64,000 bases of DNA from an uncultured Acidobacteriota bacterium. Lineage in GTDB: Bacteria; Acidobacteriota; Vicinamibacteria; Vicinamibacterales; UBA8438. The DNA lies in contig CAJWLU010000004.1 in assembly GCA_913043225.1 (NCBI GenBank), positions 153,228-217,227 of the forward strand. Direction: 5' to 3'. A model generated the notes under the pieces. It did not search any database. It was not told the DNA's origin and worked only from the letters and a program-made list of their open reading frames with translations. Shown piece by piece: positions 1 through 64,000 of the stretch (within the stretch, counting starts at the first letter, position 1; the number at the start of each line of letters is the position of its first letter). The translations under genes and the position numbers were made by a program.

Positions 1-540
1 TGTAAATCGGCCCTGGCCGAAGCCAACGGCGACGTTGAGCAAGCCATTACTATCCTGCGCAAGCGCGGGATTGCCAAGGCCGAAAAGCGGTCGGGCCGAA
101 GCACCAGCGAGGGCGTCGTCGGCAGCTACATCCACATGGGCGGCAAGGTCGGCGTGCTGGTCGAGGTGGGCTGCGAATCGGATTTCGTCGCACGCACTGA
201 CGAGTTCCAGCAACTTGTGCGCGAGATTGCCATGCACATCGCGGCCGCCAATCCCCAGGTCGTAACGCGAGACGAAGTGTCCGAAGCGGACGTCGAACGT
301 GAAAAGATCATCTTCCGCGCCCAATTCGAGAACTCGAACAAGCCAGCCGACGTGGTCGAAAAGATCGTCGAGGGCAAGATGAACAGTTACTACCAGCAGG
401 TAGTGCTGCTCGACCAGCCGTCGATTCGCGACCCGAAGACCTCCGTGCAGGATCTAGTCACTGCCGCCATCGCGAAGATGGGTGAGAACATCACCATCTC
501 GCGGTTCGCCCGCTTCAAGATCGGCGAATCGGACAGCTAG
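1..540 (+). CDS. tsf: Elongation factor Ts (5' end outside the window)
   Basis: Frame is open from base 1: CKSALAEANGDVEQAITILRKRG...GSYIHMGGKVGVLVEVGCESDFVAR; lies upstream of pyrH-frr. Confidence 0.97.
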   Translation, partial: CKSALAEANGDVEQAITILRKRGIAKAEKRSGRSTSEGVVGSYIHMGGKVGVLVEVGCESDFVARTDEFQQLVREIAMHIAAANPQVVTRDEVSEADVEREKIIFRAQFENSNKPADVVEKIVEGKMNSYYQQVVLLDQPSIRDPKTSVQDLVTAAIAKMGENITISRFARFKIGESDS

Positions 541-581
541 CCGGGGCCCGGGTCGACCACCGGGTATAATCCCCCCACTCG

Positions 582-1298
582 ATGGCTGACCCAGCCTACC
601 GTCGCGTTCTCTTGAAACTGTCTGGCGAAGCGCTCATGGGTGAGCGCTCGTTCGGCATCGATCCTGCCGTCGCGGATCAGATCGCCGACGAAGTGGTAGA
701 AGTGCGTCAGCTGGGCGTAGAGCTGGCCGTCGTGATCGGGGGCGGTAACATCTTTCGAGGCCTCGCTGGAAGCGCAAAGGGTATGGACCGGACGACGGCA
801 GACAACATGGGAATGTTGGCTACGGTCATGAACGCGCTGGCTCTCAGTGACGCGCTCGAACGACACGGTGCTAACACTCGGGTCCTGACCGCGATCGAGA
901 TGCGAACCGTCGCCGAACCATTCATCCGGCGCCGGGCGATTCGTCATCTCGAAAAAGGGCGATTGGTCTTGTTCGCGGCCGGCACGGGCAACCCCTACTT
1001 CACGACTGACACCGCTGCGGCACTGCGGGCTATGGAGATCCACGCGGACGTGATCATGAAGGCCACCAAGGTCGATGGGATCTACACCGCTGACCCACTA
1101 ACGGACCCGACTGCCACTCGTCTACCGTCGCTCTCTCACCTCGAAGTTCTGGAACGGCGACTGCACGTGATGGACGCCACCGCAATCTCCCTGTGCATGG
1201 ACAATCAGCTACCGATCGTGGTTTTCGATCTCACGACTCCCGGTAACGTGCGGCGCGCGATCATGGGTGAGCCGGTCGGCTCGATTGTCACGGCGTAG
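582..1298 (+). CDS. pyrH: UMP kinase
   Basis: [19 protein letters not shown] and [10 protein letters not shown] motifs. Confidence 0.98.
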
Positions 1299-1329
1299 GA
1301 CGCCGCGAGACGGATCAGAAAGGCACAAC

Positions 1330-1899
1330 ATGGACATTAGCAACGGCGCCAGTGCAATCGATGCGGCGCACAACGGGATGAAAGGGCAGGTAGAGCACGT
1401 CCGGCACGAGTTAACTGGCGTCCGGACCGGTCGCGCCTCCGTCGGTATCCTCGACTCAGTACGGGTCGAAGCATACGGCACACAGATGCCCCTCAATCAG
1501 GTAGCAACGCTGTCGGTCCCGGAACCAACCCTGATCGTGGCCAACCCGTTCGACCCCACCCAGATCGCCGCCATCGAACGCGCCATCCAGGGTGCGAACC
1601 TGGGACTGAACCCGGCCAACGATGGCAAGGTCGTGCGGATCCCGGTGCCGCCGCTGACCGATGAGAGGCGAAAAGAGCTCTCGCGCATCGTCCACAACCT
1701 CGCGGAGGACGGCCGCAACGGGATCCGAGGCGTCCGACGTACTGTCAACGAAGCGCTCAAAAAGCTCCTCAAGGACCACCAGCTCTCGGAGGACGACGAG
1801 CGTCGCGCGCTCGACGACGTACAGAAGGTCACCGACGAGCATATCGCCCAGATTGACGGACTACAGAAGGCCAAGGATTCGGAGCTTCTAGATCACTAA
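1330..1899 (+). CDS. frr: Ribosome recycling factor
   Basis: VRTGRAS, NPANDGKVVRIPVPPLTDERRKEL; start moved to ATG 1330. Confidence 0.97.
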   Translation: MDISNGASAIDAAHNGMKGQVEHVRHELTGVRTGRASVGILDSVRVEAYGTQMPLNQVATLSVPEPTLIVANPFDPTQIAAIERAIQGANLGLNPANDGKVVRIPVPPLTDERRKELSRIVHNLAEDGRNGIRGVRRTVNEALKKLLKDHQLSEDDERRALDDVQKVTDEHIAQIDGLQKAKDSELLDH

Positions 1900-1953
1900 A
1901 CATTGGGCTCTCGGCGGCGCGAGTCGTGCCAGCCGATGCAGCTCTCCTAGCGC

Positions 1954-3135
1954 GTGACTCTCCACTTTCGGCTCGAGTGCTCGGTGCCGTGCGGCGCCGG
2001 ACCGTTTGATGCGAACGAAATTCACCATCTGTGTAGCTGCGGCCGTCCACTACTCGCTCGCTACAACTGGGAATATATCGAGCGCCAGTGGTCGAAGGAT
2101 GCGCCCACGCATGGCGTGCGCTCGATGTGGCGCTATGCACCGGTGCTACCGATTGCCGAGGGCGTGCCCCCCGTCACTCTCGGGGAAGGCTGGACCCCGC
2201 TCTTCCATGCCCGGCGCCTGGGGGCGGACCTAGGACTATCACGGCTGTATGTGAAAGACGAGGCTCTGAACCCCACCAACTCGTTCAAGGCTCGGGGCAT
2301 GTCAGCCGCCGTCACGCGGGCTCGTGATCTCGGAGCTACAACGCTGTCTGCGCCGTCGGCCGGCAACGCCGCCTGCGCCCTAGCCGCCTACAGCGCTGCC
2401 GCCGGTCTCACCAGTAAGGTTTTCATGCCACGCGACGTGAAATTGCCTTTCATCCACGAATGCCGGCTCCACGGAGCGGAGGTGACGCTTGTGGATGGTC
2501 TCATCACCGATGCGGGACGGATCGCGGCCGAGCACGGCCGACCGCTCGGCTGGTATGACGTCTCTACGCTCAAAGAACCGTTCCGGACCGAAGGCAAGAA
2601 AACGATGGGCTACGAGATCGCCGAACAGCTCGGCTGGACCTGGCCTCACTGGATCATTTATCCCACCGGCGGTGGCACCGGCATCGTAGGCATCTGGAAG
2701 GCGTGTGAAGAGCTGGAGCGCTTGGGTTGGGTCAGCGGTCCACGCCCCCGGCTGGTCTCGGTACAGGCCACCGGATGCGCGCCCATCGTCCGTGCGTTCG
2801 ATCGGGGCACTGAGACAGCAGAGCCCTGGGCCGATGCCACCACTGTCGCCGACGGCCTCCGTGTACCCGCCGCAGTTGGCGACATGCTCGTGCTCAGGGC
2901 ACTGCGCGAGAGTGGCGGCAGCGCGCTCGCGGTGACCGACGAGGAGATGGTCACCGGAATGCGGGCCCTCGGACAGCGCGAGGGAATCGGAGCCGCGCCG
3001 GAGGGAGGCGCTACGGTCGCGGCCCTTCGACACCTGCGAAACGTCGGCACCATCGGCGACGACGACCGCGTTGTGCTGCTCAACACCGGTGGTTCTCTGA
3101 AGTACCTCGACGTCCTGGAAGCACCGTCGTCCTAG
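1954..3135 (+). CDS. thrC: Threonine synthase-family PLP enzyme (paralog 1)
   Basis: TLGEGWTPL, NPTNSFKARG (PLP lysine), EGKKTMGYEI, YPTGGGTG. Confidence 0.8.
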   Translation: MTLHFRLECSVPCGAGPFDANEIHHLCSCGRPLLARYNWEYIERQWSKDAPTHGVRSMWRYAPVLPIAEGVPPVTLGEGWTPLFHARRLGADLGLSRLYVKDEALNPTNSFKARGMSAAVTRARDLGATTLSAPSAGNAACALAAYSAAAGLTSKVFMPRDVKLPFIHECRLHGAEVTLVDGLITDAGRIAAEHGRPLGWYDVSTLKEPFRTEGKKTMGYEIAEQLGWTWPHWIIYPTGGGTGIVGIWKACEELERLGWVSGPRPRLVSVQATGCAPIVRAFDRGTETAEPWADATTVADGLRVPAAVGDMLVLRALRESGGSALAVTDEEMVTGMRALGQREGIGAAPEGGATVAALRHLRNVGTIGDDDRVVLLNTGGSLKYLDVLEAPSS

Positions 3136-3245
3136 CGAGCCAGGCACGCTCCACCCCCACTCGATTGCGGCCTCCGACCGGTGGCGTGTAAAATCGGCGA
3201 CTGCGTGCCCAGCTCAGAACCTGGGCCCTGTACACCCTTCCCCGG

Positions 3246-3321
<76 letters not shown>

Positions 3322-3803
3322 TCCATCGATCTGCTCCCCGTCACTAGGCGTCTTCGGTCGTTGCCACCAGCCCAAGTCGTCTGAGCCGAAACCTCGCCAT
3401 CATCCGGATAGCGTGGCGCGTCCGCTCACGGGCCTGCCCGGGCAGGCTTTCCCTCCGCTCCTAAGTGGACCAGTCTCATCTGACGGCTTCATTCATGACC
3501 CCCGCCGAGAAACGCTGGCAGGGTAACGGTGACAGGATGCGTGCGCCGACCGCATGCCCGTCTCGTTTCAGCGTGCTCGAACGGATTCATCGTCGAATCC
3601 GTCCATAAACAACCGCCCGGCAACCGCCTCTCATTACATTGAACTAGCCGGCAGCACCCACCTCAGACCAGGCCTCGCGGCCAGGTCGGCGACCCGGTCA
3701 ACGGAACTGAAACTCCTATCAACCGGCAGCGATACGCTCAACTCCAACCGCCGAGAGGAACGCCACTGGCGGAACAGTCGGCTCGACTGCGGTATAAAGA
3801 GGA

Positions 3804-5132
3804 ATGGCTTATCGCGCGGTGTTTCGCTGTATCGCCGGGTGTCCCGGCGAACACTCCCTCTGGACTCCAATCTACCGCTGTCCGACCTGTGGCGATCTGC
3901 TCGAGGTGTGTCACGACCTCGGCGCCCTGAAGGATCGCTCCGCCATTGCCTGGATGCGGCTGTTTGACGAGCGCTACAAGCGCACCACCTGGCCCTACGG
4001 CTCGTCGGTTTGGGGCAAGAAGGAATGGGTCTGCCCCGATGTCCGAGACGAGGCAGTGGTGTCGATGGATGAGGGGGGCTCCAACCTCTTCTGGGCAGAG
4101 CGGTTCGGGCGCGATCTCGGAATGCAGGACCTGTGGGTCAAGCTGTGTGGGAACTCTCACACCGGCTCGTTCAAGGACCTCGGGATGACCGTCCTGGTGT
4201 CGGTTGTGCGTCAGATCATCCAGGACGGCGGAAACATTCGCGCCGTTGCCTGCGCCTCAACCGGCGACACGTCGGCTTCACTCGCCGCCTACGCGGCCGC
4301 CGGTGACATCCCGGCCATCGTACTGCTCCCCCGCGGAAAGGTATCGACCGCCCAGTTGCTCCAGCCAGTCGCCAACGGCGCGCTCGTTCTCGCGCTCGAC
4401 ACGGACTTCGACGGGTGCATGGCGATAGTGCAGCGGTTAAGCCAGGACGACGGTATCTATCTAGCCAACTCGATGAACAGCCTCAGACTCGAGGGCCAGA
4501 AGACGGTGGCCGTCGAGATCGTACAGCAGCTCGACTGGCAAATTCCGGACGTGGTGATCATCCCGGGCGGCAATCTCGGAAACGTTAGTGCACTCGGCGC
4601 GGGGTTCGAGCTGATGGCCGAGCTGGGATTGATCGATAAGCAGCCCCAAATCGTCGTCGCACAGGCTGCAGCCGCCAACCCGCTGTATCTCGCCTACACC
4701 CGAGGCTGGGAGTTCGAGGCAGTGGCGGCCCAACCAACCCAAGCCTCCGCCATCCAGATCGGGAACCCGGTGTCGGTCCAGAAGGCGATCCGCACCCTCA
4801 AGCGCCATCACGGCATCGTGGAGCAGGCTACCGAGGCCGAGCTTGCCGAAGCCTCGGCGCGCGCCGACCGCACCGGGATGTACAACTGCCCTCATACAGG
4901 GGTCGCACTAGCGGCATTGATCAAGCTGCGTGAACGGGGCCTGATTGACGCCTCGTCACGCGTGGTCGTGGTCTCGACGGCCAGCGGGCTGAAGTTCACT
5001 GACTTCAAGCTGGGCTATCACGAGGACGGCCTGCCTGGCGTGACGCCCGAGCACGCGAACACCCCCGTCGAGCTTCCCAACGACTACGACTCGGTGCGAA
5101 AGGCCATTGACCAGCACGCCGGCGCGCACTAG
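3804..5132 (+). CDS. thrC: Threonine synthase (paralog 2, plant-like subfamily)
   Basis: [53 protein letters not shown]. Confidence 0.9.
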
Positions 5133-6287
5133 CCGAGAAACATCTCGTAGGCGGGATTTCTGCCTTGCAACTCGAAGCGGTAGCCCAGCTGATCGAGGAA
5201 GGCCTGGAATGCATCCTCGTCCTCGTGGGACACCTCAAACGCGGCCAGCACGCGGCCGAAGTCGGCCCCATGGTTGCAGAGCAGAATACCCGGAAGGCGC
5301 CAGGACGCTGCCGGAATGGTCACCCCGAAGACCGCCTCTCGCGCCTCCCCTAACTCGGCCCGCTCGCGCAGCCGGTCGAAGTTCATGTTGGCGCCGCTCA
5401 GCACCGCCACCAGCCGCTCAACCGGCGTCTCCAAGTCGGCCGCCCAGCGCTTCATCCCGGCGACCGAGAGCGCCCCAGCAGGTTCCATGACAGCAGGGGT
5501 GTCATCGTAAATATCTTTGATGGCGGCGCAGATCTCATCGTTGGTCACCCGCACCACTAAATCGACCCTATCGCGCGCCACCTCAAACGCGGTGGCGCCC
5601 ACCTGCTCGAGCTCGACGCGCCGCCCTTCCTCCAAAGAGCGGTAGAGGGCGTCCGCGTCCATCGACTCCACCCCGATCACGAGCACTTCCGGCATCAACG
5701 CCTTGACGTAGGCGGCGATCCCCCCGATTAGCCCTCCCCCACCGACTGGCACGAACACCGCGTCGAGTCGCCCGTGGCACTGACGTCGAATCTCGTCCGC
5801 GATGGTCCCCTGCCCTGCCATGACCAGGGGATCGTCGAAGGGATGCACCGGGACCCGACCCTCCTTGGCCGCCCGCTCTTCCGCGCGACGCTCAGCCGCG
5901 GCATAGTCGTCGCCGGCCAGCTCTACTGTGACGCCGAAAGGTCTCACCGCCTCCACCTTGATGCGTGGGGTCGTTCGAGGCATCACGACCACGGCCGGCC
6001 CGCGCCGAGAACGCAACCCCCTGGGCATGATTGCCCGCGCTCGCACAGATCACGCCACGGGCACGTTCGGCATCCGTCAAATGGGCGATCCGGTTGTAGG
6101 CGCCCCGAAGCTTGAAGCTGAATACTGGCTGGAGATCCTCACGCTTGAGCAGGACCTCCGCTCTCAGCCGGGACGACAGCCCCGGTGCGACATCGAGAGG
6201 CGTCTCCCGCGCCACATCGTAGACCCGGCTACGTAGGATGTCTCGAAGAAGCCGTTCGACAGGGTCTTCTGACGACGGGAACGGCAT
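5129..6287 (-). pseudogene. ilvA: Biosynthetic threonine deaminase, disrupted
   Basis: [18 protein letters not shown] and SAGNHAQG in one frame; frameshift near 6000; internal deletions; most of the regulatory domain is missing. Confidence 0.9.
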
Positions 6288-6323
6288 CGGAGCTTCATGT
6301 TATGATCGGGCCGAGACACTCTT

Positions 6324-6548
6324 ATGCCGATCTACGAGTATCGGTGTCGCGACTGCGACCACGACTTTGAGGCTCTGGTGCGAGGCCGCCGGATGCCGGT
6401 GTGTCCAGCCTGCGACAGCGACGCCCTGCATAGGCGTCAGTCGGCGTTCGCCGTCGGCGGGACCTCGATTACTGTACCGGCCCACACGGGCGGATCCTGT
6501 GGCACTTGCGGGGACCCGCGCGGCCCGGGTGCCTGTTCGATCAACTGA
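6324..6548 (+). CDS. FmdB-family zinc-ribbon protein
   Basis: MPIYEYRCRDCDHDFE...CPACDS and a Cys-rich tail. Confidence 0.9.
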   Translation: MPIYEYRCRDCDHDFEALVRGRRMPVCPACDSDALHRRQSAFAVGGTSITVPAHTGGSCGTCGDPRGPGACSIN

Positions 6549-6595
6549 CGGAACCGGGCTCGTCGTACCCGCCGTTCCGAGAGGATATTCACCAG

Positions 6596-6970
6596 ATGTC
6601 GGTGCCGCGAATTTCCAAGGAAGACCTCAAGGACCTACTCGAGGGGGACACCCCCAACGCCCCGGTCATCCTCGATGCCCGGCTCAAGTACCCCTACGAG
6701 CACAGCACTGTGACCCTACCCGGAGCCGTTCGTATCGACCCCGACGCGCTGGATGCCTCTGGGTTGTCGACCGATCGCGATATCGTGGCCTACGATTCCG
6801 ACCCGGAAGAGTTGGTTAGCGCCCGCGTCGCCTCGGCTCTGATCCGGCAGGGCTATCGAGCCAGCGCGCTAGCCGGTGGCCTCCCCGAGTGGACTACAGC
6901 TAAGTTCCCTATCGACGAGAAGGACGCGCCCAAGCAGGCCCCACCAAAGGCTGGCGGCCTGAAGGGCTGA
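6596..6970 (+). CDS. Rhodanese-like domain protein lacking the catalytic Cys
   Basis: VILDAR, LPGAVRI, ALAGGLPEW; active-site loop reads AYDSDPEE; GAGGA RBS upstream. Confidence 0.85.
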   Translation: MSVPRISKEDLKDLLEGDTPNAPVILDARLKYPYEHSTVTLPGAVRIDPDALDASGLSTDRDIVAYDSDPEELVSARVASALIRQGYRASALAGGLPEWTTAKFPIDEKDAPKQAPPKAGGLKG

Positions 6971-7024
6971 CCGAGACAGAGTCCGGCCCACTCCACCAAA
7001 ACCAGCGCCGGACGAGGCGCCGTA

Positions 7025-7720
7025 ATGTTTGCCGCGACCGCTCCTTGGTCGATCTCTCTCGCGCTGTTCCTCGGGTGGCTGACGCCTGCATTCGTAACTG
7101 CCCAGGCCAGCGACCGAACGGCCGCTCAGGTCCAAGCCGATCTCGAAACACGAAACGCGCTGGTCGTGGACTTCACCGCCGACTTCGTCCAGACCTATGA
7201 AGGCGGCATGCTTCGAAGCCGTCTCGTCGAACGCGGTACGGTGCGAATCAAACGACCAGGGTTGATGCGCTGGGACTACCTTGACCCCGAACCCAAGGTC
7301 TATCTAGCCGACGGCGAACAGTTCTATTCCTATCTGGAGCTCGATGCTCAGGTCATCGTGGGCGCCATGCCGTCACTCGACGAAGCGGCCACGGCAATGC
7401 AGTTCCTGGCCGGTGCCGGGAGCATCGTGGACGACTTCACAGCTGCCTTCGACGCCGTGGACAACCAGCCAGCGAATACTATCGCGCTCCGGCTGGACCC
7501 AATCCGGAGCGAGCGCGACTTCGAATTTCTCGTGGTCGTTCTCGACCAGGACACGCTAGCGATCCGCCAGCTCGTGGCCCACGACTTCGGAGGCGGCGTT
7601 TCAATTTATCAGTTCGCGAATCTGCAGGAGAACACCGGATTGACCGATAGTCCATTCAGATTTGACGTCCCGGCTGGAACCAATGTCATTGCAATTAATG
7701 AAACAAGCGCCGCGCGCTAG
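7025..7720 (+). CDS. lolA: LolA-family outer-membrane lipoprotein carrier
   Basis: Signal peptide; FTADFVQ, GTVRIKRPGLMRWDY, FRFDVPAG. Confidence 0.88.
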   Translation: MFAATAPWSISLALFLGWLTPAFVTAQASDRTAAQVQADLETRNALVVDFTADFVQTYEGGMLRSRLVERGTVRIKRPGLMRWDYLDPEPKVYLADGEQFYSYLELDAQVIVGAMPSLDEAATAMQFLAGAGSIVDDFTAAFDAVDNQPANTIALRLDPIRSERDFEFLVVVLDQDTLAIRQLVAHDFGGGVSIYQFANLQENTGLTDSPFRFDVPAGTNVIAINETSAAR

Positions 7721-9494
7721 CGCTCTCCTAGCGTGCCTCCTGATCGGCGCATGCGCCTCTGGGGCCCGCGACCGGGCACAGCTGGCCGAACGGGCTGAAG
7801 ATTTCGACCGAGCCGTGGTCGAATACACCCGCGCGCTGCAGGAACGCCCGGACGATCCGTCCCTTCGTCGCGACCTTGAACGGGCGAAGCTCCGCGCGGC
7901 GCAGCAACACTACGCCGAGGGGAGACGGCACGCTGGCCTTGGCAACTATGACGAAGCGCTCGTCGAGTATCAAATCGCGGCGGAGATGAACCCGCTGAGC
8001 GGTGAGATCCAGGACGCCGTACGCGACACCCGTCGCGCTGTGCAAACAAGACTGAAAGCCCGGGCAGACGGCCAGACCGAGCTCGAAGCCCTAGTCGAAC
8101 GTACCCGCGCCCTTCCACCAAGTGGACTGGAGCTACCCGAGGACACGCTCCCGGAGTCGCTGGTCTTTCGCGATGCGAGCAGTCGAGATGTTTTCTCGGC
8201 TCTGGGACAATTTGCCGGAGTCAACGTCGTCTTCGATCCGACATTCAGTAACGAGGCGCTCTCAATCGACCTCCGCGGCAGCACCCTGACGGCGGCACTG
8301 ACCGCGGTCGCCGCCTCCACAAGGAATTTCTACCGGGTCACTGCCCCGCAGACCGTGACGGTGATCCCCGACACGCCAGCGAAGCGGCGAGAATACGAAG
8401 AAGAGGTCGTCCAGACTTTCTACCTCAGTAACGCCGACGTCGCGGAGACGATTGACATGCTACGGCTGGTCATCGACCTGCGGCGCCTCGCGCCCATGAC
8501 CGCCACCCGCGCCATCTCGATCAAGGACACCCCACAGCGGCTGGCGGCCGCGGGGCGTCTAATCGCCGCGATCGACAAGGCGCGTCCAGAGGTGGTCATC
8601 GACGTTGAGCTGCTTGAGGTCGACCGCCAACGCCTCCGCGAGTACGGGCTACAGTTCGCCAGCACGGGCTCGCCCGGTATCGATGGCTTCGCCACGCTGG
8701 ACCAGACCAACCTCACTCTCGATGCTCTCGGGTCGCTAACCAGGGCCGATGTGTTCGTCGCGAACCTGCCTGGGCTTTTCTACCGACTGCTGAAACGTGA
8801 CGCCAACACCCGAACGCTGGCGAATCCACACCTGCGTACTTCTGAGGGCACGGCGGCGACCGCCCGATTCGGGCAGCGCGTCCCGGTACCCGTCACCACC
8901 TTCGCCCCATTCGCGACCGGGGGAATCCAGCAGCAGCCGATCACGTCGTTCAACTACGAGAATATCGGCGTCAACATCGATATCACGCCCTTCACGCACC
9001 ACAACGATGACGTGTCGCTCGACCTGGCCATCGAGGTGCAGAGCGTGTCTGGCACCGGCTTTGGCGACCTGCCGACGTTCGGTAATCGCTCGATCACCAC
9101 CTCGATCAGACTACGTGACGGCGAGACGAACATCCTGGCCGGCCTAATTCGAGACGATGAACGCGAGGTAATGGAAGGGATACCTGGACTGAGCGACCTT
9201 CCGATCATCGGCCGGCTCTTCGCCCGCAGTCAGCAGGAAATTCAGGAGACGGATATCATCGTCACCCTCACGCCTCGCATCATCCGCGTGCTTGACCTCG
9301 ACGAGTCTGATCTGCGCGCCTTCCGGGTAGAGCGCGACAGTGGGGCGGGGCTCGACATCAACGCTCCCTTACCCGCCTCGGCGGTGCCTGGCGCCATGCG
9401 GCCTGGCAGCCCAGCCGCGCCCCCGGGCGCTGGCGGCGCCGGACCCATCCGCGCCCTTCCGCTTCCTTCCGCTCCCCCGCTCGATCGGCGATAG
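7698..9494 (+). CDS. TPR-containing lipoprotein secretin (GspD/PilQ-like)
   Basis: Lipobox LIGAC; TPR-like repeats; VQTFYLSNA N-domain; secretin motifs LANPHLRT, LRDGETNILAGLI, IPGLSDLPIIGRLF. Confidence 0.88.
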   Translation: MKQAPRASALLACLLIGACASGARDRAQLAERAEDFDRAVVEYTRALQERPDDPSLRRDLERAKLRAAQQHYAEGRRHAGLGNYDEALVEYQIAAEMNPLSGEIQDAVRDTRRAVQTRLKARADGQTELEALVERTRALPPSGLELPEDTLPESLVFRDASSRDVFSALGQFAGVNVVFDPTFSNEALSIDLRGSTLTAALTAVAASTRNFYRVTAPQTVTVIPDTPAKRREYEEEVVQTFYLSNADVAETIDMLRLVIDLRRLAPMTATRAISIKDTPQRLAAAGRLIAAIDKARPEVVIDVELLEVDRQRLREYGLQFASTGSPGIDGFATLDQTNLTLDALGSLTRADVFVANLPGLFYRLLKRDANTRTLANPHLRTSEGTAATARFGQRVPVPVTTFAPFATGGIQQQPITSFNYENIGVNIDITPFTHHNDDVSLDLAIEVQSVSGTGFGDLPTFGNRSITTSIRLRDGETNILAGLIRDDEREVMEGIPGLSDLPIIGRLFARSQQEIQETDIIVTLTPRIIRVLDLDESDLRAFRVERDSGAGLDINAPLPASAVPGAMRPGSPAAPPGAGGAGPIRALPLPSAPPLDRR

Positions 9495-9497
9495 GAG

Positions 9498-10787
9498 TCA
9501 GTCCTTCTTCGCCTCGATCTGAGCGCCAAGCTGCCCCAGCCGCTCCACTAGCTGGGCATAGCCTCGCTCCACCGTCTCCAGAGGGTAGATCCTACTAACG
9601 CCGTCGGCGGCCAAAGCCGCGGCGATCAGCGCCATCCCTGATCGCAGGTCCCGACTATCGAGGGTGCGACCGGTCAAAGGCGAGGGACCGTCGACGATCA
9701 TGCGGTGAGGATCGCACAGAAACAGGTTGGCTCCCATGCCGCTCAACTGCTCGAGCGCGAACAGCCGCAGCTCATACATCCAGTCGTGCACCAGGGTGCG
9801 CCCCTCAGCCTGGGTGGCCAACACGCTGATCAGGCTCACCATATCGCTGGGAAACCCGGGCCAGGGCGCGGTCGTAATCTGGCGAACGGCGACGGGTCTG
9901 GACGCTGCTGACCGCATCACGTCGTCTTCGACCTCGCAGTCGACCTGCATTCGCTTCAGCACGGCCGTGATCGGTTCCAGGTGCCTTTGTCGCACCCCTC
10001 GCACCTCGATCTCACCGCCGCTAACCGCGGCTGCCACCACCCAGCTCCCCGCCTCGATATAGTCGCCCTCAAGGCGGTGCTCCGCGGCGCCCAGCACGCC
10101 GCCACCGGCAATCCGGATCGTCGGTGTGCCGGCCCCCTCGACCTGCGCTCCCATGGCGGACAGAAATTCACACAGCTCGATCACGTGCGGCTCGCAGGCC
10201 GCGTGCCGGATCTCACTCTCGCCATCGGCCGCTGCAGCTGCCAGGAGCGCGGTCTCGGTCCCGGTAACCGAGGCCTCCTCCAGATAGACCGACGTCGGCC
10301 GAAGCCCGTCTGGAGCCTCCAACACGTAGTCAGGACCGGTGCCCGGTCTGCGTCGGACCCCCATCGCCTCCAAGGCCTGCAGATGAGCAGCTAGCGTCCG
10401 TCGAGCTGGAAAGTCGCCACCCGGCGGCGCCAGTATGACTTGGCCTCGCCGTGCCAGCAGCGGCCCGCACAACAAGACCGACCCGCGAAGTCGACCGACC
10501 AGGCGTCGGTCTGGTTCGTGACTGCTCAGCCCGCCGCAGTTCACGCGAACCGTAGTGGTCCCTATCCCATAAACCTCCGCCCCGAGACCCGCCAACAGGT
10601 GGGCCATGACCTGGACATCCTTGATCCGAGGCATGTTGGTGAGAGTGCACTGATGCTCGGTTAGCAGGCACGCGGCCAGCAGCGGAAGCGCCGAGTTCTT
10701 GTTACCTTCGACCTCAACCTGACCGACCAGCGGATGTCCCCCCTCCACGGCCAGCGTCGTCAGTCCTTCGCCCCCCGACTTCACCAT
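9498..10787 (-). CDS. murA: UDP-GlcNAc 1-carboxyvinyltransferase (Cys-to-Asp type)
   Basis: GNKNSALP, LRGSVLL, PPGGDFPARR, SVTGTE, PWPGFPSD, DLRSG, ERGY; start uncertain. Confidence 0.95.
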   Translation of the reverse strand: MVKSGGEGLTTLAVEGGHPLVGQVEVEGNKNSALPLLAACLLTEHQCTLTNMPRIKDVQVMAHLLAGLGAEVYGIGTTTVRVNCGGLSSHEPDRRLVGRLRGSVLLCGPLLARRGQVILAPPGGDFPARRTLAAHLQALEAMGVRRRPGTGPDYVLEAPDGLRPTSVYLEEASVTGTETALLAAAAADGESEIRHAACEPHVIELCEFLSAMGAQVEGAGTPTIRIAGGGVLGAAEHRLEGDYIEAGSWVVAAAVSGGEIEVRGVRQRHLEPITAVLKRMQVDCEVEDDVMRSAASRPVAVRQITTAPWPGFPSDMVSLISVLATQAEGRTLVHDWMYELRLFALEQLSGMGANLFLCDPHRMIVDGPSPLTGRTLDSRDLRSGMALIAAALAADGVSRIYPLETVERGYAQLVERLGQLGAQIEAKKD

Positions 10788-10829
10788 GTCGTCTTCCGCT
10801 CCTCGCCCCCGAACGCTCACGCTCCAGAG

Positions 10830-11771
10830 TCAGAACTCACCCAGATACACCAGTTCCAGCCGCAGCTGGATCCCAAACCGCCGCGCTACCTCTCGCCGAC
10901 AGCGCTCTAGCAACGCACGAATGTCAGCCGCCCGAGCAGTCCCTTCATTAACGATGAAGTTCCCATGCACGGTGGACACCACCGCTCCGCCCTGCCTGCT
11001 CCCTTTAAGTCCGGCGCGGTCAATCAGCGCTCCAGCCGACCGAGGCACATCGTCCGGTAGCGGGCCATCGTCCGCACGGGGATTCTGGAATACACATCCC
11101 GCCGAGGCCCGATCGAGAGGCTGCGTCCGTTTCCGGAACGCCAACGAGTCGCGCGCCGCCAGGCGGAGGACCGCCGGATCACCTGACCGCACCGCAAACT
11201 CCACCCAGGACACCACTTCGCTGGTGTGCTTAACCCGGCTCTCGTCGTAGTCGAAGGCCATCTCGTCAGCGGACACCTCGATACGGGTGCCCGCCTCGTC
11301 TACTAGCCCGACCGCGGTCACCATATCACCCACCAGCCGACCATCGAAGTGCGCGTTGCCATGGATCGCGCCCCCGACCGTTCCTGGTGTACCGGCCCAG
11401 CTCTCCAATCCGGCCATGCCACGCCGAATGGTCCAGCGGACAAGACCGTTGAGGGTGACACCGGCGTCCGCCCGCACTCGATCGGGCCCGGTCGCATGGA
11501 GACGACCGTGCCGCAGACGCACGACAAGACCCCGAACTCCCCCGTCCCCAACGAGGACATTCGAACCACCCCCAAGGATGGTCAGCGGGATGCCCAGCGC
11601 AGCCGTCTCCCGAATCGCCGTGACCAGCTCGTCTGGTCGGTCGGTCTGGAGCAGCCAGTCAGCTGGCCCACCCGTACGAAAGGTGGTGAAAGGAACCAGT
11701 GACGCCCCGTCCCTCACCCGGGTCCCGAAGAGCTCCTTAAGGCGAGCGTTGACAAGTCCTTGGGACTCCAT
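10830..11771 (-). CDS. murB: UDP-N-acetylenolpyruvoylglucosamine reductase
   Basis: TTFRTGGPA, LGGGSNVL, PGTVGGA, SAGCVFQNP, HGNFIVN. Confidence 0.96.
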   Translation of the reverse strand: MESQGLVNARLKELFGTRVRDGASLVPFTTFRTGGPADWLLQTDRPDELVTAIRETAALGIPLTILGGGSNVLVGDGGVRGLVVRLRHGRLHATGPDRVRADAGVTLNGLVRWTIRRGMAGLESWAGTPGTVGGAIHGNAHFDGRLVGDMVTAVGLVDEAGTRIEVSADEMAFDYDESRVKHTSEVVSWVEFAVRSGDPAVLRLAARDSLAFRKRTQPLDRASAGCVFQNPRADDGPLPDDVPRSAGALIDRAGLKGSRQGGAVVSTVHGNFIVNEGTARAADIRALLERCRREVARRFGIQLRLELVYLGEF

Positions 11772-11775
11772 CACC

Positions 11776-12702
11776 TCACGCCATCCCACCCGCCTGCAAC
11801 CGCAGCGCGTCCTCACGCGATGCGAGCGCGACATGCGCGGACGAATAGCTACATGGCTTGAACTCGACCCAGTCGCCAGGGGCCAACTGGGCAGCCACCC
11901 CAACGTCAGCCGAGATAACCGTCGCCGGGGCTCGATACCCCCCTGTCGTCTGCCGGTCGGCCATCAGCAGAATCGGTTCTCCGGAGGGAGGCACCTGGAT
12001 CGTGCCGACGGGCGTGGCCGCCGACAACCCACTGGCGGGTCTCCCCGGCGAAACCGACGGTCCAGACAGCCGATATCCCATGCGATTCGACGTCGGGCCG
12101 AGACGAAAACGCGGACCGAAGAGCAGTTCAGGCCGACCGCCGCCGTCATCCCGCACGAGAACCCGCAGCACCGCACCCCCCCGTGGCAGCGGAAAGGGCG
12201 GCCGCAGCTTCTTTCCCGGTCGAGCTCCACCGTGGGGATCGCCCACGTCCAGACAATCCTCTGCTCTGAGCGAGCGACCGTCCAATCCGCCGAACCGGCT
12301 CGCCAGATCGGTACTCCGGCTGCCAAACACCATCGGCAGCTCGAAGCCTCCGGCCACCGCGAGGTAGGCTCGTGCACCGGCAGTCCGTGGTCCGAACGAC
12401 AGTCGGCCACCGGCTGAGAGCGAGAAGGTGCATCCGCTCGGTACAGTCCGGCCGTCAATTTCGAGCCAGAACCGAGCTCCGACGACCGCGATCGTCGCGT
12501 CCTCACTGAACTCCAGCTTGGGCCCGGCAAGCGTGACCTCGAGAGTAGCGGCCTCGGGCAGGTTACCCACCAAGTGATTCGCGACGCGATGCGACCACGT
12601 GTCCATCGCGCCGGAAACAGGAATCCCCCATGCCTGATGCCCCCAGCGTCCAAGGTCCTGCACCGTGGTCAATGGTCCCGGAGCAATGACACGGACCCTC
12701 AT
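11776..12702 (-). CDS. pxpC: 5-oxoprolinase subunit C / KipA (allophanate hydrolase 2) family
   Basis: TTVQDLGR, SGAMD, GARAYLAVAGG, SNRMGYRL, DRQTTGGY. Confidence 0.9.
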   Translation of the reverse strand: MRVRVIAPGPLTTVQDLGRWGHQAWGIPVSGAMDTWSHRVANHLVGNLPEAATLEVTLAGPKLEFSEDATIAVVGARFWLEIDGRTVPSGCTFSLSAGGRLSFGPRTAGARAYLAVAGGFELPMVFGSRSTDLASRFGGLDGRSLRAEDCLDVGDPHGGARPGKKLRPPFPLPRGGAVLRVLVRDDGGGRPELLFGPRFRLGPTSNRMGYRLSGPSVSPGRPASGLSAATPVGTIQVPPSGEPILLMADRQTTGGYRAPATVISADVGVAAQLAPGDWVEFKPCSYSSAHVALASREDALRLQAGGMA

Positions 12703-13403
12703 TAGCTCTCCACCACTCTGGGCTCAAACCGCACCAGATCGCCCGCACGAAATATACACGCCGGCTCAGCCTGAAGGGTAAACGGCGCGATATCGGCGGT
12801 CCCGATCAATTGCCAGCCCCCCGGCGCTGCCGACGGATAGATTCCTGTTTGTCGACCCGCAATCCCGACCGATCGCGCCGGCACCGCCAGTCGGGGCGTC
12901 GCACGTCGAGGCATAGCGATGCGACTGTCGACGACCCCCATATACGCAAACCCGGGCAAGAAACCCAGCATGAACACACGATAGTGTCCAGCCGCGTGCC
13001 GGCGCACCACCTCGTCGATCGAGCAGCCGGCAAACGCGGCAACCGCCTCGAGGTCTGGACCACCCGGTCCGCCGTACCGAACGCCTACCGTGATCTCCCG
13101 CTGTGCTTCGGCCGCCGGGGCCGACGACTCGGCCCAGCTGAGCAGGCGCCGTGACAGAACCTCGGCATCGCCCGCGACCGGATCGAGATACACGGTCACG
13201 GCGCTGTGGGTCGGCACGACATCTCGGACCCCCTCCACCCGCGCCAGCCGCACCTGTCTCGCAATCTCGACCGCTCTCGCATTCACACGCGGATCGAGGT
13301 CGGCGTCACACTCGACCACAAGAGCCGCATCGCCGCACCACCGCACGCGCCACCCGGATCTCCCGGACGACCTGCTGTCGGTCTGCCGCTCGGTCGCGCT
13401 CAC
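12702..13403 (-). CDS. pxpB: 5-oxoprolinase subunit B / KipI family
   Basis: GDAALVV, YGGPGGPDL, GFLPGFAY, QTGIYP, PGGWQLIG. Confidence 0.92.
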   Translation of the reverse strand: MSATERQTDSRSSGRSGWRVRWCGDAALVVECDADLDPRVNARAVEIARQVRLARVEGVRDVVPTHSAVTVYLDPVAGDAEVLSRRLLSWAESSAPAAEAQREITVGVRYGGPGGPDLEAVAAFAGCSIDEVVRRHAAGHYRVFMLGFLPGFAYMGVVDSRIAMPRRATPRLAVPARSVGIAGRQTGIYPSAAPGGWQLIGTADIAPFTLQAEPACIFRAGDLVRFEPRVVES

Positions 13404-14794
13404 CCGTCCGCCGCCAACCTGTCGAGAAGTTTCTGGTGGATGCCGTCGAACGAGCCGTTGGACATCACGACGACGAGATCGCCAGATATCGCTTCCGTCG
13501 CCACTGTGGCCACGATCGCCTCCACCTCGGGCAGATGCCTGGCGCGAGGCCCGTCACGGCGGATCGCGTCGACTAGTTCGGCCTCAGACAGTCGCTCCTC
13601 GTCTGGCAAGGACGCACGATACACCCGACCGACGATCACCTCGTCAGCCGCATTGAAGGCTCGTCCAAACGGATCCTGGAAGACACGACGACAGGCGGTG
13701 GCCGACCGCGGCTCGAAGAGCGCCCAGATCCGTCGGTCCGGGTGGGCCGCTCGCACCCCGGCCAACGTCTCCCGCACCGCGGTGGGGTGGTGGGCAAAGT
13801 CGTCATAGACGGTCACGCCCCGTTCGACTCCCCTCACCTCGAGCCGGCGGCGCACTCCCTTGAAGCGGGAGAGCGCGTCGGCGATCGTGGAGGCGTCGAG
13901 ACCGACATGTCGAGCCACGGCGAACGTGGCCAACGCATTTCGTACGTTGAACGCGCCGATGAGGGGAAGAGTCACTGTCGCCTCCGGTCGCCCGCCGTGG
14001 GTCACCGTAAAGCGGGTCACGTCAACATCAGCCACCAACTCCGTCGCCCTCCATTCGGCGTGCGCCCCGAGACCGAACGACTCGACCTGACACGGAGCCG
14101 CTCCCCCGAGTGCCAGCGCTTCGAGGTCGTCGGCGCCCACGATCAATCGGCCCCGGGCGGGAAGGAGCGCGACCAGACTAGCCATCGCCTGGCGGATGCC
14201 GTCGACGTCGGTATAAATGTCAGCGTGATCGAATTCCAGATTGCCGAGCACCAGCACGTCCGGGACGTACTTCAAGAACTTTGCAGTCTTGTCGAAGAAG
14301 GCGCTGTCGTACTCATCTCCTTCGATGATGAACTCGGACCCTGAACCCAGACGGTAGCTGGATCCGAAGTTACCGGTCACTCCGCCGACCAAAAAGCTGG
14401 GATCGCGCCCCCCGGCGGTCAGCACCCAGGCCAGCAGCGACGTGGTGGTTGTTTTCCCGTGGGTTCCAGCCACGACCAACGACCGGCGCTCCCAAAGAAA
14501 AGTCTCACGCACCATCTCCGGCAAAGAGCAATATCGCACCTTCCGGTCGAGCGTCGCTTCGACCTCCGGATTTCCTCGCGACACCACGTTGCCTATAACT
14601 ACCAGGTCCAACCCGTCGGTGATCCGATCCGCGTCGAAGCCATCGTGAACGGCGATATCGCGGGCGGCAAGGAAATCGGACATCGGGGGATAGACGTGCT
14701 GGTCCGATCCCTGCACCGAATAGCCCCGCTCTTGGAGCATCGCGGCCAGCGTCGCCATGGCCGTACCACAGATACCGATGAGGTGTACGGTCAT
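13400..14794 (-). CDS. mpl: Murein tripeptide ligase
   Basis: HLIGICGTAM, YPPMS, GTHGKTTT, EGDEYDSAFFDK, DDFAHHPTA, FEPRS, MSNGSF. Confidence 0.95.
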   Translation of the reverse strand: MTVHLIGICGTAMATLAAMLQERGYSVQGSDQHVYPPMSDFLAARDIAVHDGFDADRITDGLDLVVIGNVVSRGNPEVEATLDRKVRYCSLPEMVRETFLWERRSLVVAGTHGKTTTTSLLAWVLTAGGRDPSFLVGGVTGNFGSSYRLGSGSEFIIEGDEYDSAFFDKTAKFLKYVPDVLVLGNLEFDHADIYTDVDGIRQAMASLVALLPARGRLIVGADDLEALALGGAAPCQVESFGLGAHAEWRATELVADVDVTRFTVTHGGRPEATVTLPLIGAFNVRNALATFAVARHVGLDASTIADALSRFKGVRRRLEVRGVERGVTVYDDFAHHPTAVRETLAGVRAAHPDRRIWALFEPRSATACRRVFQDPFGRAFNAADEVIVGRVYRASLPDEERLSEAELVDAIRRDGPRARHLPEVEAIVATVATEAISGDLVVVMSNGSFDGIHQKLLDRLAADG

Positions 14795-15717
14795 CGCGCC
14801 TCCACGGCCGCTTCGAGCACCTCGACCTCGGCGCCTGCGCCGCCTGACACCCTCACCTCCACCCCGAGAGGCACGGTCAGGGCGGGACCACGCGTATGGC
14901 CGGTCGCGAGCCCGAACAGCACCGGCCCATCGACCGACTCGAGCAGACGGGAAAGTACTTCTCTGGCCGTCGGCGTCCCGCATTCTTCATCGCATCCGGG
15001 AAACTCTCCACACACGACGGCTGACGCCTTGGTGAGGATTCCACTTGCCGCGAGCTGAGTGATCATGCGGTCGAGTCGATACGGCCGCTCCCCGACGTCT
15101 TCCAGCAGCAGCACGTAGCCCTCGGGAGGGTCGAAGGAGTACGGCGTTCCGAGCGATGCGACCAACTGCGTTAGAGTCCCACCCAAAAGCGGTCCGGTGG
15201 CCTCGCCTCGCCTGACGACTTCAACCCCCTTTGTCGAAAGTGCTCCCATCGGGGTCTCCCCAGACACGGCAGCCAGCAGCGAGCCTCGGTCGTAGCCGGG
15301 TATCTCCTCACCCAAGTTTACGACCAAGGGTCCGTGGAAACTGACCAAGCCGCACACTCGGCCCAGATAGATCAGCAGGGCGGTCAGATCACTGTGGCCG
15401 ATGAACGGCTTGCGGGCAGCACGGAGCAGCTTGGGGTCGAGCAGTGGCAGCACCTGCGCGCTCCCGTAGCCACCGCGTATCGCCATGATGCCGGCTATAT
15501 TCGGGTCTTTCCACGCCTCGAGTAGCGATCGGGCACGAGTGGCCGGAGAGCCAGCGGTGTAGCCCAGTCGCGCGAACGCATCGCGGGCCGGCACCGGCAC
15601 AAAGCCAAGCTGCCGGATCTCGGTGACACCAGCCTCATACGTAGCCTGATCGAAGGGGCTGGCCAAGGCCACAAGCGCCACCCGGTCTCCAGGGACGAGC
15701 GGCTGCGGTTTGAGCAT
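14791..15717 (-). CDS. ldcA: LD-carboxypeptidase (peptidase S66)
   Basis: RGGYGS, GHSDLTAL, LEDVGE, GHT catalytic elements. Confidence 0.92.
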   Translation of the reverse strand: MLKPQPLVPGDRVALVALASPFDQATYEAGVTEIRQLGFVPVPARDAFARLGYTAGSPATRARSLLEAWKDPNIAGIMAIRGGYGSAQVLPLLDPKLLRAARKPFIGHSDLTALLIYLGRVCGLVSFHGPLVVNLGEEIPGYDRGSLLAAVSGETPMGALSTKGVEVVRRGEATGPLLGGTLTQLVASLGTPYSFDPPEGYVLLLEDVGERPYRLDRMITQLAASGILTKASAVVCGEFPGCDEECGTPTAREVLSRLLESVDGPVLFGLATGHTRGPALTVPLGVEVRVSGGAGAEVEVLEAAVEAR

Positions 15718-15731
15718 GAGATTCGAGGCGC

Positions 15732-16817
15732 TCAGGCCCGCGCCAGTTCCTCAGCCAACGCCCGGTGGGCATCCGTCCCCAGCCGTGCGCCAAGGGCCGC
15801 TCCCGACAGCGGACGTCGTGGTGGCAATGTAAGGAATCGCGCCTTCACATCCTCGTGGCGTGTCCACGCCGTCTCGATAGCAGCCATAGACAAACGTCCG
15901 GTTTCCACGGCTCGGATGAGCGCCTCGATCGCAGTCACGTGCTGCTCGATCCCGGACCCGCACAGCAGCAACGTGTCGCACCCGGCTTCGAAAGCCTGCA
16001 CCGCCGCCTCCGACACCGAGTGGGACGCCGTGATCGCGCCCATCTCTAGATCATCGGTGATGATCAATCCACGGTGGCCCATCTCGTGCCGTAGGACTTC
16101 GGAGATAAGCGCTCGAGACAGCGTGGCCGGCCGTTCGTCGTCAAACGCCGGATAGAGCACATGGGCGCTCATTACCGAGGCCACGTCGGCCGCAATGGCG
16201 GCTTTGAAGGGCACCAGGTCTCGAGCACGGAACCGATCCGGCGGATGTTCGACAACGGGGAGCTCGTGGTGAGAGTCGGCACGGGTGTCACCGTGCCCTG
16301 GAAAATGCTTGCCACACGCCGCAACGCCCGCCGCCTGGAGCGCCTCGATAAATGACGTCGCAAGACGGGCCGCCTGGTCAGGATCGTCGGAGAGTGCGCG
16401 GTCACCAACCACGGGGTCGGCGCCGACGTGATGGAGGTCAAGCACCGGGGCGAAATCCAACGTGACTCCGACTGCCGCCAGTTCGCTGGCCAGCGCGGTA
16501 GCCACTCGCGCACTCAGGCCGAGATCGCCGTGACGCCCCAGCGCGGCCATGGCCGGCCACTCAGTGAACGGTGCCCGGAGTCGGGCCACCCGTCCTCCCT
16601 CTTGGTCTACGCTGACCCAGAGCGGAACGTCCGAAGCCAGTTGCTGCGCGTCGTAGGCCAGTTCAGCGACCTGTTCCGGCGCCTCGATATTCCGGCTGAA
16701 CAGGATCACGCCGCCCAGCCCCCACTCCCGAGCCATTGCGGCAAGCTCGGACGGGATCGTCGGTCCCTGAAACCCAAGAATGAATAACCGACCGACGTTG
16801 CGATGGAGTGGGTTCAC
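15732..16817 (-). CDS. nagZ: Beta-N-acetylhexosaminidase (GH3)
   Basis: DQEGGRVAR, FAPVLD, KHFPGHGDTRADSH, TDDLEM. Confidence 0.95.
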   Translation of the reverse strand: MNPLHRNVGRLFILGFQGPTIPSELAAMAREWGLGGVILFSRNIEAPEQVAELAYDAQQLASDVPLWVSVDQEGGRVARLRAPFTEWPAMAALGRHGDLGLSARVATALASELAAVGVTLDFAPVLDLHHVGADPVVGDRALSDDPDQAARLATSFIEALQAAGVAACGKHFPGHGDTRADSHHELPVVEHPPDRFRARDLVPFKAAIAADVASVMSAHVLYPAFDDERPATLSRALISEVLRHEMGHRGLIITDDLEMGAITASHSVSEAAVQAFEAGCDTLLLCGSGIEQHVTAIEALIRAVETGRLSMAAIETAWTRHEDVKARFLTLPPRRPLSGAALGARLGTDAHRALAEELARA

Positions 16818-16864
16818 ACCTGCCCGCGTCTCGAAAGGCCGCCTGGCGCCGCATTGCGACGCGA

Positions 16865-16888
16865 CGGCTGCAATTATAATGCGGCCGT
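16865..16888. promoter_or_regulatory. Overlapping divergent -10 boxes inside an imperfect dyad
   Basis: TATAAT on + at 16875-16880 and on - at 16878-16873, within CGGCTGCA...TGCGGCCG. Confidence 0.6.
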
Positions 16889-17888
16889 GCTCGTCAGCTC
16901 CTCCGCGCCAACCAGGATTGACTTAGCGGGAGGAACTCTCGACATTTGGCCGCTCTACCTTTTCCACCCCGGTGCGCAAACGGTCAACGCCGCGCTTGGC
17001 ATCCGGGCCAGTTGCACCGTGCGTTCCCGTAACGACAACCGTGTCGTTCTGAGATCAAGCGACACGGGGCTCACCCTCGAAGCCGAGGATTGGCAGTCAC
17101 TCGGAACGGAGGGCGATGGCCGTCTCCTGGCCCACCTTGGCCGGTTCTTCGAGCTCTCCGGTGTCGAGGTCACTACGAACTCCGGCTCTCCGATGGGTGC
17201 CGGCATCGCAGGTTCATCGGCCCTAACCGTCGCCGTATGCGCGGCGCTGACCCGGTGGCAGCGACGCTCCCTATCGCCCGACCAGCTCCTCACGCTGGCC
17301 ATGAACCTCGAAGCTCGTACGCTGGGTATTCCGACCGGCGTCCAGGACTACCGTCCAGCGCTCTATGGAGGCGTCTCGGCAGTAGAGCTTGGCCCGCTCG
17401 GCGTAGAGCGGATCCCGCTCGAGGTCGACGTTGCCGAACTCGAGCGAAGACTCGTGCTCTGCTACAGTGGTAACTCGCGGTCCTCGGGACTCAACAACTG
17501 GGATATCACCCGTCGACACATCGAAGGAGACGAGGCGCTGGCCGCGCACTTCACCGCCCTTCGTGACATCGCGGCTGAGACCCGCCAGGCCCTGAACACA
17601 CACAACTGGCACGAACTGGCCCGGCAAATGTCGCGCGAGTGGGACACCAGACAGGCTCTGGCTCCCGGCGTGACGACCCCGGCAATCGACCGGATCCTGT
17701 CTGCTTCCCGTGCCGCCGGAGCGATGTCTGGAAAGGTCTGTGGCGCCGGGGGTGGAGGTTGCGTCTGTCTTCTAATCGACCCCGACCGGCGAGATGACGT
17801 CTATCGGAGCCTGGTCGACTCCAAGGCCCACGTGCTCGAGTGCCGTATCGACACCGATGGACTTCGAGTCGACGCTACGGAGGACTGA
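16887..17888 (+). CDS. GHMP-family sugar kinase (HddA/galactokinase-like)
   Basis: APTRIDLAGGTLD, PMGAGIAGSSA, TGVQDY, GKVCGAGGGG. Confidence 0.9.
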   Translation: MLVSSSAPTRIDLAGGTLDIWPLYLFHPGAQTVNAALGIRASCTVRSRNDNRVVLRSSDTGLTLEAEDWQSLGTEGDGRLLAHLGRFFELSGVEVTTNSGSPMGAGIAGSSALTVAVCAALTRWQRRSLSPDQLLTLAMNLEARTLGIPTGVQDYRPALYGGVSAVELGPLGVERIPLEVDVAELERRLVLCYSGNSRSSGLNNWDITRRHIEGDEALAAHFTALRDIAAETRQALNTHNWHELARQMSREWDTRQALAPGVTTPAIDRILSASRAAGAMSGKVCGAGGGGCVCLLIDPDRRDDVYRSLVDSKAHVLECRIDTDGLRVDATED

Positions 17889-18028
17889 CTCTCGGTTATG
17901 GACAACCCCTCGATCGACCGCGTGACGATTAGCCGACCCACCTGGCTCGAGCCGAATCACGTTCGTAATATGCAACCATTCGAAACGATGCAATCTTCGC
18001 TGCCCCACCATCAATGCAGGACCGTGTC

Positions 18029-18349
18029 ATGACAACCGTCGCCTCAGTACGCGCCGAGCTCAAGCGGCTGTACAACGAGACGACCCCGGCCACGATCGAG
18101 CAAGATCTGGCCCGCGCCATCGCACTCCTTAAGCAGCTCGATGATGAAGCCCAACGGGCGCAGGTTGCCGTCTATATGGACGGGCTCTCACAGATACGGT
18201 CGGAGTGGATCCTCGCAAGACGTGTAAGGGCTCGGAAGAAACATGCCACTGGCAAGATCAGCGTTAAGGCCGTCACGGCCACCGCTGGCGCCAGAAACAC
18301 CAAACGCACCGGAAAGCCCCGCCCAAAGAACAAGCACTCGTCTTCGTGA
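18029..18349 (+). CDS. Small hypothetical protein with a helical core and Lys/Arg-rich tail
   Basis: Coding-like codon use; AGGA RBS upstream. Confidence 0.7.
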   Translation: MTTVASVRAELKRLYNETTPATIEQDLARAIALLKQLDDEAQRAQVAVYMDGLSQIRSEWILARRVRARKKHATGKISVKAVTATAGARNTKRTGKPRPKNKHSSS

Positions 18350-18353
18350 CCGC

Positions 18354-18920
18354 TAAGCAGTTACGCGCTTGGGCCAGCAAGGAAACACTTCCAGGTGGAG
18401 GGCACGGACTCCGCCCGAAACATTGCGGTCGCGCGTGATCAGCTTAAGACCGCATTAGTTCAGGCGAGTCAATATCGACATCGAGACACCAGTCGGCGTC
18501 TTCGGATTCGTCACCAGGGTGGCAATCAGTGGGTAGTGTTTGAGCCAGTGACGGCTGCTGCCAACCACGCGCAGCATTTCTCGCTGCACGCTCATCATGC
18601 GAGCGCAGGGCTAGATCTCGGTGATGTCCAGTTTCGGACTCCAGAGCACCACGACGGCGACCACCTTGTTCGAATCCAAGATAAGGACCGTGCGCTGTTC
18701 ACGGACACCGCGTAACGCGATCTTGATCCAGTCGACCACCGGCATCGGAGCGAACACCTGTGGCTGTAATTCGGCAGGGTTAGGCCCAAACTGTGCCTCC
18801 CTTTGAACCACCGTCACGTCCGTGCTCATCTGGCCCAGTGCTGGCTCAATGTCTTCGAGGAGGGATACGAGCAGATCAAGTTACTCCGCCGTCTTCCAGA
18901 TCAATCCTCTAACAGCCACC
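18354..18920 (-). pseudogene. Possible decayed gene of unknown family
   Basis: One protein-like minus frame interrupted by three in-frame stops. Confidence 0.4.
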
Positions 18921-19002
18921 AGCAACTAGATGTCGAGTGGAATGGACCCTTGCGGAATAGGTCTCGGGGCGGAGTCGCACGAAGCTTGAGGAAAGCTGAG
19001 AC

Positions 19003-19848
19003 TTAGGGAACCAGGAAGCTACCGACGTTCTGGCGAGTGATGCGGGCCGTCACCACCTCTCCAGGCGCGCCCAGTGACCGGCCGGGCCGCTGATTGATCG
19101 CGAACTCGAAGGCACCCGCGTTCCCTATGTTTATCACGATCTCGTCGCCCGCCTGATACGACTCGCGTTCACCCCCTTGCATGACTCGGGAGAAGATCAG
19201 GATCCCGTCGATCGTCAGCGAGACCCAACAGTCGTCTGTTGGCTGTAACACCAGCGACAAGAACTCGGCGGCCACATCCTGATCGTCGCTCTCGTTGGCG
19301 CCGGTCACAGGCAAAGCGACCACCGTGGACTCCGACGCGGCAGGCGACTCGTTCACCGCGGCCGGTTGGGTTTCTACTACCTGTTCCGCTGCCTCGTCGA
19401 CTGCCGTGGAGTCGCGAGACCCGAAATACAGGAGACCGCCGGCAAGCGGAATCCCCACGACCAGCAGCGTCATCACCGTGCCGGCCATCCGCCGCTGACT
19501 CTTGACGTCGTCGTACCCATCAGCCAGAGAATCAGCGCTAGAAGCCTCCTTCACCGTCTCTGGCAGCACCTGCGCGATGTAGTCGCGCAGGGTCTCCTCG
19601 GGGTCGAGCCCGACCTCATTGGCATAGGCCCGCACAAACGCTCGCGTGAAGATCCCTCCAGGGAGCCGCGCAACGTCATTCCCCTCGACGGCTTCTAGAG
19701 CGCTCACTGAGATCTTGGTCATCGTGGCGATCTCACGCAGAGTAAACTGCTTGGCCTCGCGGGCCGCACGCAGACGGGCACCCACGTCACTTTGGCCAGT
19801 CGCCGGCCTTTCAGCTCCGTCGGAGTCCTGTAGCTTGATCCGGTCCAT
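19003..19848 (-). CDS. rodZ: RodZ-family protein (HTH, TM, DUF4115)
   Basis: GARLRAARE, LPGGIFTRAFVRAYA, single TM, CWVSLTIDG, IGNAGA. Confidence 0.88.
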   Translation of the reverse strand: MDRIKLQDSDGAERPATGQSDVGARLRAAREAKQFTLREIATMTKISVSALEAVEGNDVARLPGGIFTRAFVRAYANEVGLDPEETLRDYIAQVLPETVKEASSADSLADGYDDVKSQRRMAGTVMTLLVVGIPLAGGLLYFGSRDSTAVDEAAEQVVETQPAAVNESPAASESTVVALPVTGANESDDQDVAAEFLSLVLQPTDDCWVSLTIDGILIFSRVMQGGERESYQAGDEIVINIGNAGAFEFAINQRPGRSLGAPGEVVTARITRQNVGSFLVP

Positions 19849-20506
19849 GACTCTGTATGTAGCGTTGACGAATCTCACCTACGAGACTTCGGAGCCGGGC
19901 CGGCTCGCGAACCTCGCCGAACAAGCCGATGGCGGCAACCCCGGCCGCACCTTCACGAAACACCTCCCTTGAGTTATCGACCGTTATGCCGCCGATCGCC
20001 AGTATCGGGAGAGAGAGCGTCCGACTCCCTTCCCGGATTGGACCTGGTCCGCACGTTGGTGTGCCCGGCTTCGACACGGTCGGAAAGACCGTGCCCCAGA
20101 CCAGATAGTTCAATCCCCCACCCTCAACCGCCGCCCGGGCCTCGGCCAGCGAGTGCACCGACCGACCCAGTGGCAGCGCCGCCGGCAGCCAGCGCCGCGC
20201 GTCGGCGCCCTTCACCGAATGCGACCGCAGATGCACCCCGACGCCGCCCACCGCCAGGGCAAGATCAAGGCGATCGTTCACCAGCAGCTGGGTGGACCCA
20301 CCCGCCAGCCGGCTCACTGCCTGTCGCACCACCGAGTACAGCTGTCGGTCAGTCAACGACGGCTCACGGATCTGCACCAGATCGACACCAGCGTCTGCGG
20401 CCGCCTCGACTTGCGCCACCACCGCTTCGGGACCACCAGCGCCGGTCGCCCGACGCCCGGTCACCGCCATAACAAGCGGGCGCCGATCAGGTAACGCTCG
20501 ACTCAC
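19811..20506 (-). CDS. thiE: Thiamine phosphate synthase family
   Basis: VQIRE, LVNDRLDLA, GRSVHS, FPTVSKPG, AIGGIT. Confidence 0.85.
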   Translation of the reverse strand: MSRALPDRRPLVMAVTGRRATGAGGPEAVVAQVEAAADAGVDLVQIREPSLTDRQLYSVVRQAVSRLAGGSTQLLVNDRLDLALAVGGVGVHLRSHSVKGADARRWLPAALPLGRSVHSLAEARAAVEGGGLNYLVWGTVFPTVSKPGTPTCGPGPIREGSRTLSLPILAIGGITVDNSREVFREGAAGVAAIGLFGEVREPARLRSLVGEIRQRYIQSHGPDQATGLRRS

Positions 20507-20805
20507 AGCGACTCGCCCTCTCTTGACGACAGCGCAGAACGCACACCGGCACGATTCGCGCACGCGGAGGCGCTGCGGCGGCTCATCCAACTTCGAAAGA
20601 CGCCACCTAACTCCACCATCCCCGCTGCCACGTTCACTACACCCAATCCGCTCACCCCGCCCCGCACCGAAGGCCAGAGGATTATCTCCCCCACGCGGGG
20701 GAACAACTCGACCATGAGGTTACGCTCCCAGAACACCGACCAGGGCGCCACGAGCAACACCAGACCGGTTTCGAGCAGGTAAACAATGAGTAGCGTCCGA
20801 CCCAA
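20503..20805 (-). CDS. Small membrane hypothetical protein
   Basis: Hydrophobic segments; stop overlaps the thiE start (GTGA). Confidence 0.7.
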   Translation of the reverse strand: MGRTLLIVYLLETGLVLLVAPWSVFWERNLMVELFPRVGEIILWPSVRGGVSGLGVVNVAAGMVELGGVFRSWMSRRSASACANRAGVRSALSSREGESL

Positions 20806-21135
20806 ACGGCGAATCTCAGCCTCCCTCTAACTTCGCCGAGAGCCTGATGTCCATGTCGCGCAAACTCCATACGACGCGGCCACGCCCTGCAGCGCAGGAA
20901 CCACCGTCAGGACCCAGGCGTGAAAACCAGAAGTTCCCAACAACCGGGCCAAGGCACAAACCACTCGACGAGGCGCAGGAATCTGAAACCGACGGCCTGC
21001 CGCCTGTGGTCGGAAAATCCGACCTCAAGCGCGGCTTCGGGGACGAGATCAGGTCGCCTCGGGCTTCTGTCAGCCAACACCGTCACGCCCTCGCGGACCA
21101 TGGCTCTGCCGAGCCTAGAATTTCTTCGATCGATA

Positions 21136-21783
21136 TCAGTCGATCGTATCAAACAGGGAACGCGGCCTGAATGACCGGCGATGGACGGGCGAGTATCCGT
21201 GTCGAGCCATTGCGGCAAGATGCTCAGGCGTGGGGTAGCCTTTGTGACGGTCAAACCCATATCGAGGATCCTGCTGGTGGAGCTCCTGCATCCGGCGATC
21301 CCGCACGACCTTCGCCACAACCGAGGCCGCTGCGATTGCCGCACACCGCCGATCTCCACCGACCACACCGCGTTGAGGAATAAAGAGGCTCGGTATCCGG
21401 AACGCGTCAACGAGAGCAAAGTCGGGCAGAGGATGGAGTGCGACCACGGCATCACGCATCGCCGCCAGCGAAGCGTGGTGAATATTGAGTCGGTCGATGT
21501 CTGCCGGTTCCCTCATTCCCACTGACCAGCCAAGACAACGTTCGAGAATTTCGTCGTGCAGCCGGTCCCGCATGGCTGGGGTGAGCAGCTTGGAGTCGCG
21601 GAGCCCCCTCACTCGATCGTCGAGAGGCAAGACGACCGCCGCAGCCACGACAGGCCCAGCAAGGCAGCCACGCCCGACCTCGTCGACGCCGGCGATGCGC
21701 ACGAACCCGGCACGGCGCAACTCGTTCTCTATAGCTCGTCTGGCGAACGACCGACGTCGGCCCGACGCCCGTCGTCCCTTCAT
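21136..21783 (-). CDS. rnhB: Ribonuclease HII
   Basis: GVDEVGRGCLAGPV, DSKLL, IAAASVVAKV, HKGYPT. Confidence 0.97.
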   Translation of the reverse strand: MKGRRASGRRRSFARRAIENELRRAGFVRIAGVDEVGRGCLAGPVVAAAVVLPLDDRVRGLRDSKLLTPAMRDRLHDEILERCLGWSVGMREPADIDRLNIHHASLAAMRDAVVALHPLPDFALVDAFRIPSLFIPQRGVVGGDRRCAAIAAASVVAKVVRDRRMQELHQQDPRYGFDRHKGYPTPEHLAAMARHGYSPVHRRSFRPRSLFDTID

Positions 21784-21810
21784 TCGATGCGCCGCGGGTA
21801 ACGCGTCCGA

Positions 21811-22164
21811 CTACTGGGCCATGGGACGGCGCTTCTCGCGCAGGCGTGCAGCCCGTCCACGGAGCTTCCGCAGGAAGTAGAGCTTGGCGCGTCTGACCCG
21901 GGCAGCGCGTCCGATCTCGATCTTCGCGATCGACGGCGAGTGCAGCGGGAAGATCCGCTCCACACCCTGGCCGAACGAGACCTTCCGCACGGTGAACGTC
22001 CCACGGGGACCGCCGCGCTTTATCGCGATGATGACCCCCTCAAACACCTGAATTCGTTCTTTCTCGCCCTCGCGAATCTTGACGTGCACGCGGACGGTCA
22101 GGCCAGGCCGCAAGTCCGGCCGCTCGAGCATCTGAGCCTGTTCTATCGTTTCAATCGCATTCAT
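21811..22164 (-). CDS. rplS: 50S ribosomal protein L19
   Basis: [29 protein letters not shown]. Confidence 0.98.
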
Positions 22165-22924
22165 CTGCCTGCTCCCGATCGGACGACCTTGATGCATCGT
22201 CCCTCAACTCGCTCGACCACCGGCGCGCTTGCGCGTCCAGCGACGCTTGCCCCAACAGATCTGGCCGCCGGGCCTGGGTCCGCCGAAGCGCCTCTCGACG
22301 ACGCCACCGTTTAATCTCAACGTGGTGGCCTGACCGCAACACCTCGGGGACCTCGTACCCGTCGAACACCGCGGGACGGGTGTAGTGCGGGTGGTCCAGC
22401 AGTCCGTCCACGAACGACTCCTGCTCCACCGACTTCGCGTCCCCGACTACACCAGGCACCAGTCTAGCAACCGTATCAACCACCACCGCCGCGGCCAGTT
22501 CCCCCCCACTCAGCACGTAGTCACCGATGGAAATCTCCTCGGTCGCCAATGCCAAGCGGATCCGCTCGTCAACCCCTTCGTAGCGGCCGCACAGTAGCAC
22601 CACGTGCCTGCAGCTGCTGAGCGTGCTCGCCTGCTCATGCCGGAACACGCGTCCCTTCGGGGACATCAGCGCGACAACATCCGGTTTACCATGCTCCCGC
22701 CGGATCGCTGCCACCGCCCGGAAAAACGGCTCCGGCTTCAAGACCATCCCCGGGCCGCCACCGTAGGGCACATCGTCCACGGTCCGATGCCTGTCATCGG
22801 TGAAGTCCCGTAAGTCGTGGACGCCCACCCTTATCAGCCCGGACGCGACCGCCCGACCGACCACCCCGTCGGTCAGTAGCGCCTGGATCATCTTCGGGAA
22901 GATCGTGACGACATCGAACCTCAG
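22151..22924 (-). CDS. trmD: tRNA (guanine-N1)-methyltransferase, probable CTG start
   Basis: [11 protein letters not shown]-terminus, [34 protein letters not shown]. Confidence 0.95.
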
Positions 22925-22951
22925 CTTGTCCTCCCACGCGCACTCCGCGCC

Positions 22952-23497
22952 CTAGGCGCCAGTCCGATTCAGTTCCACGAGACCGTCTGGCGGATCAACC
23001 TCGATCCGCCGTGCCGCCACATCGACCAGGACACAGATCGCGTCGACCAACGGTATCTGCACCTCATCGCCATCGTTCCGGAGAATCAAACGGTCCGCGC
23101 CCTCGCCCTCTTCGATGTCCGTCACCACACCGAGATGGTCACCCTCGACGGTCCCGACGCGGCACCCGATCAGTTCGTGACGGTAGTACTGCCCTGACGG
23201 TAACGCGGCAACGTCGATCTGCGGCACCCGGAGCTCTGCCGAGGCCAACACTTCGGCCATCGAGATAGACGTCACTCCGCCTAGACCGATGATGGGCCGA
23301 CCACGGTGAAACCGCACGTCCTCGATACAGTAGGCCGTCACCTCGCTTCCCTGTCTGATGAAGACCGTCTTCCCCGGCGCGAATCGCTCCTCAACAAAGT
23401 CGGAGTCTGGATCGACAATCACGCGCCCTCTGTTCCCGTGCGGACGCGCGATCCGGCCGACCGACACCATCTCGTCCCACTTGTCCGTGTCGGCCAT
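22952..23497 (-). CDS. rimM: Ribosome maturation factor RimM
   Basis: VGRIARPHGNRG, YYRHELIG; operon position. Confidence 0.94.
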   Translation of the reverse strand: MADTDKWDEMVSVGRIARPHGNRGRVIVDPDSDFVEERFAPGKTVFIRQGSEVTAYCIEDVRFHRGRPIIGLGGVTSISMAEVLASAELRVPQIDVAALPSGQYYRHELIGCRVGTVEGDHLGVVTDIEEGEGADRLILRNDGDEVQIPLVDAICVLVDVAARRIEVDPPDGLVELNRTGA

Positions 23498-23530
23498 GCT
23501 ATCGCAGACGCCGCCCAAGCCGCGCGGGGG

Positions 23531-23770
23531 TCAATCGACGAAGTCGACGGTAACCTGGCGCCCCTCGACGTCAGAAGCCAACTCGGCCAGCGCCCGGATC
23601 GACGATGCCGTCCGCCCCTGGCGCCCGATCATCCGTCCAAGATCTTGCCCGGTCGTGCTGAGCTCAACACGGGGGCCCTCGCGCCCTTCACCCTCCGTCA
23701 CCGATACGCCGTCTGGCTGATCGGCCAGCGCCCGACCGATGACCTCTACCACGTCGCGGGCCCGACTCAT
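23531..23770 (-). CDS. khpA: KH-domain RNA-binding protein
   Basis: DLGRMIGRQGRTA; lies between rpsP and rimM. Confidence 0.9.
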   Translation of the reverse strand: MSRARDVVEVIGRALADQPDGVSVTEGEGREGPRVELSTTGQDLGRMIGRQGRTASSIRALAELASDVEGRQVTVDFVD

Positions 23771-24078
23771 GTCGTCACCTGAGCCTCTTCCTTACCCTCG
23801 CCGGACTCGGCCGCCGGCGCCGCGTCCGTCTCGGACGCCTCGGGCCTCGGATGCCGCGACACCAAGGTCCGAACCGTGTCAGACATCCGTGCCCCGTTGC
23901 CCGTCCAGTAGCTCAGACGGTCGTAGTCTACGTCCAGAACTTCCGGATCAGTCCGCGGATCGTAGTGCCCTAGTAACTCCTTGAAACGTCCGTCCCGCGG
24001 CGCGCTCGACTCCATCACTGCGACTCGATAGAACGGCCGCTTCGTCGTTCCGACCCGACTCAATCGAATGGTCAACAT
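23767..24078 (-). CDS. rpsP: 30S ribosomal protein S16
   Basis: MLTIRLSRVG, PFYRV, PRDGRF, LGHYDP. Confidence 0.98.
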   Translation of the reverse strand: MLTIRLSRVGTTKRPFYRVAVMESSAPRDGRFKELLGHYDPRTDPEVLDVDYDRLSYWTGNGARMSDTVRTLVSRHPRPEASETDAAPAAESGEGKEEAQVTT

Positions 24079-24117
24079 TGCGTGCTTCTCTCCTCGCTTG
24101 CCAATCCTCTCTGGCGC

Positions 24118-25485
24118 TCATCCCATCGGGAACCGCATACCCGTGGGCAGACGGCGTCGGCCGCCCTTCTTTCGTCGCGACCGGGATACCCCCCCAACCG
24201 CACGGAGCATCTTCCGCATGTCCATGAACTGCTTAAGCAGACGGTTGACCTCCTGTACCGTCGTACCACTGCCCCGCGCGATCCGTCTCCGACGGCTGCC
24301 ATCAATGATCTGATGGTGGGTGCGCTCACGGCGAGTCATCGAGTCGATGATGGCCATCGTCTGCTTGAGCGCCCTCGGATTCACCTCCGCGCCATCCGGC
24401 AGTTGCGACGCCGTCTGGTTCATGCCCGGTATCAGTTCCGTGAGCTTCTCGAGCGGCCCCATCTTCGAGACCGAGGCCAACTGGTCTCGCATGTCCTGAA
24501 GGGTCAACTGATTCCGCCGGATCCTTTTCTCGAGCCGGGCCGCATCCTCCTGGCTGACAGCCTGTTCCGCCTTCTCGACCAGCGACAGCACGTCGCCCAT
24601 CCCGAGCATCCTGGACACTAGGCGATCGGGATGAAACGGCTGCAGATCCTCAATCCGCTCTCCGTCGCCGATGAAGGTCACGGGGACCCCAACGACCGAG
24701 ACGACCGACAGTGCGGCGCCGCCCCTGGCGTCGCCGTCCATCTTCGAGAGCACCACACCACTGATGTCGAGCCGGCGATTGAACTCGCCGGCGCTCTTGA
24801 TGGCATCCTGCCCAGTCATCGCATCGGCCACATAGAGCAGATCCGATGGAGCAAGCGAACTCTTGATCGCCTCGAGTTCGGCCATCAGGTCGTCGTCAAT
24901 GTGTAGTCGGCCGGCGGTGTCGACCAGAACAACATCGAAGCCCATTTCTCGCCCCGTCGTTACCGCCCCCTCAGCCCTTGCGACCACCGCCGTGTCAGCC
25001 GATGATTCGTGGACCCGGACGCCCGCATCCGAGGCCAACACACTCAGCTGTTCAATCGCGGCCGGTCGTCGAACATCGGTCGAGACCACGATCGGATGAC
25101 GTCCCTGCTGCTTCAGCCAGTGAGCGAGCTTCACCGTCGTGGTGGTCTTCCCTGCCCCCTGCAGACCGAGCAACAGCACCACCTGAGGCCGTTGCGAACT
25201 GACCGACAGCCCGGTCGGCCCATCGCCCAGCAATGCCCGCAGTTCGTCGCGCACGATGGCGACTACCTGTTGGGTCGGAGTCAGGCTGTCGAGCACCTCC
25301 CGGTCAACGGCGCGATCGCGAACCCGGTCGACGAATGCCTTGACGACCTTAAAGTTGACGTCAGCCTCGAGCAGCGCCATGCGGATCTCACGCAGCGCCG
25401 TCTCGACCGCCTCGGGCGTGAGGCGCGACTCGCGTCCAATGGAGGCAAAGACCTCCTGGAGACGCTCGCTAAGTGAGGCAAACAT
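24118..25485 (-). CDS. ffh: Signal recognition particle protein
   Basis: LLEADV, GLQGAGKTT, DTAGR, DGDARGG, M-domain LGMGD and SRRRRIARGSG. Confidence 0.98.
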   Translation of the reverse strand: MFASLSERLQEVFASIGRESRLTPEAVETALREIRMALLEADVNFKVVKAFVDRVRDRAVDREVLDSLTPTQQVVAIVRDELRALLGDGPTGLSVSSQRPQVVLLLGLQGAGKTTTTVKLAHWLKQQGRHPIVVSTDVRRPAAIEQLSVLASDAGVRVHESSADTAVVARAEGAVTTGREMGFDVVLVDTAGRLHIDDDLMAELEAIKSSLAPSDLLYVADAMTGQDAIKSAGEFNRRLDISGVVLSKMDGDARGGAALSVVSVVGVPVTFIGDGERIEDLQPFHPDRLVSRMLGMGDVLSLVEKAEQAVSQEDAARLEKRIRRNQLTLQDMRDQLASVSKMGPLEKLTELIPGMNQTASQLPDGAEVNPRALKQTMAIIDSMTRRERTHHQIIDGSRRRRIARGSGTTVQEVNRLLKQFMDMRKMLRAVGGVSRSRRKKGGRRRLPTGMRFPMG

Positions 25486-25546
25486 GGGTGCTGTCTCTCG
25501 ATCGAACCGCGCTTTCCTACCTTAAGCGGTTCAAACGCAACCGTTT

Positions 25547-25576
25547 ATTTTAACGGGGAGCGAGACAAGCTGTCAA
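25547..25576 (-). promoter_or_regulatory. Sigma70 promoter of the ffh operon
   Basis: TTGACA-18 nt-TAAAAT on the minus strand. Confidence 0.75.
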
Positions 25577-25590
25577 ACAAGCGAAGGCGA

Positions 25591-26868
25591 TCACACGGAC
25601 TTCAGCGTGTGACCAAGCTTCGTCTTTTTTGTCCGCAGATAAGTGCGTGCCAAACCCGTGGTGGGAACTTCGAGCGCGAGTGTCGCCGACACCGACAACC
25701 CGTAACCCTCGAGCCCGACAAACTTCCGGGGATTGTTGGTGAGCAGGCGCATGCTGCGCACACCCAGGTCGCTCAGAATCTGCGCCCCGATGCCATAGTC
25801 ACGCTGATCCGGTTGGAAGCCGAGACGTTCGTTCGCCTCGACCGTGTCGAGACCCTGATCCTGGAGGTGATAGGCCCGAATCTTGTTCGTAAGACCGATG
25901 CCGCGCCCCTCCTGATTGAGATACAGGAGCACGCCCCGATCCTCCTCGGAGATCCGAGTCATCGCAGTGTGGAGCTGGGGTCCGCAATCGCAGCGTGCCG
26001 AGTGAAACACCTCTCCGGTGAGGCACCGCGAATGCACGCGCACCAGCACGTCCTCGCCATCGGCCACTTCGCCACGAACCAGCGCCAAGTGCGTCTCTCC
26101 GTTGACGACACTCTCGAACGCCACGAGCTCGAAGTCGCCGTACTCGGTCGGAAGATTCGATGCCGCTGCCCGACGCACCAACCGCTCGTGACTCATCCGG
26201 TACTTGATCAGATCGGCAATAGTGATCATGACCAGCTTATGCTTGCGCGCGAAACGACGTAATTCGGGCACTCTGGCCATCGTGCCGTCCTCGTTCATGA
26301 TCTCGCAGATGACCCCGGCCGATTGCAGCCCCGCAATACGTGCCAGATCCACAGCCGCCTCGGTCTGCCCGGCACGCACCAGCACGCCACCATCGCGCGC
26401 CCGCAGCGGGAACATGTGCCCGGGACGGGCCAACTCGGCCGCGGTCGTCGTTGGGTCGGCAGCCACCTGGGCGGTCACGGCCCGGTCCGCGGCGGAGATT
26501 CCGGTTGTCGTCCGTTCCTTGGCCTCGATCGAGACACAAAAGGCCGTATCGAACTTAGACGTGTTACGTTCGACCTGCAGCGGGATGTCCAGTTCGTCCA
26601 GTCGGGCCGCCGTCATCGGGAGACAGATCAGCCCCCGGCCGTGCTTGGCCATGAAGTTGATGATCTCCGGCGTGATCTTTTCGGCAGCCACGGTGAGATC
26701 ACCTTCGTTCTCGCGGTCCTCGTCGTCGACGACGATGACCATCTTGCCCTCGCGAATGGCGACGATCGCCTCCTCCACGGGCGCGAATCCGCTGGCCCGT
26801 GTCGACAGCGCTAATCCGAGCGCGCTCTTCCTTGCGCGGGTTCGTTTCCGTGCGATCTTCTCAGCCAT
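25591..26868 (-). CDS. ribBA: DHBP synthase / GTP cyclohydrolase II
   Basis: [40 protein letters not shown]. Confidence 0.97.
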
Positions 26869-27496
26869 GCTGGTCTTCGGTTGATGCGGCGCTGTCGGGC
26901 AACCGGAAGTCCCCGAACTCGAGCGCTCGGAGGACGTACTTCCCGATGATATCGCACTCCAGATTCACGATATCGCCGACACGGCTCCGGCTGAGGTTCG
27001 TGTGCCCCCAAGTGAAGGGGATGATCTGCACCTCAAATCGTGACCGTTCGAGCGAGGCAACGGTCAGACTGATGCCGTCGACAGCGATCGATCCCCTCAT
27101 TACAAACAATCTCGCCAGCTTCGCTGGGAACCCGACGACGACCCTGTGGAACTCGGCTTCGTGGGCGATGCCTTCGATGATCCCGGTCGCATCCACGTGG
27201 CCCTGGACGAAGTGACCGCCCACGCGGGTGTCGGCTCGCATGGACCGCTCAAGGTTGACGACCCCGCCCACCGCCAACTTCCCCAAGCTGGTCACCCGGA
27301 CCGTCTCAGGCGAAACCTCCGCGTCAAACCGTCCCGCCGCCGTCTCGACCACAGTCAGACAGACGCCATTGACGGCGATGCTCTCGCCGAGTTCCAGCTC
27401 TGAGGCCACGTCGGTGCCCACCGCCACACGCCATCCCTTTGGGATCTCATCGAGCCCCACGACCTCACCTACGCCCTCAATCAAGCCGTTGAACAT
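26861..27496 (-). CDS. ribE: Riboflavin synthase
   Basis: [28 protein letters not shown]. Confidence 0.96.
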
Positions 27497-28559
27497 CGCT
27501 CTCCATCAGCACATCGGTCCCGAGCCCCGTCCCGCGCCAGTCGAGTGAGCTCAGTGTCCCCCAGTGATCCGGCCACCATCCCACCCCATCCCCACCCAGC
27601 ACCGTCGGCGCCACGTAGAGACGGAGCCGGTCCACCACCCCAGCAGTCCAGCACGCACGATACATCAGAGCCCCACCCTCGAGCAGCACTGAACAGACGT
27701 CGTGGTCGACCAACCGACGCACAGCTTCCCTCGGGTCCCGCTCCGACAGGAGCTCGAGCATCGCCCCGGCCCGCGCGAGCGCCGACGCGCGTTCGGGAGC
27801 CTGGTCACATGCGCTGCGGGTAGTCATAACGACGACCGGCCCCTCCTCGAGCGTCCGAAGCAAACGCGCGGTAGGTGGCATTCGGAGACGAGTATCAAAG
27901 ACCACGCGAACCAAAGGCCGCCGTCGCTCTCGCTCGCCTCGCGCCGTCAGGACCGGATCGTCAACCAGCACCGTCTCCGACCCGACAGCGATGGCATCGA
28001 TCTCGGTACGCACGCGATGCGCGTGCCACTGAGCCGCCTCTCCGGTCAGCAAGGTCCGCGTGCCTGGCGCGGCAGCAATGCGTCCATCCCGGCTAACCGC
28101 GGCCTTAAGGGTTACAAACGGACGGCCTCGCTCTTTGACGCTGAGGAATCCCTCGTTGAGGCGACGGGCTGGCTCACGGAGGACGCCCGTGACGACTGGA
28201 ATCCCACTCATACGGAGGATCTCGCACCCCGCGCCGTCAACCCGCTGGTCGGGGTCTTCGGAGGCGACCACCACTCGCGCCACGCCCTCGGCCACGATGC
28301 GGCGGGCGCACGGCGGCGTCCGTCCCGTGTGGGAGCAGGGCTCCAAAGTGCAATAGAGTGTGGCGCCCCGGGCGGCGACGCCGGCGGCATCGAGAGCCAC
28401 CACCTCGGCGTGTCGTTCACCAGCCCGAGCGTGGTAACCCTCTCCCAGGATGACGTCGTCACGCACGAGGACGGCGCCAACCATCGGGTTGGGACTAGTC
28501 GCTCCCCGGCCGCGCGCGGCGAGCTCCAGCGCGTGGGCCATCCACTGCTCGTCGGTCAT
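27477..28559 (-). CDS. ribD: Riboflavin deaminase/reductase
   Basis: PNPMVGA, HAE, TLEPCSHTGRTPPC, LLEGG. Confidence 0.97.
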   Translation of the reverse strand: MTDEQWMAHALELAARGRGATSPNPMVGAVLVRDDVILGEGYHARAGERHAEVVALDAAGVAARGATLYCTLEPCSHTGRTPPCARRIVAEGVARVVVASEDPDQRVDGAGCEILRMSGIPVVTGVLREPARRLNEGFLSVKERGRPFVTLKAAVSRDGRIAAAPGTRTLLTGEAAQWHAHRVRTEIDAIAVGSETVLVDDPVLTARGERERRRPLVRVVFDTRLRMPPTARLLRTLEEGPVVVMTTRSACDQAPERASALARAGAMLELLSERDPREAVRRLVDHDVCSVLLEGGALMYRACWTAGVVDRLRLYVAPTVLGGDGVGWWPDHWGTLSSLDWRGTGLGTDVLMESDVQRLD

Positions 28560-29482
28560 CACCAAACCGGCTCGAACAGCGCGTCTACGTAGTCTTCAGC
28601 CGAGAACGGCAGCAGGTCGTCTATCTGTTCGCCGACACCGACGTATCTGATCGGCACTCCGAGCTCGGCGGTGATGGCCACCGCGATACCACCCTTTGCC
28701 GTACCGTCGAGCTTGGTCAGCACAATGCCGGTAACGCCGGCGGTTTCGAGGAAGGCACGCGCCTGCGGGAGCCCGTTCTGCCCAACGGTGGCGTCGAGCA
28801 CGAGCAGCGTTTCGTGCGGCGCTCCGGCAACTACCCGACCCGCTACACGCCGAATTTTGTCCAACTCAGCCATCAGGTTGGCCCGGGTGTGCAGCCGGCC
28901 CGCTGTGTCTACCAGAACCACATCGCGGCCCTTTGCCTTACCTGAAGACACCGCATCGAACACCACCGCTGCCGGATCGGATCCAGTTGTGGCGCGAATG
29001 AAATCGGCATTCACTCGACCCGCCCAGACCTCGAGCTGTTCAACCGCGGCGGCACGGAAGGTGTCGGCCGCGCAGATAACCGGCTGTTTGCCTTCGGAGG
29101 TCAGTAAACGCGCCAATCGGCCAACAGTGGTCGTCTTGCCAGTACCGTTCACCCCGACCACCAGCACGACTCTCGGCGAGACGTCCGGGGAAGGAGACGC
29201 GGGGCGGGCCTCAAGGAGGGCAAGCAGCTCGTCTCGGACCAGCGCCCGGAGGTCCCCGTCGTCCGCTCGGCCTCGCACCGCCTCAATCAGACGATTGGTT
29301 GCCGCAACACCGACGTCGGCCTCGATCAGCAGTTCCTCAAGAGCATCGAGTGTCTCGGCGGGCATCGTGCCCGCGCTCGCGCCAACCGGGACAACGCCGC
29401 CGGAACTCAAGCCGTCAAATCGTCCGACCAGTTGGTCCGTCGTACGGCGCAAACCGACCCGCAGACGCTCCAGCAAACTCAC
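28559..29482 (-). CDS. ftsY: SRP receptor
   Basis: GVNGTGKTTT, DTFRAAA, DTAGRLH, TKLDGTAKGG. Confidence 0.97.
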   Translation of the reverse strand: MSLLERLRVGLRRTTDQLVGRFDGLSSGGVVPVGASAGTMPAETLDALEELLIEADVGVAATNRLIEAVRGRADDGDLRALVRDELLALLEARPASPSPDVSPRVVLVVGVNGTGKTTTVGRLARLLTSEGKQPVICAADTFRAAAVEQLEVWAGRVNADFIRATTGSDPAAVVFDAVSSGKAKGRDVVLVDTAGRLHTRANLMAELDKIRRVAGRVVAGAPHETLLVLDATVGQNGLPQARAFLETAGVTGIVLTKLDGTAKGGIAVAITAELGVPIRYVGVGEQIDDLLPFSAEDYVDALFEPVW

Positions 29483-29508
29483 TCGTCCACTATCTCACAA
29501 CCGTCCGG

Positions 29509-30519
29509 CTACTCCGCCGCACCGTCTGCCTCCGGCCGCTGGCGCCGCAGCATCAGTTCTTCAACGGCTGCCGCCGCGGAGATCTGGCCCTCCAATACCT
29601 GACTCATCTGGGTGACGATAGGTAAATCTACCTGGTGACGACGACCCAGCGCGAGCGCCGCCTCAGTCGTGCGTACACCTTCGGCCACCGTGTGCATCGC
29701 ACCTAGGATCTCCTCCAGGGGCCGTCCCCGTCCAAGCTCGACCCCAACATGGTGATTGCGACTCAATCCACCGGTACAGGTAAGAATAAGGTCCCCTAGA
29801 CCGCTTAGACCGGCCAGTGTGTCCCGTCGCCCTCCCAGTGCGTACGCAAGCCGTGAGATCTCGGCGAGTCCCCGGGTGAGCAAAGCGGCCAAGGCGTTCG
29901 GCCCCAGGTTCAACCCCTCCGCCACCCCGGCGGCGATAGCGATGACATTCTTCATGGCACCGCCCATCTCCACACCGGTCACGTCTTCACTCGCATAGAG
30001 ACGAAGTGAAGGGGATCGAAACTCCTCCTGCACCATCGCCGCCACCTTCGGCCAACGACTCGCCGCCAACACTGCGGTCGGCGCCCCACGCGCCAGCTCA
30101 CCGGCAAAGCTCGGCCCAGAAAGCACGGCTACCGGGTGATCCTGTCCTAACTCCTGGGCCATGACTTCGGACATGCGATTAAGGCTCTCCTGTTCGAACC
30201 CCTTAGTTCCACTCACCACGATGGTTTCCGCCTGCACCAGCGGAGCCAAATCGCGGAGCAGCACCCTGGTCGCATGACTCGGGACCGCCCAAACGACACA
30301 GTCGACACCCGACACCGCCTCGGGCAGCGAGGCAGTCGGCCGGACGGAGTCGGGAAACGGGATGCCAGACAGATACGTCTCGTTCGATCGAGTCTCGGCC
30401 AACCTGGAGATCAGCCCCTCATCCCGGCCCCACAACCGCACCTGCTTTCCGAGGCCTCCCAGATGCACCGCTAGAGCGGTTCCCCACCCCCCGGCTCCGA
30501 TTACGGTCACCGTCCGCAC
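29509..30519 (-). CDS. gpsA: NAD(P)H-dependent glycerol-3-phosphate dehydrogenase
   Basis: GAGGWGTALA, SGPSFA, KNVIAIA, GLGDLILTC. Confidence 0.97.
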   Translation of the reverse strand: MRTVTVIGAGGWGTALAVHLGGLGKQVRLWGRDEGLISRLAETRSNETYLSGIPFPDSVRPTASLPEAVSGVDCVVWAVPSHATRVLLRDLAPLVQAETIVVSGTKGFEQESLNRMSEVMAQELGQDHPVAVLSGPSFAGELARGAPTAVLAASRWPKVAAMVQEEFRSPSLRLYASEDVTGVEMGGAMKNVIAIAAGVAEGLNLGPNALAALLTRGLAEISRLAYALGGRRDTLAGLSGLGDLILTCTGGLSRNHHVGVELGRGRPLEEILGAMHTVAEGVRTTEAALALGRRHQVDLPIVTQMSQVLEGQISAAAAVEELMLRRQRPEADGAAE

Positions 30520-30531
30520 ACTTGCCTCCGA

Positions 30532-31143
30532 TCACTCTCGTGTTGACCCTGTACGAGCGGCGCCGTCTATCCAGCCCCGCCGCAGCCTCCGCTCAGTCCC
30601 GTTCTGGAGACGGGCGAGATTCCCGCGGTGCCGAAACACTACCAGGGCGGCGGCCCCGGCGGCGGCCACCGCTACTAGACGATTCCCATCCGTCGCCAAC
30701 ACGAGACCCGGGAGCGAGACCAGGGCGAGCAACGACCCGACCGACACATAGCGCGTCGCCCAGACTCCGAGGCCGAAAAGCGCTGCGGCCATCAACGCGG
30801 CCGGCGGCGACACGGCGGTGAACACCCCAAAGGTGGTAGCCACCCCCTTACCGCCGCGAAAACGGAGCCACGCGGGGTAGATGTGCCCGACAATGGCCGC
30901 AAGGCCCGCGGCAACAACCATCGCCTCATTGGCTCCGAACGCGCGTGCTAACCAGACCGCGGCGCCCCCCTTGGCCATGTCAAGTACTAGCACCAGTAGC
31001 CCCAGCGAGGTGCGGCGCACCCGCAAAACGTTAGCCGCCCCGAGATTGCCGCTCCCGGTCGTTCTGACCGCAGCCCCGCCGATCAGGAGGGCAAACGACA
31101 CCGAGCCCAGCAGGTAGCCAACCAGAACCGACCAGATGATCAT
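30532..31143 (-). CDS. plsY: Glycerol-3-phosphate acyltransferase
   Basis: GYLLGS, GSGNLGAAN, GHIYP, FRGGKGVAT, HRGNL. Confidence 0.95.
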   Translation of the reverse strand: MIIWSVLVGYLLGSVSFALLIGGAAVRTTGSGNLGAANVLRVRRTSLGLLVLVLDMAKGGAAVWLARAFGANEAMVVAAGLAAIVGHIYPAWLRFRGGKGVATTFGVFTAVSPPAALMAAALFGLGVWATRYVSVGSLLALVSLPGLVLATDGNRLVAVAAAGAAALVVFRHRGNLARLQNGTERRLRRGWIDGAARTGSTRE

Positions 31144-31736
31144 GGCTGCCCGCCGGAAATCTTCTGCTGCGGGAGCGGGAACCGCTCGATGAACTTGTTG
31201 CTGGCACCGCCGTAGGACAAGCGGCTCTCGTAGAGCGTGACCATCTCGACGGTCCACCGAATCAACTCGGTCGGTGACTCCGCAAGCAGTGGCTTGACGA
31301 CCGCCCGAGAAGGCTCACCGTGACGCCTGACACCGCCCAGGGTCAGGTGCAAACGATACGCGCGGATCTCAGTGGCCATGCCCAACTGCTGGAGCCGTCT
31401 ATCGAATTCGGTCTTAACGACGAACACCTCGTCCCGCCCGGTTCCCATCCCCAACCAGAACACCCGGGGCGTTCCGGAATAAGGAAACACGTCGAAACCA
31501 TCGAAGCCTGCGTGGAAGGCCGCCGTTTACCAGGCGCCCACCAGCGCACGGCGTACTTCACCGGCCGACTTCGCGTCTAATTCACCGCGGAGCCGAAACG
31601 AGGAGTGCAGCTGTTCGGACCGCATGCAGCGCATCGGAATGCCAGCCTGCTCGAACCTCTGAGCGCTGGACCGGGCAGTACGGACAGCAGCCCTCCGCGC
31701 GTCCGCGTCCAGATCCGCCGCAAGAAACAGTCGCAC
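31140..31736 (-). pseudogene. thpR: RNA 2',3'-cyclic phosphodiesterase, disrupted
   Basis: VRLFLA start, PRVFWLG, HLTLG, LYESRL; in-frame TAA at 31529-31527; first HxT motif degraded to HSS; follows cinA. Confidence 0.85.
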
Positions 31737-31758
31737 CCTCCCCCGTCCTAGTCCCGCG

Positions 31759-33048
31759 CTAGCCCCGCCGCGCCAACAGTCGCCTCCGGAGCAGACCCAG
31801 CACCGCGAGCGTGGCCATTCGCCGAACCATCGCGCGGTCTCCCGGCCACCGATAGATACGTGTCGATACCTCATCACCCGGCCCGGCCACCGCCAGACAC
31901 ACGGTTCCCACCGGCTTGGCCTCCGAACCACCATCGGGACCGGCGACACCGGTGACCCCCAAACCGACATCAGCCCCGACGACGTGACGCACCCCCTCGG
32001 CCATCGCCGCCGCCACCGGTTCGCTCACCGCACCATGCTCTGCCAGCATGGCGGCGTCTACCCCAAGGACCCGTTGTTTCGCATCGTTGGAGTAGGCCAC
32101 CACCGCACCGGCGAGGTAACGCGAACAGCCGGGGATGTCGACCAGCCGCGACGTGGCCAGACCGCCAGTGCACGACTCCGCCAGTCCTACCCGCAATCCG
32201 GCGTCGACCAAGCGCTGGCCGACCACTTCGGCCAGCGAACGACCGTCGGTGCTCAGGAGGTCTTCACCCAGTGCCGCGCTCAACTCCGCGGTGGCCACAT
32301 CCAGCACTTTGGTTGCCGTAGTGGGCGCTTCCGACCAGACCGACAGATGGAGCTCCACGAGCCCTGGAGAGGCCAGAATTGTCGTCTCGACCTTCGGCTC
32401 TGACTGTCGCCACCGATCGTAGATCGGCTGAGTTGCCTCCGCGACGTGCGACTCGCCTCGCCCCACAACCTTAAGGACCCGTCGATACAAACGTCCACTG
32501 CCCACCCGTGATTCGAGACGTTTCCGCACGACGTTGGTGAACATCGGCTCGAGCTCACGCGGAGGCCCGGGCAACAGGAGTACCACTCGTCCGCCCTGCT
32601 CGAGCCAGAGGCCGGGGGCAGTGCCGTGCGGGTTCTCCAGAACCTCGGCGCCTTCCGGGACACACGCCTGGCGGCGGTTGTTCTCAGGCATTCGCCACCC
32701 TCGGGCCGAAAACCGTGCCGCCAGAGCTGCGACTAGTACCGGGTCCTCGAGCAGGGGACGTTCAAGAAGCGCCGCGACCGTCTCTCGCGTCACATCATCG
32801 TCGGTTGGACCGAGCCCTCCCGAAAGCAGGACCAGACTGACTCTTCGGAGCGCCCCCTGCACCGCATCCCGCAAGACCGCTGGATCATCGCCAACAAGGG
32901 ACTTCCGCTCGACGGCGATCCCGAGTTCGTTCAGCCCGGCGGTCAAGAACAGGGAGTTGGTGTCGGTCTTGAACGGAGTCAGTAGCTCCGAACCCACCGC
33001 AATGATCTCGGCTAAACCTCCCCCGGATCTCCCCCAGGTGTTCACCAC
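31759..33048 (-). CDS. cinA: CinA (molybdopterin-binding domain plus PncC domain)
   Basis: VGSELL, GGLGPTDDD, AESCTGG, GAVSE, TGVAGPDGG. Confidence 0.95.
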   Translation of the reverse strand: MVNTWGRSGGGLAEIIAVGSELLTPFKTDTNSLFLTAGLNELGIAVERKSLVGDDPAVLRDAVQGALRRVSLVLLSGGLGPTDDDVTRETVAALLERPLLEDPVLVAALAARFSARGWRMPENNRRQACVPEGAEVLENPHGTAPGLWLEQGGRVVLLLPGPPRELEPMFTNVVRKRLESRVGSGRLYRRVLKVVGRGESHVAEATQPIYDRWRQSEPKVETTILASPGLVELHLSVWSEAPTTATKVLDVATAELSAALGEDLLSTDGRSLAEVVGQRLVDAGLRVGLAESCTGGLATSRLVDIPGCSRYLAGAVVAYSNDAKQRVLGVDAAMLAEHGAVSEPVAAAMAEGVRHVVGADVGLGVTGVAGPDGGSEAKPVGTVCLAVAGPGDEVSTRIYRWPGDRAMVRRMATLAVLGLLRRRLLARRG

Positions 33049-33515
33049 AGCCCTCCTACGGCGAGCAGCGCTCGAAGCACCAACTGGGCATAGATCCCGG
33101 CGATAACGTCATCTGCCATGACCCCCCATCCCCCCGGCAACCGTTCAGCGTGACGTGCCGGAAACGGCTTCAGGATGTCAAACACTCGAAACAGGGCAAA
33201 GGCCAGCACCGCTCCACCGACCCCCACCGGAACCGCCATTAAGGTCACCAGCATGCCGGCGACCTCGTCGATCACAATGACCCCAGGATCTCTCCGTTGA
33301 TAGGCGGTCTCGGTAACTCGCGACGCCAGCACCCCAACCGACAGTACGACCGCCAGGAGGGCGGGCTCGAGCCAGCCCCAGCCATTGGCACGCAGGAGCC
33401 ACACCAGAGCCAGCCCCGCAAAGGAACCGACGGTGCCTGGCGCGACCGGCACGAAGCCGCATGGCCCGACAGCGGCCACGAGGACCCCAAGACGCAAGCG
33501 CGACTCCTTTCCCAC
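33042..33515 (-). CDS. pgpA: Phosphatidylglycerophosphatase A
   Basis: APGTVGS, DPGVIVIDEVAG, FRVFDILKP, MADDVIAG. Confidence 0.95.
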   Translation of the reverse strand: MGKESRLRLGVLVAAVGPCGFVPVAPGTVGSFAGLALVWLLRANGWGWLEPALLAVVLSVGVLASRVTETAYQRRDPGVIVIDEVAGMLVTLMAVPVGVGGAVLAFALFRVFDILKPFPARHAERLPGGWGVMADDVIAGIYAQLVLRALLAVGGLW

Positions 33516-33519
33516 CTCG

Positions 33520-34293
33520 CTACGCGGCCCGCTCAGGCCCTGCGGAAACGGGACGCACCCGGGTCCCAGTGAGTCGGTCGTGCAGCGTCCGTCCTTCTTG
33601 GTCGAACACCATGCACAGCCAACCGAGACCGAGCGTCGCCACCGACAAAGCTCCTCCCACCATCCGATACGTCGCCGTGGAGATCGGGACTAGCCGCCCA
33701 CCAGTATCGACGACCCGGAGGCCGAACAGCATCTTCCCGAACGTCTGACCACCAGCCGCCGTCAACAGCACCAGATAGCTCGCGTCAAGCAGCAACAAAA
33801 ACAGGCTCAACGGCAGCCAGCGAAGTTGTCCCGCCAATCCGATGTCGAGTCCAGCGAGCCGCAAAGTAAGGACGAGCACCAAGAAGTTCACTGTAACGAT
33901 GAGCAGCAGGTCGAAGAGCGCAGCCCCACACCGCGAAACCACCCCCGCGGCCCGCGCCTTCGACGCGCCCGGTGTCGATTCCTGACGGCTAGCCTCCTCG
34001 GAATCGGACATGGCGCCGGTACGGGAGTCAGATCCTGGGCCAAGTCGAAACGCATTAGCCGTTGGCGTCGGTCGCCTAACTCCCGGAGGGACCCGTGACT
34101 CGGGCTGGCGTGGCGACGCCTCCACCGAGTCTGAGGGAAACAACGGCAGCGACGAGGGTGTCGCCAGGGGCGGTCCGTCGCCTCGGTGCGGTGACGAAGC
34201 GGAACGCCGCCGCCCGGCGGACCGCCCCCCGCCCGAGCCAGGCTGCCTCTCTGACGGGAGGTCCTCACGCGACGGCTGGCGAGACGGTGTCAC
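33520..34293 (-). CDS. RDD-family membrane protein with a disordered N-terminus
   Basis: AALFD, GQTFGKML, LHDRLTGT. Confidence 0.85.
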   Translation of the reverse strand: MTPSRQPSREDLPSERQPGSGGGRSAGRRRSASSPHRGDGPPLATPSSLPLFPSDSVEASPRQPESRVPPGVRRPTPTANAFRLGPGSDSRTGAMSDSEEASRQESTPGASKARAAGVVSRCGAALFDLLLIVTVNFLVLVLTLRLAGLDIGLAGQLRWLPLSLFLLLLDASYLVLLTAAGGQTFGKMLFGLRVVDTGGRLVPISTATYRMVGGALSVATLGLGWLCMVFDQEGRTLHDRLTGTRVRPVSAGPERAA

Positions 34294-34718
34294 GATCGTC
34301 CGGACTCGCTGCCGGACCCGGCCGTGTGTCCTTGCGCGGCGACCGAAGACAAGAGGGCACCCAGGGCCGCTCGTTGAAATTCAACTCTCATGCGATCGAC
34401 ATCGACTCGATCGTCGTCCCCCACTCCGACACGAGAAAGCACCCCGAGTCCGTCGACAAATCGCCCCTCGGCGGCAAGTGCTTCGGACTCGCGTAACAGA
34501 GCGGCCACTGCCGCCCGGGCCCTGTCGATGCAGTCACACGCGAGAGGATGGTCACGGTCCAGTAACGGTACCCTGGCCCAGACGTCGATCGCAGGTTCGA
34601 ACTGGCCGCGGAAGTAGTGGGCGAGACCGGAGCGCAACAACTCCGCGATCCTAACGTCTCTGTCGGCAGGAAGCTGCTCGCTGACCTGGGTCGAAGACTG
34701 GGTCGCGGGATCGGCCAT
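34290..34718 (-). CDS. Hypothetical TPR-like protein, possibly eroded
   Basis: GLAHYFRGQFEPAIDVW TPR-like helix pair; stop overlaps the RDD start. Confidence 0.6.
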   Translation of the reverse strand: MADPATQSSTQVSEQLPADRDVRIAELLRSGLAHYFRGQFEPAIDVWARVPLLDRDHPLACDCIDRARAAVAALLRESEALAAEGRFVDGLGVLSRVGVGDDDRVDVDRMRVEFQRAALGALLSSVAAQGHTAGSGSESGRS

Positions 34719-34812
34719 GAGACGAGACCGGCAGGGACATCAGTGACCCTCGGGCGACGATTATGAGCTACCGCTGGATCGGCGTCAACGGCGACTGTGC
34801 TATACGTGCGCC

Positions 34813-35739
34813 ATGCCGCTGATCGAGGTAGTACCCAATATCAGTGAGGGCCGGCGCCCCGACATCGTCGCGGCACTCGCGGCCACATTCCACGACGCGG
34901 CCGACGTCACGCTGCTCGATTACTCCTCCGACGCCACACACAACCGCTCAGTCTTCACGGCCGTCGGTGAGCCAGCCCCCCTCATCCTCGCGCTACTCGC
35001 GATGTATACCGCCGCCCTCACCCGGATAGATCTTCGCCAGCACCAGGGAGTGCACCCCCGGGTCGGCGCCGTCGACGTAACGCCGTTCGTGCCACTTACA
35101 CCGGACGACTTACCTTGCTGCGTTGACGCAGCTCACGCCCTCGGGCATGAAGTAGCCGCCAGATTCGGCCTCCCGGTCTTCTTCTACGAGGCCGCTGCAC
35201 GCGCGCCGCACCGGAGACCGCTCGAAGCTCTTCGGAGGGGCGGTCTGTCCGGGCTCACTGCGCGGCTGGCTGACGCACTCTGGACACCGGATTGCGGCCC
35301 CTCTTCCCCCCATCCTACTGGAGGCGTTACCGTCATTGGATCCCGGCTCCCGCTCGTCGCCTTCAACGTGCAGCTGGCCACGGAAGACCTTGAACTCGCC
35401 CGACGAATCGCCCGCGCGGTCCGAACCTCAGGCGGCGGTCTGCCGGCGGTCAAGGCGATCGGCGTCGCCACGGCCGACCCGCACATCGTGCAGGTCTCGA
35501 TGAACCTAGTGGACTATAGCCGCACGTCGGTCTGGGAGGCGTTTGAAGCTGTCTCACGAGAGGCGGAACGCTCGGGCGTCAACGTGCACGACAGCGAGAT
35601 CATCGGACTGGCGCCCTCCGCAGCGCTCCTCGATGCCGCCACTACTGCACTGCGACTCAGAGCGTTCAAATCGCACCGACTTCTAGAGTGTCGCCTTCAG
35701 ACCGCCCGCTCGGCGCCTCCGCCTGACGAGGCGACCTGA
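34813..35739 (+). CDS. ftcD: Glutamate formiminotransferase (FT domain only)
   Basis: EVVPNISEGR, HNRSVFT, GVHPRVGAVDV, QVSMNL, SEIIGL. Confidence 0.92.
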   Translation: MPLIEVVPNISEGRRPDIVAALAATFHDAADVTLLDYSSDATHNRSVFTAVGEPAPLILALLAMYTAALTRIDLRQHQGVHPRVGAVDVTPFVPLTPDDLPCCVDAAHALGHEVAARFGLPVFFYEAAARAPHRRPLEALRRGGLSGLTARLADALWTPDCGPSSPHPTGGVTVIGSRLPLVAFNVQLATEDLELARRIARAVRTSGGGLPAVKAIGVATADPHIVQVSMNLVDYSRTSVWEAFEAVSREAERSGVNVHDSEIIGLAPSAALLDAATTALRLRAFKSHRLLECRLQTARSAPPPDEAT

Positions 35740-35765
35740 TCACGAAGCCACTGACCGTCCCGATT

Positions 35766-36224
35766 TCATTCCTTGGTGTCCAGCAGGTCGTGGAGCTCGG
35801 TCATGAATTCCCCGATATCTCGAAAATGACGATACACCGAGGCAAAGCGAACGTAGGCGACTTTGTCCAGCTGCTTCAGCTCCTGCATCACGAAGGCACC
35901 CACCTCCGCTGTCGGCATCTCCTTTTCCGGCCGCTCCTGCAGAATAGCCTCGACGCGGTCAGCAATCGCCTCGACCGCCGCCACAGACACCGGCCGTTTC
36001 TCGCAGGCCTTGAGCATGCCTCCAGTCACCTTCAGGCGGTCGAACCGCTCTCGGCTCCCGTCCTTCTTCACCACCATGTACGGGATCTCGTCGATCCGCT
36101 CATAGCTGGTGAACCGCCGGCCGCAGTCCTGGCATTCGCGACGGCGGCGAATGACTTCGCCCTCCCTGCTCTCGCGAGAGTCGACGACCTTGTCGCCGAG
36201 ATGGCCGCAGAACGGACACTTCAT
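35766..36224 (-). CDS. nrdR: Transcriptional repressor NrdR
   Basis: [26 protein letters not shown]. Confidence 0.97.
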
Positions 36225-36249
36225 CGCTGCCCTCCCCTCGTCACCATTC

Positions 36250-37350
36250 TCACGCCTCGCCGCGGCCCGTTGTGCCGATGGCCGCTGACATAGGTGCTCC
36301 CGAACCTGGCTCCGCGGCTTCCGTCGCCGACGACGCCTGCCCGTCTTCACCGGCGAGATCGACAGCCGCGCGCCAGGTCAGTCCCTCGCGCGCCATTAAC
36401 ACAATGCCGAGCGCCGTGATCGGTCCGAACGACAGCGCGTGCAAGACGAGAGCCGCCCCCACCGCCGCGTCGACCGGGGCACCGTAGAAGCTGGTCGTCC
36501 CGATCTGGAAGAGCGCATGGAACCCGCCGACACCGGCGGGCGTCGGCACCGCCACCCCCAGTACCATCAGAACCATCACGAGCAACGCCCCGCTAAGTGG
36601 CAGCGCGATCCCGAACGCCTGGCAAATCGTCCAGGCCGAAGCCGCGACCGCCAACCAGAGTGGCACTGACCACAGCAGCCCAAAACCCAACCGCAGAGGC
36701 TGACCAGCCACCGCGAACCCAGCGCTGAACCTGGCCAAGAACTGATACGCTGCCCGGCCGAGTCGCCCCGGCAGCCACTGCTCGACCCGGGTACACAGCG
36801 ATGCCGTTCGCTCTGGCGCACCGGCCATCCACATCACAACAACCAGGGCCATAACCGCGCCACCAGCCGCCGCCAGCCCTCCCAGCTTGAGCGGCGCCAG
36901 CATCGACTCATCTGTGTTCACGACCGTGTCGCCAAAGATGGTCAAGAAGACCCCGAGCAGAAGCACCACCGTGATGAGGTCGAGTAACCGCTCAAGCACC
37001 ACCGTTGCGAACGCCGCGCTAGCCGTGATGCTAGTCTTCCGTGCTAGGAGATAGGGGCGCAACACCTCACCAAGACGACCGGGCAGGACCGACGAAGTGG
37101 CGAAACCAATCACCGTCGCCCTAGCGGCGGAGCCGAATGGGACCGAGGCGATCGGAGCCAGCAGCAGCTGCCACCGCCAGATCCGAGCGAGATAGGTCAC
37201 GACGATCGCCACACAGGTCGCAACGACCATCGAGAATCGAGCGCGCGTGATCTCGGACCACACCGATGCCAAGTCGGCGTTGCGTAGAAAGAACGCCATC
37301 AGTCCAACCACCAGGAAGACGATGGCACCGGATTTCAGGACATCACGCAT
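36250..37350 (-). CDS. UPF0104 / lysylphosphatidylglycerol synthase TM-domain (flippase-like) protein
   Basis: [29 protein letters not shown]. Confidence 0.88.
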
Positions 37351-37626
37351 GGATACCTCGCCCACGCGGCCGGCCATTGCACCTGCTGGAACATTGCGCC
37401 GGGTCAAGATCTTCCTGACGACAGAGGAAACGAACCGGCGCCGGACGGCAGGCAACGGACCCGCACGCGAAGGATGCGTGCGCCCGGTTCAGGGACAAGC
37501 GGCGCAAGTCATCCGACTGTACTACAACGACCGACACGCGTCTGCCGTCGCTTTCGATTTTCTCGCTTGCCGCACACGTGGCTCTTCAGTAAGCTAAGCG
37601 CTCTTAGCGCGCCTATTGAGGATCCC

Positions 37627-38568
37627 GTGACGTCCGCACCTCCCCTCTTTGAAACGTCTCTTAACGGCCTGACTCATCAACGTCGCGGCAAGGTCCGGGA
37701 CATGTATGAGGTCGGCGATCATCTGTTGATGGTCGCCACCGATCGGATCTCGGCGTACGACCTGGTGTTGGGCTCGGTCATTCCAGACAAGGGCAAAGTG
37801 CTGACCCAGTTGTCAGCCTTCTGGTTCCGTCGGACCGGCGACCTCGTCCCCAATCACATGGTGTCGACCGACCCGGATGAGTACCCCGACCAGTGCCGAC
37901 CCCATGCAGATCTGCTACGTGGGCGTTCGATGCTCGTGCGAAAGACCTATCCGATCCCAGTGGAGTGTGTGGCCCGCGGCTATCTCGCCGGATCGGGCTG
38001 GGCCGACTACAAACGGACCGGCGCGGTCTGCGGCATCTCGCTGCCCGAGGGCATGACTCAATCTCAGCGGCTCCCCGAACCGATCTTCACTCCCGCCACT
38101 AAGGCGGAGACCGGGCACGACGAGAACATCAGCGCAGACGAGGCGGCCGACATCATCGGCCCGCGGCTCCTGGAGCAGCTCCGCACGCTGACAATCCAAC
38201 TCTACAGCCATGGTGCCGCGCACGCCGAAACGTGCGGCATCATCGTGGCCGACACGAAGTTCGAGTTCGGCTTGGTCCGCGCCCCCGGGTTCGACGGCCC
38301 CACGAACGCCGACCTTGGGGAGGGCGACGAGGTCGTTCTCATCGACGAGGTCTTGACGCCGGACTCCTCACGTTTCTGGCCGCAGGACATCTACCAGGCC
38401 GGAGCGGCACAACCCAGCTTCGACAAACAGTTCGTCCGGGATCATCTCGACGAACTGGCCTGGAACCGCCAGCCACCGGCGCCCTCGCTCCCCGATGAGG
38501 TCGTTCGGCGAACCCGCGAGAAGTATCTCGAGGCCTACCGTCTATTGGCGGGCCACGAACTGGACTAG
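37627..38568 (+). CDS. purC: SAICAR synthase
   Basis: GKVRDMY, DRISAYD, ECVARGY, DTKFEFG, DEVLTPDSSRFW. Confidence 0.97.
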   Translation: MTSAPPLFETSLNGLTHQRRGKVRDMYEVGDHLLMVATDRISAYDLVLGSVIPDKGKVLTQLSAFWFRRTGDLVPNHMVSTDPDEYPDQCRPHADLLRGRSMLVRKTYPIPVECVARGYLAGSGWADYKRTGAVCGISLPEGMTQSQRLPEPIFTPATKAETGHDENISADEAADIIGPRLLEQLRTLTIQLYSHGAAHAETCGIIVADTKFEFGLVRAPGFDGPTNADLGEGDEVVLIDEVLTPDSSRFWPQDIYQAGAAQPSFDKQFVRDHLDELAWNRQPPAPSLPDEVVRRTREKYLEAYRLLAGHELD

Positions 38569-38604
38569 CCATCCGCCACCGGGCGGCCGGACGAGGGAAC
38601 GAGA

Positions 38605-38814
38605 GTGCGCGATCAGCTCTATCGGTTGGTGGATGAGATGGTGGCCAAGGGCATCCTGTATGAGGATGCCCGACAGGAGTTCGAACGGCGGTTCATCAGC
38701 AGAGCGCTTGCCCGTTCAAAGGGCAACGTAGGTCGCGCCGCCAAGATGATCGGCATCCACCGCAACACCCTGAGCCGCAAAGTCTCGGCCTACCGTCTCA
38801 AGCGTACCGGGTGA
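38605..38814 (+). CDS. Fis-family HTH protein
   Basis: GNVGRAAKMIGIHRNTLSRK. Confidence 0.9.
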   Translation: MRDQLYRLVDEMVAKGILYEDARQEFERRFISRALARSKGNVGRAAKMIGIHRNTLSRKVSAYRLKRTG

Positions 38815-38836
38815 TCCCAAAGTCCACCGCTCGTGG

Positions 38837-38866
38837 TTGACACCCCGGCTCGTCACTCACTACAAT
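38837..38866 (+). promoter_or_regulatory. Sigma70 promoter of groESL
   Basis: TTGACA-18 nt-TACAAT. Confidence 0.8.
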
Positions 38867-38892
38867 TAGCAGTCGGCCACTGAGAGTGCTAA
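38866..38892 (+). promoter_or_regulatory. CIRCE element (HrcA operator)
   Basis: TTAGCAGTC-N9-GAGTGCTAA, one mismatch to consensus. Confidence 0.93.
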
Positions 38893-38958
38893 CGCCCCTG
38901 GTGCAACGCCTGCCCAGAGGGCTCTTTTTTAACTATCCAAGGGAGTCGGAACAGAACC

Positions 38959-39252
38959 ATGGGAATCAAGGTACGACCACTGCACGACCGCATCATCGTT
39001 GAGCGCCTCGAGGAAGAGGAACAAGAGGTCGGCGGCATCATCATCCCTGACACTGCGAAAGAGAAGCCCCAACAGGGCAAGGTCGTAGCCGTGGGCAAGG
39101 GCAAGGTCAAGGACGACGGCGGCATTGCCCCGATGGACGTCAAGGACGGCGACACCATTCTCTTCGGCAAGTACTCCGGCCAGGAGATCAAGCTGGACGG
39201 CGAGGAGTATCTGATCATGCGCGAGGACGAGGTCCTCGGCGTCGTCGACTAA
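38959..39252 (+). CDS. groES: Co-chaperonin GroES
   Basis: [22 protein letters not shown]. Confidence 0.98.
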
Positions 39253-39324
39253 CCCCACGAGCAACTTTGAAGACGGCGCCGGTCCCGATCGGTCGTTCCG
39301 GTCTGACCGCCGTCGACGCACTGA

Positions 39325-40998
<1,674 letters not shown>

Positions 40999-41026
40999 TC
41001 GCTGCCTGAACACTCCCGTACGAACG

Positions 41027-41068
41027 ACGGGGCGGGCTCCTCCTAGGGGCCCGCCCCGTTTTCTTTTT
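41027..41068 (+). terminator. Rho-independent terminator after groEL
   Basis: Stem ACGGGGCGGGCTCC / GGGGCCCGCCCCGT followed by a T-tract. Confidence 0.88.
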
Positions 41069-41097
41069 GCCGTGCCTCGTCAGCGGACGTCGCCGCC

Positions 41098-42138
41098 CTA
41101 GCGAAGAATGAACTCCAACGCGATGGTAACGAGCACGGCCACCGGCTCGCCAAATCGCATTCCAGGCTGGAACCGCCACTGGCGAGCCGCCTTCAGTGCC
41201 TCTTCGTCCAGACCGAAGTTCCGGTCCAGCGAGCGCACGACACGCGCATCTCCCACCGTTCCGTCTGGCAGTACCACCGCCTCGATCCAGACCTCTCCCT
41301 GCACCTTGGCTCTCATCGCGTCGGTGGTGTACTGCGGCTTGACCTCACGCAGCGGCCGCGGCTCCGTAACTCCATTGCCCGGTTGGTAGACACCCCCCCC
41401 GCTACCGCCGCCAGAGCCCGGGCCCAAGCCATCGCCGTCGCCCGGCCCGATGCCCCCCCCGCTACCGGAACCGGCACCGCCGCCCACGCCGCTTCCAGCC
41501 GAGCTCAGTGCTCGAGCCATCAATCCCTTCATCACCCCAGACCGATTCTGGGTGGCCGCGGCCATCGGCATCGCCGACAACTGGACGGTCTGAGACTCGA
41601 GCGGAGCCGCCTCCGGCTCGGGCGCGATCTCCTCGGGCACTTCGACGACCTCTTCGGGCTCCTCGACCGGAACGTTGATCTCGGCCTCGCCCTCGATCTC
41701 AACCTCGCGCGGCATCTCGAGTGACTCATTGCCACCGCCGCCGCCACCGCCGCCCAGCCCCTCGGCCGGAATCCAGACGATGTCGTAGTTAGTCCGTTCA
41801 ATCGGCTCGGGAGTCGTCTCCGACACCGGCGCCGCGCGCACGAGCGCAAACGCCAGCACCACAGCCATGGCGTGGCTGACGAACGAGGCGCCCATCGCAC
41901 TCTGGATCCGCTCCCGCTGGACCGCCAACTGCGGGGCATACGTGGTCCCTCCCCCCGGCGAGATAGAGACCCATGCCCGGGCATCACCGCTTGCCTGCTT
42001 CCCTTGCACGGCGGTCCGTGCCCTGCCAGGCGACAATGCCCCCTTCTCACGCGCCTGGCGCCGGCGGCGCTCCGGCGGAGTGTAGGACTCGTGATTGGGC
42101 GGAAATGGGATACGTCCGAGGTTCAAGCCGTCGCTCAC
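41098..42138 (-). CDS. TonB-family energy transducer
   Basis: TM helix with SxxxH, Gly/Pro/Glu linker, PQYTTDAMRAKVQG, LDEEALKAARQWRFQP. Confidence 0.9.
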   Translation of the reverse strand: MSDGLNLGRIPFPPNHESYTPPERRRRQAREKGALSPGRARTAVQGKQASGDARAWVSISPGGGTTYAPQLAVQRERIQSAMGASFVSHAMAVVLAFALVRAAPVSETTPEPIERTNYDIVWIPAEGLGGGGGGGGNESLEMPREVEIEGEAEINVPVEEPEEVVEVPEEIAPEPEAAPLESQTVQLSAMPMAAATQNRSGVMKGLMARALSSAGSGVGGGAGSGSGGGIGPGDGDGLGPGSGGGSGGGVYQPGNGVTEPRPLREVKPQYTTDAMRAKVQGEVWIEAVVLPDGTVGDARVVRSLDRNFGLDEEALKAARQWRFQPGMRFGEPVAVLVTIALEFILR

Positions 42139-42364
42139 GCGAAGCGCTCCCTCCTGACTAGCCCGCCGAGGGCGTCCGGCGAATCGGTCACCGGTATCCT
42201 TGCAAATCTGATACCTCGCCGAGGCTGGGCCGACCGCTGCAATGCCATCAGACTCAACTCTATTCCTGACTACGACTTACCACCTGAAGCTGGCCCACAC
42301 GCGCTCGCCGTCGCCACTGGATAGCTCAAAACTGCCCGATTCCTTGGACGTTACGTCCGATGAT

Positions 42365-42835
42365 TTAGACGCGCCCCGTCCACGCACCAATCGCGGCATT
42401 CCCGCCGCCGGTGGCGAATAGTACCGTCAGCGCGTCGGCCGCCCTAGGCTCGCTGTGCACACTCACGAGCACACCACCCCGTGCAGTTAGGGTCTCGTAG
42501 ATATAGCCATCATGCGCCTGAAACCCGGCGCGGCGCATCGTCGCCGCGACGCCGTTACGGTCCAGATCTTTACCCAGGCCCTGCAGGGCACCCACCAGCG
42601 GACCATGCACGATCACATCACCGATGCCCTTGATATCTAACTTAGTTCCTTCGACGCCAAATGTGCGCCGCAGCAGCTCCTCAGCCTCCGGCGTGTTCCT
42701 GCTGATCATCGAGAACGAATCGGCCGAAAATCCCTCCGCCAGCAGGGCCTCAAGACCGCGGCTCGCCCATTCGACGTCCTGGAACACCCCTACCGTGAAA
42801 CACCGCCCGTCAGAATCGTCCATTCGCTCCACCAT
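42365..42835 (-). CDS. Hypothetical protein resembling general stress proteins
   Basis: VGVFQD...ALLAEGF and GGVLVSV pattern. Confidence 0.7.
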   Translation of the reverse strand: MVERMDDSDGRCFTVGVFQDVEWASRGLEALLAEGFSADSFSMISRNTPEAEELLRRTFGVEGTKLDIKGIGDVIVHGPLVGALQGLGKDLDRNGVAATMRRAGFQAHDGYIYETLTARGGVLVSVHSEPRAADALTVLFATGGGNAAIGAWTGRV

Positions 42836-42930
42836 CCGCTACCGACGTCTCCTTGCTTACCCGCCCAGCGTCTTGCTTGAGCCTTCACCCATAGTGTACT
42901 GGCGCGCGTCGCCCAGACAAAGCAGCACGA

Positions 42931-44874
42931 TCACAGTAGCACCCGACGCTGCCCCATCCTTCGGGTCACCCGCTCCCGGTCGAGGTATTCGAGCAGCGGG
43001 ATCGCGAATTTCCTGGTAATCCCGTAGCGCTCCTTGAACGTAGCCACGTCAATCGCCACCGGCGCCTCGCTGGAACGTAGCTGCTGCAGATCTGATCGCA
43101 GGGTGGCGAGCGCGGCGGCATCAAAGACCAAGGCTCCCACGCGAACGACCTTGCTCTGACGGACAAGTAGACTCAGAATTCGGTCCAGTACAGTTGGGTC
43201 TGCCCCTATCTCACCACCCAGCGTCGCGACGGCCGGAGGCCGCAGTTCCGCTCCAGCCAGCACCGCCTGGATCCGATCGGCCACCCGCTCTTCTTCCGGA
43301 CTCAGCCGCGCCTCATGCGCCGTCAGCGCCAGGTACTCGGTGGACCGCAAAGTTCCAGCGGCCACCAGCCCGTCGACGACCACTTCGAATACCGCTGGCG
43401 GCGCGAACTTAAACAGACGCTCTCTCGCTTCCTCCCGAGGCAGCCCCTCGCTCAGCGGATTCTCTGTGTGCACTTCGCCCACCAGATCGCACAACCGCTC
43501 GCCGACGTCGGTCAGCGTGTCTTCGCGTACGAGCAGAGTGCCCACACGACGAACGTTTCCGGTCGACACGAGACGCTCGGAGAAGGTGGCTGCATCTTCG
43601 GGAGCCACCCCGAGCCGGGTGACAAGTCTCGCAACCGGCAGCCCCGAAATCCCAGCCTCGGCCACCAGGGCGCGCGCTGCGCGGTCGTCATTCGTCACAG
43701 GAGTGGTGGGATCGCTCGCCAGAGGTTCGAGCCTAGCGCGAGCGGCGGCGGTCCGAATACCGACACTCGGGGGGTGCGGGTCGAGGACCCGCCCGCCCGC
43801 AATGGTCAGCGGGGGAGAGTATGCGCGCAGGATGAACCGGTCGCCGCGCGTAAGCACCGCATGATGCTCGAGGCGCAGACGTCCGAAGGCCCGTCCCCCC
43901 GGCGGCAGCTCACCCAGGGCCTCACTCACACTGGCGAGCTCGTCCAGTCCCGGGCCGAGTGCCACCCGCCCCAGAATCTCAGCCGTCCCCTGATGGAATC
44001 GCACGCGAGCACCGTGACGGAGCCGGCGCGCCGAGCCAAGGAGCTCGACGACGGCGTCTAATCGCGCCGTTTCCTCAAACGCGTCGGCGGTCACCAACGT
44101 GTCACCCCGCCTGATCTCACTGACGTCCACGCCTGTTAGATTCACCGCGACCCGCTGGCCCGCCACGGCGGTGGAATTGCTGGAACCGTGCACCTGCAGC
44201 CCTCGAACCTTCACCGCCCGTGGCCTCGGGAGGATGGCGCAGGCATCGTCAACCGACAGCTGTCCAGAGACCAGCGTTCCGGTCACCACGGTCCCGAACC
44301 CCTTGACGCTGAAGGCGCGGTCGATCGGCAGGCGCACTGCGCCGCCGCTCCGGCGTGAGGCCGCGGCATCGGTGACTTCAGAGAGCGCCTGGCGCACCTC
44401 CTCGAGCCCGCTCCCGGAGCGAGCGGACACCGGAACCACCGGCGCGTTCTCAAGGAACGACCCGGCCACCAACTCGGCGGTCTCGAGCTTGACGAGCTCA
44501 ACCGTGTCATCGTCGACCAGGTCGGTCTTCGTCAGAGCCACGACGCCCACCGAAACCCCGAGGAGACGACAGATATCGAAGTGTTCGCGAGTCTGCGGCA
44601 TGACCGATTCGTCAGCCGCGATGACGAGGAGCACGGCGTCAACGCCGCTCGCGCCCGCCAGCATGTTCTTGACGAACCGCTCATGACCGGGCACGTCGAC
44701 GAATGCCATCGTGGCATCGTCGGTCTTCAGATGTGCGAAACCCAAATCGATCGTGATGCCGCGGTCCCGCTCTTCCTTTAGCCGGTCCGGATCGGTGCCG
44801 GTGAGCGCCCGCACGAGTGCGCTCTTTCCATGATCAATGTGCCCCGCAGTGCCGATCACCACATGACGCGCCAC
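42931..44874 (-). CDS. selB: Selenocysteine-specific elongation factor
   Basis: [48 protein letters not shown]. Confidence 0.96.
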
Positions 44875-44887
44875 ATTCGACTCCCGT

Positions 44888-47131
44888 TCAGCGTTGCCCC
44901 CGGCGTCGAGGCTGTCCGTCTCGTCGGGGCATTCGCGCGCGGCGGGTACGCGGCCGCGACGTGGACGGCGCAGCATCCGCCTCGAGAATCTCGGTCAGCC
45001 CGAGGTCTATGCGGCGACGGACTGTATCCACCTGGACGACCCGCACCTGCACCTCATCCCCAACCATGTAGCGCTTACCCGTCGACTCACCCATAAGCGC
45101 AAGCTGCGCCTCATCGAATCGATAATAGTCGTCCGCCATGCTCGAGATGTGCACGAGCCCCTCGACGATCGGTTCAAAGAGCTCCACGAATAGACCGAAT
45201 CCGGTGGTGGCAATGACATAGCCGGAAAAGGTCTCGCCCACCCGGTCAACCATGAAACGGACCTTCTTCCAGTGCACGAGCTCCCGTTCCGCCTCCTCAG
45301 CCTTCCGCTCCATCTCGGAGGTATGTCGGCCGACCTCGGGCAATATGTCGGCCAGAACTTCGACCCGCTCTGGACCGGGCGCGCCTCGCCGCACTTCACG
45401 GAGGAGTCGATGGACTACCAGATCGGGATAGCGGCGAATGGGCGAGGTGAAGTGGGTGTAGGCCTTCGAGGCCAGCCCGAAGTGCCCACTGTTGATGGTT
45501 TCGTATCGTGCCTTCTGCATCGTGCGGAGCATCAACAATGCAACCGCGCGTTCGGCCTTGGTCCCCCGTAGTGCGCGTACGAGCTGCTGAAAGTGACGTG
45601 GGCGAACGCGGTCGGCTGGCGCCGCGAGCCCATGCCCGAGGCTGCTCACGAACGCCTCGAACTCGCGCACCTTCGCCGGATCCGGTGCGTCGTGCACGCG
45701 ATACAGCGCGGTAACGCCAGACGCTTCGAGAGTCCGGGCGACCGTTTCGTTGGCCGCCAGCATGCAGGCTTCGACAATCCGGTGCGCAACGTTCCGATCC
45801 GCCGCGACGATGTCCTGCACCATGCCGGCGTCATCGAGCACCAAGCGGGTCGCTTTCAGATCAAACTCGATCGAGCCTCGTCTGGTCCGATTCGCCTGCA
45901 GACGCCGCCCTACCACATGAAGCATCTCGAGGAGTGGCACGACCCTCTTGTACCGACGGCGCGTGGAATCATCGCGCGCCGTCAACATCGCGTCCACCTT
46001 GGCATAGGTCAGTCGGTGGTCCGAGTGAATCACCGTGTCATGCATCTCGGAGCGCACGATCCGTCCCCGCACGTCGACCTCCATGAAGCAGGAGTGCGCG
46101 AGTCGATCCACACCGGGGTTCAGGCTACAGAGCCCCGTGGCCAACGACGCCGGAAACATGTGAAGCGCTCGCTCCGGGAAGTACACCGACGTGGCGCGTC
46201 GATAGGCCGCGGTGTCGAGCGCACTGCCAGGACGAACATAGTGGCTCACATCAGCGATGTGCACGCCCAGCCAGTGATGGCCATTCTCTAGCCGTTCGAC
46301 CGTGAGCGCGTCGTCGAAGTCCCGCGCCGCCTCACCGTCGATGGTAACCGTCAATGTCTGCCGAAGGTCGACTCGCCCCCGCCGGTCACGGGGCCGCAGG
46401 CGGCCTCCCAGGCGTGCGGCCTCCTCGACCGCGCCCTGGTCATCCTCGTCCTCCAGGTCGTACTTCCTGATGACGAGCTGCGTATCGACACCAGGATCGT
46501 CCAACCGCCCGAGCACCTCGACGACGCGCCCGACCGGATTCCGAGTCGGAGTTGGCCACCGTTCGATCCGGACAACAACAATGTCGCCAGACTGCGCGCC
46601 GCCGTCGGCACCAGCCGGCACCTGCAGGTCCATCGTCACCCTCGGGTCGAACGCCACTACATAGCCTAGGCCACCGCCATCGGTCTCGTAGCGCCCGGGT
46701 AGGCTCTCGGCCGCCCGCTCCAACACGCGGATGATCCGGCCTTCTTGCCGACTCGCTACGCGCTCGACCCGCACCGTGACACGGTCGCCGTGCATGGCGC
46801 CGCCTAGGTTGCCTCCTGAGACATACACGTCCTGGGTTGACCGCTCTGATGGCTCCGGCGTGACGAAGCCGAATCCCCTGGGGTTGGCCACTAGGCGTCC
46901 GACAATCAGATGCATCCGATCGGCGAGGCCATAGCGATTGCCTCGAACCTGGACGAGCTCGCCCGCCTTAACCAACTGCGTGAGTCGCCGCAGGAGCGTT
47001 GTCCGCTCCCCGCGCGGCAGCCTCAGTGCCTGCATCAGCTCCCGCACGGTCGCAGGATGCGAAACTCGCTCCCGAATACGCGAGAGCAACTGCTTCACAC
47101 TCAGCGCATCGGCGCCGTCCTTACTCATCAT
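44888..47131 (-). CDS. rnr: Ribonuclease R
   Basis: TIDGEAARDFDDA, HIADVSHYV, HFTSPIRRYPDL, S1 domain. Confidence 0.96.
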   Translation of the reverse strand: MMSKDGADALSVKQLLSRIRERVSHPATVRELMQALRLPRGERTTLLRRLTQLVKAGELVQVRGNRYGLADRMHLIVGRLVANPRGFGFVTPEPSERSTQDVYVSGGNLGGAMHGDRVTVRVERVASRQEGRIIRVLERAAESLPGRYETDGGGLGYVVAFDPRVTMDLQVPAGADGGAQSGDIVVVRIERWPTPTRNPVGRVVEVLGRLDDPGVDTQLVIRKYDLEDEDDQGAVEEAARLGGRLRPRDRRGRVDLRQTLTVTIDGEAARDFDDALTVERLENGHHWLGVHIADVSHYVRPGSALDTAAYRRATSVYFPERALHMFPASLATGLCSLNPGVDRLAHSCFMEVDVRGRIVRSEMHDTVIHSDHRLTYAKVDAMLTARDDSTRRRYKRVVPLLEMLHVVGRRLQANRTRRGSIEFDLKATRLVLDDAGMVQDIVAADRNVAHRIVEACMLAANETVARTLEASGVTALYRVHDAPDPAKVREFEAFVSSLGHGLAAPADRVRPRHFQQLVRALRGTKAERAVALLMLRTMQKARYETINSGHFGLASKAYTHFTSPIRRYPDLVVHRLLREVRRGAPGPERVEVLADILPEVGRHTSEMERKAEEAERELVHWKKVRFMVDRVGETFSGYVIATTGFGLFVELFEPIVEGLVHISSMADDYYRFDEAQLALMGESTGKRYMVGDEVQVRVVQVDTVRRRIDLGLTEILEADAAPSTSRPRTRRARMPRRDGQPRRRGQR

Positions 47132-48473
47132 CTACACCGCTGCTCAGTAACACCTGCAGGTCACCCACGTTCGTGCCGGACGGTCCCGTCCGCACCAGAT
47201 CTCCAAGCCCATCGAAAAAGGTATAGGCGTCGTTGTCGGCCAAGGATCGTTCCACGTCGAGGCCCTGGGCGCTCGCGCGCGCTGCCGACGCGGTATCAAC
47301 AAGGGCACCTGCAGCGTCGGTTGGCCCGTCGACCCCGTCGGTTCCCACACTGGCCAGCACGGCCAAGCCACCCCAGTCGGCCATCGCGGGCACCGCAGCC
47401 AGCGCCAATTCCTGATTGCGTCCACCGCGCCCCTGACCGACTACCTCGACGGTCGTTTCCCCCGAGGAGACAACGCAGACTGGACTTACACGTCGCCCGG
47501 CAATCCGGCGAGCCATGGTCGGATGCCGACGACCTACCTCCCACGCCACGCCGGTCACCGCCTCTTTGACCGTCACGACCTGATAACCGAGGCGCTCGGC
47601 CGCGTCGGCCGCACCTCGCATCGCGTCGGCCCGGCCTCCGACAACCCGATAAAGGTCGGCTTCACGGGACCACTCTTCACCTGCCCCCTCTTTGGACGCG
47701 CCTCGGGTCAGCGCTCGCATCACCGACGGCGGCATCTGTTCCGCCAAAGGCGCCACCACCCGGAGGGCATCCGCCGCGGTCGTCCGATCGACCGCCGTCG
47801 GTCCCGACCCGATCACGGACGGATCGTCCTCGACGGGACCAACCACGTCGGAAATCGCCAGAGTTAGCACCGGTCCCACCGATGCGGCCGCCAATCGACC
47901 GCCCTTGACGAGTGACAGTTTCTTTCGGACGCAGTTGAGCTCATGAATCGGGACGCCCGCCGTAAGGAGTGCGTCGGTGGCCTGGATCTTCTCCTCCAGC
48001 GTCACCCCGGCAAGGGGAGCTGAAAGCAACGCTGAGGCGCCTCCTGACAGCAGGACGACTAGCGCTTCATCCTGGGTAACGGAACGCGCGCACGCCAACG
48101 CCGCCTCCCCTGCCGCTTGACTTCCATCGTCGGGCACCGGGTGCCCTCCCGTGATCCAATGAACTGGACCAAACGCGGCCACGGCTTCAGTCGTTGGTCC
48201 GACCGCCACCCCCTCGACGATATCCCCCGACACACAGCTCCTGAAGGCACGCAGCATGCCGACGGAGGCCTTGCCTGCGGCGATCACACGCAGACGGCGT
48301 CCCTCCAAAAAGTTAGCGATACGGGTAGTGTCGAGGGCACGGCGCACCAGCACCTCTGGTGACACTGCGACCAGCGCGGCGTGAACAATCTCGAGGCTAT
48401 GCTGGCGAAGAACGGTGAGCGAGGAAGGTGACAGGGACAGAAGAATCAGTGGATCCGGGTCGGATCCGCCCAC
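47121..48473 (-). CDS. Glycerate 2-kinase (DUF4147/MOFRL family); start uncertain
   Basis: AAGKAS, GGHPVPD, SGGASAL, GGRNQE, GTDGVDG, TNVGDL. Confidence 0.92.
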   Translation of the reverse strand: MGGSDPDPLILLSLSPSSLTVLRQHSLEIVHAALVAVSPEVLVRRALDTTRIANFLEGRRLRVIAAGKASVGMLRAFRSCVSGDIVEGVAVGPTTEAVAAFGPVHWITGGHPVPDDGSQAAGEAALACARSVTQDEALVVLLSGGASALLSAPLAGVTLEEKIQATDALLTAGVPIHELNCVRKKLSLVKGGRLAAASVGPVLTLAISDVVGPVEDDPSVIGSGPTAVDRTTAADALRVVAPLAEQMPPSVMRALTRGASKEGAGEEWSREADLYRVVGGRADAMRGAADAAERLGYQVVTVKEAVTGVAWEVGRRHPTMARRIAGRRVSPVCVVSSGETTVEVVGQGRGGRNQELALAAVPAMADWGGLAVLASVGTDGVDGPTDAAGALVDTASAARASAQGLDVERSLADNDAYTFFDGLGDLVRTGPSGTNVGDLQVLLSSGVDDE

Positions 48474-48766
48474 GCAGAAAGCTTGGTGACACCGTCGAAA
48501 CTCTGCAGCAACTGACTCACCACAAGGTCGACGTCGACGTTCCCTTGGGCGCAGAGTTCGTCAATCCGCGCCATAACGCGTCTGAGCGCAGCCTCCATCT
48601 CGGAGATGGTGCACTCGGAGTACGCCTCGCGCTGCCGAAGCAAGCACTCTCGGTGTTTGACGAACTCTTCCCGGTAGAACTCCGTGCGAACGGTGTCGAA
48701 ACCAGCAGACGAGGCCGAGCGTGAGTCGACCAGCAAGCGGGTAAGCGAACGATGTGATTGCGACAT
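48446..48766 (-). CDS. Hypothetical helical protein
   Basis: Coding-like ORF with its own promoter upstream. Confidence 0.75.
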   Translation of the reverse strand: MSQSHRSLTRLLVDSRSASSAGFDTVRTEFYREEFVKHRECLLRQREAYSECTISEMEAALRRVMARIDELCAQGNVDVDLVVSQLLQSFDGVTKLSAWADPTRIH

Positions 48767-48781
48767 GGAATACGAGTATGC

Positions 48782-48811
48782 AGTCTATGCGGGTCGTTTC
48801 GTGACTGTCAA
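48782..48811 (-). promoter_or_regulatory. Sigma70 promoter
   Basis: TTGACA-18 nt-TAGACT on the minus strand. Confidence 0.65.
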
Positions 48812-48829
48812 CGGCGGTCGCCATCAACG

Positions 48830-49204
48830 ACCATCCCGCCAAGAACCAGACACGACAGCCGACGCTGGATGGTGGGGTCCGCGCCCATGACGCGCGGCAC
48901 AAACGCCGTGTTCTAGAAAACGGTCGTGCGCTCGATCAACTTGGAGTCTTGGAAAACGAACCTCAGGTGTCTATGGTCGGCCTGGGTCTCAATCGCGCCC
49001 ATCAGCGACAAATCCTCACCGTCCACGAGCAGGCGCCCGCCCGTGGTCCCCAGTGGACCAATCCTGAGACAGAAGCAGAAGCATTAATGCCGCCTTCCGT
49101 CCCGCTGAGACCGATCAGGAACACGAACTCACCCTTGTCGATGAAGAGAGAAAGGCCACGCAGTGCGGGGCCGGCAGGCCTCGAGAGTTTCTCAGCGCGA
49201 TCAT
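48830..49204 (-). pseudogene. ftsE: Cell-division ABC ATPase relic (N-terminal part)
   Basis: Fragments ALRGLSLFIDKGEFVFLIGLSG and GRLLVDGEDLS...FVFQDSKLIERTTVF*NTAFVPRVMG in different frames; TAG at 48915-48913. Confidence 0.78.
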
Positions 49205-49305
49205 TGACTACGCCGAAAGTCTGGGCGGTCGACTCGTGCTGCGGTTGTTCGGGAATAGCACCGCTACCGGGGAGGCTCAGACCACCTCGCACCGCATCTC
49301 AGGCG

Positions 49306-50775
49306 TTATGTCACGCCAGGAGCGCGCAACTGCTGCCGGAGCAGTTCGCCAGCCAGCTTGGGGTTAGCCCGACCCCGTGACGCCTTCATTACCCGGCCGA
49401 CGAGGAATCCTAGGGTGCCCTCGTGACCGCCCCGAACGCGTGCGGCCGCGTCGGGCTGCTCGCTGATGACCCGTGTCACCAGCGCCTCCAGTTCGTTCCG
49501 ATCGCCGATCTGGACCAGGTTCTCGCGCTCGACGATCTCTTCGGCTTCTAGACCAGACCCGTACATCTTCTCGAACACCGTCTTGCCGGTACTGCTGCTT
49601 ATAACCCCACTGTCGACCAGACCCACCAACCGGCCAAGCGCGTCCGCCGTCACTCCAACCTGGTCGATACCGACCCCGTCGGTCTTCAGGTGTCGGGTCA
49701 CTTCCCCCATCACCCAGTGAGCGGCCGTCTTGGCGTTCCCAGCTGTCCTCGCGGTATCCTCGAAGAACTGCGCGAGGTCCGCCTGCTCGGCCAACTGACC
49801 AGCTTCGGTGGCCGAGAGACCAAGCTCGCGGAGATAGCGTTGCTTTCGAGTCTCCGGCAACTCCGGAAGTGACGCCCGCACCTCGGAAATCCACTCGTCC
49901 GATACCTCGATCGGAGGCAGATCTGGCTCCGGAAAGTACCGATAGTCGTGCGCCTCCTCCTTACTCCGCATCGACTCAGTCCGCCCGCGGGCCTCGTTCC
50001 ACAACCGGGTCTCCTGGACAACCTCTTCCCCCATCTCGAGGCAATCGGCCTGTCGAATGATCTCGTGCTCAAGGGCTCGTTGGAGAAACCGGAACGAGTT
50101 TAGATTCTTCACCTCCACCTTGACTCCGAGCGCGGTCTCTCCCCGAGGGCGGAGCGAGACGTTGGCGTCGCACCGGAGGCTCCCCTCCTCCATGTTCCCG
50201 TCATTGACTCCGATGGCCATCAGCACTGCACGCAGGCGGGCGAAAAAATCGCCGGCGGTCGCTGGCGCGCGGAGATCCGGCTCGGTGACGATCTCGATCA
50301 ACGGCACCCCGCTCCGGTTGTAGTCCAGCGTGGTGTGTCGACTCTGCGTCTCCCCAGCATGTAGCGACTTACCGGCATCTTCCTCGAGGTGAACCCGCGT
50401 GATCCGTACCGTGCGCTGACCCTCCTCGGTCTCGTAGCTCAGCATGCCATCGGACGCCAGCGGCTGCTCATACTGCGAAATCTGATAGCCCTTCGGTAGA
50501 TCCGGATAGAAGTAATTCTTCCGAGCGAAAATGGAGCACCGCTGGACCGTGCAGCCAAGAGCCAGTCCCGCCCGTATTGCGAGTTCGACGACCCGCCGGT
50601 TCAGTACCGGGAGCGCGCCGGGCAACCCGAGGCAAACCGGGCACACGTGGCTATTCGGTGCTGCTCCGAAACTCGTCCGGCAGCTGCAGAAAATCTTCGA
50701 CTCGGTGAGCAGGTGGGCGTGGATCTCGAGACCGATGACCGGCTCGAACCGGGAAGCCTCGGAGTCGGGCATCAT
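49306..50775 (-). CDS. gatB: Asp/Glu-tRNA amidotransferase subunit B
   Basis: IGLEIH, YFYPDLPKGYQISQ, HLEEDAGK, DYRYFPEPDL. Confidence 0.98.
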   Translation of the reverse strand: MMPDSEASRFEPVIGLEIHAHLLTESKIFCSCRTSFGAAPNSHVCPVCLGLPGALPVLNRRVVELAIRAGLALGCTVQRCSIFARKNYFYPDLPKGYQISQYEQPLASDGMLSYETEEGQRTVRITRVHLEEDAGKSLHAGETQSRHTTLDYNRSGVPLIEIVTEPDLRAPATAGDFFARLRAVLMAIGVNDGNMEEGSLRCDANVSLRPRGETALGVKVEVKNLNSFRFLQRALEHEIIRQADCLEMGEEVVQETRLWNEARGRTESMRSKEEAHDYRYFPEPDLPPIEVSDEWISEVRASLPELPETRKQRYLRELGLSATEAGQLAEQADLAQFFEDTARTAGNAKTAAHWVMGEVTRHLKTDGVGIDQVGVTADALGRLVGLVDSGVISSSTGKTVFEKMYGSGLEAEEIVERENLVQIGDRNELEALVTRVISEQPDAAARVRGGHEGTLGFLVGRVMKASRGRANPKLAGELLRQQLRAPGVT

Positions 50776-50787
50776 CGCGCGAAGGCG

Positions 50788-52374
50788 CTACCGAGGACCG
50801 GCCGCCGCCACCGCGGGCGACGCCTCGAAGGACGCGAAGTTCTCGGTAAACATCGCCCCGAGCTTGCGCGCCTGCGCATCGTAGTCGGCCGGGTTAGTCC
50901 ACGTGCCGCGAGGCTGCAACACCTCTGCGGGCACACCAGGACACGCCAGGGGCACGTCGACGTTGAAGACCGGATCGGTTTCGAACGGCCCATCATCGAG
51001 TGCACCCGACAATGCCGCAGCGATGAGCGCGCGGGTGTGGGCAATCGGCATCCTGTGCCCGACTCCGAACGAGCCACCCGTCCACCCGGTGTTCACCAGC
51101 CACGCGTTGGCGCCATGCGCCGCCAGCCGCTCTCCGAGCAACGACGCATACGTGGTGGGAGGCCATACCATGAAGGGCGCCCCGAAACAGGTGCTGAAGG
51201 TTGCGGTCGGCTCAGTCACGCCACGCTCGGTGCCAGCCACCTTGGCGGTGTAGCCGGACAGGAAGTGATACATCGCCGCCTCGGGACTGAGCCTCGCAAT
51301 CGGCGGAAGCACGCCGAAGGCGTCCGCCGTCAGCATCACCACGTTCTTGGGATGTCCCGCCTGGCCTGATTCGACGAACGAATCGATGGCCGACAGCGGG
51401 TATGCGCCACGCGTGTTCTCGGTGATCGAGTCATCGTCGAAGTCGAGTTCGCGGGTGACCGGGTCAATCGAGACATTCTCCAGCAAGGTCCCGAACCGCC
51501 GCGTCGTGGCGTAGATCTGCGGCTCCGCCTGGGGCGAGAGGCGGATCATCTTTGCGTAGCATCCACCCTCGAAGTTAAAGACGCCGCGGTCACTCCACCC
51601 GTGCTCGTCGTCTCCAATGAGCCGCCGCTCAGGGTCGCTCGACAGCGTCGTCTTGCCAGTTCCGGACAAGCCGAAGAACAGTGCCACGTCACCAGTCGCA
51701 CCCACGTTAGCCGAACAGTGCATGGGCATGACCCGGCGCAACGGCAGTAGGTAGTTCATCACGGTGAAGACCGACTTCTTGATCTCGCCGGCGTAGGCGG
51801 TGCCTCCAATGAGGACCAGTCCCTTCGCAAAGTCAAGCAGGATGAACACGTCCGAGTTGGTGCCATGTTGCTCGGGGATCGCCCGGCAGCCGGCCGCATC
51901 AACCACCGTGAGTTCCGGCTGATGAACGGCGAGCCGCTCCCGGTCCGATTCAGTGATGAACATATGCCGGGCAAACAGGCTGTGCCAGGCCCGCTCGGTG
52001 ACCACTCTGACTGGAAGCCGGTACTCCGGGTCCGCGCCGGCGTAGCAATCCTGAACGAACAGATCCTTCCCTTGGAGATGTGCAGCGACCGCGCGCTGAA
52101 CCGCCTCGAACTGCGCCGACTCGATCGGGCGGTTGATCGCGCCCCAGGCGACGTGAGCGGCGCTCGACGGCTCGTGCACCAGGAACCGATCCTTAGGCGA
52201 GCGACCCGTATGCTGACCGGTACGGCAGACCAGTGGGCCGTCGGCCGCGATCGTTCCCTCTCGGCGAGAGACGGCTTCTTCAAAGAGGGCGGCTGTCGAG
52301 AGGTTCCAGTAGACCGTACCTGGGTCGACGATGCCGATGGAGTCAAGTCGTTGATCTGTCGTCACGCTAGTCAT
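50788..52374 (-). CDS. pckA: PEP carboxykinase (ATP)
   Basis: TGRSPKD, YAGEIKK, FFGLSGTGKTTLS, IGDDEHGW. Confidence 0.98.
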   Translation of the reverse strand: MTSVTTDQRLDSIGIVDPGTVYWNLSTAALFEEAVSRREGTIAADGPLVCRTGQHTGRSPKDRFLVHEPSSAAHVAWGAINRPIESAQFEAVQRAVAAHLQGKDLFVQDCYAGADPEYRLPVRVVTERAWHSLFARHMFITESDRERLAVHQPELTVVDAAGCRAIPEQHGTNSDVFILLDFAKGLVLIGGTAYAGEIKKSVFTVMNYLLPLRRVMPMHCSANVGATGDVALFFGLSGTGKTTLSSDPERRLIGDDEHGWSDRGVFNFEGGCYAKMIRLSPQAEPQIYATTRRFGTLLENVSIDPVTRELDFDDDSITENTRGAYPLSAIDSFVESGQAGHPKNVVMLTADAFGVLPPIARLSPEAAMYHFLSGYTAKVAGTERGVTEPTATFSTCFGAPFMVWPPTTYASLLGERLAAHGANAWLVNTGWTGGSFGVGHRMPIAHTRALIAAALSGALDDGPFETDPVFNVDVPLACPGVPAEVLQPRGTWTNPADYDAQARKLGAMFTENFASFEASPAVAAAGPR

Positions 52375-52605
52375 CCGTCCGGTATCCGCTCACGCTCCGT
52401 TCGCTGCCATGGGTCATCGACCGCGTCTAATCAGGCGCCGATCTCAGCGCTTGCCGCGACGCCCGGCAGGCATGGGCCCGGCTACTTCTGAGCCCGAGTC
52501 GGCGCATCGTAACGATCCCGTCGTCGTTACGTCAAATTCATCACTAGACGCGCAGCAGTGTGCAACACTGTGCAGTCGGTCAACCCATCGGCCGATAGAG
52601 ACGCT

Positions 52606-53649
52606 GTGACTGGATTCCGCTCGTCGCCGCACCACCGCCCGCTCCGCCACGTCCGTGCTGCAGGGATCCTTGCCCTCGCACTCGCCTCGACACACTGCTC
52701 CACCCGGGCCCCGGCGCCAGTCGGTCAGGGGCCCAGACCGTTTCCGTCGATCGCCGATTCCCCTCCCCCGGACAAGGCTCCCCTTCTGCGCGTCAAGGTA
52801 GTCGTCAACGGCTTCGCCGAGATTCGCCATCTCCCGGTCGAGGAATACGTAAGCGGCTCGGTACCCGCAGAGATGCCAGTCGGCCAGCCGAACCCCGCCC
52901 TCGCCGATCGACTCGCTAGGCTTCAGGCCATCCTCGCCCGCACCTATGCGCTGGCCAACCTGGGGCGGCACGCGCATGACGGCTTCGACCTCTGCTCGAC
53001 CACGCATTGCCAGGTCTACCGTCCGGCCGAGGAACAAACGTCGGCGGTGGCGGCACGGGTCTCGGCCGCGGTCGAAAGCACGCACGGCCTGGTCGTCAGT
53101 GACGGCCAGGAGATAATCGAAGCCCTGTTCCACGCGGACTGTGGCGGGCACACAAGTTCGGCCACCACGGTCTGGGGCGGACCGGCGCCACCATACCTCG
53201 AAGGTGTCAAAGACCACTTCTGTGTAATCGCTCCCAGAGACGACTGGAAGGTGCGACTAGAGCGCAGTCATCTTCATCGGATCCTCGCTACCGCGGAGGA
53301 CACGAATCCAGGCAATCGCCTGGACCGGCTTCGGGTTCTCGAGCGCGACCAGGCAGGTCGCGTCGTATCGATCGAGATCGTCGGCGAGCGTACCACGGTG
53401 GTGCGTGGGGAGCGGTTCCGTGCCGTTGTGGCCCGTCAACTTGGCGCCCGGTCATTCCGCAGCACGCGGTTCCAGATCATCGCCGCGGCCACGACGGTCG
53501 AGTTCACGGGAGACGGGTTCGGGCATGGAGTAGGACTCTGCCAAACAGGCGCCATCGCGCGAGCGCGCCGAGGGCACACCGTGGAGGCCATTCTCGCCCA
53601 CTACTATCCCGGAACTACACTGCAGACGGTTGAGCGCGGGACATCCTGA
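52606..53649 (+). CDS. SpoIID/LytB-domain lipoprotein (lytic transglycosylase family)
   Basis: EEYVSGSVPAEMP, QAILARTYA, CQVY, GFGHGVGLCQ, ILAHYYPG; lipobox-like ASTHC. Confidence 0.9.
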   Translation: MTGFRSSPHHRPLRHVRAAGILALALASTHCSTRAPAPVGQGPRPFPSIADSPPPDKAPLLRVKVVVNGFAEIRHLPVEEYVSGSVPAEMPVGQPNPALADRLARLQAILARTYALANLGRHAHDGFDLCSTTHCQVYRPAEEQTSAVAARVSAAVESTHGLVVSDGQEIIEALFHADCGGHTSSATTVWGGPAPPYLEGVKDHFCVIAPRDDWKVRLERSHLHRILATAEDTNPGNRLDRLRVLERDQAGRVVSIEIVGERTTVVRGERFRAVVARQLGARSFRSTRFQIIAAATTVEFTGDGFGHGVGLCQTGAIARARRGHTVEAILAHYYPGTTLQTVERGTS

Positions 53650-53904
53650 CCATAAAGTGGACATCAAGGGTGGAGTGCCTTGCGCTCAGAGCGGAGCACT
53701 TCGCGGATCTTACCGAACTGGGCGTCTTGGGCGAACGATGCCAGCAAGAACGCCCGTCGGAAGCTGCGAGGCGCGTCTCACGCTTCTGACGAGTTAGGTG
53801 GGTGCCCTGAGGCAGAGAGAATCATCGTCTCGGGCCGCGTCCGCGCCACCGACACGAAGCCGACCGGTCTCCGTATTACAATAGTTGGAAGTATTGGCGA
53901 GTAA

Positions 53905-54597
53905 ATGAAAACTACTGCGACACGTCTTAAAGAACAAGGGGCCGAAATCACCAGGGCGACTGACCGTGAGCCGGCGATCGAGACCAAGCTCGCCGCCGAG
54001 GTCAAGCAACTGCTAGCCAGCGGGCAACGGGTGCTCGCCGCCGAGCGATTTGAGGCGATCGTCGACCGGGAACAACGCCGCGCCTCCAGGATCGCTTATC
54101 ACTATCTGCGGGATCCGGCCGAAGTTGATGAGGTCGTGCAAGATGCCTTCGTCAAGGCATTCCTGCACTTGCCCTCGTTTCGTGAGGACCTGTTCTTCGA
54201 ACTGTGGTTTACGAGAATTCTCGTCAACGCGTGTCTAGATCGCCTGAAAGCGCGTAAACGCCTGGCCAGATGGCTCGCGCCGTCCGACCCGCGGGAGGGA
54301 GTGGTGGCCGAAGGGCCTCCCAGCCTCGACCCGTCACCCGAGGACGCGCTACTGGCCAAAGAACGACGGGCGTTGGTCGAGGTGGCGATCGACCAGTTGC
54401 CGGCCAGACAGCGCACCGCCGTCATCCTCAGCTATCTCGAGGGACGGCCGGCGCGCGAAGCCGGCATAATCATGGGCCTGAACGAGTCCACGGTCCGCGT
54501 GCATCTGTTTCGCGCGATGCGGAAACTTCGAGGATTCCTCAAGCGGGAGTCCTGGGCCACCCGAAGCCGCGTGGGCACAGCAGAACGTGAAGCCTAG
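53905..54597 (+). CDS. ECF sigma-70 factor
   Basis: EVVQDAFVKA, WFTRILVNACLD, LPARQR, STVRVHLFRA. Confidence 0.93.
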   Translation: MKTTATRLKEQGAEITRATDREPAIETKLAAEVKQLLASGQRVLAAERFEAIVDREQRRASRIAYHYLRDPAEVDEVVQDAFVKAFLHLPSFREDLFFELWFTRILVNACLDRLKARKRLARWLAPSDPREGVVAEGPPSLDPSPEDALLAKERRALVEVAIDQLPARQRTAVILSYLEGRPAREAGIIMGLNESTVRVHLFRAMRKLRGFLKRESWATRSRVGTAEREA

Positions 54598-55351
54598 CCC
54601 TCGACCAGTAAGTATGACCGAGCTCATGCGCACGACTTCGGCAACCTTGTCTCGCCTGTGGACCGGGTCTGCCCGGCATCTGACCGACGACGAATTGACG
54701 GCAGTCGCAACCGGCGAGACAGTTGCGCAGAGGACCTTGGCCCACCTGGACCAGTGCCAGCGGTGCGCGTCCAGCCTGGTTCACGCCGCAGACGCCATCG
54801 ACCTGCTCCAGGAGGAGGCCTCGGCGAGCTTCGACAAGGCCTACACCACCGAACGCCACCAAGCGCAGCGACGGAGAATCGGCCGTCGCCTGGCCACGCT
54901 GGTGGGCACCGAATCGCCGGGGAAAGTTATCCACTTCCCGTTCTCCGGTCGGCCACTGCCCCAACTTTCCGCACGGAGTGGCCACTGGATAGCCGTGGCG
55001 AGTGCCGCCAGCCTGGTCATCGGCGTCAGCGCCGGCCAGCTGCTGCACTTCCATGCCGCGCCAGCCAAACCGATTTCCAGCGACGGCGTCGCCGTGACCG
55101 AAAGTGCCCAAACCGTCCCATTAACCTTCGACATGACCGGTACGGTCAAACTCCCACTGCTGGGCGACGGACTGCAACACCCGGCGGGCGAATGGTCGTC
55201 ACTAACCCTAGAAGAGTTCGACGAGCTCATGGGCAACCCGGCCTTTTTCGGCAACGACGACCTCGCGTTGACCAACTTCCTGATGTCAGAATTTGGATCG
55301 ATCGACGCCTTGACGCCGCACGTCAGCGACCTCCCTGTCAACATCCAGTGA
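54587..55351 (+). CDS. Zinc-binding anti-sigma factor
   Basis: HLDQCQRC (HxxxCxxC) plus a TM helix; overlaps the sigma gene. Confidence 0.8.
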   Translation: MKPSPRPVSMTELMRTTSATLSRLWTGSARHLTDDELTAVATGETVAQRTLAHLDQCQRCASSLVHAADAIDLLQEEASASFDKAYTTERHQAQRRRIGRRLATLVGTESPGKVIHFPFSGRPLPQLSARSGHWIAVASAASLVIGVSAGQLLHFHAAPAKPISSDGVAVTESAQTVPLTFDMTGTVKLPLLGDGLQHPAGEWSSLTLEEFDELMGNPAFFGNDDLALTNFLMSEFGSIDALTPHVSDLPVNIQ

Positions 55352-56595
55352 CTTCCGGCTCCTCCTCCGACGCCGCTCGCGCCATCCCGGCACCCATATT
55401 TCGAAAGGGACTGGCGCTTAAGCACGAAGTAGCCGAGCAGCTGGCCTCCGACTACCACAGCGCCCTTATCGACCAGGTCCGGGCAGACGACTATCAGTGG
55501 CGGCACGGGCGCCTTCGGCTGCATCTCGCAACCGAATTCGGCTTCTGCTACGGAGTTGACCGGGCGGTCGACTACGCCTATCAAACCCGGCGTCGATTCC
55601 CGGACCGGTCCATCTATTTGACCGGCGAGATCATCCACAATCCCCAGGTCAACCATCGGCTTCGCGCGGCAGGCATCCGTTTCCTGAGCGACCCAGATGC
55701 CGACGCCGACCGACTAGGCACCGGCGACGTCGTGATCCTGCCAGCCTTCGGCGTGACCATCTCGATGCTGGCGCAGCTGCAGCGGCAGGGGTGCACGCTG
55801 GTGGACACCACGTGCGGTTCGGTGCTGAACGTCTGGAAAAACGTTTTGCAGTATGCCCGTGATGGTTACACCGCCATCATCCACGGGAAGGTGAGGCACG
55901 AAGAAACCCAGGCGACCGCATCTCAGGTCTTCCAGTATCCCGGAGGACGGTCGCTCGTCGTTCTCGACCGGGAAGAAGCCGACTTGGTGTGCGACTTCAT
56001 TCGCAAAGGCGGTGACGCCAATGCATTCATGGCTCGCTTTTCGAACGCCGTCTCTCCGAATTTCGACCCGGTGCGGGACCTCGAGCGGGTCGGTCTGGCC
56101 AACCAGACCACCATGCTGATGTCCGAGTCCCTGGCGATCGGCGACATGGTTCTCCAGGCGATGCTCGACCGCTACGGAAGCGCCAACCTCGACGCGCACT
56201 ACCGCGCCTTCGACACCATCTGCAGCGCCACCCAGGACCGCCAAGATGCCGTGACGGTCCTGCTCGAACGCCACGATCTCGACCTCATGATCGTGATTGG
56301 CGGCTACAACAGCAGCAACACGAAGAACCTAGCCCGCCTAGCGGATCGACGCGTCACGACCTACCACATCGCTGATGCGAGCTGCCTCGTGTCGGCCGGG
56401 GACATTCGCCACCGTCCGGTGGACGGCACTACGCCCCCCACCAGCCTCAGCGCCGAGGAAACATTATCGTCCGACTGGCTTCCCGACGGTACGCTGGCCG
56501 TTGGCCTGACCGCCGGAGCGTCCACTCCAGACTCGGTCGTCGGACAAGTTATCGAGCGGCTGGGCCAATTCGCCGAATCAGGCGCTTCCGAGTAA
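55348..56595 (+). CDS. ispH: HMBPP reductase
   Basis: FGFCYGV, IIHNP, DTTCGSV, NQTT, DTICSAT, SSNT, TAGASTP. Confidence 0.96.
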   Translation: MTSGSSSDAARAIPAPIFRKGLALKHEVAEQLASDYHSALIDQVRADDYQWRHGRLRLHLATEFGFCYGVDRAVDYAYQTRRRFPDRSIYLTGEIIHNPQVNHRLRAAGIRFLSDPDADADRLGTGDVVILPAFGVTISMLAQLQRQGCTLVDTTCGSVLNVWKNVLQYARDGYTAIIHGKVRHEETQATASQVFQYPGGRSLVVLDREEADLVCDFIRKGGDANAFMARFSNAVSPNFDPVRDLERVGLANQTTMLMSESLAIGDMVLQAMLDRYGSANLDAHYRAFDTICSATQDRQDAVTVLLERHDLDLMIVIGGYNSSNTKNLARLADRRVTTYHIADASCLVSAGDIRHRPVDGTTPPTSLSAEETLSSDWLPDGTLAVGLTAGASTPDSVVGQVIERLGQFAESGASE

Positions 56596-56647
56596 ACGTT
56601 TCCGGTTTTCGGCCAGTATTGCGAGAATGGGTGGGAACTCCTCTGTA

Positions 56648-57112
56648 ATGTCGAGAGATACGCGAATGCGGTACGTAGGGTTCGCCACGGTCGTGCTATA
56701 CGCCTGGACTATGCTGGCCACCGCGGCCGTTGCCTCCGAGCAGCGACGCCCCCCCCAGCGCTGGTGGAAGTCGGACGAGGTCAAGGCGATGCTAGAGCTT
56801 CGCGAGGACCAGTCCGCCCGATTGGAAGAGATCTACGGACAGACCCGCCCCAAGCAGCGTGAATCCTGGCGCCGACTGAACGCCGAAGAACGGACGCTGT
56901 CGAAGATGATTGCCAATCTGACTATCTCCGAGCTCGACGTGACCCGCCAGGTCGATCGAGTGGAAGCGGCACGCAGCGAGCTTCGCAAGACGCGAACCCT
57001 CATGGTCTTCCGCATGTATCGCGTCCTGAGCTCGAACCAGCGCACCGCGCTGAAGGAGTGGTGGGAGAACTTGTCTGGGGCTAACGACCAGAGCCCTCAA
57101 CGGCGGTGCTAG
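56648..57112 (+). CDS. Spy/CpxP-like periplasmic protein
   Basis: Signal peptide; LELREDQ and VLSSNQR resemble LTxxQ motifs. Confidence 0.78.
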   Translation: MSRDTRMRYVGFATVVLYAWTMLATAAVASEQRRPPQRWWKSDEVKAMLELREDQSARLEEIYGQTRPKQRESWRRLNAEERTLSKMIANLTISELDVTRQVDRVEAARSELRKTRTLMVFRMYRVLSSNQRTALKEWWENLSGANDQSPQRRC

Positions 57113-57238
57113 TCTGCCGGATGGCCCAATTTCTCCGAAGCACCTTTTGGAGTAGGGACTCGATTCAGCGGGTCTACATCATTGGTTCGTGGCGACTCTT
57201 CCGAGACCGCCCGCGCCCAGCGAATGTATTAGGAGCTA

Positions 57239-58870
57239 ATGTCGATGCGCTTTCTTCGTAATGGTTCCGTCCTGAGTCTCACCACCCTCGTGTTGGTCGC
57301 TACGCCGGCCACGGCCCAGCCGCAGCCTGACCCGGCCATCGAAAACCTCGTCGCGCAGGCGACGGCCCGATTGGCGGCGGTCCAGGTCCCTGGCGCCGGT
57401 CCACAGGTAAACCTGACTCTCGACGACGCGGTCGCCCGGGCGCTCGAGCGCAACCTCGATCTAGCGGTCCAGCGCCTCAGCCCTCAGGTCTTCGACCTGA
57501 CCCTAGCTCAGCAGCGGTCCGCTTATCTCCCGACGCTCAACTCAAACCTGAGCAGTTCCTCCAGAACCAACCCGTCCTCGACCCAGCTAGACGGTGGTGA
57601 ATCCATCGTGAGCGACACCGCGGTCTACAACGGCGGCATGAGCCAGGCGGTCGAGTGGGGGGGCGGCAACTACACGCTCAACTTCAACAACAACCGCAGT
57701 GCCTCAACGAACTTCTTCTCGAGTTTCAACCCCAGTTATCGCTCGTCGTTCCAGGCGTCGTATACCCAGCCATTGCTCCGAGGGTTCAAGATCGACCCCA
57801 CTCGCCAGCAAATTCAGGTCACCCGCATCAACCGTGACATCGCCGACATCGACCTCAGGCAGGCAATCACTAACACCGTATCCGAGGTACGGAACGCCTA
57901 CTGGGACCTGGTGTACGCGACCCAGAACCTTGCAGTGCAGCAGCAGGCGCTAGATCTAGCCGAAGAACTCATCCGCGACAACGAGGCCCGCGTCGAGATC
58001 GGCACCCTGGCCCCGATCGACGTGGTGCAGGCGCGTTCGGAGGCCGCGGCACGTCGTCAATCGCTAGCCGCGGCCGAACAGTCGCTTGCGGTGGCTGAGC
58101 TGGCACTGAAGCAGCTCGTTGTCGATAGCACACAAGACGAGTTCTGGACGGCCACCATCAATCCGGTAGACCTTCCCAACCTATCACCCGAACCCATCGA
58201 CCTCGAGCAGGCGGTTCGCGCGGCCATCGATCAACGCACCGACATCGCCCGCTCACGCAGGCAGCTGGACATCAACGAGGTTAACCTTTCGGCCATGAGT
58301 AACAACCGGCTGCCGGCGGTAGACCTCACGGCGTCCTATCAACTGCAGGGACAGGGCGGCACTCGTTTCTTGCGGACGGGACTCGGCGGGGCGGTCATGA
58401 CAGAGATCCCTGGTGGACCCGGCGATGCATTCAACCAGATGTTCGATGCCGACTTCCCGGCATGGACCGTGCAGTTGAACGTCAGCTATCCGCTGGGCCA
58501 GAGCGCGGCCGACGCCGCCTATGCCAGGGCACGGCTGCAGACGCAGCAAGTCCAGGCTCAGTTGAGCCAGCTGCAGCTGCAGGTGGCCACCGAGGTCACC
58601 AACGCGGTGGTCCAGATTCGGGCCATCGAGCGCCGCATCGAAGCCGCCACCGCGGCACGGGAACTGGCAGAGGAGCAGCTGGCGGCGGAACAGACCCGGT
58701 TCGACGCCGGTCTGACTACGAATTTCTTCGTGGTGCAGGCGCAGCGGGACCTCGCCACAGCGCAAGACACGGAGCTCCGGGCCATCCTGGACCAACAGAA
58801 AGCGCTCGTGGAACTCGACCGGGTGCAGCGTACGTCGCTGTCTTCGGCGGGGATTCAGATTATTCAATAG
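57239..58870 (+). CDS. TolC-family outer membrane efflux protein
   Basis: LTLDDAVARALERN, VRNAYWDL, RFDAGL..FFVVQAQ. Confidence 0.93.
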   Translation: MSMRFLRNGSVLSLTTLVLVATPATAQPQPDPAIENLVAQATARLAAVQVPGAGPQVNLTLDDAVARALERNLDLAVQRLSPQVFDLTLAQQRSAYLPTLNSNLSSSSRTNPSSTQLDGGESIVSDTAVYNGGMSQAVEWGGGNYTLNFNNNRSASTNFFSSFNPSYRSSFQASYTQPLLRGFKIDPTRQQIQVTRINRDIADIDLRQAITNTVSEVRNAYWDLVYATQNLAVQQQALDLAEELIRDNEARVEIGTLAPIDVVQARSEAAARRQSLAAAEQSLAVAELALKQLVVDSTQDEFWTATINPVDLPNLSPEPIDLEQAVRAAIDQRTDIARSRRQLDINEVNLSAMSNNRLPAVDLTASYQLQGQGGTRFLRTGLGGAVMTEIPGGPGDAFNQMFDADFPAWTVQLNVSYPLGQSAADAAYARARLQTQQVQAQLSQLQLQVATEVTNAVVQIRAIERRIEAATAARELAEEQLAAEQTRFDAGLTTNFFVVQAQRDLATAQDTELRAILDQQKALVELDRVQRTSLSSAGIQIIQ

Positions 58871-58917
58871 ATGCGATCATCACCAACGCCAGACCCATCT
58901 AGCGAGGGTTGCACCCC

Positions 58918-60666
58918 ATGAAGAAACTGCTTGTGCTTGTCCTGCTCGTTGGCGCCGGCTTGACCGCCTATGGCTATCTCGGATTTCGAACCACCGAGTT
59001 CGTACCAGAAGTCAGCACCGTACTGCTTAACCGCGGCGACGTGGTTGACACAGTCGGCGCCACCGGCACCCTCGAGGCCGTGACCACGGTTCAGGTAGGC
59101 AGCCAGGTCTCCGGCATCATCGAAGAGCTGTATGCCGACTTCAATTCAATCGTCCGCGAGAGCGACGTCATAGCAAGGCTCGAGCCCTCATTGTTCGAGA
59201 CGCAGATCGAGCAGGCTCAAGCGAACCTGGCCCGGGCTGAGGCCGATGTCGAGCGGTTGCGGGTGACGCTCGAAGATGCCGAGACCCAGCTTGCTCGCTC
59301 TGAAAATCTCGCCAGCCGTGACCTGATCGCGGACTCCGAGCTCGACGCGGCGCAGGTGTCGGTGAGAGCGGCCGCGGCCCAGCTCAAATCATCCGAGGCA
59401 AGCGTAACCCAGTCACGCGCCTCACTGAATCAGAACGAGGTTAACCTCGGACACACCGTCATTACCGCTCCGATCGATGGCATCGTTATTGCGCGACAGG
59501 TGGATGTCGGTCAAACCGTCGCCGCCAGCATGTCCGCGCCCGAACTCTTTATCATCGCCGCGGATTTGACCAAGATGCAGGTCATTGCCAACATCGACGA
59601 GTCTGACGTCGGCCGGATCCGCCCCGGGCAGGATGTCACGTTCACCGTCGATGCCTACGCCGCCGAGGAGTTCACCGGCACAGTGTCACAGATTCGCCTC
59701 GAACCTGTGGTCGTACAGAACGTCGTGACCTACGCTACAGTCATCGACGTACCCAACAACGAGCTCAAGCTCAAACCCGGGATGACCGCGACTGTCACCC
59801 TGGAGATCTCTCGCCGCGAAGACGTCCTGCGCGTACCGAACAGCGCCCTGCGCTTCCGCCCCACCCCTGAGATGTTCGCCGCTCTGAATCAACCGGTACC
59901 GGACATCCTGCAGCGTGGCGGCGGGGCCGGCAATCCTGGCGGCCGAGACGAAGGAGGCCGTAGCGGTGCGGGGGGCGGCCGGGGCGAAGAAAGCCGTAGC
60001 GGTGCGGGGGGCGGCGGCCGGGGCGGCTTCGGTGACATGAGCGACGCCGAGCGGCAGGCCTTTCGTCAGCAGATGCAGAACATGAGCCCCCAGCAGCGCG
60101 CCGAGTTCTTCGCGGCACGTGGCGGTGGCCGGGGCGGCCCGAGTGGCCGCGGTGGACGGGGCGCCAGCGGACGGCGGCGGGGGAACACGAATGAGACGGC
60201 TGTCGCGGCAGTCGACCGAGGCGCCACAACGATCGACGCCCTCTTCGCCCCGATTGAGGTGAACGAATCGACCGGCCGCGTCTGGGTCATGCAAGGCGAC
60301 CAGCTCCAGGCGGTCGACGTCCGACTCGGCGTCACCGATGGGACGGCGACGGAGCTACTCCGGGCCTCTGAGGACCGACTTGCTGCGGCTCAACCTGAGC
60401 CGGACCCACAAATTACCGAGTTGCGTGGACAGATCACGGCGCTTGAGGACGGTGAGACCCGCCGTAATCTCGCGCAGCTGGTCGCGCAGCTGGAAGCCGA
60501 CCAATCGAGACAGGCTCCCCCCTCGCGGCCGTCCAGGGCCGGCGTCAGTGAAGGTGCGCAGTTGGTCACCGGTGTCACCACCCCCGACGGCAGCTCCGTC
60601 GAGGGGCCCGGCGGAGGCGCGCGATCGCCTTTGATGCCACAGTTCGGCCGGGGCCGCCGGCGGTAG
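58918..60666 (+). CDS. MacA-like periplasmic adaptor with Gly/Arg-rich insertions
   Basis: VQVGSQVSG, ITAPIDG, IDESDVG, LKPGMTA. Confidence 0.92.
   Translation: MKKLLVLVLLVGAGLTAYGYLGFRTTEFVPEVSTVLLNRGDVVDTVGATGTLEAVTTVQVGSQVSGIIEELYADFNSIVRESDVIARLEPSLFETQIEQAQANLARAEADVERLRVTLEDAETQLARSENLASRDLIADSELDAAQVSVRAAAAQLKSSEASVTQSRASLNQNEVNLGHTVITAPIDGIVIARQVDVGQTVAASMSAPELFIIAADLTKMQVIANIDESDVGRIRPGQDVTFTVDAYAAEEFTGTVSQIRLEPVVVQNVVTYATVIDVPNNELKLKPGMTATVTLEISRREDVLRVPNSALRFRPTPEMFAALNQPVPDILQRGGGAGNPGGRDEGGRSGAGGGRGEESRSGAGGGGRGGFGDMSDAERQAFRQQMQNMSPQQRAEFFAARGGGRGGPSGRGGRGASGRRRGNTNETAVAAVDRGATTIDALFAPIEVNESTGRVWVMQGDQLQAVDVRLGVTDGTATELLRASEDRLAAAQPEPDPQITELRGQITALEDGETRRNLAQLVAQLEADQSRQAPPSRPSRAGVSEGAQLVTGVTTPDGSSVEGPGGGARSPLMPQFGRGRRR
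59941..60025 (+). repeat. Intragenic 36-bp-period tandem duplication
   Basis: GCCGTAGCGGTGCGGGGGGCGGC occurs at about 59957 and 59993. Confidence 0.85.
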
Positions 60667-60671
60667 TAGCG

Positions 60672-61520
60672 ATGACGCCGAGCATCTCCGTCCAGGACAT
60701 AACCAAGGTCTACGACCTCGGCGAGATCCAGGTACGGGCACTCCGCGGGGTCTCGGTCGGGATCGCCAAAGGCGAGTTCGTGGCCGTCATCGGCCCATCA
60801 GGCTCTGGGAAGTCGACCTTCATGCATATCTTGGGCTGCCTCGACCGTCCCACCAACGGCAGTTACGTGCTAGACGGGCATGACGTCTCCACGCTGTCTA
60901 AGAACGCTCTGGCAGAGGTCCGTAATCGGAAGATCGGCTTCGTGTTCCAGGGCTTCAATCTGCTCGCCCGTACGAGCGCGCTAGACAACGTTGAGCTCCC
61001 GCTGCTCTACAACGGTGACGGCATCCGCGGCAAAGAGCGGCATCGACTGGCCCAGGAAGCACTCGAGTCCGTCGGTCTCGGCGACCGGATGGGGCACTAT
61101 CCGAACCAGCTTTCGGGCGGCCAGCAGCAACGTGTCGCGATCGCCCGCGCGCTTATCAATAAGCCGGCAATCCTCCTGGCCGATGAGCCCACCGGCAACC
61201 TCGATAGCCGTACCAGCGTAGAGGTGATGGATATCTTTCAGCGACTAAACACGGAACGCGGGATCACCGTGCTCCTCATCACCCACGAGCAGGACATCGC
61301 GGAGTACGGCACCCGAATCATCGTGTTTCGTGACGGCAAGATCGTGGACGACAAACCAAACGCTGTACGCCGGATGGCCGCCGACGAACTCGCGGCGCTG
61401 CCAGCGGAAGAAGACGGTGACGACGAGGCCAACCCTCTCGCTTCGCCGCCCGGCGGGCCGTCAACGTTCGACAAGATTGACCAGGACATCGACCGATCGC
61501 CAGTCTCCAGCCGAAAGTAG
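60672..61520 (+). CDS. MacB/LolD-type ABC ATP-binding protein
   Basis: [32 protein letters not shown]. Confidence 0.96.
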
Positions 61521-61526
61521 CCGACC

Positions 61527-62753
<1,227 letters not shown>

Positions 62754-62768
62754 GTCCCCTCGGTCGGC

Positions 62769-63140
62769 TCAGCCACCCCGCGTGGCCGTCCAGTCGCCGC
62801 CGCCGTAGCCACCGAAGTCGATTGAGCCGCTCATCTCGTCGCCGTCAACGGTGCCCTGTACCTCGATCTCCAAAAACTGTCCGCCGGCATCAATCTCCAA
62901 CACCCACTCGATCGCGTTGCCGGTGATGGTGCCGCCCTCAAACGGAAGATCACCCTGGTCGCCGCTGATGGAGCCAGAGAAGGCCTCGCCATCCTGTTGG
63001 ATCGTGAGAGTTCCGGCCTGAGAGCCCTGATCGCTATTGAAGGTCATGTTCCAGGTGCCGGCAATGTCCGGCGTCTGTCCCATTACCGTGACCATAGCCA
63101 GGCTAAACATTCCGCATACGAGCGCTGTCTGTCGACCCAT
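62769..63140 (-). CDS. Small secreted acidic beta-rich hypothetical protein
   Basis: GGAGGA RBS, signal peptide, DIAGTW...WTATR. Confidence 0.8.
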   Translation of the reverse strand: MGRQTALVCGMFSLAMVTVMGQTPDIAGTWNMTFNSDQGSQAGTLTIQQDGEAFSGSISGDQGDLPFEGGTITGNAIEWVLEIDAGGQFLEIEVQGTVDGDEMSGSIDFGGYGGGDWTATRGG

Positions 63141-63213
63141 GCAGTCCTCCTCCGGTTTCTCTGACGACAAGTGACGGGCCTTCTTGTCCGAACCTACCGG
63201 TCCGGGCGCTATA

Positions 63214-63672
63214 TTATCGCGATAGCTTCGTGAACAGCGTCTCGATGCTGCCGCCAGTCATCGGATCGGTCAGCGCCGGCGCGACCTCGGCAAGCGGTCC
63301 CAGCACGAAGGTCCGAGTACGAAACCGGGGATGCGGGACCTGCAGGCCCGGCTCGTCGAGCACTAGGTCGCCCAAGAGCACGAGGTCGAGATCGAGGGTG
63401 CGTGGCGCTCCCGCCTCGCGGCGCTCACGACCTCGCTCCTGCTCGATCTCCAGCAGGATCGCGAGCAGGGTCCGAGCCGACAGGTCGGTCCGGCCGACCA
63501 GCACGCCATTCAGAAACGACGGTCCCGGCACCCCGTGCTCCGGCGGGTTCTCGATGAACGTGGAAACCGCAACATCGCTCAGCAGGGATTTGAGCCTCGC
63601 CACAGCGTATGCGAGGTGCGCGGCGCGGTCACCGAGATTGCTGCCGAGCGCAACGGCGGCCGTGCGGGACAT
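63214..63672 (-). CDS. folK: HPPK
   Basis: ALGSNLGD, FLNGV, PRTLDLD, PHPR, FVLGPL. Confidence 0.96.
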   Translation of the reverse strand: MSRTAAVALGSNLGDRAAHLAYAVARLKSLLSDVAVSTFIENPPEHGVPGPSFLNGVLVGRTDLSARTLLAILLEIEQERGRERREAGAPRTLDLDLVLLGDLVLDEPGLQVPHPRFRTRTFVLGPLAEVAPALTDPMTGGSIETLFTKLSR

Positions 63673-63729
63673 GCCCATGACCTGGCACGCTCGGGGTCAC
63701 GTCTGGACCGCGGAGGTCCGAGAGAAGCG

Positions 63730-63999
63730 TCACCGAGCGCTCTGCTTCTCCTTGCAGGTGATACAGACCCGCGTCCAGGGGATGGCGTTAAGCCGGGCTG
63801 CTGCCACCGGCTCACCGCAGTCACGGCACACTCCGTAGGTCCCCTGCTCGATCCGCCGCAGCGCCTCTTCGATCGCCTGCAGGATCTTGGCGTCGGTCTG
63901 CTTCAGCTTGAGCTGGATGTGGACCTCGTTGTTTCCCGTCGCCTGATCCGCTAGATCCCCTTGGCGACTGCTCGTACCTTCGGTCGACTGGATCGGCTT
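63730..63999 (-). CDS. dksA: DksA/TraR C4 zinc-finger protein (5' end outside the window; absent from the ORF track)
   Basis: Manual translation: GDLADQAT...ALRRIEQGTYGVCRDCGE...RLNAIPWTRVCITCKE. Confidence 0.88.
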   Translation of the reverse strand, partial: KPIQSTEGTSSRQGDLADQATGNNEVHIQLKLKQTDAKILQAIEEALRRIEQGTYGVCRDCGEPVAAARLNAIPWTRVCITCKEKQSAR

Positions 64000-64000
64000 T

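Follow-up and report, generated by a model that had tools for sequence, protein, structure and literature searches.

In a window of 64,000 nucleotides from the genome of an uncultured acidobacterium of the order Vicinamibacterales, seven genes of cell-wall and 5-oxoproline metabolism form one run, with a GHMP sugar kinase gene on the opposite strand. Our preferred reading, which we consider rather probable, is that a cell-wall precursor operon, the passenger genes pxpBC of an ordinary 5-oxoprolinase and a separate anomeric sugar kinase are placed here side by side. An earlier note on this DNA had suggested that steps lacking in peptidoglycan recycling may be supplied by PxpBC and the kinase. 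This mostly fails, since MurQ and a murU-like/amgK-like pair are encoded elsewhere, pxpBC follows pxpA, and the kinase is optional.

The operon and its genomic background

Families were assigned from profile scores against curated cut-offs, with the operon genes over or near them, and the features are as follows.

9498-10787, minus strand: murA, UDP-GlcNAc enolpyruvyl transferase (TIGR01072, 399 bits, cut-off 393)
10830-11771, minus strand: murB, UDP-MurNAc dehydrogenase (TIGR00179, 175 bits, cut-off 145)
11776-12702, minus strand: pxpC, 5-oxoprolinase subunit C (TIGR00724, 245 bits, cut-off 230; Pfam CT_A_B)
12702-13403, minus strand: pxpB, 5-oxoprolinase subunit B (TIGR00370, 182 bits, cut-off 146)
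13400-14794, minus strand: mpl, UDP-MurNAc:tripeptide ligase (TIGR01081, 445 bits, cut-off 389; murC model below cut-off)
14791-15717, minus strand: ldcA-type LD-carboxypeptidase, S66 peptidase (Pfam S66 N and C domains PF02016 and PF17676)
15732-16817, minus strand: nagZ, GH3 beta-N-acetylhexosaminidase (PRK05337, 271 bits, cut-off 207)
16873-16880, no single strand: ATTATAAT, with a -10-like hexamer on both strands (from the sequence)
16887-17888, plus strand: GHMP sugar kinase; its subfamily, akin to HddA and fucokinase, is uncharacterised (PF00288, PF08544)

The claim of seven co-oriented genes with overlapping or near-abutting ends and a divergent kinase about 70 bp away was borne out by these scores and by the junctions. 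NagZ and ldcA are separated by 14 bp, ldcA/mpl, mpl/pxpB and pxpB/pxpC are joined by ATGA, GTGA and TAATG, respectively, and the gaps at pxpC/murB and murB/murA are 4 bp and 42 bp (9 bp with an upstream GTG). The kinase GTG start at 16887 (plus strand) is 69 bp from the nagZ start on the opposite strand. The LdcA assignment is by Pfam S66 only, as the E. coli-type ldcA equivalog gives 119 bits against a cut-off of 378. The murA and murB genes are the sole copies found in the genome; MurA has Asp125 where the catalytic Cys usually stands, aligned with the D of PDB 6q0a, and Asp occupies this position in 59 of 60 relatives. The operon itself is ordinary, and its cell-wall recycling and synthesis enzymes are all textbook ones.

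The operon gene order recurs in relatives at protein identities of about 45-85%, beyond what chance would give, and nagZ, ldcA and mpl form a real conserved cluster with murA/murB, which supports this part of the earlier note. The mpl gene is present in 92 of 101 genomes of the order; where both partners exist, pxpC is linked to mpl in 60/79 and the kinase to mpl in 70/75 genomes, and nagZ is near the kinase in 77 of 80 Vicinamibacterales kinase loci. Unrelated flanking genes are as syntenic as the operon (thiE and rnhB, each at 61/80 of the same loci), and conservation within Vicinamibacterales alone is therefore no proof of shared function. Linkage of pxpBC and the kinase to mpl, on which the earlier proposal depended, thus holds in most of the order. 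At 40 loci in other families of Acidobacteriota, the kinase never adjoins mpl or ldcA.

The usual recycling partners had been described as missing from the window. When the genome's own murQ, amgK-like and murU-like proteins were compared with the window by tblastn, no match was obtained, yet all three are encoded elsewhere: MurQ with a profile score over cut-off, and the other two as an adjacent murU-like/amgK-like pair on contig C1 whose best-matching models include MurU and AmgK at scores under the equivalog cut-offs (125 against 250 and 132 against 550). The whole-genome profile search also recovered pxpA, while no AmpG, Amidase_2 (AmpD-type) or AnmK was detected in this 96% complete genome, so that the canonical set elsewhere is present in part. 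AnmK was detected in 0/101 Vicinamibacterales genomes. Neither BadF kinase nor NagB turned up in the genome; glmU is present, truncated by a contig end; and motif scans of the genome for NagA and ROK kinases, whose patterns are weak evidence, gave no convincing match. Across the phylum, amgK-like genes occur in 133 of 151 genomes, and namZ lies two genes upstream of the murU-like/amgK-like pair in one genome.

Compared with E. coli-type recycling (AmpG, NagZ, AmpD, LdcA, Mpl, AnmK, MurQ, NagK, NagA), NagZ, an LdcA-type peptidase, Mpl and MurQ are common to both, whereas here AmpG, Amidase_2 and AnmK were not found and the recycling genes stand in one run with murB-murA. The MurU shunt of Pseudomonas and Caulobacter comprises AnmK, MupP, AmgK and MurU in the accessible text of PMC5371407 and PMC13046382. 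The adjacent murU-like/amgK-like pair, with scores under the equivalog cut-offs, may be its counterpart, but no AnmK is found here that could supply the pair from anhydro-MurNAc. That Mpl acts as MurC was considered because murC was not found in this genome, and was rejected as an assembly gap: the dcw contig stops inside murG, and a separate murC exists in 5/5 closed relatives, which together with the mpl score over cut-off identifies the protein as Mpl.

PxpBC and its partner PxpA

PxpBC had been suggested as a missing peptide-salvage step. A pxpA partner over cut-off lies away from pxpBC at positions 289447-290214 of contig C2, so all three subunits are present, and they are co-inherited: of 101 genomes of the order, 85 have both pxpA and pxpC, 15 have neither and 1 is discordant. 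pxpC is missing in 13 of 92 mpl carriers of the order, in which the operon survives without pxpBC, and it stands with pxpA, away from mpl, in 16 genomes. This pattern, in which pxpBC shares the losses and relocations of pxpA and the operon persists, runs against the suggestion; judged from gene content, PxpBC appears to behave as an ordinary 5-oxoprolinase that tracks pxpA and not the cell-wall genes. PxpABC is described as an L-5-oxoproline enzyme in PMC13274462, the accessible part of which nowhere contains the word 'peptidoglycan'. As in that system, there are three subunits here, with near-perfect co-occurrence across the order; unlike it, pxpBC here stands between mpl and murB, apart from pxpA, with pxpB and pxpC fused in 16 of 59 relatives. 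Titles and abstract openings in a literature search, mostly without subscription papers, gave no link between 5-oxoprolinase or pxpB and peptidoglycan.

Two observations hint that more than chance may lie behind the links, with the reservation that related genomes do not count independently: in family f51 the kinase, pxpB, pxpA and pxpC form one run (3/3), and 27 of the 33 pxpC carriers in the phylum possess mpl.

The GHMP kinase

The -10-like hexamer on the plus strand ends 6 nt before the kinase GTG, a leaderless-type layout. TANNNT occurs 4-9 nt before the kinase start in 74 of 79 loci and at an in-gene control position in 0 of 80, while a consensus promoter scan detected no -35/-10 pair at the kinase. 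The kinase is thus predicted to have its own leaderless-type promoter and to be transcribed separately. The kinase-nagZ interval carries an insertion of more than 1 kb in 9/77 loci. The kinase is missing in 17 of 92 mpl carriers of the order, and in families f9 (0/8) and f18 (0/7), which keep the operon; in 4/4 loci read from these families, the run of operon genes is unbroken, with nagZ and polX directly back to back. The operon can do without the kinase. As to expression, a small share (0.05) was present in a single marine RNA run, in short contigs to which DNA may have contributed and which cannot demonstrate an operon.

With both N and C domains, the fold and the catalytic residues, the protein fits a GHMP sugar 1-kinase. 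Equivalents of WcbL R13, D22, S118/S119, Q162 and D163 are kept and are invariant in two alignments; the catalytic residues of WcbL are Arg, Asp, Ser-Ser and Gln-Asp according to the accessible text of PMC4691232, and their retention makes anomeric sugar phosphorylation likely. A structure model of a Holophagae-family homologue (pLDDT 94) matched fucokinase and galactokinases at Z 30-34, with fucokinase on top (Z 33.8, rmsd 2.6, 320 aligned).

An HddA-type heptose 7-phosphate kinase is suggested by the closest solved sequences, HddA/WcbL (E 8.5e-39), which share the fold and catalytic set, but we regard this assignment as very improbable. The score against the HddA model NF049969 is 127.8 bits, far below the cut-off of 600, identity to HddA/WcbL and fucokinase is about 30%, and the kinase has motifs of its own (GGT[LI]DxxP, PxGxQD, SGxxNW) that differ from HddA. 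It is single-copy, outside polysaccharide loci and often without gmhA, which makes the HddA substrate, was not found in this genome, occurs in 0/3 other family members and is missing in 36 of 91 kinase carriers. No hddC or gmhB lies beside it, unlike at the two HddA-type loci L160 and L161, which form a separate long branch (SH-aLRT 100) in a quick protein tree with many open forks, used only for this separation. The label 'HddA heptose kinase', often given to the kinase, is by these sequence comparisons a mislabel. Four further roles or forms were rejected: LPS heptose kinase, as an rfaE/hldA-like gene is already in the lipid A/core cluster; AmgK replacement, as this genome and 85 of 91 carriers possess an amgK-like gene; MurNAc 6-kinase for MurQ, as a BadF kinase accompanies 31 of 80 murQ loci, including 5 of the 14 genomes from which a kinase locus was obtained as well; and fusion to a nucleotidyltransferase, as the C-terminal extension in L131, L134 and L165 has no Pfam match over cut-off. 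Only generic names came from ESM Atlas, from cluster members and from 50% representatives.

The subfamily occurs in Acidobacteriota, Bdellovibrionota, Nitrospinota, Armatimonadota and Chloroflexota, and one of its carriers, Bdellovibrio bacteriovorus (L179), is culturable. In searches mostly without subscription papers, we found nothing relevant on an uncharacterised GHMP sugar kinase in Bdellovibrio, nothing linking a GHMP kinase with peptidoglycan recycling, and no description of the locus.

Possible substrates of the kinase and proposed recycling routes

An undescribed recycling route, in which the kinase replaces AnmK on anhydro-MurNAc and PxpBC salvages cyclised stem-peptide glutamate, would fit the lack of AnmK in an order where 92 of 101 genomes carry mpl, the linkage of kinase and pxpC to mpl, the joined kinase and pxpBAC in f51 and the enrichment of mpl among pxpC carriers. 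We nevertheless consider it improbable. Anhydro-MurNAc has no free 1-OH, the group on which the retained WcbL-type site acts. The distribution of kinase and AnmK is not complementary, with both in 46 of 151 phylum genomes, the kinase only in 45, AnmK only in 15 and neither in 45, and neither in 24 of 101 genomes of the order. The described L-5-oxoproline activity of PxpABC and the joint loss or relocation of pxpBC with pxpA likewise stand against this route.

A real possibility, short of probable, is that the kinase is unrelated to the wall and salvages another sugar (uronic acid, heptose or deoxy sugar) as a housekeeping enzyme, lying near nagZ by ancestral synteny. Elsewhere it lies beside a variety of genes (thymidine kinase, gap, CAAX protease, VTT protein, pal-cpoB, mlaC, Gld-like ABC, ligA), the module is no more syntenic than the housekeeping genes that flank it, fucokinase and galactokinases give the top fold matches, and in Terriglobales family f45 nagZ-anmK lies 9-13 kb from the kinase, which fits shared ancestry of the region. 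Against this, the kinase is at most three genes from an N-acetylhexosaminidase or N-acetylmuramidase in four lineages of three phyla, by rough judgement more than expected for such rare neighbours: Vicinamibacterales; Terriglobia family f33 (L129), with nagZ divergent from the kinase; an Armatimonadota record (L432) with namZ-BadF kinase-CCA enzyme-kinase; and an Anaerolineae record (L439) with ABC transporter-kinase-MFS-GH20-M81. A GalU-like nucleotidyltransferase directly follows the kinase in 7/7 loci of family f40, and an M23 endopeptidase is directly upstream in 6/40 loci. Amino-sugar neighbours are lacking at the majority of loci outside the order: such a context occurs in only 2 of one set of 24 loci, and no module gene lies near the kinase at 12 Bdellovibrionota and 7 Nitrospinota loci.

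A possible part of the kinase in amino-sugar salvage has some independent context support. The earlier idea of a missing sugar-salvage step keeps the amino-sugar context in several lineages, but the kinase is not needed by the operon and occurs alongside AnmK and AmgK-like genes. GlcNAc or MurNAc is our best guess at the substrate, a tentative one. Pseudomonas AmgK phosphorylates both at C1, as stated in the accessible text of PMC5371407, and the proposed job may be redundant given the AmgK-like kinase in most kinase carriers. Also against this guess, the kinase does not follow mpl across the phylum (both 42, kinase only 49, mpl only 25, neither 35).

Under the side-by-side arrangement that we prefer, NagZ would cut GlcNAc off muropeptides, LdcA would trim tetrapeptide to tripeptide, and Mpl would join the tripeptide to UDP-MurNAc supplied de novo by MurA/MurB. 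With no AnmK found in the order, we infer recycling of the peptide but, for the most part, not of the anhydro-MurNAc sugar, which would make co-expression of murAB with mpl sensible. The analysis establishes the identities of the genes, their order and their co-occurrence, whereas a single transcript of the seven genes, this flux and the substrate of the kinase are inferred. The pxpB-pxpC pair would ride in the operon without being needed by it, with PxpA encoded elsewhere. The kinase could convert NagZ-released GlcNAc to GlcNAc-1-P, which GlmU would pass on to MurA; MurNAc-1-P is the alternative product. It is conceivable, if doubtful, that the kinase defines a GHMP family, so far undescribed, whose members in five phyla are N-acetylhexosamine 1-kinases (for GlcNAc or MurNAc), have a fold unrelated to that of AmgK and go under the wrong name of heptose kinase. 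In Vicinamibacterales such an enzyme would send NagZ-released GlcNAc directly back to UDP-GlcNAc, for use by MurA, and wall recycling in this order would proceed without AmpG, AmpD or AnmK.

Soil and marine samples are rich in Vicinamibacterales. That they keep nagZ-ldcA-mpl with no AnmK found in 101 genomes raises the matter of muropeptide import and of the fate of anhydro-MurNAc, and the function of the kinase, a conserved single-copy orphan in several phyla, would correct a common mislabel.

A conserved operon in Vicinamibacterales

Judged by family scores and junctions, the eight open reading frames agree with what the earlier note described, seven co-oriented genes and a divergent GHMP sugar kinase gene.

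Genes of the operon and the divergent kinase gene (start position in the window, strand)
16817, minus: nagZ
15717, minus: ldcA
14794, minus: mpl
13403, minus: pxpB
12702, minus: pxpC
11771, minus: murB
10787, minus: murA
16887, plus: kinase, 69 bp from nagZ

murA and murB are the sole copies found in the source genome (3.85 Mb, 96% complete). When the best 80 of 532 kinase loci, many shortened by contig ends, were compared using tblastn, nagZ was present in 77/80, ldcA in 75/80, mpl in 73/80, murB in 61/80, murA in 60/80, and pxpB and pxpC in 59/80 each. The unrelated neighbours thiE and rnhB (61/80 each) were equally stable, so the neighbourhood is partly a conserved chromosome region. Among 101 genomes of the order with completeness of at least 90%, mpl occurred in 92, pxpC in 86 and pxpA in 85; 77 carried the kinase and none AnmK. 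In 20 mpl loci sampled from other families, ldcA adjoined mpl in seven and nagZ in one, pxpBC accompanied mpl only in one, itself from the same order, and the kinase was absent from all; hence the complete block is characteristic of Vicinamibacterales.

In the MurA of the window (9498-10787), Asp125 occupies the position of the usual catalytic Cys, as Asp does in 59 of 60 relatives. A Cys-to-Asp change reportedly blocks fosfomycin binding (PMC12944691), and its occurrence in the sole murA predicts intrinsic fosfomycin insensitivity throughout the order. In 21 of 63 relatives (loci L043-L111, e.g. L044:3647-6476), the murB occupying this slot shares only some 30% identity with that of the window, a different MurB type having probably replaced it in place; 16 of these 21 loci also carry a pxpB-pxpC fusion. 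Elsewhere in the window, a threonine dehydratase-like gene (5129-6287) has its coding sequence divided between two frames around 5900-6050, representing either a pseudogene or an assembly error.

Recycling partners and the 5-oxoprolinase genes

The earlier note listed six recycling partners missing from the window. Three have counterparts elsewhere in the source genome, namely murQ and an adjacent murU-like/amgK-like pair, the pair scoring under the equivalog cut-offs (133 of the 151 phylum genomes carry amgK-like genes), while AnmK, Amidase_2 and AmpG, together with BadF kinase and GmhA, were not found in this 96% complete genome. The canonical recycling set is thus incomplete. The murQ cluster (contig C4, 59169-65657) comprises murQ, a GHL10 hydrolase, two sodium:solute symporters flanking a serine hydrolase, and neither BadF kinase nor nagB, which occur in 31/80 and 33/80 related murQ loci, respectively.

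PxpBC are reported to phosphorylate L-5-oxoproline, with ring opening by PxpA (PMC13274462), and pxpA is present in the source genome outside the window. Across the order, pxpA and pxpC were both present in 85, both absent in 15 and discordant in one of 101 genomes, though unlinked in most. Of the 79 genomes with both pxpC and mpl, 60 have the two no more than 4 kb apart, and 16 of the remaining 19 have pxpC next to pxpA instead. This is what an intact three-subunit 5-oxoprolinase moving in and out of the operon would show. Such co-inheritance, together with 13 mpl carriers in the order without pxpC, speaks against the proposal that PxpBC supply a missing recycling step. The presence of mpl in 27 of 33 phylum pxpC carriers and a kinase-pxpB-pxpA-pxpC run in all three loci of one family (f51) argue against pure chance, and were given little weight because kin are not independent. 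In genome G113, the kinase gene that precedes pxpB-pxpA-pxpC is divided between two frames (L285:3624-4620).

The divergent kinase

Of the 75 genomes with both genes, 70 have the kinase no more than 8 kb from mpl; its distance from nagZ is within 150 bp in 54/77 loci and over 1 kb in 9/77. A TANNNT box 4-9 nt before its start codon (74/79 loci; 0/80 at an in-gene control site) suggests that it has its own leaderless transcript. The 17 mpl carriers without the kinase include all sampled members of two families, and in all four such kinase-less loci read, the operon is intact, with nagZ adjoining polX. In most relatives polX lies between the kinase and a conserved 111-aa ORF (18014-18349, no Pfam match); it is absent from the window (region 17889-19000).

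A single-copy GHMP kinase was detected in 92 of 151 phylum genomes (E 1e-30), or 91 after removal of G200, whose only hit was HddA-type. The phylum tallies contain at most three genomes marked as unpublished (G082, G105, G197), none of which decides a conclusion by itself. The same motifs are shared by homologues in Bdellovibrionota, Nitrospinota, Armatimonadota, Chloroflexota and other groups. In the alignment, the kinase retains the equivalents of R13, D22, S118-S119, Q162 and D163, mutation of which is reported to kill the heptose kinase WcbL (PMC4691232), so phosphorylation of a sugar at C1 is probable. Its own conserved residues are the Trp-Pro that follows the first Asp and the Asn-Trp of SGxxNW. 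For a Holophagae-family homologue with 35% identity to the window protein, the structural model (pLDDT 94) best matched fucokinase and galactokinases, a fold that shows no substrate. In three loci of Thermoanaerobaculia-like families (L131, L134, L165), the kinase is extended at its C-terminus by 280 aa that belong to no known family, and its gene follows one for an M23 peptidase.

Despite the shared residues, identity with HddA is unlikely, because 36 of the 91 carriers lack gmhA, which makes the HddA substrate, and the score lies far under the HddA cut-off. gmhA was found neither in the source genome nor in three of three other family members, despite a lipid A/core cluster with rfaE-like kinase, gmhB-like and heptosyltransferase-like genes in the former (contig C3, 201347-208880). 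Replacement of AnmK is likewise unlikely, since 46 of the 151 phylum genomes have both genes and 45 have neither.

Outside the order, we compared 40 loci of other acidobacterial families, including two of HddA type. By tblastn, mpl and ldcA were found in none, nagZ was adjacent in one and 7 kb off in another, pxpBAC was present in one, and amgK/murU lay 6-7 kb off in one. A Pfam scan of 140 neighbours placed an M23 endopeptidase directly upstream in six, pal-cpoB in three and a nucleotidyltransferase directly downstream in two; the last is GalU-like and present in 7/7 loci of its family (f40). No module gene was matched in the 12 loci from Bdellovibrionota or the 7 from Nitrospinota, where 65 of the 144 listed neighbours were scanned. 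Among 24 further loci (27 proteins scanned), one from Armatimonadota has namZ and BadF kinase two and three genes upstream, and one from Anaerolineae has the kinase within an ABC-MFS-GH20-M81 run. The Anaerolineae record (L439:1-12994), a sugar-utilisation run of ABC transporter, kinase, MFS, GH20, M81 peptidase and oxidoreductase genes, is a good place to infer the substrate. These few amino-sugar contexts and nagZ make N-acetylhexosamine the most likely substrate class, the majority of loci being uninformative.

The likeliest recycling route

Muropeptides would enter via a putative transporter; NagZ would free GlcNAc and a putative amidase the peptide, which LdcA would trim and Mpl join to UDP-MurNAc supplied by MurA and MurB of the same operon. 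The gene identities along this route are shown, the flux being inferred. Free MurNAc would pass to the AmgK/MurU-like pair or MurQ, and PxpBC with PxpA would clear 5-oxoproline. The kinase may convert GlcNAc to GlcNAc-1-P and so supply GlmU (its gene, cut by a contig end, was found in the source genome), a tentative step judged less likely than not. Recycling routes beyond gammaproteobacteria are reported to vary still (PMC13691567, PMC13046382), and a search of article texts, mainly open-access ones, turned up no account of the locus or of the kinase family. Taken together, this is a real order-wide operon made of known enzymes, plus passenger pxpBC, plus an orphan kinase that is worth one assay.
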